Virus record (IMG/VR): IMGVR_UViG_3300032226_000230
Coordinates: 1-27,270 of that record
Source: a virus
Taxonomy: Duplodnaviria > Caudoviricetes
Length of the DNA stretch: 27,270 bases
Direction: 5' to 3' (one strand)
Shown here: positions 1-27,270 of the stretch, in pieces
Layout: each line of letters starts with the position of its first letter
How positions within the stretch are numbered: the stretch's first letter is position 1
Translations under genes and position numbers: made by a program
Notes under the pieces: generated by a model
The model's input: the letters and a program-made list of their open reading frames with translations, nothing else
Told to the model about the DNA's origin: nothing
The model's database searches: none

Positions 1-3000
1 GGCATAACTGATCCAGGCTGGGCAACAAAAGTCAATGTCACAAACTGTTTGTTCTGCACAGTGGTCACAGTACCACTAGTAACAGTGTAAACAGATTCTG
101 TCAATACCAATCCGGCCCATGCTGCTGGAGCTTGACTGGATGCAAGTGTTGCAGTAATTACTCCAGTTGTTCCGCTTAATGTAATATCAGAATTCACATC
201 GCTAGAATAGTCTGTGGCGTAGTCTATCAATCCAATCTGCATTCCATCAAAGATGCCGTCTCGGTAGAAAAACAAACTGATCCAAGGACTCTTACTAACT
301 CGATTGAGTGGACGAATAATTGTACGTCTAAAGTCGTCGCCTTTGATTGTAATGTTGGCAGATATCTTAATAGGATAGTCTTCGTAGTAGATACCGCTTT
401 CAACAAAAATAGTAACGTTTTGAACTGCTACACTTTCAGCATAACTTAATGTTTCTCCTGGTATAAAGAATCCAGGTTGTAACATGTTGACATTGATAGT
501 ATCGTAGGTCAAACTTCCACCAGGTGTATAACTTAGTATCACACCACTGGCTCCAGAAGTTTCACCAATCAATATTTTTCCAGCTATGATGTGACCAGAA
601 CCCGCTTGGCCTTGATCAACACTGCCCTGGCCACCGTTTAACATTTGTATGGTGTAGTAACCCGAACCAAATGTACCTGTTGGCGCAGCACTTAGACCAT
701 TTTGAATGATGTTTAAAATTGTTGCATAAGATGCACCAGTTTGGTTAACTGCATTGGAAAAGTTTGTGTCACTTGCAACAGTGGCCTTGCTAGTGTCTAC
801 AAAAAATGCCTTGCTCAATGCATATGTTAAACCAGATGGAGTCCCAACACTGGTCACAATAGCTGACCCATTCAGATTTGTCAAAGTGAATGTTGTTGAG
901 CCATTGGTTGCACTGATTAGGTAAGATGTTGGATTGGTATAGCCAGTTATGCTTCCACCGCCGGCCTTAACACCACTAATGGTCACAGTTTGTCCAACTG
1001 CCAGTGTTGCGGCATTACAGCTAAATTGACCCTTGATGCCAGTAATTGATACACCACTAATTATTATACTAGCATAATAACTGTTTTGTACAATGACAGT
1101 TTGAAAACGCAATCTTGTGGTTTGTTTTAAAACTTGATCAGCTAGGCTCTGCGCAAATTTGATAGCATCGATGGTTGGGTTTGCTTGCACACCAGTGATT
1201 GCTGTGATTGCTGATGCATTTCTATAGTAAGAATTTCCAGCGTTAACTGTTTGATATGTGGCCGGAACTCCAGGAGTACCTGTAACAAGATCAATGGTTA
1301 CAGCATCTACAATCAACCCAAGATCTCGGTAGCAGGTAGATTCGTTGTAATTCAACCCACCAGTGTAGGTAGTAAGCAAGTAATTGATAACATAACTTGA
1401 AATGTTTGCTGACGAATTGGTAATAATGTTCCAAGCACCCAATGGCTTGGCTGTGTTAAACAAAATGCCCGTATAAGATGTCAGCGAAGGATACTGTATA
1501 ACATAAGTGTTGGTTGTTGTTGAAATTGTTGTGCTGGTAACACTTTGATAGTTGGCAATAACATCAAGCAGTAATCCAAACAAATTGGTTATGTATGTAG
1601 AAGCTCCGCTTGCGCTTGACCAGCTTGCTTGAAAGGCCGCTGGTGACAATGAATTTCCAGCGTATGTTGTGACTGCACTGTTGGCAATCAATGCCAATAC
1701 TTCGTTTTGTAATTCTTGAATTGCTAGATAACATTCGCCAGTTGATGGATTGTTGCTACCAGGGGCTAACTGCAAAACACCATCGTGCCAGAACTGTGAA
1801 GCCACATATGCTGTGGCCGCGTTTCCAATGCTGGCGCCGTAGGTCAAATCATAACAAATTGCTTCCAGTATGTAAGTTACGTCTCTTGCACTTTGTGAAC
1901 GGCTAAATGAAACTGCTGGGAACGCATTTTCAATATATGCATTGATGTTGGCCGCAAGGAAGCCGTTGCTTATGTTGGCCACAATAACTCGTCTTGCGTC
2001 ATTGTTGGCTTCAATGTTGGTATCTGTATATAACGGAATCGCTGGTCTTGCAGGCAACCCAAAAGTCAACATGTTAAGGATCACATTGAATTTTGCGTAT
2101 ATGGTGTTTTGTGTGGTAGGATTATCTGCAGGAGATCCCAGTAGGGTCTTGTCAATGAATCCAGATATACTTCTTAGGTAACCATTTGATCCAACTGCTT
2201 TTGCTCGCAGTGCAGTAACATTGCCAGAACTAACGGAAGTAATTAGATTAAAAGCTGTGAGTAAATTACCTGCACTAGGCAATACAGGCGCAGTGCCATA
2301 AACTCCAATGTTGATGTTTGAAGAATTATTGAAAGCAACCACATTTGAATTATCTGTAAGTATGCTTACAATGGTTGTTGTGTTGGCAGCAATGCTGGGA
2401 ATAGCAACTGATCCGTCTTGGAAAGTTTCGTTGGTGTATTGGAAAATACTTTGCTGATAAACAATATCCGGTTTTAAGTTTGCAACAATTTTTTGTGCAA
2501 TTACTCCAAGATAATTTAACGCTGCAATACATGCAGTTCTTTGAGTGTCGCCAGTCAAGTAACTGCTTGAACCGTCGGCCTGCCAGTATCTATTTCCAGC
2601 GTAAGTACTCTGGCTGTTACCACCGTATGTCAAATCGTATACCAATGCTAGAACATTAAATTCAATATCTCGCTTGCTTAGTAATTTGTTGTAGTCAAGT
2701 GATGAAAACTTTGATGTCAGGAATCCAGTAATTTCTGCTTGAATAAATGGTATGTTGTTCAATAGCAGCTGCCCAGCACTGATTAGACCAACGGTAGTGT
2801 ATGCGGATGCTGGAAAACTTGGTGTAGGTAAGTTTTCATTTGCATTCTCAGTCAATATTGTTTTGATAATCAACGCAGCATTTTTTTGCAAACTTGCAGT
2901 GATACTGGAGTTGTTTATCTTATTAATTAAATTGTTAATTAAATTATTTTTAACAATGGTTCCACTACTACCGCTGCCAGTAGTTGCGCAAGCAAATTCA

Positions 3001-4754
3001 ACAAATGTAGGACCAACCGCAGTTACAGTCCAGTATCCATTGTTATTTGTATTGGCATCCGAGCTGTTGTAACCACTGGTACTTACCCCAGCCACAATAA
3101 TTTGTTCTCCAACTATAAACGGAATTGTTGACTGTTGATTAAACTGAATAGTGGCAGTGGTTCCAGTTCCAGAAGCACTGGTAATGCTGATGCTTGTGGT
3201 ATCCAATAAACTAACAATTTCTGATGCGTCAAAATCTGCTATGTCACTAGATTTGCTGTTGTTGGCATAAGGAAAATATAAACCAGCCAATATGCTTTGA
3301 TAATTGGAACCCACGGCAAAATCATAACATAATGCGTAGATAATTTTTTCTATGTAATTTTGTAAAGATGTGTTGCTGTTGTAATCAACTGAGAAGTTTA
3401 AAATCTGATTGCGAATTTGTATCACAGCATCTTGAATCTGTGACAAATTATTTTTAATAATATCACTGTTGTAATCGTAGAAAAAGTTACTGGCTTTGGT
3501 TGTTACATTGTATGTGGAATTCAAAGCCAAATCATATGCCACTGCTGACACAATGTCAGTAACAAATGTTGACCATCTATTTTGATCAAACTCAAATTTG
3601 TTTACATATTTTTTATTCAAATACGAAATTGTTTCAGATTGAATAAATGCTCGGTTGTGTTGTAATAGACTGGATGCGTCTAGGAAACCTTGTACTTGAC
3701 TGCTACCTTGAGTTAAGCCAACTAGGTATCCTTGCGATCTGGCTTGATCAGTGTTAACAGTACTTTCAAATTGGTTTGGGCCAACTGTGTAATAAATCTT
3801 TTGACGATACGGGCCAGTTTCTAAACTGGATAAGTTTATTAAGCTGTAAGCCCTTAAAGCAGCTGCGCCCACAGTTGCATAAGCGTAATGCCAAGCACGG
3901 CCTTCTCGACCTATTGGCGTGTTGGTTTGTAAATCATCGCCCTTGGTAGTAACAAACAAATTGACACCGCTGTAAAATGTATTGTTATCCACATAGTATT
4001 TGGTAGCGGCTTGTAAATCATCGTTAGACTCAACAACACCAACACCGCTTAGTGGGCTTGGATGATCGCTAAGAGTCAGCGCACCAGTCATGGAGTCGCC
4101 ACCACGCAACACCAAATCTTGACGTTGCACAGCTTCCGTTGCAAGATAATTTCCACTCAGTGTGGAATCATACCCAGTAACTCCCAATTGCGGTGTTAGT
4201 GGTTGGTCGCGAACTTTTAAGGCTCCAACAATGGCTCCGTTGGAAACTTGCAGGTAGTTGTTGTTGGCGTATCCAACAGTGACTGGCAATGACTCCAGAG
4301 TTGTTGTAATATTATTAGAAACGTTGTAAGCGTTGGAATTGAACGCAGCAACCAATGATTGGCTTGGGCTAACTAGGTTCACAATGCTGAAAGCATTCGC
4401 GGCATTTAGACTTCCGCCCAATGTTGGGTTTTGGTCAGCTTGTAAATTAGAAGTGGGTGGTCTAAAAATAATTTTGTTGGGATTGCTGGTATCGATTTCA
4501 AAAGCACCAGTACTTGCACCAACTTCAATGGTTCTAGCACTTAGACCGCCACCAGTGGTAGCAGCCATGATAACCTGATTAGCTGAATAGCTGGCCGGAG
4601 CATCTGCCAAGTTTGTAAATTTAAGTGTGCCGCCGCCGCCAAATATGGCGTAAAGTTCTGTAAAGTTGGTATTAACTTTATTAAAACTTGTACGGATACT
4701 GTCACCAGTTCCGTCATTGCCTTGTACGCCAATATCAATTAGTTGTTGTGTCAT
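1..4754 (-). CDS. Giant virion structural protein (baseplate wedge/tail-fibre-like, T4 gp9/gp10-type N-terminus), >1580 aa, runs off the left edge
   Basis: Manual translation from ATG 4754 gives MTQQLIDIGVQGNDGTGDSIRTSFNKVNTNFTELY, the gp9/gp10-like DGTGD..R..F.K.N.NF.ELY motif. The same frame is open at the window start (...VQNKQFVTLTFVAQPGSVM). It is absent from the ORF track, consistent with no stop codon in the window. It contains ATKYYVD, repeated (C)xRD...DL..GGN units and VFVESGIYYEDYPIKISANITIKGDDFRRTIIRP (start of a beta-helix-like domain). Confidence 0.85.
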   Translation of the reverse strand, partial: MTQQLIDIGVQGNDGTGDSIRTSFNKVNTNFTELYAIFGGGGTLKFTNLADAPASYSANQVIMAATTGGGLSARTIEVGASTGAFEIDTSNPNKIIFRPPTSNLQADQNPTLGGSLNAANAFSIVNLVSPSQSLVAAFNSNAYNVSNNITTTLESLPVTVGYANNNYLQVSNGAIVGALKVRDQPLTPQLGVTGYDSTLSGNYLATEAVQRQDLVLRGGDSMTGALTLSDHPSPLSGVGVVESNDDLQAATKYYVDNNTFYSGVNLFVTTKGDDLQTNTPIGREGRAWHYAYATVGAAALRAYSLINLSSLETGPYRQKIYYTVGPNQFESTVNTDQARSQGYLVGLTQGSSQVQGFLDASSLLQHNRAFIQSETISYLNKKYVNKFEFDQNRWSTFVTDIVSAVAYDLALNSTYNVTTKASNFFYDYNSDIIKNNLSQIQDAVIQIRNQILNFSVDYNSNTSLQNYIEKIIYALCYDFAVGSNYQSILAGLYFPYANNSKSSDIADFDASEIVSLLDTTSISITSASGTGTTATIQFNQQSTIPFIVGEQIIVAGVSTSGYNSSDANTNNNGYWTVTAVGPTFVEFACATTGSGSSGTIVKNNLINNLINKINNSSITASLQKNAALIIKTILTENANENLPTPSFPASAYTTVGLISAGQLLLNNIPFIQAEITGFLTSKFSSLDYNKLLSKRDIEFNVLALVYDLTYGGNSQSTYAGNRYWQADGSSSYLTGDTQRTACIAALNYLGVIAQKIVANLKPDIVYQQSIFQYTNETFQDGSVAIPSIAANTTTIVSILTDNSNVVAFNNSSNINIGVYGTAPVLPSAGNLLTAFNLITSVSSGNVTALRAKAVGSNGYLRSISGFIDKTLLGSPADNPTTQNTIYAKFNVILNMLTFGLPARPAIPLYTDTNIEANNDARRVIVANISNGFLAANINAYIENAFPAVSFSRSQSARDVTYILEAICYDLTYGASIGNAATAYVASQFWHDGVLQLAPGSNNPSTGECYLAIQELQNEVLALIANSAVTTYAGNSLSPAAFQASWSSASGASTYITNLFGLLLDVIANYQSVTSTTISTTTNTYVIQYPSLTSYTGILFNTAKPLGAWNIITNSSANISSYVINYLLTTYTGGLNYNESTCYRDLGLIVDAVTIDLVTGTPGVPATYQTVNAGNSYYRNASAITAITGVQANPTIDAIKFAQSLADQVLKQTTRLRFQTVIVQNSYYASIIISGVSITGIKGQFSCNAATLAVGQTVTISGVKAGGGSITGYTNPTSYLISATNGSTTFTLTNLNGSAIVTSVGTPSGLTYALSKAFFVDTSKATVASDTNFSNAVNQTGASYATILNIIQNGLSAAPTGTFGSGYYTIQMLNGGQGSVDQGQAGSGHIIAGKILIGETSGASGVILSYTPGGSLTYDTINVNMLQPGFFIPGETLSYAESVAVQNVTIFVESGIYYEDYPIKISANITIKGDDFRRTIIRPLNRVSKSPWISLFFYRDGIFDGMQIGLIDYATDYSSDVNSDITLSGTTGVITATLASSQAPAAWAGLVLTESVYTVTSGTVTTVQNKQFVTLTFVAQPGSVM

Positions 4755-4757
4755 TTA

Positions 4758-5081
4758 TTAAACTCCGAAACTGCTACCGCAGCCGCATGTTGTTGTTGCA
4801 TTGGGATTCTTTATGTTAAAACTGCTGCCCATTAAATCTTCTTTATAATCTATCTCAGCGCCTGACAAATATTGCATACTCATTGCATCTATCAGTAACT
4901 TGAATTCGTCCAAAGGTATTTCAAAATCGTCTTCGTTGATTATTTCATCAAATGTGAACCCGTAGCTGAATCCACTACATCCGCCGCCCTGGACAAATGT
5001 ACGCAACGATAAGTTGGGATTTGCTTCTTCGTAGAGAAGATCTTTGATTTTTGACTTTGCTGATTCTGTAATTGTGATCAC
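4758..5081 (-). CDS. erpA: A-type Fe-S cluster carrier ErpA/IscA (HesB family)
   Basis: [11 protein letters not shown] and C-terminal [14 protein letters not shown] motifs; GTG start. Confidence 0.95.
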
Positions 5082-5100
5082 AATTTGGCCCTCGATATGG

Positions 5101-5137
5101 TATTTATCAAATGCTTTTTATAACCTTAATGTAAATA
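5101..5137. promoter_or_regulatory. Divergent T4-late-like promoters: GATAAATA (-, 5101-5108) toward erpA and GTAAATA (+, 5131-5137) toward the Zn-finger gene
   Basis: Match to the TAAATA core of the T4 late promoter TATAAATA, in the only intergenic gap here. Confidence 0.6.
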
Positions 5138-5142
5138 CAACT

Positions 5143-5439
5143 ATGTATATTGGACAAGAATACTCGCAACAAAGTCACTATCGTACCAGCAAGTACGGCA
5201 CAGTACACGCTTACTTGAGAAAAAAGACGGTGCTGATTTTTCGCTGTGATAGTTGCAGCGGAATTTTCAAACGAGACAAGGGCAATATGAATCCCAAGCG
5301 TTTGAATAATTTAGTCTATCATGTTTGTGGAAACTGCGATCCCAAGCGTTTTGCTCAAGAAAAAGGTGTTGAAGCACGTAAAGTTTGGGACATGCCCGTG
5401 AGCAGTCTTAAGACGCTAGGCCAATTCGGGAACTTATGA
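5143..5439 (+). CDS. Small putative zinc-binding protein (98 aa)
   Basis: CDSC...HVCGNC motif; start reassigned to ATG 5143 (MYIGQEY), 5 nt after TAAATA. Confidence 0.7.
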   Translation: MYIGQEYSQQSHYRTSKYGTVHAYLRKKTVLIFRCDSCSGIFKRDKGNMNPKRLNNLVYHVCGNCDPKRFAQEKGVEARKVWDMPVSSLKTLGQFGNL

Positions 5440-5968
5440 TGTTCCAATTCATTATTTTCCACTGGTTAGCAAGGTAACCTTTTTTGTCTGCTTGGTAGTC
5501 CAATGCCCACGCATGTTCCCACCAATCTACCAACAGCACAATGTCCATACGGATTTCATGGTTCTTGATGGTTTTGATTGAGCCATCTCTTGCTAGGTAT
5601 GCCCATCCTGAACCTTGGATTTTCATGGCTTCTTTTTCAAATGCATCTACAAATTTATCAAAAGTTTTAAAATGTTTCGTGATAAATTCACTGGCTGAGC
5701 CAGTGGGTTCATTTGATCTAGTGGGTTTTTGGAATTGGGTAAAGTACAAGTCGTGTAAAAATGCACCCGCTTCATTAAAGTCAGCATCGCCTTCTCCGTC
5801 GTTAAAACGGTTAACGTAGCTCTTGTATAATGTGCCATAATGATACTTGATAGTATCCTCACTTTTACTGGGCTCTAAATCATCCTTGGCATAGGGCAGT
5901 TTGGTTTGCACCAATGTCTTGGGTGTTTTGCCTTCGTTCAGTGTTATATGCTTAATAAAGTTGTACAT
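5408..5968 (-). CDS. sod: Fe/Mn superoxide dismutase
   Basis: LPYAKDDLEP, YHY, FLHDLYF, GSGWAYL and DWWEHAW motifs; all four metal ligands (H,H,D,H) present. Confidence 0.92.
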   Translation of the reverse strand: MYNFIKHITLNEGKTPKTLVQTKLPYAKDDLEPSKSEDTIKYHYGTLYKSYVNRFNDGEGDADFNEAGAFLHDLYFTQFQKPTRSNEPTGSASEFITKHFKTFDKFVDAFEKEAMKIQGSGWAYLARDGSIKTIKNHEIRMDIVLLVDWWEHAWALDYQADKKGYLANQWKIMNWNIISSRIGLAS

Positions 5969-5973
5969 AATGA

Positions 5974-5989
5974 TATTTATTCATAAATA
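5974..5989. promoter_or_regulatory. Back-to-back late-type promoters AATAAATA (-) and CATAAATA (+)
   Basis: tatttatt-cataaata lies between the divergent sod and 6010 genes. Confidence 0.6.
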
Positions 5990-6009
5990 CTCTACAGGAG
6001 GAACAAATC

Positions 6010-6264
6010 ATGTTCAATAAAATTAAAGAGTTCTTTACAGGCAAACCAGCAGTGGTAGAGGCTCCAGCTCCAGTAGCTGAATACAAAGTAGAAGCACCAT
6101 TAGTGGTAGCACCAGTGGTAGAAGTAGCACCAGTGGTAGAAGTAGCACCAGTGGTAGAAGTAGCACCGGTAGTGGCCGAAGCACCAGCCAAGAAAAAGCC
6201 AGCAGCTAAGAAAACACCAGCGCCCAAAAAACCACGTGCTAAAAAAACGCCTAAATCAGTTTAA
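6010..6264 (+). CDS. Ala/Pro/Val-rich protein with basic histone-like C-terminal tail
   Basis: Strong SD AGGAGG; (PVVEVA)n repeats followed by KKKPAAKKTPAPKKPRAKK. Confidence 0.8.
   Translation: MFNKIKEFFTGKPAVVEAPAPVAEYKVEAPLVVAPVVEVAPVVEVAPVVEVAPVVAEAPAKKKPAAKKTPAPKKPRAKKTPKSV
6106..6167 (+). repeat. 18-bp in-frame tandem repeat GTAGCACCAGTGGTAGAA, about 3.4 copies
   Basis: Perfect units at 6106, 6124 and 6142 plus a partial unit; encodes VAPVVE. Confidence 0.9.
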
Positions 6265-7282
6265 GTTCTAGTGCCCGGTTGTACACTTGGGCACTGGATA
6301 GATTTTTGCCTTTGCTTTCGCACATGATATCAAACTGCTCCCAGAAGCTGAGAGCCCAGTCAGTCACAGGCTGATTCCAATACCAATCGCTGTGTGCCCG
6401 CATCTTTTGCTTTTTGTAACCAGATGCCAATAGCTGAGCATGGTCTGGCAACACATCCACCGGATGATCCACTAACACATCTTCTCTGCTCACACTGTAA
6501 TGGCATACTGGACGCACACCACGCCATGAATCGATCATGCGCTTGACTCTGTCGTCATTGGGCTGAATGTATTCTCCGGTACGGATCCAGTGATGGTGAA
6601 TGTCCAACACCAAGGCACAATGATCCACTAACTCAATGCTGGAATCTACTCCCCATGAATTTTCATCATTCTCAATGGTAATACAGTTGCGAGCTTCGGG
6701 ACTCAGTTTTTTCAGAGTTTCTTTGATACCTTCAGGCCCACGCTTGCCTGAAATATGCACATTGATCTTCATGTCCTGGAATGTTTTACCAAAGCCCATC
6801 CAGCGAGCCATGTCCGCATGATACTCGAATTCTTCGATGCTTCTTTCCACAATACCGGGATTTTCTGAAGCTAGCACACAAAACTGTCCAGGATGAAAAC
6901 TGATACGCACATCATGCTTGCGAGCTGCTTCTCCTACTGGGGCAAAGATGCGTTCGCAATGCTGTTGCTGATCCGGATGTTGCCACCAGTTGATCCAATC
7001 TTTTTCAGTATAGCCACTCAGCATTTCGCTTCCAATGCGCATCATTCTGCGCTCGGGTGGTAGTTGAGCCACACGTTCAATCTGTTTAACAGCAGCCGCA
7101 GTATTGTGGTTCATCAAATCATATTGACGCTGTTCGGCTTCTAGCGGATGTTCGCGTAACCAACGCATGGTGGTACTGCGACCATTCAGTTCTCTATTAG
7201 CGGCATTTACTTTCATGCCTCTCACTTCACTGGCATCGTCGAGCCATTTGCAAGCATAACCAATTCGTTTTATGTGTGTCAT
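6251..7282 (-). CDS. uvsE: UV-damage endonuclease UvsE/UVDE
   Basis: RIGYACK, RISFHPGQFCVLAS, ITIENDE, LVLDIHHHW, HYS, AHSD and DIMCESKGK motifs; start reassigned to ATG 7282. Confidence 0.93.
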   Translation of the reverse strand: MTHIKRIGYACKWLDDASEVRGMKVNAANRELNGRSTTMRWLREHPLEAEQRQYDLMNHNTAAAVKQIERVAQLPPERRMMRIGSEMLSGYTEKDWINWWQHPDQQQHCERIFAPVGEAARKHDVRISFHPGQFCVLASENPGIVERSIEEFEYHADMARWMGFGKTFQDMKINVHISGKRGPEGIKETLKKLSPEARNCITIENDENSWGVDSSIELVDHCALVLDIHHHWIRTGEYIQPNDDRVKRMIDSWRGVRPVCHYSVSREDVLVDHPVDVLPDHAQLLASGYKKQKMRAHSDWYWNQPVTDWALSFWEQFDIMCESKGKNLSSAQVYNRALELKLI

Positions 7283-7440
7283 TACCAGTGCCTTATCACG
7301 CCTAAGATTATAAAAATGTTTGTAAGTAAGTATGATAACACAATTAAGGTGCGAATGCAAGCAATTCGATCCGATTCCTCGTCCGAACTGCCTGATTTTT
7401 CACCCAACGCTTTAGCCCACAGGCGCCAAAGTTTATGCAA
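7282..7440 (-). CDS. Small single-TM phage protein (52 aa), not in ORF track
   Basis: TTG start: MHKLWRLWAKALGEKSGSSDEESDRIACIRTLIVLSYLLTNIFIILGVIRHW. It overlaps the queD stop and the uvsE start (TAATG). The WAKALGEK...IRHW pattern resembles small proteins of T4-like aquatic phages. Confidence 0.8.
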   Translation of the reverse strand: MHKLWRLWAKALGEKSGSSDEESDRIACIRTLIVLSYLLTNIFIILGVIRHW

Positions 7441-7939
7441 ATAAATCTTCATTCCATTCGCGATGACCTTCTCGGAAAGCCATGTTACTTTGAGTTTCCC
7501 TGACTTCTACGCGATAGCACCACAAACGAGCCGATTCCCCAGGACCCCACATTTCTGGAATGTAGACACCATTCACATACTTGTACAGCATGTCTGCCAA
7601 ACTCTCGCAACCCATTTTTGGAAGAATAGTTAGTTTAGCCATTTTCTTTTCTTGCAACAGTTTGTATGTTTCAAGTTCTGGATCATCTTCTGCCACTAAC
7701 AGTGTGTGGTCAAACTGATTTTCTAATACTGCTTTGAGTTCTTTTAAGCCACCATAATCAGCTGCCCAATTACGAACGTCCAACTCATTTGTGCCAAAAA
7801 AGAACTTCATTGAAAAACTGTAACCATGAATCAAGTTACAGTGACTATCAGCCCTCCACTGGCGATAGGCGCATGGAAATGCGTCGTGATATTCTTTGGT
7901 GCTGGTGTACTTGTACTGTACAGGTTGTAGATTTGCCAT
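7433..7939 (-). CDS. queD: 6-pyruvoyl-tetrahydropterin synthase / QueD-like T-fold enzyme
   Basis: HCNLIHGYS, FDHTLL, CESLA and VEVRET motifs. Confidence 0.85.
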   Translation of the reverse strand: MANLQPVQYKYTSTKEYHDAFPCAYRQWRADSHCNLIHGYSFSMKFFFGTNELDVRNWAADYGGLKELKAVLENQFDHTLLVAEDDPELETYKLLQEKKMAKLTILPKMGCESLADMLYKYVNGVYIPEMWGPGESARLWCYRVEVRETQSNMAFREGHREWNEDLFA

Positions 7940-8007
7940 TGTTGTTTTCCTTTGTTAACAATGACACGCAGAGTTTATATTGCGGGATGAGCGTCTAAGT
8001 CCGCATA
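7935..8007 (-). ncRNA. Structured 5' leader of queD (candidate riboswitch or translational operator)
   Basis: P1 UGCGG/CCGCA; loop GACGC pairs with downstream GUGUC; alternative helix GUCAUUGUU/AACAAUGGC covers the AUG. Confidence 0.5.
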
Positions 8008-8012
8008 ATGTA

Positions 8013-8040
8013 ATTATACGCTTTTATACAGCAAGGTCAA
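8013..8040 (-). promoter_or_regulatory. sigma70-like early promoter for queD-uvsE
   Basis: TTGACC-N16-TATAAT followed by TACATT. Confidence 0.75.
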
Positions 8041-8042
8041 GT

Positions 8043-9527
8043 TTATTGAGAGGCAATGTTACCAAAAGGCAACCACTGTCCAGGTGTGCCTGCAAATACG
8101 CAAACCCAACCAATAAAACTGTTGGCTTGCGGATTTGAGTTCCAACAAATATCACCTAACAAATAACTTCCAATAGTTGGGCTAGCTGGTCCATTGGTAA
8201 ACCGCTTGTTGCCAATGCTGACATCGCCTGCCACGCTGAAACTCAAACTAGGATCTGGATTGTTTACATTGACACTTAGCGGTCCAAATATCTTTGTTGG
8301 CTTGCTTTGTTGAGTGATATCGCCAATAACAGTTTCTGTACTGTCACTGTAAAACACTTCTTTAGTACCTACCAACAATGTTAGTTTTGAATTTGCAGTT
8401 ACGCTATCGTGTTTGATAGTCAAGGTTTCACTGTCGCTAAACACATTGATCACCGGTGTAGCAACAATGGCAGATTGAATTGACCCGGCCACATGCAAGT
8501 TGCTCAATGTGCCAACGCTGGTCAAACTGGAATTAACTACGCTGGCACCCAGGGTGTCTTGACTTAGAACTGGCAGTGTGTTCACATGATAGCCCTTGCT
8601 GTTGGCCAAATCTATGTGGTCACTGCTGTATATACGGTCTGGCCCTGATAAAAGTGTAAGTTGGTGTGGTGCATCCGCACTCGCCCAAACTAGTCCTAAA
8701 CCGTACACACTGGAAGTTTTTGTAGGTAAGAATTGAATAGGGTGTGTGCGCTCTACTCTATTGTCAGTTTCAATACTGGTGGCAAAAATTGTTCCGTACA
8801 CATTCAACACACCGCCGCCGCCTGCAGGATCACCAATATTAACTTCGCCACTGTTCTTCACAGTGATTCGAGTTTGTCCGTCTGTGGCAATAGCTAGGTC
8901 GTGATTGCTGGCAGTTCCAACTTGTGCCAAATTAACTCTAGGACTACCCAGTGTTATTTCCACGTTGTTGTCTAAAATGGTTAAGGATGCGCTGGGTTCG
9001 TCAGTTCCAATCCCCAGTCTGTTAACTGTGCCGTTGGCAAACAAAAAATCGCCTATGCTGGCATTGCCTGAAACTGACAAGGAATTCAATGTGCCAACTT
9101 CATTGAGACTACTGGTTGTGATACTTGCACCCAACACACCTGCACTCAGTACTGGTGTGTTGTTTATTTTGTAACTGGAGCCTGCACCCAGATCAAAGTT
9201 GCTGTTGGTCCATAATCTACCGCCACCGCGATAAATCAACTGGCTTTGTCCAGTTCCCCAACTCCATGAAAACCCTTTACCATTGATATCGCTTTCTGTG
9301 CTACCCAACCACTGTCCCAGTTGGGTTGAGTCGCCATTTGATGTAATCAAATTGGAAACTACAATAGTGGTTGCTGTCAGCGTGTTCTTGACATTTACGT
9401 TTTCTACATGAGAAATGTCTCCGCCAACATCTACATTGCCCTCGTGCTTGAATTCGCCACGGGTTGTAGTTAATGTCAAGTCGCTTATCGCAACTGTGGT
9501 GTCTTGGATATCAAATAGTTTTGCCAT
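8043..9527 (-). CDS. Tail-fibre-like virion protein
   Basis: G/S/T/N-rich; two VLS...LGAS...SSL..VGTL..L.V repeats; RLGIGT; C-terminal GDICWN..P.....IGWVC...GTPGQW; late-type promoter. Confidence 0.75.
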   Translation of the reverse strand: MAKLFDIQDTTVAISDLTLTTTRGEFKHEGNVDVGGDISHVENVNVKNTLTATTIVVSNLITSNGDSTQLGQWLGSTESDINGKGFSWSWGTGQSQLIYRGGGRLWTNSNFDLGAGSSYKINNTPVLSAGVLGASITTSSLNEVGTLNSLSVSGNASIGDFLFANGTVNRLGIGTDEPSASLTILDNNVEITLGSPRVNLAQVGTASNHDLAIATDGQTRITVKNSGEVNIGDPAGGGGVLNVYGTIFATSIETDNRVERTHPIQFLPTKTSSVYGLGLVWASADAPHQLTLLSGPDRIYSSDHIDLANSKGYHVNTLPVLSQDTLGASVVNSSLTSVGTLSNLHVAGSIQSAIVATPVINVFSDSETLTIKHDSVTANSKLTLLVGTKEVFYSDSTETVIGDITQQSKPTKIFGPLSVNVNNPDPSLSFSVAGDVSIGNKRFTNGPASPTIGSYLLGDICWNSNPQANSFIGWVCVFAGTPGQWLPFGNIASQ

Positions 9528-9562
9528 GGATAAAATACTCTCTTATGGAGTATTTATCCATG
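9525..9562 (-). promoter_or_regulatory. Late promoter GATAAATA inside a 15-bp hairpin that occludes the start codon
   Basis: CATGGATAAATACTC-cataaga-GAGTATTTTATCCATG(start). Confidence 0.75.
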
Positions 9563-9574
9563 TTTTGCTCTAGC

Positions 9575-10765
9575 TTACTGTACTTTTAGAAGAATAGTGT
9601 CTTCGTTAATACGACCATTCATTTTGGTGTCTGTAGCATTGATGTCGTCTAGGAACTTACGCAACTGCACTTTGCCAGCGGCCTTGAATTCCTTGAGCTT
9701 TTCTTCGGGCTTGCGAACAGTCTTTTGAACACTCTTGAACTCGTCAAAGTTCACAATTGTGGTACCTTTGACATTCAGCGTGTTGAACTCACTGGCCACA
9801 TACTTGCCCAGTTTACGTGTTTTGGTGTTGAAGATCCACAATTCACTGCACCCGATGATATCAACAGGATTGATAGACACAAGTTTCAGCGGCTCATTGG
9901 TCTTCATAAACTTGAGTTTGGCAATCAGCTTCTCTTTTGGAACTGCTTTAGTTTTACGTGGAGCACGGTTAACTTTGGCTTCTTGAGCCAGCATGTCACA
10001 AGCCATCATGATCTCGTGATAGAACACAATCAAGTTCTTGATTTGTTTCTTGCTACGGTGGCTGTAGCCCTCACGTAGCTGTTCATCGCCTTTGCCGGAT
10101 GCCAACAGCTCCAACTCTGCTAAATCTTTGCTGTAGAACCCTTTGATGATTCTTGCGTGTGCGGCCTTGACTTCTTTGCCTTTCAGCAAGTTCAGCATCT
10201 TGAATGCCTTTGGATCAAACGCTTCGGGATCAGTTTGAAAACCGTCAATAGCGTCTTCAATTTCCTCAGTCATTCTGTAAGCAGCATCTTTGACACGATC
10301 TTGGATACTGGGTTGCGCAACAACTGGCTTGACTTCAACAACAGTATCTGCATCGATATCGTGTTTGCCCTGCTCAATCACATCCGCAATCTCTTTGCGC
10401 AACCAAGCTGATGTGTCGCGTCCTTGATTGAAGTCTGCACGAACAGCTGGCATACCGCGAAGCAGACAACTGGCAATGGCACCCATTGTGGTGTTGCAAC
10501 GACTGTCTTTGGTTTTCTTAAAAGCCGCAATGTCTGTTTTAGTGCAACCAATTTCGGCCATCCATTTCAAAACCGCTGGTTTCAAATCTTTGTTATTGAA
10601 TTCCAAACGATAGTAAGTCATGGCATTGTGCCAATGGCGAGTGAACTGATCCGCACTCATTGCTTCGACACCGTCCCAAGTTGGGCTGTGATCTTTCACC
10701 GCACGAGTACGATGCGCAATTACTTGCTTTTTGGTTACACGGGTTTTGGTTGCTGCTTTAGCCAA
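9575..10765 (-). CDS. Hypothetical phage protein (396 aa, Lys-rich)
   Basis: Long ORF, TTG start with SD AGGAG and its own sigma70 promoter. Confidence 0.85.
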   Translation of the reverse strand: MAKAATKTRVTKKQVIAHRTRAVKDHSPTWDGVEAMSADQFTRHWHNAMTYYRLEFNNKDLKPAVLKWMAEIGCTKTDIAAFKKTKDSRCNTTMGAIASCLLRGMPAVRADFNQGRDTSAWLRKEIADVIEQGKHDIDADTVVEVKPVVAQPSIQDRVKDAAYRMTEEIEDAIDGFQTDPEAFDPKAFKMLNLLKGKEVKAAHARIIKGFYSKDLAELELLASGKGDEQLREGYSHRSKKQIKNLIVFYHEIMMACDMLAQEAKVNRAPRKTKAVPKEKLIAKLKFMKTNEPLKLVSINPVDIIGCSELWIFNTKTRKLGKYVASEFNTLNVKGTTIVNFDEFKSVQKTVRKPEEKLKEFKAAGKVQLRKFLDDINATDTKMNGRINEDTILLKVQ

Positions 10766-10796
10766 TTTCTGCTCCTGTTAGTTAAACAATACTTAT

Positions 10797-10825
10797 ATTA
10801 TACTGCCAAATACCAGTATAGTCAA
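10797..10825 (-). promoter_or_regulatory. sigma70-like early promoter
   Basis: TTGACT-N17-TATAAT. Confidence 0.8.
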
Positions 10826-10827
10826 CC

Positions 10828-11664
10828 TCAGGTCCACAGTCCCTGCCTAATTTTGATAAGACGAATCATCATTTCTTCATCTTCTTTCTCATAAGCCGCC
10901 TCAATCTTTTGGAGTAGCTTGAGTGCTTTGTCGCTGGCTTTTTTAAGCACTGGATCCTTGTCTCCACTGAAACTCAGTCTGCCACCATTTGCCAAACGAC
11001 TTGCTTCGCAGGCCGCACTCCAACCACTTGCTTCGTACGGGTCTGGGCGATTTGGATAAGTCACAGTCCACCAAGTGTAAAGCTCGATAATTTCCTTAGC
11101 ACTTTTGGCTTGGTATGTGGGTTCTCCAAAACCTTTGCTACCAGGTTCAGCGCCCATGTCTTCTCCAACAACAAGCTCGCTGGCCCATTTCAAATATTCC
11201 ATGCCAGCTTCTGGACTGCGCCATGTGCGCCAGCGTAACCACCCTTTGCGATACCAGGGCACATTGAACTTAGTTTTAGCTTCGTCACTCCACAGGCAGT
11301 GGTGCCATGCTTGTTCTATTTCAACAAAGTTCACCAGCTCATTGAACAAGCAAGGCAAAAAGCGATTGCCCACATCTTGCCATTGTCCGGGTTTGATGTC
11401 ACGGGGATGAGCAGTGAGGCTATGACTGCGACTGACCCAGCGATTGTTGATATAATAGCGTACATCATTTAGTTTGTCTGGAATATAGTAAACAAATTTT
11501 TGAAGATAGTCCAACCCTTCCTCGGCAATCCACCAACGAACGGGATATGCGGCTTTGGCCTTGTCTTCCCACTCGTTCCATTCTTCGCTGGTACCGCACT
11601 TGAGCTTTGTCGTACCTCTAAGCCAATCTGCAAATTTTGAGCATGACCAATAATGACTGCGCAT
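10828..11664 (-). CDS. Hypothetical Trp-rich phage protein
   Basis: 278-aa ORF with SD AAGGA, in operon context. Confidence 0.85.
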   Translation of the reverse strand: MRSHYWSCSKFADWLRGTTKLKCGTSEEWNEWEDKAKAAYPVRWWIAEEGLDYLQKFVYYIPDKLNDVRYYINNRWVSRSHSLTAHPRDIKPGQWQDVGNRFLPCLFNELVNFVEIEQAWHHCLWSDEAKTKFNVPWYRKGWLRWRTWRSPEAGMEYLKWASELVVGEDMGAEPGSKGFGEPTYQAKSAKEIIELYTWWTVTYPNRPDPYEASGWSAACEASRLANGGRLSFSGDKDPVLKKASDKALKLLQKIEAAYEKEDEEMMIRLIKIRQGLWT

Positions 11665-11677
11665 TTTTATTCCTTAA

Positions 11678-12373
11678 TTATTTTCTTTCGCCAAACAACT
11701 GCAACAAGTTCAAGAACAAGTTGATAAAGTCCATGTACAGTGTTAATGCTCCACTAACTTCAGCGGCTGGCGTTGTGTCTACACTGAGTTCCTCACGGAT
11801 ACGTTGTGTGTCGTATGCTGTCAATCCCAAAAAGATGATAATTGCCAATGTACTGATAACCATGGCCATCACACTTGAGCCAATAAAGATGTTCACGATG
11901 CTGGCAATCACAATAGCAATCAATCCCACAAACATCATTTGACCCATTGAGCTTAGATCCTTTTTGGTAAAGTAACCGTAACCGCTCATTACACCAAACA
12001 AGATTGCCGCACCCATAAAAGCACTGACAATTGACCCCATGTTGAACACAGCAAAAATCATTGAAAAGCTCAAGCCCATCAAAGCCGCAAAGCCATGTAG
12101 GCATAACTGTGCCACACCTTTGCTGGGATTATTACCTAGCACATAGCTGACACCAAAAATTGCCGCAAGTGGTGCAAAGATCACAATCCACTTTAGCACA
12201 CCTGTAAAAAAGAATGCCAGCAACTCTGGGGTAGTACCCACAAAATAACTGACCAGCATGGATACAACCACTGCCAAACTCATGTGTCCATACACACGGC
12301 CCATTGCTGAGTTAATTTCTTCTGCTGAGCGATAATTTAAAATACCGCCATTTGTGTAATTTGCACCAAACAT
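11678..12373 (-). CDS. yccA: Bax inhibitor-1/YccA family membrane protein
   Basis: About 7 TM segments; TKKDLS, LTAYDTQRIRE and GALTLYMDFINLFLNLL motifs. Confidence 0.93.
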   Translation of the reverse strand: MFGANYTNGGILNYRSAEEINSAMGRVYGHMSLAVVVSMLVSYFVGTTPELLAFFFTGVLKWIVIFAPLAAIFGVSYVLGNNPSKGVAQLCLHGFAALMGLSFSMIFAVFNMGSIVSAFMGAAILFGVMSGYGYFTKKDLSSMGQMMFVGLIAIVIASIVNIFIGSSVMAMVISTLAIIIFLGLTAYDTQRIREELSVDTTPAAEVSGALTLYMDFINLFLNLLQLFGERK

Positions 12374-12384
12374 ATCAATCTCCT

Positions 12385-12750
12385 TTAAACGAATGGTTTG
12401 AGGTTGGGAGGCACCCAGCCCACGGGTTTCAAAACTTTGCCATCTTCACGCTTGCGAACCTTGCCAGTGTCTTTGTCAATTTTGGCAAAGTTGGTTTGCA
12501 TGACTTCTTTCCATGCACCTTCTGCATCACTGCCCATGCTATGAATAGCACCAATAGTAACAACTAGAATGTCAATAAGAGCATCCAGTGTTTCTACTTG
12601 GTCATGCGCTCGAATAGCATCGGCAAGTTCGTTTGCTTCTTCTTCAATTAAACTGATGTACAAATTGAATTGTTTTTGGTCAAACTCGCCGCCGACTGTT
12701 TGGTCGCAGGCTTTCATAAATTTTTCTTGATCTCTAAACGGGTTTGTCAT
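12385..12750 (-). CDS. MazG-like/PRA-PH family NTP pyrophosphohydrolase
   Basis: LIEEEANEL, DALIDILVV, EVMQTNFAK and REDGKVLKPVGW motifs. Confidence 0.88.
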   Translation of the reverse strand: MTNPFRDQEKFMKACDQTVGGEFDQKQFNLYISLIEEEANELADAIRAHDQVETLDALIDILVVTIGAIHSMGSDAEGAWKEVMQTNFAKIDKDTGKVRKREDGKVLKPVGWVPPNLKPFV

Positions 12751-12950
12751 TATGCCATCCTATCTACGTTTTGTCCAACCGCATGATTCATCATCCGAGC
12801 CATCTCAATACGTTTTTGTTCGTTGATTTCTTTTTCATATTTGATACGACGTTCTTCTAATCTAAGTTCTTCGTGTCGCTTGTCCAACTTTTTAACTTCC
12901 ATCTGTCGATACATCTCTGCATTTTGTGCAGTAACTCTACTCACAGTCAT
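12750..12950 (-). CDS. Hypothetical charged coiled-coil protein
   Basis: 66-aa ORF translationally coupled on both sides; C-terminal GQNVDRMA. Confidence 0.7.
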   Translation of the reverse strand: MTVSRVTAQNAEMYRQMEVKKLDKRHEELRLEERRIKYEKEINEQKRIEMARMMNHAVGQNVDRMA

Positions 12951-13195
12951 ATTGCATTTCCTTTATTTAAAGATTTAAATGAAGGCCCATTGCCTTCTTG
13001 ACAAGGAATTGGAGAGCCCGAGTTGTCTAACAACATGGATCCCCAAACTCGACTACCTTCTTTGAATCTCACAAAAACTTTACCGTATGCGCAAAAAGTG
13101 CTGGCTTGGGTATCGGGTTCGTCCAAGTCCATGGTCCAAACAATTAATCCCATGCACAAAGCAACTGACAGCAAAAAAAGTTTTGTTGTTCTCAT
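12947..13195 (-). CDS. Hypothetical membrane-anchored protein
   Basis: N-terminal hydrophobic segment, Cys pair, coupled to the ligase stop. Confidence 0.7.
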   Translation of the reverse strand: MRTTKLFLLSVALCMGLIVWTMDLDEPDTQASTFCAYGKVFVRFKEGSRVWGSMLLDNSGSPIPCQEGNGPSFKSLNKGNAI

Positions 13196-14515
13196 TTAAA
13201 TTTTTTCACCAACTTCAAATCCTCTAAATCCTTTGAAACGTGGAAAGCGCAAACTGTAAGTGCCGTCTTGATTTTGTGTAACTGCGTCAGCACGTACCTC
13301 GACTATTTGACCAGGTAGTTTATCACGTGACACCCAAAAAGAATTACGATCACTATCAGTAAAACCCGAGCCCACGTTAACTCGTATTGCTTTTCCATCG
13401 TCGATTCCTTCGCATACAACTGCTCCAAGTCGTCCAATATTTTTTCCTGTTCCTTCTTCAACATCCACAACCTCTAGTGATACTTCAATGAAAGGCTTTA
13501 ACTTGAGCCATGCCACACTGCGTTTGCATTCGTAAGGTGCTTCTGGATCTTTAAGCATAATGCCTTCGTATCCGCCTGCAATTGCTTTGGCATTGATTTC
13601 TTTATAACGCAATTGGCCTTCTGTGGTATCCAAATCAACAAGCTCGTGACCCACAACTGACACGTTGGGCAACACATCTTTGTGTTGTTTGTGCCAATAG
13701 TAAACCATTGCACTACGATCTTCTTGGCGTTTGTTGCAAATGCCCGATTCAAATTCCGCAAGCGACAACACATCAAACAGGTTAAGAACCGCATCGTTGG
13801 CTTTGACATCGCTCTTGCGATGCACTTGGGTCATCAAGTCTTGGAAACTGCTACTCATGATCTCACCATCCAATATCAAATCATATGGTGGAGGATTTTG
13901 TTTAACCACTGCACTGATCTGTTCCACCACATGCGGAAAGTTCAAAAGTTCTTTGCCATTGCGACTGAACATATCCACACGACCGTCAACACGCACAACA
14001 GTGATAACCCTAACTCCGTCCAATTTGACTTCGATATATTTTTTGCCAATGACTTTGGATTCGTGATTGGCACTGTCGTGCGCCAGCTGACAACCAAAAA
14101 TTGGAATAGCATACGAACTGTATTTTTTCTCTACTACTTTGTTGATTGTTTTTTCACTAAATCCTGCACGTAAATCTTTTATAAGAATACGGCGGTACCA
14201 ACCATTCCATTCTTGCTTAGTTGCCAGCTTTATAGCTTCAGCAATGGCATCGCGAGCATCGTGGCCGGTGAGGTTACGATTGCGTAAACCGCTAGCAAGC
14301 ACAATAAAACTATCCCAATTGAACCCAGGGCCGTCTTCATCTTTTTTCTCCAGAACTTGTTTAACACCAAAGGTAACCATGGGGTCCAATGCCAGCCGGC
14401 ACCCGTGAAAGAATTCATCGTTGCCTTCTTGGGCAATGGCTTCGATGATGGCTTCTTTGTTTAGGCGGCTTGGATGACTTTCCAAACTCCAAATGTGACT
14501 GGCACAATTACTCAT
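13196..14515 (-). CDS. ATP-dependent DNA ligase
   Basis: EVKLDGVR (KxDG), LDGEI, FDVL, EGIMLK, WLKLKP, VGSGFTD and SLRFPRF motifs. Confidence 0.97.
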   Translation of the reverse strand: MSNCASHIWSLESHPSRLNKEAIIEAIAQEGNDEFFHGCRLALDPMVTFGVKQVLEKKDEDGPGFNWDSFIVLASGLRNRNLTGHDARDAIAEAIKLATKQEWNGWYRRILIKDLRAGFSEKTINKVVEKKYSSYAIPIFGCQLAHDSANHESKVIGKKYIEVKLDGVRVITVVRVDGRVDMFSRNGKELLNFPHVVEQISAVVKQNPPPYDLILDGEIMSSSFQDLMTQVHRKSDVKANDAVLNLFDVLSLAEFESGICNKRQEDRSAMVYYWHKQHKDVLPNVSVVGHELVDLDTTEGQLRYKEINAKAIAGGYEGIMLKDPEAPYECKRSVAWLKLKPFIEVSLEVVDVEEGTGKNIGRLGAVVCEGIDDGKAIRVNVGSGFTDSDRNSFWVSRDKLPGQIVEVRADAVTQNQDGTYSLRFPRFKGFRGFEVGEKI

Positions 14516-14546
14516 GTTAACCTCATTAATTGCTGTATAAGTGTAT

Positions 14547-14575
14547 ATTATACAGAGTAATTATCAGTATGTCAA
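14547..14575 (-). promoter_or_regulatory. sigma70-like early promoter of the ligase operon
   Basis: TTGACA-N17-TATAAT (perfect consensus). Confidence 0.85.
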
Positions 14576-15289
14576 GTGATTTGTAGTCTTAAATGGCTTG
14601 CCGTCAGCGGCATTTTCCAAATTGCGCAAGATCAGATTTCTCATTCTGCGAATAATCGGATGATTGTGATTCCAGTTGAACACTTTTAAGTAATCATTCC
14701 AGGTGGAGTTTTTGTGTCGACGGCATTGATTTGAATCCAAATAATGGGCAATAGCAGTAGGATCGTACCCAAATCTATCAACCAATTCACAAGCACAATT
14801 AAATGCATGTGCGCCCATTTCATCTCTATCGCCGTAGTACTCTTGTTGTTTACGCTCTTTGGCGTACTCTGCTGTACTTTGGTATCCTGGGATTGCTTTG
14901 AAGTTGCGGCTGCGAAATTGTCTCATGTGTACCACTTCATGCAGTACCACATCGGCAAACCGCACAGCCATGCGCTTGAATCTGTGTTGTGTGAGTTTTA
15001 ATTTGGCATCCGCAGGATTGTAGTTAAAATTGACTTCAATCGAAGACTTGCCCTCTTTATCCAATAGGCTGTAATAAACACCTCCCATGAACACAAATCC
15101 AGGAGTAGTGGGAGCATGTATGCACTTTTTAAGTTTCAAAGGTATATGTGCTTTGATGTGCTTGTTGATGCGTTTTTGTATTTGATTAGGAGACAGCTCT
15201 TTGCCCACTATTTCACTGTTAAGCGAATAGAACATAGAGTACAAATTACTGCGGGTTAATTCCGACCAATCGAATGGTAACTGGGCCAT
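14564..15289 (-). CDS. HExxH (gluzincin-like) putative metallopeptidase, paralog A
   Basis: LHEVVHMRQ ... YYGDRDEMGAHA. Confidence 0.75.
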   Translation of the reverse strand: MAQLPFDWSELTRSNLYSMFYSLNSEIVGKELSPNQIQKRINKHIKAHIPLKLKKCIHAPTTPGFVFMGGVYYSLLDKEGKSSIEVNFNYNPADAKLKLTQHRFKRMAVRFADVVLHEVVHMRQFRSRNFKAIPGYQSTAEYAKERKQQEYYGDRDEMGAHAFNCACELVDRFGYDPTAIAHYLDSNQCRRHKNSTWNDYLKVFNWNHNHPIIRRMRNLILRNLENAADGKPFKTTNHLTY

Positions 15290-15327
15290 AGTACACTCCT
15301 AACATACGTATTTATAGTGTACTACGG
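15286..15327 (-). promoter_or_regulatory. T4-type late promoter TATAAATA within a 12-bp hairpin that sequesters the ATG and part of the SD
   Basis: CCGTAGTACACT-ataaatacgtatgttagg-AGTGTACTATGG. Confidence 0.78.
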
Positions 15328-15347
15328 ATTTCAGTTATGTATGTACT

Positions 15348-15938
15348 TTATGAGCGTTTTGTGATAATTTCGTCAATCAAACCGTATTCTAGGGCTTCCT
15401 GCGCACTCATGTATTTGTCACGTTCCATATCTTGTTTAAGCTGTTCAAAGGTTTTGCCCTTTGAATTGTGATTCACATAGATTTGAGTCAGATTCTTTTT
15501 CATCTTTAGAATCTCTTCAACCTGGATTTCCATGTCAGTAGCCTGTCCACCTGCGCCACCGCTTGGTTGATGAATCATGTGTCTTGCACTTGGCAACATC
15601 TTTCGCTTGCCAGCCGCCCCAGCAGTGGCCAACAAACTGCCCATACTACAGGCTTGGCCCATGACCACTGTGCAAACATCGGGTTTGATGAATTGCATGG
15701 TATCGTAAATGGCCATACCTGCGGTAACCATTCCGCCAGGACTGTTGATGAACATGGTAATGTCTTCATTTCCTTGACTTTCTAAAAACAGCAATTGTGC
15801 CACTAGCAAACTGGAACTATGTTCGTTAACATCGGTGTCTAGCATGACAATTCGATCTTTTAGTAAGCGACTGTAAATGTCGTAACTGCGTTCTCCGCGA
15901 GCTTCTTGCTCAATAACCATTGGTACTAAATTAGGCAT
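15348..15938 (-). CDS. clpP: ATP-dependent Clp protease proteolytic subunit
   Basis: [25 protein letters not shown] (catalytic Ser), MIHQP (His) and ERDKYM (Asp) motifs. Confidence 0.97.
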
Positions 15939-16380
15939 TTTCTTCCTTGTGTAATTGTTGCTGATATAGTTCCAGCTGATCTATAAGATTTTGTACACCA
16001 TGATAATTCATAGTAAGGGTAGTATAACCCATTCTGAGAGTTACACGATTGTCGTCAGTATGGCCAATACTGTAATATGTGGTTGGATCCTTTTCCTTAG
16101 GAGCAGTAGGCTCAACTGGTGCCACTGCTTTAGGAGCAGGAAACGGTACAACATTTCCTGGCATTTTATTTTTTTTAAACAAATCAAACATCACGGGCTC
16201 CATGTTAAAATAACGAGCTACTGGTGGACACCAAAGCGGTACACTAAGAACCAGTACAAATCCTAGTGTAGCAAGTTCTGGTTGGGCGGCATGTGTAAAT
16301 GCAAGGTACATGCCCGCCCAGAAGTAGACAAAGCCTGTCCAGAATAAGTAGTATCCACTACTACGTCCAAACAGCTTCAT
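15931..16380 (-). CDS. Hypothetical protein, two N-terminal TM helices plus a soluble C-terminal domain
   Basis: Hydrophobic N-terminal 60 aa, Pro-rich linker, coupled to clpP. Confidence 0.75.
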
Positions 16381-16381
16381 A

Positions 16382-17191
16382 TTACTTGCCTACGTTAACA
16401 TTGGCGCCACTACCAATAACCAAAGTTTGACCTTTGAACTGAGCAATAGCATCTGCTACCTTCAAAGCCGCATCAGCTTGTTTCATACGAGCCTGTGCGT
16501 CCATGTATTGGATAGCACCTGCGTTTGTGTTAAGCGCCGCAATACGACGAGCCTCTGCTTCAGCAGTCTTAACTTCAACTTCTTTCTGCTTGAGTTCGTT
16601 CTTGGCCTTGACCAATTCGTTAGCACTTGCCACAACTGAGTCAGCTGGTACAATGTTACGAATCAACACTTGTCCAACAACCAAACTGCCGTCGAGTTTT
16701 TCTTCTGCCAAACTCTTTTGGATCTGCTCTTTGATAGCCTGCTCCATTGATTGACGTGCATCGGCCATGTCCAATGCTTCGTACTTGCGAGCTTCTTTGT
16801 AGATAGCGTTACGAGTAGTTTGAACAATATAGTTATACATCAAGTAAATGTCGCCATTGTGACGAGCATGAAATGCTTGACTCTTTTGGCTGTACAGTTC
16901 GGCAACCTGTGCCTGGTTAATGTTATAGATAACCACAGCATCAAAGTCTTTCATGGTGCTGTTGTCTTTGGCAACAGGAGTCATGTCGTCCAGTTTGACG
17001 TTGACGTCTTTGATTGGAAATGTAAGCACATCGCCGATGATAGTTTGGTTGAAAGAACCTGGTAGCAATTCACCTTGCTGTACCTGCTTATCAAAGCCGA
17101 CTCGAACACCAACTTCACCAGTTTCAATACGAGTACAACCAGTTGCCAGCACAGCCGCGGCAAGAACGGAAAGAGTCAAAATACGTTTCAT
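16382..17191 (-). CDS. SPFH/band-7 (prohibitin-like) lipoprotein
   Basis: Lipobox LATGC, RIETGEVGVR, C-terminal AEAEARR coiled coil. Confidence 0.9.
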   Translation of the reverse strand: MKRILTLSVLAAAVLATGCTRIETGEVGVRVGFDKQVQQGELLPGSFNQTIIGDVLTFPIKDVNVKLDDMTPVAKDNSTMKDFDAVVIYNINQAQVAELYSQKSQAFHARHNGDIYLMYNYIVQTTRNAIYKEARKYEALDMADARQSMEQAIKEQIQKSLAEEKLDGSLVVGQVLIRNIVPADSVVASANELVKAKNELKQKEVEVKTAEAEARRIAALNTNAGAIQYMDAQARMKQADAALKVADAIAQFKGQTLVIGSGANVNVGK

Positions 17192-17200
17192 TGTGTTTCC

Positions 17201-17377
17201 TTAAAATAAAATAACGATTGCAGTCATCGCTAGAACAACTAGCAATGACACAAGTGTACTATACGCAATGGACTTTGTCAAGGTCCAACGCTCTTTACCA
17301 TCCATCTTTCTAACAGCAGTAATGCCAAAGTGAACAATAACAGCAAGTATGATAAATGCCAACCAAAGTTTAATCAT
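17201..17377 (-). CDS. Small 2-TM membrane protein (58 aa), not in ORF track
   Basis: MIKLWLAFIILAVIVHFGITAVRKMDGKERWTLTKSIAYSTLVSLLVVLAMTAIVILF; ATGA overlap with the upstream gene. Confidence 0.8.
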   Translation of the reverse strand: MIKLWLAFIILAVIVHFGITAVRKMDGKERWTLTKSIAYSTLVSLLVVLAMTAIVILF

Positions 17378-17817
17378 TTGGGCAACTCATATGTTTTGGC
17401 AAAGATATCTTTCTTCACCACGCCATAGTCACCGGCGCCGTGTCGAACAATGTAATCCTCGCCTTTGGTGTAATTCAAGTCGCCCCAGGATGCTTTTACT
17501 ACACCACTGTGATCTGCCAGTTTGGCATGTTTGTGAATTTTCTTAGGAGTAGCAGTGCCATCTTCGTTGTCGTCGTAGTACTCAGCAAACTTTTTAGGGT
17601 TAACTGGATACTGCTCGCCTTTAGGGCCAGTAATAATCTTATGGCCTGCTTGGTAATCTACCGGACCTTCCAAGGTCTCAATAGTACCGGGTGCTGTAGC
17701 TGTTTTGTAATGTATGGGTGTAGGATGCTTATAGGTTTCGAAACTACCGTGAGCAAACCACTCATCGGTAATTTCTTTGTCCATAGATTCTACAATGTTA
17801 ATGTACTCACGAATCAT
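17374..17817 (-). CDS. PGDYG-like protein with a duplicated small beta domain
   Basis: TLEGPVDYQAGHKIITGPKGEQYPV..KKFAEYY and SWGDLNYTKGEDYIVRHGAGDYGVVKKDIFAKTY. Confidence 0.75.
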   Translation of the reverse strand: MIREYINIVESMDKEITDEWFAHGSFETYKHPTPIHYKTATAPGTIETLEGPVDYQAGHKIITGPKGEQYPVNPKKFAEYYDDNEDGTATPKKIHKHAKLADHSGVVKASWGDLNYTKGEDYIVRHGAGDYGVVKKDIFAKTYELPK

Positions 17818-18374
17818 TGTGCATCCAATTCCTTAAATGCTTGGTCCGAACGACCAGCTGCAATTTGTCGTTCTTTGGCAGTTTCTTTGGCCTTGCGCAA
17901 GATATTTGCATCACCTGTGGGCAGTGCTACCAAAACGTACACACGGAAACGAGTTCCTTCTGCCACACGTTTGATTTCTCTTACCTCAACGCCTGTAAGG
18001 TCCACCGTTGCACAACTGGTGCGCATGGCCATTTCAGTTGTTTCTGTACTGGCACGGTCACTGTCTGTACGATAGATCTTTGTACGCTGATTCACAGTGC
18101 CACCTGCGGCCATACAAATCTTGCCGTATGCATCTGCCTTGGCTTTGATGTCAGCCATGCTCCAATCTGCACTCACAGCTGACCCTGCTTCAAATACCGC
18201 ACTGTTACTGATTGGAGGATTGCTCATCCACTTAGGTGCTTGGTCAATGGCTTTGGCCACATGACGTTCTTGACGTTCGCGAACATCGTCTGCACGGCGT
18301 TCATAAGCATCTTTGGTTGTGCCACATGCCGCTAGCAAGGCAATTACTGGAACTAGCAATAGAACTTTTTTCAT
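17814..18374 (-). CDS. Lipoprotein (LPP20-like)
   Basis: Start reassigned to MKKVLLLVPVIALLAAC (lipobox); APKWM..PP and terminal AFKELD. Confidence 0.8.
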   Translation of the reverse strand: MKKVLLLVPVIALLAACGTTKDAYERRADDVRERQERHVAKAIDQAPKWMSNPPISNSAVFEAGSAVSADWSMADIKAKADAYGKICMAAGGTVNQRTKIYRTDSDRASTETTEMAMRTSCATVDLTGVEVREIKRVAEGTRFRVYVLVALPTGDANILRKAKETAKERQIAAGRSDQAFKELDAQ

Positions 18375-18496
18375 TATTTTCCACCCATCTTGTCTTTTGT
18401 CCATTCTGCGGACGATTGAATATCCTTACCAACACCTGCTACTGTTGAGCAAGCGGCAAGGGACGTAACCAAAATAAGCAATGCCAAAGTTCTCAT
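18374..18496 (-). CDS. Entericidin EcnA/B family lipoprotein (40 aa), not in ORF track
   Basis: MRTLALLILVTSLAACSTVAGVGKDIQSSAEWTKDKMGGK: lipobox LAAC plus the entericidin C-x-T-x-x-G-x-G-K-D-I motif; SD AGGAG. Confidence 0.8.
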   Translation of the reverse strand: MRTLALLILVTSLAACSTVAGVGKDIQSSAEWTKDKMGGK

Positions 18497-18621
18497 TTTG
18501 CCAACTCCTGTGATTGTGTTTTAACTGTGTCCACGCCCTTGTCCAGCATACGAGCAACACCGCCAAAACCAACTGTAAAGAAAATACCACCTGCGATAAA
18601 AACCACAATGTATTTCAACAT
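18493..18621 (-). CDS. Small single-TM protein (42 aa), not in ORF track
   Basis: MLKYIVVFIAGGIFFTVGFGGVARMLDKGVDTVKTQSQELAK; SD AAAGG; first gene after the promoter; ATGA overlap. Confidence 0.72.
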   Translation of the reverse strand: MLKYIVVFIAGGIFFTVGFGGVARMLDKGVDTVKTQSQELAK

Positions 18622-18654
18622 ACTAAACCTTTCTGTGTGTGTTAATGTACGTTA

Positions 18655-18683
18655 ATTATATACGGATTGCGTCAAAGTGTCAA
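18655..18683 (-). promoter_or_regulatory. sigma70-like early promoter of the envelope/ClpP operon
   Basis: TTGACA-N17-TATAAT. Confidence 0.85.
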
Positions 18684-19102
18684 CGCTCAGTTTTACCAAT
18701 TGTGTCGCTATAACGACAGTTGACATTGGCTTCGCTCTTGAAGTTTCCACCCAAATCCAAAAGAAGATTCTTGCGGGCACGTTCTCGAGCATAATAGCAA
18801 ACACTTGCCATTTGTTCTAAACCAGTTTCAGTTTCTTCCAAATGATAAGTTTTGCCATTCACAGTGATGTCAAATTTCACAGTACACTCGTTTTTATGTC
18901 CAAATGCAAATTCTTCTTTTACCAAATTTTGAATTGGACCAACTTGATGTTCGGTAACCAATTTGCTGCTAGTATCCACATTGCAACCATCCGGACCCAC
19001 TGGCTTTGGTTGTTCTGTGGGTGCCGCCTCAGCAACAGGAGTCACTGCGGGGCGATCGCAGGCTGTTAGCAGTAGTGCTGACAACAACAATGCATACTTC
19101 AT
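18680..19102 (-). CDS. Lipoprotein of unknown function
   Basis: MKYALLLSALLLTAC lipobox; four further Cys. Confidence 0.8.
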   Translation of the reverse strand: MKYALLLSALLLTACDRPAVTPVAEAAPTEQPKPVGPDGCNVDTSSKLVTEHQVGPIQNLVKEEFAFGHKNECTVKFDITVNGKTYHLEETETGLEQMASVCYYARERARKNLLLDLGGNFKSEANVNCRYSDTIGKTER

Positions 19103-19132
19103 TTTGAGCTTTCTATTAGTTACAATACAAGT

Positions 19133-19161
19133 ATTATAAATGAATTACTGATACTTGTCAT
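19133..19161 (-). promoter_or_regulatory. sigma70-like promoter
   Basis: ATGACA-N17-TATAAT. Confidence 0.65.
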
Positions 19162-19585
19162 CCAATGTGACGCTCGAAAGACCAGCAATGGTTTGGAACT
19201 TTTCCCAAGCCAGTTTGGCTGTGGGATTCTTTTCCAATTCACTATTTGGCAGTACTGCTTCTAACCAAATTTCAGGACGGCGTTTTGGATGTGCGCCAAA
19301 TTTGCGTGGCTGGTGCAATAAGCCTCTTTCCCAAAGTTCAATGCTGACACTACGGAACTGGTCTTCATCCGTATAGCCAGCCCATTCTGGGTTGCTTTGA
19401 CTGAAGAAACCAGTGGCGTATCCGTTGTCAGTACCACCGCCGTAACCAATCCAAATGCCCTGCCACTGTTCAGCATCGCGCGGATCAAAATCCGTACGAG
19501 TAATGAGTACCAGTACATCGTCGATGTCTACCACACCATCCACAATGTCTCGAACACATCGACTGTAACTTAGTCCAATTTTCAT
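19145..19585 (-). CDS. Hypothetical phage protein
   Basis: 146-aa ORF (KIGLSYSRCVRDI...LHQPR), abutting the upstream gene. Confidence 0.8.
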   Translation of the reverse strand: MKIGLSYSRCVRDIVDGVVDIDDVLVLITRTDFDPRDAEQWQGIWIGYGGGTDNGYATGFFSQSNPEWAGYTDEDQFRSVSIELWERGLLHQPRKFGAHPKRRPEIWLEAVLPNSELEKNPTAKLAWEKFQTIAGLSSVTLDDKYQ

Positions 19586-19819
19586 TTATCTTCCAGTTTG
19601 TGTTTTTGTTATTTTTGGGCCTGCACTTAAAAAGTCCATGCCAGCGGCACGACCTTCATATGCTTTTCCATTCCAATTCATCAATATCTTTACCGACTTG
19701 TTTATTACCACAGTGAGATTACGACCTTCATTGAAAGCCATGATCTCACCCTCAACTTCGCGACCAGTGGCCGCTTGTTTTATAATGCACTTGTCACTGT
19801 GACGAGATATTGAGGCCAT
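19586..19819 (-). CDS. Hypothetical protein (77 aa)
   Basis: Start reassigned to MASISRHSDKC. Confidence 0.7.
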   Translation of the reverse strand: MASISRHSDKCIIKQAATGREVEGEIMAFNEGRNLTVVINKSVKILMNWNGKAYEGRAAGMDFLSAGPKITKTQTGR

Positions 19820-19973
19820 TATGCATTTCCAATTCTTCAATTCGAGCTTGCAGTTTGATAATGCCCTCTTCCAGCTTGTCAATATGATCAGCAATTTGTT
19901 GCATAAACTGAGCACTGTTTTCAGCAGTGGTTCGAATCATTTCGCTTACTTTGATTACTTTTTCTTCTGTCAT
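19794..19973 (-). CDS. Small coiled-coil protein (59 aa), not in ORF track
   Basis: MTEEKVIKVSEMIRTTAENSAQFMQQIADHIDKLEEGIIKLQARIEELEMHNGLNISSQ; starts immediately after the upstream TAG. Confidence 0.7.
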   Translation of the reverse strand: MTEEKVIKVSEMIRTTAENSAQFMQQIADHIDKLEEGIIKLQARIEELEMHNGLNISSQ

Positions 19974-20828
19974 CTAAATCTCCAATAAAATATTTGGGTT
20001 CCAGCCAGTTTGTTCGCTGTAACCATCGTTTTCGTAACCACGTGGGTTACACACAACTCTAGTCTCACCAATCACATAATCAAACGGATGATGAGTATGC
20101 CCGTGTGTCCATAACACAATCTGCGGGTGATCCAAAATGAACTCACTCAAATCACTGTGGTAGCCACCGTTCATCAAAGTTTCGTGTGCATACGTTGGAT
20201 GTATACTTTGGAAACTAGGACTGTGATGACCAACTACCACACACTTCTTGTCCTTGTGTTCCTGGACCATGAGTTTAATGTATTGTAATGTCTTGTCATG
20301 CCTGATAGCAACATCCAACGCACTCATTGTGGCATAGTTTCTCTTGTCATTACGAATGATACGGAAGTCGTTCATCATACCTTCAATGGCATGCATGGTA
20401 AGTGGGTCACGCCGGTTCATGTTGGTCCAAAGAGTTCCACCCACAAACACCACATCGTCGATAACCTTTGTGTCCTGTTCCAACATATAGATGTTGGGGT
20501 ACTTGGCACACTCGTCACGCATGTAATCGATGCCACCGTAAAACTTGCCATTGTAGAATTCGTGGTTGCCCATAATGTAAATTACATGTGGGAACTGAAA
20601 ACTGCAACGCTTGAGAAAGTCTCTGTAGGCCTGCGCTTTACGCTGTCTACGACCAAGCCCTTCCAAATTAACATTGGAGTACATACCATAATCCATCTCT
20701 GGATGGTCGTGGAGATCCTGTGCAACCATAATATCACCACCAAGTATCAAAACGTCATAGTTGTTGTCGTTTTGAATATTGATGTCACTGAACTCCAAAT
20801 GTAGATCACTAACTAGTTTGATTCTCAT
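19974..20828 (-). CDS. Calcineurin-like metallophosphoesterase
   Basis: SDLHLE, GGDI, GNHE, HHSP, HGHTH and NPRGY motifs; start reassigned to MRIKLVSDLH. Confidence 0.92.
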   Translation of the reverse strand: MRIKLVSDLHLEFSDINIQNDNNYDVLILGGDIMVAQDLHDHPEMDYGMYSNVNLEGLGRRQRKAQAYRDFLKRCSFQFPHVIYIMGNHEFYNGKFYGGIDYMRDECAKYPNIYMLEQDTKVIDDVVFVGGTLWTNMNRRDPLTMHAIEGMMNDFRIIRNDKRNYATMSALDVAIRHDKTLQYIKLMVQEHKDKKCVVVGHHSPSFQSIHPTYAHETLMNGGYHSDLSEFILDHPQIVLWTHGHTHHPFDYVIGETRVVCNPRGYENDGYSEQTGWNPNILLEI

Positions 20829-21390
20829 ATTCTGCTCGTTTCTTTTCTCTTTGTTCTTCGCAAGGCTCACAGTAGGTATGTATCCATCCGCCGCCACGGC
20901 GTTCTCCAACATTGCCACAGCCTTCGCAAGTTACACCGGTCATGCTTTCTGCCATACGTACCATGCCGTCGATAATGTCATCACCGCCCGAGTAATAAAA
21001 TCTCAGTGTACCAAACTTTTCTTTAACTTGGTCCAAAGTCACTTGAGGAATTGACTCTGGCACAGTTCTAAAATCTCCAGCAACAATTTCACCTAGTCGT
21101 TTTTCTTTATACTCGTCATTGGGCAACGCCTTCATATCTTCTTCAAACAGGTCAAAGTTACCTGCCTTGGCCTGCGTGGCCATTTCGTTATATTTGATAG
21201 CACCGTTACGCTGTTTTTCTTTCCAATCAATGTGATGTTGAATATTGCCCATAAGCTGATCCAAAATATTGAACCAACCATCACCACATTCAAATCCCCA
21301 ACACATGCAAGTTTCCTGCATGTTTTTGTTGCGGTTCACCATCATCTTTGGATACTTCTCACACAACAGTTTATCTAGTTCTTGTTTCAT
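20809..21390 (-). CDS. Hypothetical phage protein with C-terminal Zn-ribbon-like motif
   Basis: GFECGDGW, QVKEKFGTLRFY and CEGCG...C..C motifs. Confidence 0.82.
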   Translation of the reverse strand: MKQELDKLLCEKYPKMMVNRNKNMQETCMCWGFECGDGWFNILDQLMGNIQHHIDWKEKQRNGAIKYNEMATQAKAGNFDLFEEDMKALPNDEYKEKRLGEIVAGDFRTVPESIPQVTLDQVKEKFGTLRFYYSGGDDIIDGMVRMAESMTGVTCEGCGNVGERRGGGWIHTYCEPCEEQREKKRAEYENQTS

Positions 21391-22079
21391 TGTGCTGCCT
21401 TTACATAGTTAAGTCTGGTAACATCGTTTTGATGTTTCCAATGTTTTGTATGATCCTTGATCTTTGCTTTTACCACAACACATGCACCCAAATTAAGAGC
21501 TGTCTTATTGAGCCAAGACACCATCTTACTGTTTATTATAGCATCTATATTGTAGCCTTCAAAGTTTTTTGACTTAACTGACGACAAAATTTCTGCATCC
21601 AAATCTTTAAGAGTACTGCCCACATCTCCCAAGTAACCTTCTTCAACTGCTCGTGCAGCTCGTTTGACTTTGTTTTGAGCTTTGTCTCTAGCATACACAC
21701 TGGGCAAGCAGGCCACAAAGCCAAATTGATTTTGCTTAACTGTATCCCCACTGAGAATACTGTTGACATTGGTTTGAAATTCGTTCTCACCTTCGATCGC
21801 TGCAAACATCAATCGTTTGAAATAGTTTTTGATTTCTTCGGCCAATGCTGTATCTTCGGCCAGCACTCTAAGTGGCAACGGTGCTTCTTTTGGATCAGCT
21901 GTCCAAATAGCAGGATCCAATGTACACAACATGGTCATCTTATTGGTCTGCCTAGTGTACATGTAGATGCCGTCTTGTGCATAAACAGCTTCAGGCTCTT
22001 TGAGATATGCACCATAGGTTCGTTGTGCCGCACAGGCCAGCTCTAGAACCTGTTGCATGGGAAACTCTTTATTGGACAT
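21387..22079 (-). CDS. Hypothetical phage protein (possible C-terminal OB-like domain)
   Basis: 230-aa ORF with its own promoter; ends KAKIKDH...TRLNYVK. Confidence 0.8.
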   Translation of the reverse strand: MSNKEFPMQQVLELACAAQRTYGAYLKEPEAVYAQDGIYMYTRQTNKMTMLCTLDPAIWTADPKEAPLPLRVLAEDTALAEEIKNYFKRLMFAAIEGENEFQTNVNSILSGDTVKQNQFGFVACLPSVYARDKAQNKVKRAARAVEEGYLGDVGSTLKDLDAEILSSVKSKNFEGYNIDAIINSKMVSWLNKTALNLGACVVVKAKIKDHTKHWKHQNDVTRLNYVKAAQ

Positions 22080-22111
22080 TTTCGCTCTCTACATGAGTTA
22101 ATATACTTTGT

Positions 22112-22140
22112 ATTTTACGCGAAAACCCAACGTTTGTCAA
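22112..22140 (-). promoter_or_regulatory. sigma70-like early promoter
   Basis: TTGACA-N17-TAAAAT. Confidence 0.75.
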
Positions 22141-22777
22141 TCGTTTCCAAGTGATGATATATCTTTTTAGACAACTTTTTGGTAAGCGGATTCAATCCAA
22201 AGTGGCCAATGTATGCTCTAAGTTGCGGACTGGAAAATTGAGAACCTGTACGCATCTTACTCAAAACACTGATTTTGCCCATTCTGCGTTTGGCACGTTC
22301 AGCATCCATTGTGCGCAACAACTCAATGGCTATGCTGAAAGCATACGCATCCATCTCGTCATCGTCTGCTAGATACAGTTCGTAAGGTGTGTCGACGGGT
22401 TCGCCATACTGATTATGATCTCTCCGCATACTTTGATATTGATGGCGGAACTCGTGTACAGTTGCATCAAAGATTTCTGTAAGGAAAGCAGTTATTTGAT
22501 GAGGTCCAAATGGTTCGTCTCCATTTAAATTGTGGTAAACTATGACCTCGATGGCAGTGTCCATGTTGTAGTCATTCTCACTGTCGTAGTAAGCCATGAC
22601 ATACCATTTGTCTGTTTCTAAATCTTTGTCTTTTTTGGTTTTGATTGCAATATCAAAATCTCGTAATTTGAATGTGTTACGAGTACGGCCTATTAACTTT
22701 TTGAATGTGGTTTGCTCAGGACTTTGTTCTCGAACTTGCTTGCAAACATTATACACACGTTCAAGAATTATGTTCAT
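22115..22777 (-). CDS. HExxH (gluzincin-like) putative metallopeptidase, paralog B
   Basis: VHEFRHQYQ ... YLADDDEMDAYA. Confidence 0.75.
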   Translation of the reverse strand: MNIILERVYNVCKQVREQSPEQTTFKKLIGRTRNTFKLRDFDIAIKTKKDKDLETDKWYVMAYYDSENDYNMDTAIEVIVYHNLNGDEPFGPHQITAFLTEIFDATVHEFRHQYQSMRRDHNQYGEPVDTPYELYLADDDEMDAYAFSIAIELLRTMDAERAKRRMGKISVLSKMRTGSQFSSPQLRAYIGHFGLNPLTKKLSKKIYHHLETIDKRWVFA

Positions 22778-22779
22778 TG

Positions 22780-22998
22780 TTACAACCTATAAGTTACACG
22801 GCCTTTTGTGAGATCATATGGACTGACCTCCAGTCGCACATTATCCCCTAGGATAATACGAATTTTGTTTTGCTTTAATCTACCACCTAAATAACATAGT
22901 AAAGTTTTTGGCATATTTTCTACCTTGACTCTAAACATGTTTCCTGGTAATACTTCTTCCACTGATCCAACCAACTCAATGATATCGTCTTTAGCCAT
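22780..22998 (-). CDS. infA: Translation initiation factor IF-1
   Basis: MAKDDIIELVGSVEEVLPGNMFRV...IRIILGDNVRLEVSPYDLTKGRVTYR, 72 aa. Confidence 0.95.
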   Translation of the reverse strand: MAKDDIIELVGSVEEVLPGNMFRVKVENMPKTLLCYLGGRLKQNKIRIILGDNVRLEVSPYDLTKGRVTYRL

Positions 22999-23161
22999 TA
23001 GTCGCCTTTGCAATGGTCCATGAGCCATTGCCCATATCGGTCCACTCCAATGTGTCTCCTTCTTTCCAACCCTGTGTTTCCAAAAGCTCAGGTGGCAATG
23101 GCAGAACAATGTCTCCGCTACCATCGTCTGCTTCTTCGACTGTTACTGTCCAATGTGTCAT
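22991..23161 (-). CDS. AbrB/MazE/SpoVT-like swapped-hairpin protein
   Basis: GDIVLPLPPELLETQGWKEGDTLEW; start reassigned to MTHW. Confidence 0.75.
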   Translation of the reverse strand: MTHWTVTVEEADDGSGDIVLPLPPELLETQGWKEGDTLEWTDMGNGSWTIAKATNG

Positions 23162-23166
23162 AGTAT

Positions 23167-23174
23167 TATTTACC
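23167..23174 (-). promoter_or_regulatory. Late-type promoter GGTAAATA 5 nt before the ATG
   Basis: GGTAAATA-ATACT-ATG, no SD. Confidence 0.55.
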
Positions 23175-23177
23175 GTG

Positions 23178-23732
23178 TTATTCTTCATCACTGTAAGGAA
23201 TTGGTCTCCAACCTAGACGATTTAAATCCAATTCGATTTCTTCGGTTACCACACCTTCTGGCACATAGTCCCGGCCGTCCGGGTCCGGAGTGGGTTGATA
23301 ATGATCCAATCCAAAACCAGCTTCGTGATTACCGATGCCACTACAGTACCAATCAATGTAGTCGCCCTTTTCTTGCATGTCAGCAACGATACCACCAGCA
23401 TGGCGCCAACTGCACGACCAAGTTTGACCTTTTAACTCTTGCCAAAAATCTCTGCTTTGCCAATCCATGTTGCACATAGCGGCATACAGATTCTGAGCAT
23501 AGTTGTCTGACTCTTTAACTTTATCACAAAGTTCTTTGCTACTACGGAGATCGTACTCCATGTTGTGCTTTTGCCAAACAGGATCGTGGATCTTGTTGGC
23601 TTCATCAATCTTGATTTGATCCCACATGTCTATGTAGGCTTGACTGGGCTCTTCACCCTTTTCTTCTGCCCGTGCAATATAACCTTCCTTTTGAAAGGTG
23701 TGTCGATCTGGGCTACTTGCTACTCGTTTCAT
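23178..23732 (-). CDS. Hypothetical phage protein
   Basis: YAQNLYAAMCN, WSCSWRHAGGIVAD and GDYIDWYCSG motifs. Confidence 0.82.
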   Translation of the reverse strand: MKRVASSPDRHTFQKEGYIARAEEKGEEPSQAYIDMWDQIKIDEANKIHDPVWQKHNMEYDLRSSKELCDKVKESDNYAQNLYAAMCNMDWQSRDFWQELKGQTWSCSWRHAGGIVADMQEKGDYIDWYCSGIGNHEAGFGLDHYQPTPDPDGRDYVPEGVVTEEIELDLNRLGWRPIPYSDEE

Positions 23733-24061
23733 TTGTGAAAATTACCTTGGATACAGTGGCGCACTTCATGTCCGAGGGTGTGAAAGTTTGCAGTTAGTCC
23801 AGTTATAATTACGCATTTATCGGGCCCCGTGATACTACGTTCCCAATAACTGCAAGCATCAACGGAAAACCCAAATGGCTTGTTGCCACGGCGAATGCTT
23901 TCTTGCGAACATGCTTGTGTTACATTTTTGGCTTGTCGAAATTCAATCGTGACATTGTTGCTAGCATTTCTAGTCATGTCAAATTGTTGTTTTGGATCTT
24001 CATAGAACGCAAACACGTTGGTGCTTGCTAACATCAGTGTTGCAACTATTGCCTTCTTCAT
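23729..24061 (-). CDS. Small secreted HExxH protein
   Basis: Signal peptide MKKAIVATLMLASTNVFA; LGHEVRHC; start reassigned downstream of the RNA gene. Confidence 0.75.
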   Translation of the reverse strand: MKKAIVATLMLASTNVFAFYEDPKQQFDMTRNASNNVTIEFRQAKNVTQACSQESIRRGNKPFGFSVDACSYWERSITGPDKCVIITGLTANFHTLGHEVRHCIQGNFHK

Positions 24062-24089
24062 ACGTGCCTTTCTGTGCCTTATTAAAAAA

Positions 24090-24200
24090 TGGTGTGGGCG
24101 GTAGGATTCGAACCTACAAAGCCACCCTAAGGGCAAGGCCCTAGCCCTCCGTTCGCTTGCGCTACTAGGAGGAGGTATACCAAGTTCCACTCACGTCCAC
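24090..24200 (-). tRNA. Atypical tRNA / tRNA-like RNA (111 nt) with a non-canonical anticodon arm; identity undetermined
   Basis: Acceptor GTGGACG/CGCCCAC plus A-CCA; T8; D-loop GGAACTTGGTA; perfect T-arm GTAGG-TTCGAAT-CCTAC; CCTCC/GGAGG stem with a 17-nt loop; variable region of about 28 nt. Confidence 0.8.
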
Positions 24201-24206
24201 AATGTA

Positions 24207-24235
24207 ATTATAAGGCCTAGACGCCGGAAAGTCAA
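24207..24235 (-). promoter_or_regulatory. sigma70-like promoter of the tRNA-like RNA
   Basis: TTGACT-N17-TATAAT-TACATT, directly followed by G1. Confidence 0.85.
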
Positions 24236-24245
24236 ATGATTTTGG

Positions 24246-24956
24246 TTAATTGTCTAACAGTTTCCAAATAGTACCGTTATAGCCATAAAAACGGTTATCT
24301 GAACTATTGAAAATTATTGTGCCCGCTACTGCTCCCGAGGGATAAGCGCCAGCACCGGCATAGCTAGGAACAACGTTTGCTTGAACGCTCAATGTGCCAG
24401 CACCAGCATTGTAGTTGAAAGTGATGCCAGTTTGAGTTCCTGCGGCGAGTGCGGAATTTAACGCAGCTAGAGATCGGGCTGCTGTGAAATATTGATTTGT
24501 TGATGTGAAGGTCAAACTTTGACCGTTTGCTGGCGCTGGACTGTTTCCAGGAACTGCGCTAATGGTCAAAGTAACACCATCACCACTCACGTTTGTCACT
24601 GTTTGGTTAAGAAATCCAGTTCCCGAAATTACCATTCCAATTTGGATGCCAATACTGCTTGCAACTTTTAATGTTGTTCCAGAACTGCCTGCTAGCGTAT
24701 AAGTTGTGGTATAACCTTCAGGAACAAGTTGTGTTGCCAGTGACAACGCTGCTTGGTTGAAACCGATAGTTTTGGTTAAACTGTTGTATGAAAGACCAGC
24801 TCCAAGTGAGCCTGCCATCACATGTACACCACCGTTGGTTGTTCCATCACCAATAAACAATTTCTTTTCATCGGTCCATACTAACTCACCGTTATCCAAT
24901 GGAACCGACATTGCTGCTCTTTGAACTTCCGTTCCGCGTCTAATTTGTAGCGACAT
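24246..24956 (-). CDS. Virion fibre/appendage protein (Mtd-N/hyaluronidase-like N-terminus)
   Basis: LQIRRGT...GELVW....KLFIGDG; G/T/S-rich body; C-terminal IIFNS....FYGYNGTIW; late promoter. Confidence 0.75.
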   Translation of the reverse strand: MSLQIRRGTEVQRAAMSVPLDNGELVWTDEKKLFIGDGTTNGGVHVMAGSLGAGLSYNSLTKTIGFNQAALSLATQLVPEGYTTTYTLAGSSGTTLKVASSIGIQIGMVISGTGFLNQTVTNVSGDGVTLTISAVPGNSPAPANGQSLTFTSTNQYFTAARSLAALNSALAAGTQTGITFNYNAGAGTLSVQANVVPSYAGAGAYPSGAVAGTIIFNSSDNRFYGYNGTIWKLLDN

Positions 24957-24981
24957 GTGCTATCTCCGTTATTCTATAGTG

Positions 24982-24989
24982 TATTTATT
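24982..24989 (-). promoter_or_regulatory. Late-type promoter AATAAATA
   Basis: Located between the terminator and the SD GGAG of the fibre gene. Confidence 0.65.
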
Positions 24990-25011
24990 CGAATGATCAG
25001 AAGCTCAAGTC

Positions 25012-25040
25012 AAAAAAATAGGGCCCGAAGGCCCTATTTT
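25012..25040 (-). terminator. Rho-independent terminator with cUUCGg tetraloop
   Basis: AAAATAGGGCC-TTCG-GGCCCTATTTTTTT. Confidence 0.92.
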
Positions 25041-25052
25041 GTACTGCTATTA

Positions 25053-25655
25053 TCACATGGTGGGTCCGTTGCCACTCTTGAATCCAACGCTTCCGCCTTC
25101 AGCTTCAATACGTGCGATAACGTCTTCAAACAATATGGGCGCAAAATCAGTTTGTTCCACACATACGCAATGGTAACGAACATCGTTTTCATCGCTGTAT
25201 AAAACTTCACCAGTTCTAGCATCAACTCCGCGAGCCCGCTTCACACGATTTGCGTGAGTATGACCGTGAATGTTGACTCCAAACCGACCCATAGAATCTG
25301 AGTGTAATGGAATGTGACTTAAGATCATGCCGTTCATAACATGGTACGCACGTAATTCTCTAAAGTACTGCCTATACTCGTCATCTCTGAAGATGTCGTG
25401 GTTGCCGCGGATTAACACCTTGTCACCGTTCAAGCGGCTCATAATGCTTAATGCTTTGCGGTTGATAACAACATCGCCCAAATGATACACTTTGTCAGTG
25501 GGCTTGACCCGTTCGTTCCAAGCCTTGACCATGGCTTCATCCATTTCCTCTGCTGAGTCCCATGGACGAAGTTTTGTAACACCATCGTTACGAGTGAAGC
25601 GACATACACCAGTATGTCCAAAATGTGTGTCGCTTACTAAGAATACACTTGGCAT
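25053..25655 (-). CDS. Calcineurin-like phosphoesterase
   Basis: SDTHFGH, HLGDV, GNHD, SHIP and HGHTH motifs. Confidence 0.92.
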   Translation of the reverse strand: MPSVFLVSDTHFGHTGVCRFTRNDGVTKLRPWDSAEEMDEAMVKAWNERVKPTDKVYHLGDVVINRKALSIMSRLNGDKVLIRGNHDIFRDDEYRQYFRELRAYHVMNGMILSHIPLHSDSMGRFGVNIHGHTHANRVKRARGVDARTGEVLYSDENDVRYHCVCVEQTDFAPILFEDVIARIEAEGGSVGFKSGNGPTM

Positions 25656-25684
25656 ATTCGCCTCCTTTCATTGTTTAATATGTA

Positions 25685-25713
25685 ATTATAACATCAAAAT
25701 CTCAGTGTGTCAA
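25685..25713 (-). promoter_or_regulatory. sigma70-like early promoter
   Basis: TTGACA-N17-TATAAT-TACAT; SD AGGAGG downstream. Confidence 0.85.
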
Positions 25714-26171
25714 ACGTACCAAATTTCTGTAAAGCCTTCTTCTTCAGTTGGCTCTTCCCAATTATCAATCATGCCCTGCACAACTTCCCAGGGAACTTCT
25801 TTGCCAGGACGATTGGCCAAACGTTCTTTGAGAACATCCAGCTCAGGCGTTCGAAACACAATTGCAATGTGCTGGTAGCCTGGAAGCATATTGAATTTTC
25901 TAGCACGACTTTTCACAGTGGTACTGGTTTGATCCCAAATCACAGTGTGCCCATGCTCACGTGCAAACACAACCTGGTTAGCCATAAGCTCAACTGCTCG
26001 GGGCATATAATCGTCAAACACTTCTGTGTAAGTTGATCCGCACTCTCGAGCGTAGTCTTCCACAAACGCATCTGTACTAACCACAGTCAGTCCCAAAGTC
26101 CAAATTTGATTTTTGATCCAAGTACTCTTGCCTGCGGCAGGAACTCCAATCAGTTGATAACACTTGGGCAT
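25710..26171 (-). CDS. P-loop kinase (AAA_33 / polynucleotide-kinase-like)
   Basis: GVPAAGKST, VVSTD, IWDQTS....R and ERLANR motifs. Confidence 0.88.
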   Translation of the reverse strand: MPKCYQLIGVPAAGKSTWIKNQIWTLGLTVVSTDAFVEDYARECGSTYTEVFDDYMPRAVELMANQVVFAREHGHTVIWDQTSTTVKSRARKFNMLPGYQHIAIVFRTPELDVLKERLANRPGKEVPWEVVQGMIDNWEEPTEEEGFTEIWYV

Positions 26172-26362
26172 TACCAATTCTCCACACCTGAAATTTCAGT
26201 CTTGAACTCGCCATCCAGTCCATTGATTTTAGTATGCACTATTAGGCTTGTTACACTACCGATGGCGCCAATATTGTCCTGTATCAACTCAAAACTAGTA
26301 GCCTCTGGGAACTTGTCCATGGCCTCTAGAATTTTTACAACTTCGTCTCTACATAGATACAT
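26171..26362 (-). CDS. Hypothetical protein (63 aa)
   Basis: Coupled by TAATG overlaps on both sides. Confidence 0.7.
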   Translation of the reverse strand: MYLCRDEVVKILEAMDKFPEATSFELIQDNIGAIGSVTSLIVHTKINGLDGEFKTEISGVENW

Positions 26363-26829
26363 TAATCAATACTCCTAAATGTACGCCAATCATCGATGTT
26401 TGGCTTTTCGTCTGAGTCGTATGTCCAACCCAAGGCCTTCATCATACGATGCTTGACCAACAAGTTTGGACTACGCCAACGTCCTACATCATCAAATCCC
26501 ATCATGACTCCTAGCTCACAAACCGCACCCGACCGGCACACACCTGCATAGCAGTGAACTACCACATTCATGCGGTTAGCCAATGCGTGTTGTAGCAAGC
26601 CAACCAGCTCTGCGGCCTGCTCATGACTACACTTCATTGCTTCTTCTAGCACAGAATCCTTTTCTTCCACATCCAAAAACTCAAAGTTGTGACGTTCTTT
26701 AAATTGGTGTTTAGCTTCAGGACGCCAGCTGGCTGGATCCACAATACTAATCAACATACTATTTGGGCCAGCATCGTGATGAAACCCTGTTGGGATATCA
26801 GCAGCCGCTACGTTTTCAATCCATGGCAT
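26362..26829 (-). CDS. PTP/dual-specificity phosphatase-like protein
   Basis: VHCYAGVCRSGA (CX5R), FLD acid loop, SPN; start at MPWIENV with SD AGGAG. Confidence 0.85.
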   Translation of the reverse strand: MPWIENVAAADIPTGFHHDAGPNSMLISIVDPASWRPEAKHQFKERHNFEFLDVEEKDSVLEEAMKCSHEQAAELVGLLQHALANRMNVVVHCYAGVCRSGAVCELGVMMGFDDVGRWRSPNLLVKHRMMKALGWTYDSDEKPNIDDWRTFRSID

Positions 26830-26840
26830 AATTGCTCTCC

Positions 26841-27008
26841 TTAGTGTACTGCTTCTTTTGCGTCCACAGTGCATTCAACTACCCAATTATCAAACTGGGT
26901 AAACTTGTTTACTTCTACACCTAACCCAACTGCTTCATTCACAAAGTGCTGTAATAGCGCATTGTACAATTCGTCAGGCATGGTATCTTTATCAAACTTG
27001 ATTTTCAT
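26841..27008 (-). CDS. Hypothetical protein (55 aa)
   Basis: MKIKFDKD..., ATGA overlap with the upstream gene. Confidence 0.65.
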   Translation of the reverse strand: MKIKFDKDTMPDELYNALLQHFVNEAVGLGVEVNKFTQFDNWVVECTVDAKEAVH

Positions 27009-27235
27009 ACTCGTTCTTTCTTTACACGACCAATACGGCTGGCTTTGTTCCAATCGTATGCAACACCATCTGGGCATACACCGTTTGCCACAGTGTCTAC
27101 TCCAAAGTGTCCAACCACTTCAAATTCTGGGCCTCGAATGGTTACAAAAATGCCAACTGCTTTGGCAAACAACATTGCTTCGTTCAAACTGATAAATCTT
27201 TCCAGTTCTACTTCATTACAAATAACTTTATACAT
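27005..27235 (-). CDS. Hypothetical protein
   Basis: MYKVICNE...; alternative start at 27268. Confidence 0.65.
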   Translation of the reverse strand: MYKVICNEVELERFISLNEAMLFAKAVGIFVTIRGPEFEVVGHFGVDTVANGVCPDGVAYDWNKASRIGRVKKERV

Positions 27236-27270
27236 CTCGTTCTCGCTTTCTCTTTCTATACGTTTCATTA

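Follow-up and report, generated by a model that had tools for sequence, protein, structure and literature searches.

A conserved family of tRNA-shaped RNAs without an anticodon loop in large uncultured phages

The minus strand of the viral DNA analysed here (the window, all 27,270 nt of the stretch, positions 1 to 27,270 of IMG/VR record IMGVR_UViG_3300032226_000230) carries a gene that has the frame of a tRNA and a structured arm where the anticodon loop should be, and the question is what such an RNA could do for a phage. T5 RNA1 and T4 species 1, two other phage RNAs of this general kind, have been listed with "unknown function" for decades. An earlier note on this DNA had offered two readings, a non-decoding tRNA mimic or a tRNA of the Leu(UAG) or Tyr(GUA) type carrying a mini-intron.

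The RNA, its relatives and their promoter

The sequence stands on the minus strand as the earlier note had written it, with the D-loop GG, the T-arm and the encoded CCA all there, and A73 is present as well. The acceptor stem has seven positions with the single A-C mismatch described before (A5.C68), and the near-consensus sigma70 promoter 6 nt before G1 is TTGACT-17-TATAAT, which matches 11 of the 12 consensus bases. The features are as follows:

24090..24200 (-): whole tRNA-shaped RNA gene, 111 nt, base 1 at 24200 and CCA end at 24090
24207..24235 (-): sigma70-type promoter, -35 box at 24235-24230 and -10 box at 24212-24207, start predicted at RNA base 1
24194..24200 (-): acceptor stem, 5' strand (G1, G3, A5, G7); 99.5% of cells paired in the family, two-sided changes in 4/7 pairs
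24173..24191 (-): D-arm of the tRNA-Leu type with one bulged U (A14, A15, G18G19, A20a); kept in 84/84 members where the scan left it free
24146..24172 (-): arm replacing the anticodon arm (5-bp stem, AGUA/GAA internal motif, 2-bp stem, GCAA tetraloop)
24166-24163 with 24154-24152 (-): AGUA/GAA internal motif, capped by the hairpin 24162-24155
24118..24145 (-): variable region (5-nt linker, 4 bp, 2-nt bulge, 4 bp, 3-nt loop, U47, U48)
24101..24117 (-): T-arm with G49-C65, U50-A64 and A51-U63; predicted EF-Tu affinity -9.4 kcal/mol
24090..24100 (-): acceptor stem, 3' strand, with discriminator A73 (24093) and encoded CCA; family-wide counts are given below
23729..24061 (-): downstream gene of a 110-aa protein whose N-terminus is signal-like and whose C-terminus has an HExxH motif; the usual neighbour in one subfamily

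The variable region of about 28 nt with nested helices was found as described, at 28 nt. A 17-nt segment does stand where the earlier note had placed an anticodon loop of that length, but it is better read as the AGUA/GAA motif and a 2-bp GNRA hairpin, which together lengthen the arm; the alternative UCCUAG/CUAGGG pairing did not hold up, being possible in only 3 of the 45 members that have its first half. Folded alone, the window RNA shows no significance (z of 0.16), and its best fold is not the cloverleaf (-35.9 vs -30.4 kcal/mol), so that the case for the RNA rests on its relatives. From an alignment of 22 window-type members, RNAalifold recovers the acceptor, the central arm with the fold of the window copy, the variable arm (two-sided changes in 6/9 pairs) and the T-arm; the D-stem, which is short and nearly invariant, was not recovered from these 22, and in a divergent subfamily it is canonical and has no bulge. 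Across the family, two helices of 4 bp and 3-4 bp, separated by a bulge or internal loop, make up the variable arm, which usually ends in a 3-nt loop; the linker ahead of it is 4-5 nt long and non-canonical.

The AGUA/GAA motif, which we take to resemble the bulged-G motif, is present in 49/233 members under 14 different capping hairpins and is read as a structural module. Nine bases and the closing GGAG are common to the window arm and to E. coli 23S rRNA near nt 2650, but the arm is not taken as a true sarcin-ricin mimic, since the capping hairpin differs and the motif occurs in only those 49 members.

Four scans with patterns anchored on different parts of the RNA returned 72 loci, the best 120 of about 280, 92 loci and the best 120 of about 290, and one protein-anchored scan gave 7 further loci. 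The family includes at least 233 distinct sequences of 95-119 nt, leaving out L110 and L167 (5' half missing), L403 and L404 (non-members), and L326 and L488 (contig edge). The homologs bear out the drawn fold by covariation: in 108 members, 92.1% of cells pair in a cloverleaf-like structure, vs 83.0% after shuffling of the columns and 35-56% in the slid controls, with two-sided changes in 17/28 pairs. [quoted passage not shown] All 233 members have 7/5 acceptor/T stems and A73; CCA is encoded in 218/233, and the 15 members without an encoded CCA all retain A73. The replacement of the anticodon arm ranges from 4 bp and a tetraloop to long interrupted helices. Its end loop is 3-5 nt in 204 of 227 folds and 7 nt in three, with at least 60 different loop sequences, UUCG being the commonest.

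In these giant aquatic phages, the gene is present as one copy per genome of 330-380 kb in the five genomes searched whole, at 80-124 bits vs no more than 40 for ordinary tRNAs. The window copy scores 120 bits against family model R1 and 85 against R2, where ordinary tRNAs reach at most 45. Relatives' contigs extend to 383 kb, and the capsid protein of one of them (G002) has ~70% identity with its counterparts in cultured jumbo phages of Proteobacteria, among them Phosso, BF, CBB and PA5oct. The RNA-bearing genomes hold 27-30 normal tRNA genes, including those for Leu, Ser and Tyr, and the family RNA therefore replaces no missing tRNA. Two neighbours of members were seen in passing: a GOLLD RNA (L297:28-488) ~1 kb upstream of a divergent member, and a 120-nt, 36.5-bit match to R2 (G008:C1:361780-361899, minus strand) ~4 kb from a true member.

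Annotation tools miss or mis-call these genes. On the window, ARAGORN made no call, of a tmRNA or otherwise, and Rfam gave nothing at gathering level, otherwise the T-arm alone at 14 bits; a 96-nt member scores 28.4 where the gathering threshold of RF00005 is 29. ARAGORN gives some short members spurious tRNA-Pro calls, and a tRNA-Pro identity was rejected for them, since they do not agree on a triplet and their stems are better paired when read as hairpins with small loops. With mis-calls as tRNA-Pro, -Val, -Arg and -His, this gene class would distort phage tRNA counts. A blastn search with the window copy and a divergent member against 50,697 phage records gave T-arm matches only, none covering 80%, and one pattern scan of bacterial genomes, for the bulged-D-stem type only, gave 7 matches at no more than 35.8 bits, none of them a member. 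Among the ordinary tRNA genes of these phages, tRNA-Tyr(GUA) has A at position 8 and was missed by ARAGORN in two genomes (G001:C1:275655-275737 and G002:C1:276030-276112; 33 bits in Rfam). In all four tRNA arrays, ARAGORN also assigns to tRNA-Ile(UAU) a gene of 92 nt whose variable arm is long, which is unusual for Ile (L230:14787-14878, L231:10896-10987, L232:5709-5800, L233:5099-5190).

The claim of an independent promoter was borne out and could be sharpened to a likely leaderless start. The -10 box, with its -35 box, stands exactly 6 nt from base 1 in 203/232 members vs 1/338 ordinary tRNA genes of the same loci, and 5-7 nt away in 227/232 vs 7/338; base 1 is a purine in 231/232 members. 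Because the 6-nt spacing is fixed, unlike that of the control tRNA genes, transcription of the family RNA would, by standard sigma70 geometry, likely start at base 1 with no leader. No terminator was found downstream of the window RNA. What follows a family RNA is the gene of the small HExxH protein, a different gene, or a tRNA at distances down to 7-8 nt, and with no terminator and genes so close, a longer transcript would have to be cut to form the 3' end. The 110-aa HExxH protein of the window (23729-24061), which matched no family in Pfam and falls in viral-only clusters of the ESM Atlas, is probably co-transcribed with the RNA; a fixed downstream partner was rejected, since other genes or tRNAs stand there in other subfamilies. 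Also encoded in this 27-kb viral record are IF-1, ClpP, DNA ligase, SOD and UvdE, as well as calcineurin-like phosphoesterase, AAA_33 kinase and dual-specificity phosphatase genes (25053-26874, minus strand), possibly for RNA end healing; in G002, the same set stands ahead of a DUF2828 gene and the tRNA array.

Two explanations that would deny the RNA an existence of its own can be weighed on these data. That it is a 5' leader protecting or controlling the downstream transcript, never released as free RNA, would agree with its place at the predicted transcript start, 12-43 nt ahead of a start codon in many members and with no terminator; however, the downstream partners vary between several proteins and tRNA-Ser, -Arg or -Thr at 7-8 nt, and the retained A73 and CCA are relevant only to a free 3' end, which leaves this explanation a slim chance. 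A decayed tRNA gene or an assembly error, with which the insignificant single-sequence fold would agree, is hardly credible when 233 different homologs are intact, show compensatory changes, hold the promoter at a fixed distance and occur once per genome, so that the earlier argument against decay gains from the relatives.

The anticodon arm and described RNAs

A decoding tRNA was rejected, as no 5-bp stem with a 7-nt loop, U33 and a conserved anticodon is found across the family. Thirteen members pass a loose anticodon-register test, with differing triplets and 12 of them one position early. A scan of IMG/VR for the same D-arm at ordinary tRNA spacing gave 0 matches, and no group of homologs restores a common anticodon loop; of the two earlier readings, it is the non-decoding mimic that these results uphold. 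That the family RNA cannot decode and is under selection can be taken, from the comparison of its members, as close to certain.

The mini-intron reading did not survive the same comparison. A tRNA-Leu(UAG) or tRNA-Tyr(GUA) whose short intron is spliced out would be in line with the UAG and GUA triplets within the insert of the window copy, and the intron option of ARAGORN calls one member a tRNA-His with an intron. Against this, the inserts share neither length nor sequence, and the shortest members, at 95-96 nt, have a 4-bp stem and tetraloop only and leave nothing removable; the phages also retain normal Leu(UAG) and Tyr(GUA) genes, and RtcB was found in 0/5 genomes. A spliced product was looked for in 8 of 21 lake RNA runs: contigs from 7 of the 8 run through the insert without splicing, and no joint falls within the gene in any of the 8. 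These contigs also cross the promoter and the neighbouring genes and so do not prove transcription, and the peaks of RNA depth over the gene are the sum of many relatives, from which neither ends nor transcription can be read. An intron is accordingly very improbable.

Among described RNAs, class II tRNA-Leu/Tyr (RF00005) has the same 7/5 stems, D-loop type, A15-U48, A73, CCA and long variable arm. Unlike these tRNAs, the family has no 7-nt anticodon loop, is likely leaderless, and has a bulged, two-part variable arm behind the 4-5-nt linker. The closest described design is T5 RNA1 (AY543070, "tRNA-like stable RNA with unknown functions"), which stands in a tRNA array and shares the Leu-type D-arm, the over-long anticodon arm, the long variable arm and A51-U63; however, it is 144 nt long, has no A73-CCA end and lacks a leaderless promoter of its own, and it scores 23 bits on model R2, below the ordinary tRNAs of T5, so that neither sequence nor layout supports homology.

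The likeness to T4 species 1/2 or Y RNAs that had been proposed fails on layout. The T4 species (rnaC and rnaD) are also stable phage RNAs beside tRNA genes, and rnaC has a T-arm, but the rnaC gene encodes no CCA and is much extended at the 5' end, rnaD is without a T-arm, and neither reaches E 0.01 against model R2. YrlA (RF02553) and b7a-tRNA are likewise tRNA mimics without a working anticodon loop, according to the available part of 10.1101/312249. In the description given there, YrlA has a closed acceptor loop with no free CCA and adjoins Ro60, whereas the family has an open acceptor with CCA, and no RF02553 match was found at the locus in five genomes. The b7a-tRNA adjoins RtcB and a Band-7 gene (cited through the same part of 10.1101/312249); here, RtcB is in 0/5 genomes and the Band-7 gene lies 7 kb off. 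Two further candidates were rejected: allo-tRNA, which has an 8/4 or 9/3 acceptor branch (PMC5389517, as far as available) where the family is 7/5 throughout, and tmRNA, defined by G3.U70, a tag frame and a stemless D-loop, since G3.U70 is found in 8/233 members and no tmRNA was called.

In the literature searched, no description of the family was found, and it is apparently an undescribed, conserved variant of phage tRNA-like RNAs. The 8,495 unnamed IMG/VR candidates of PMC10690425 may include it without a name; three of its six supplements gave no match. The available parts of PMC12619734, on another aquatic lineage, and of PMC9693318, PMC8421152 and PMC7609411 do not mention it.

Leucine identity and possible roles

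In E. coli, the leucine identity elements are A73, A15-U48, G18G19, A20a, U55, C56, U54 and A58, and a tRNA-Leu without its anticodon arm is still charged, according to the available part of PMC9976931. All of these LeuRS determinants are present in 233/233 members, the T-loop bases among them having been imposed by every search pattern. Where the patterns left the positions free, A73 was found in 38/38, 57/57 and 100/100 members, U48 in 38/38 and 57/57, and the D-loop elements in 84/84. Going by these elements, the host LeuRS would probably charge the family RNA. Some of the leucine marks may have been inherited from tRNA-Tyr: the phage tRNA-Tyr shares U48, A73 and A3-U70 (3/3), and tRNA-Tyr and tRNA-Leu are the best-scoring ordinary tRNAs on the family model (39.9 vs 39.0 bits).

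The T-stem may point away from elongation. By the rules and parameters in the available part of PMC3239215, the predicted EF-Tu affinity is -9.4 kcal/mol in 211/233 members, where 24 tRNA-Leu genes from the same phages average -10.35, a shift of ~0.9 kcal/mol that lies below the 1.3 outlier bar of that source and equals the tRNA-Tyr level. A51-U63 is present in 38/38 members where the pattern left it free and in none of the 24 phage tRNA-Leu genes. The family RNA is thus predicted to bind EF-Tu more weakly than tRNA-Leu does. Pair 3-70 is purine-pyrimidine in 233/233 members; C3-G70, found in 16/24 phage tRNA-Leu, never occurs, G3-C70 is found in only 136/233, G3.U70 in 8/233, and A4:U69 is rare (19/233). 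The window copy has G3:C70 and C72 along with its A5.C68 mismatch. The L/F-transferase prefers G3:C70 to C3:G70 and is a poor competitor of EF-Tu for Leu-tRNA, as stated in the available part of PMC4105747. ClpS is encoded in 4/6 RNA-bearing genomes, the two without it being 80% and 93% complete, ClpP is encoded in the window, and G002 has both ClpA and ClpP. L/F-transferase was found in 0/5 genomes, and the 353 of 421 frames scanned in G002 include no synthetase, CCA enzyme or known aminoacyl transferase; with no transferase found in the phages, the user of the RNA would have to be a host enzyme.

Since leucylation is likely and EF-Tu binding is predicted to be weaker than that of tRNA-Leu, here it is proposed that the RNA would most likely act as a donor of activated leucine outside the ribosome, a reading to which we give a probability of roughly 0.4. 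Comparison of the sequences establishes that the frame exists and is conserved, that the anticodon arm varies freely, and how the promoter is spaced; the steps proposed from these points stand in order of falling support. Transcription by the host polymerase would begin with base 1, and cutting of a longer transcript, followed by trimming or completion to CCA, would give the 3' end. The RNA would then be charged by LeuRS, an enzyme that is indifferent to the anticodon in E. coli, and the A51-U63 T-stem together with the absent anticodon would hold it out of elongation. Finally, a tRNA-dependent transferase could take over the leucine, the host L/F-transferase being the simplest candidate, and the tagged proteins would go to the phage's own ClpS-ClpA-ClpP. 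The closest functional model is the non-proteinogenic tRNA-Gly of Staphylococcus, an off-ribosome donor with a T-stem that escapes EF-Tu (available parts of PMC9976931 and PMC3239215); it differs in keeping its anticodon loop and in having a known transferase, which the family phages do not show. In its full form, a leaderless, anticodon-free leucyl-tRNA that escapes EF-Tu by design and feeds a transferase to steer the tagging and destruction of host proteins via ClpS-ClpAP, the proposal is unlikely enough to be called speculative. If true, the RNA would act as a virus-encoded cofactor in the targeted destruction of proteins. It would also be the one member now in view of a broader class of RNAs with the leucine frame, which cultured jumbo and N4-like phages would contain too, either without annotation or under a wrong one.

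The main rival, which is tentative and somewhat less probable than the leucine donor, is a counter-defence decoy, an abundant and uncleavable tRNA look-alike that would bind or absorb host effectors recognising the acceptor end or elbow, such as CCA-modifying toxins, aminoacyl-tRNA acetyltransferases or body-docking tRNA nucleases. A near-consensus promoter and a likely leaderless start would yield such an RNA at once, with no need of RNase P, and the usual cut site, the anticodon loop (HepS and Schlafen; PMC13434031, as far as available), is replaced by stable small loops. Cultured phages contain comparable designs too, in some cases without CCA and with a bulge in the acceptor, which would suit binding without charging. 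However, the invariant LeuRS elements would go unexplained unless the effector were leucine-specific, and the arm varies so widely in length that anticodon-reading nucleases would find nothing fixed. The phage tRNA-Tyr that rescues from retron Ec78 required its anticodon (10.1101/2023.03.15.532788), and a decoy for anticodon nucleases is the weaker form of this rival because the anticodon loop is the very part discarded.

Two other roles fare worse. The CCA end and elbow are the surfaces used by LeuRS, RelA and EF-Tu, and their retention, together with the IF-1, peptide deformylase and MazG carried by these phages, would fit a modulator of translation that ties up one of the three off the ribosome and so shifts leucine supply or damps the stringent response; yet the T-stem is predicted to be tuned away from EF-Tu, and a LeuRS sink would starve the phage's own two or three tRNA-Leu, which makes such control improbable. 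Less probable again is an RNA partner of the phage DUF2828 protein in RNA repair, in the manner of a Y RNA or b7a-tRNA. The DUF2828 protein is presumably Ro60/TROVE-like. Proteins of that kind have been mentioned in jumbo phages (PMC7824862), DUF2828/DUF7788 is found in 4/8 RNA-bearing genomes, and the window encodes a phosphoesterase, a kinase and a phosphatase at 0.9-2.7 kb upstream. However, DUF2828 is absent from G007 (100% complete) and G009 (93%), both of which carry the RNA, RtcB is in 0/5 genomes, the locus has no YrlA match, and the arm is without a conserved helix able to bind the Ro60 ring.

The leucine-donor reading aside, hundreds of alleles show which surfaces are kept (those for the synthetase, the CCA end, a T-stem predicted to be weak for EF-Tu and a start that is likely leaderless) and that the anticodon is the one dropped. 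A natural scaffold predicted to accept leucine, with one arm free, could also serve engineering.

Look-alikes in cultured phages

Model R2 leads to RNAs of 112-113 nt in Serratia phage BF and Xanthomonas phage XbC2, and blastn from these gives 18 records covering at least 80%, including CBB, Kaldavass and N4-like Achromobacter phages, where the RNAs are annotated as nothing, tRNA-Val or tRNA-Arg (L538:1501-1612, L541:1501-1613, L554:395-507, L555:397-508, L551:1497-1607, L552:597-719, L553:549-671). PA5oct gave no match to R2. These look-alikes have a Leu-type D-loop, A51-U63 and a bulged variable arm, and their anticodon arm is a symmetric internal loop with a small capping hairpin. They score 40-45 bits, not above true tRNA-Leu, and have no encoded CCA; those in BF and XbC2 are not leaderless, and the N4-like copies have a bulged acceptor. 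Homology with the family is thus not supported by scores, promoter or CCA; being in cultured phages, these RNAs offer a bench handle.

Other tRNA-framed RNAs were also found. Salicola phage SCTP-2 and Vibrio phage 2.275.O have unannotated RNAs of 135-155 nt with expanded variable regions (L531:1575-1729; L550:2490-2624 and 2724-2859). Pedobacter/Mucilaginibacter loci contain tRNA-like elements (L310:1476-1588 and 1662-1807; L316:1473-1585 and 1746-1862; also L311 and L313-L315) with a Leu-type D-loop, a 7-nt GUC loop, pyrimidine 37, G73 and a long variable region; they stand divergent from an Lrp/AsnC-like gene, with no ARAGORN call and, in the three loci scanned, no Rfam match. Additionally, several tRNA-like and hairpin elements stand in an N4-like phage of 74 kb, within ~1.3 kb for which no protein gene is annotated (L551:400-1670).
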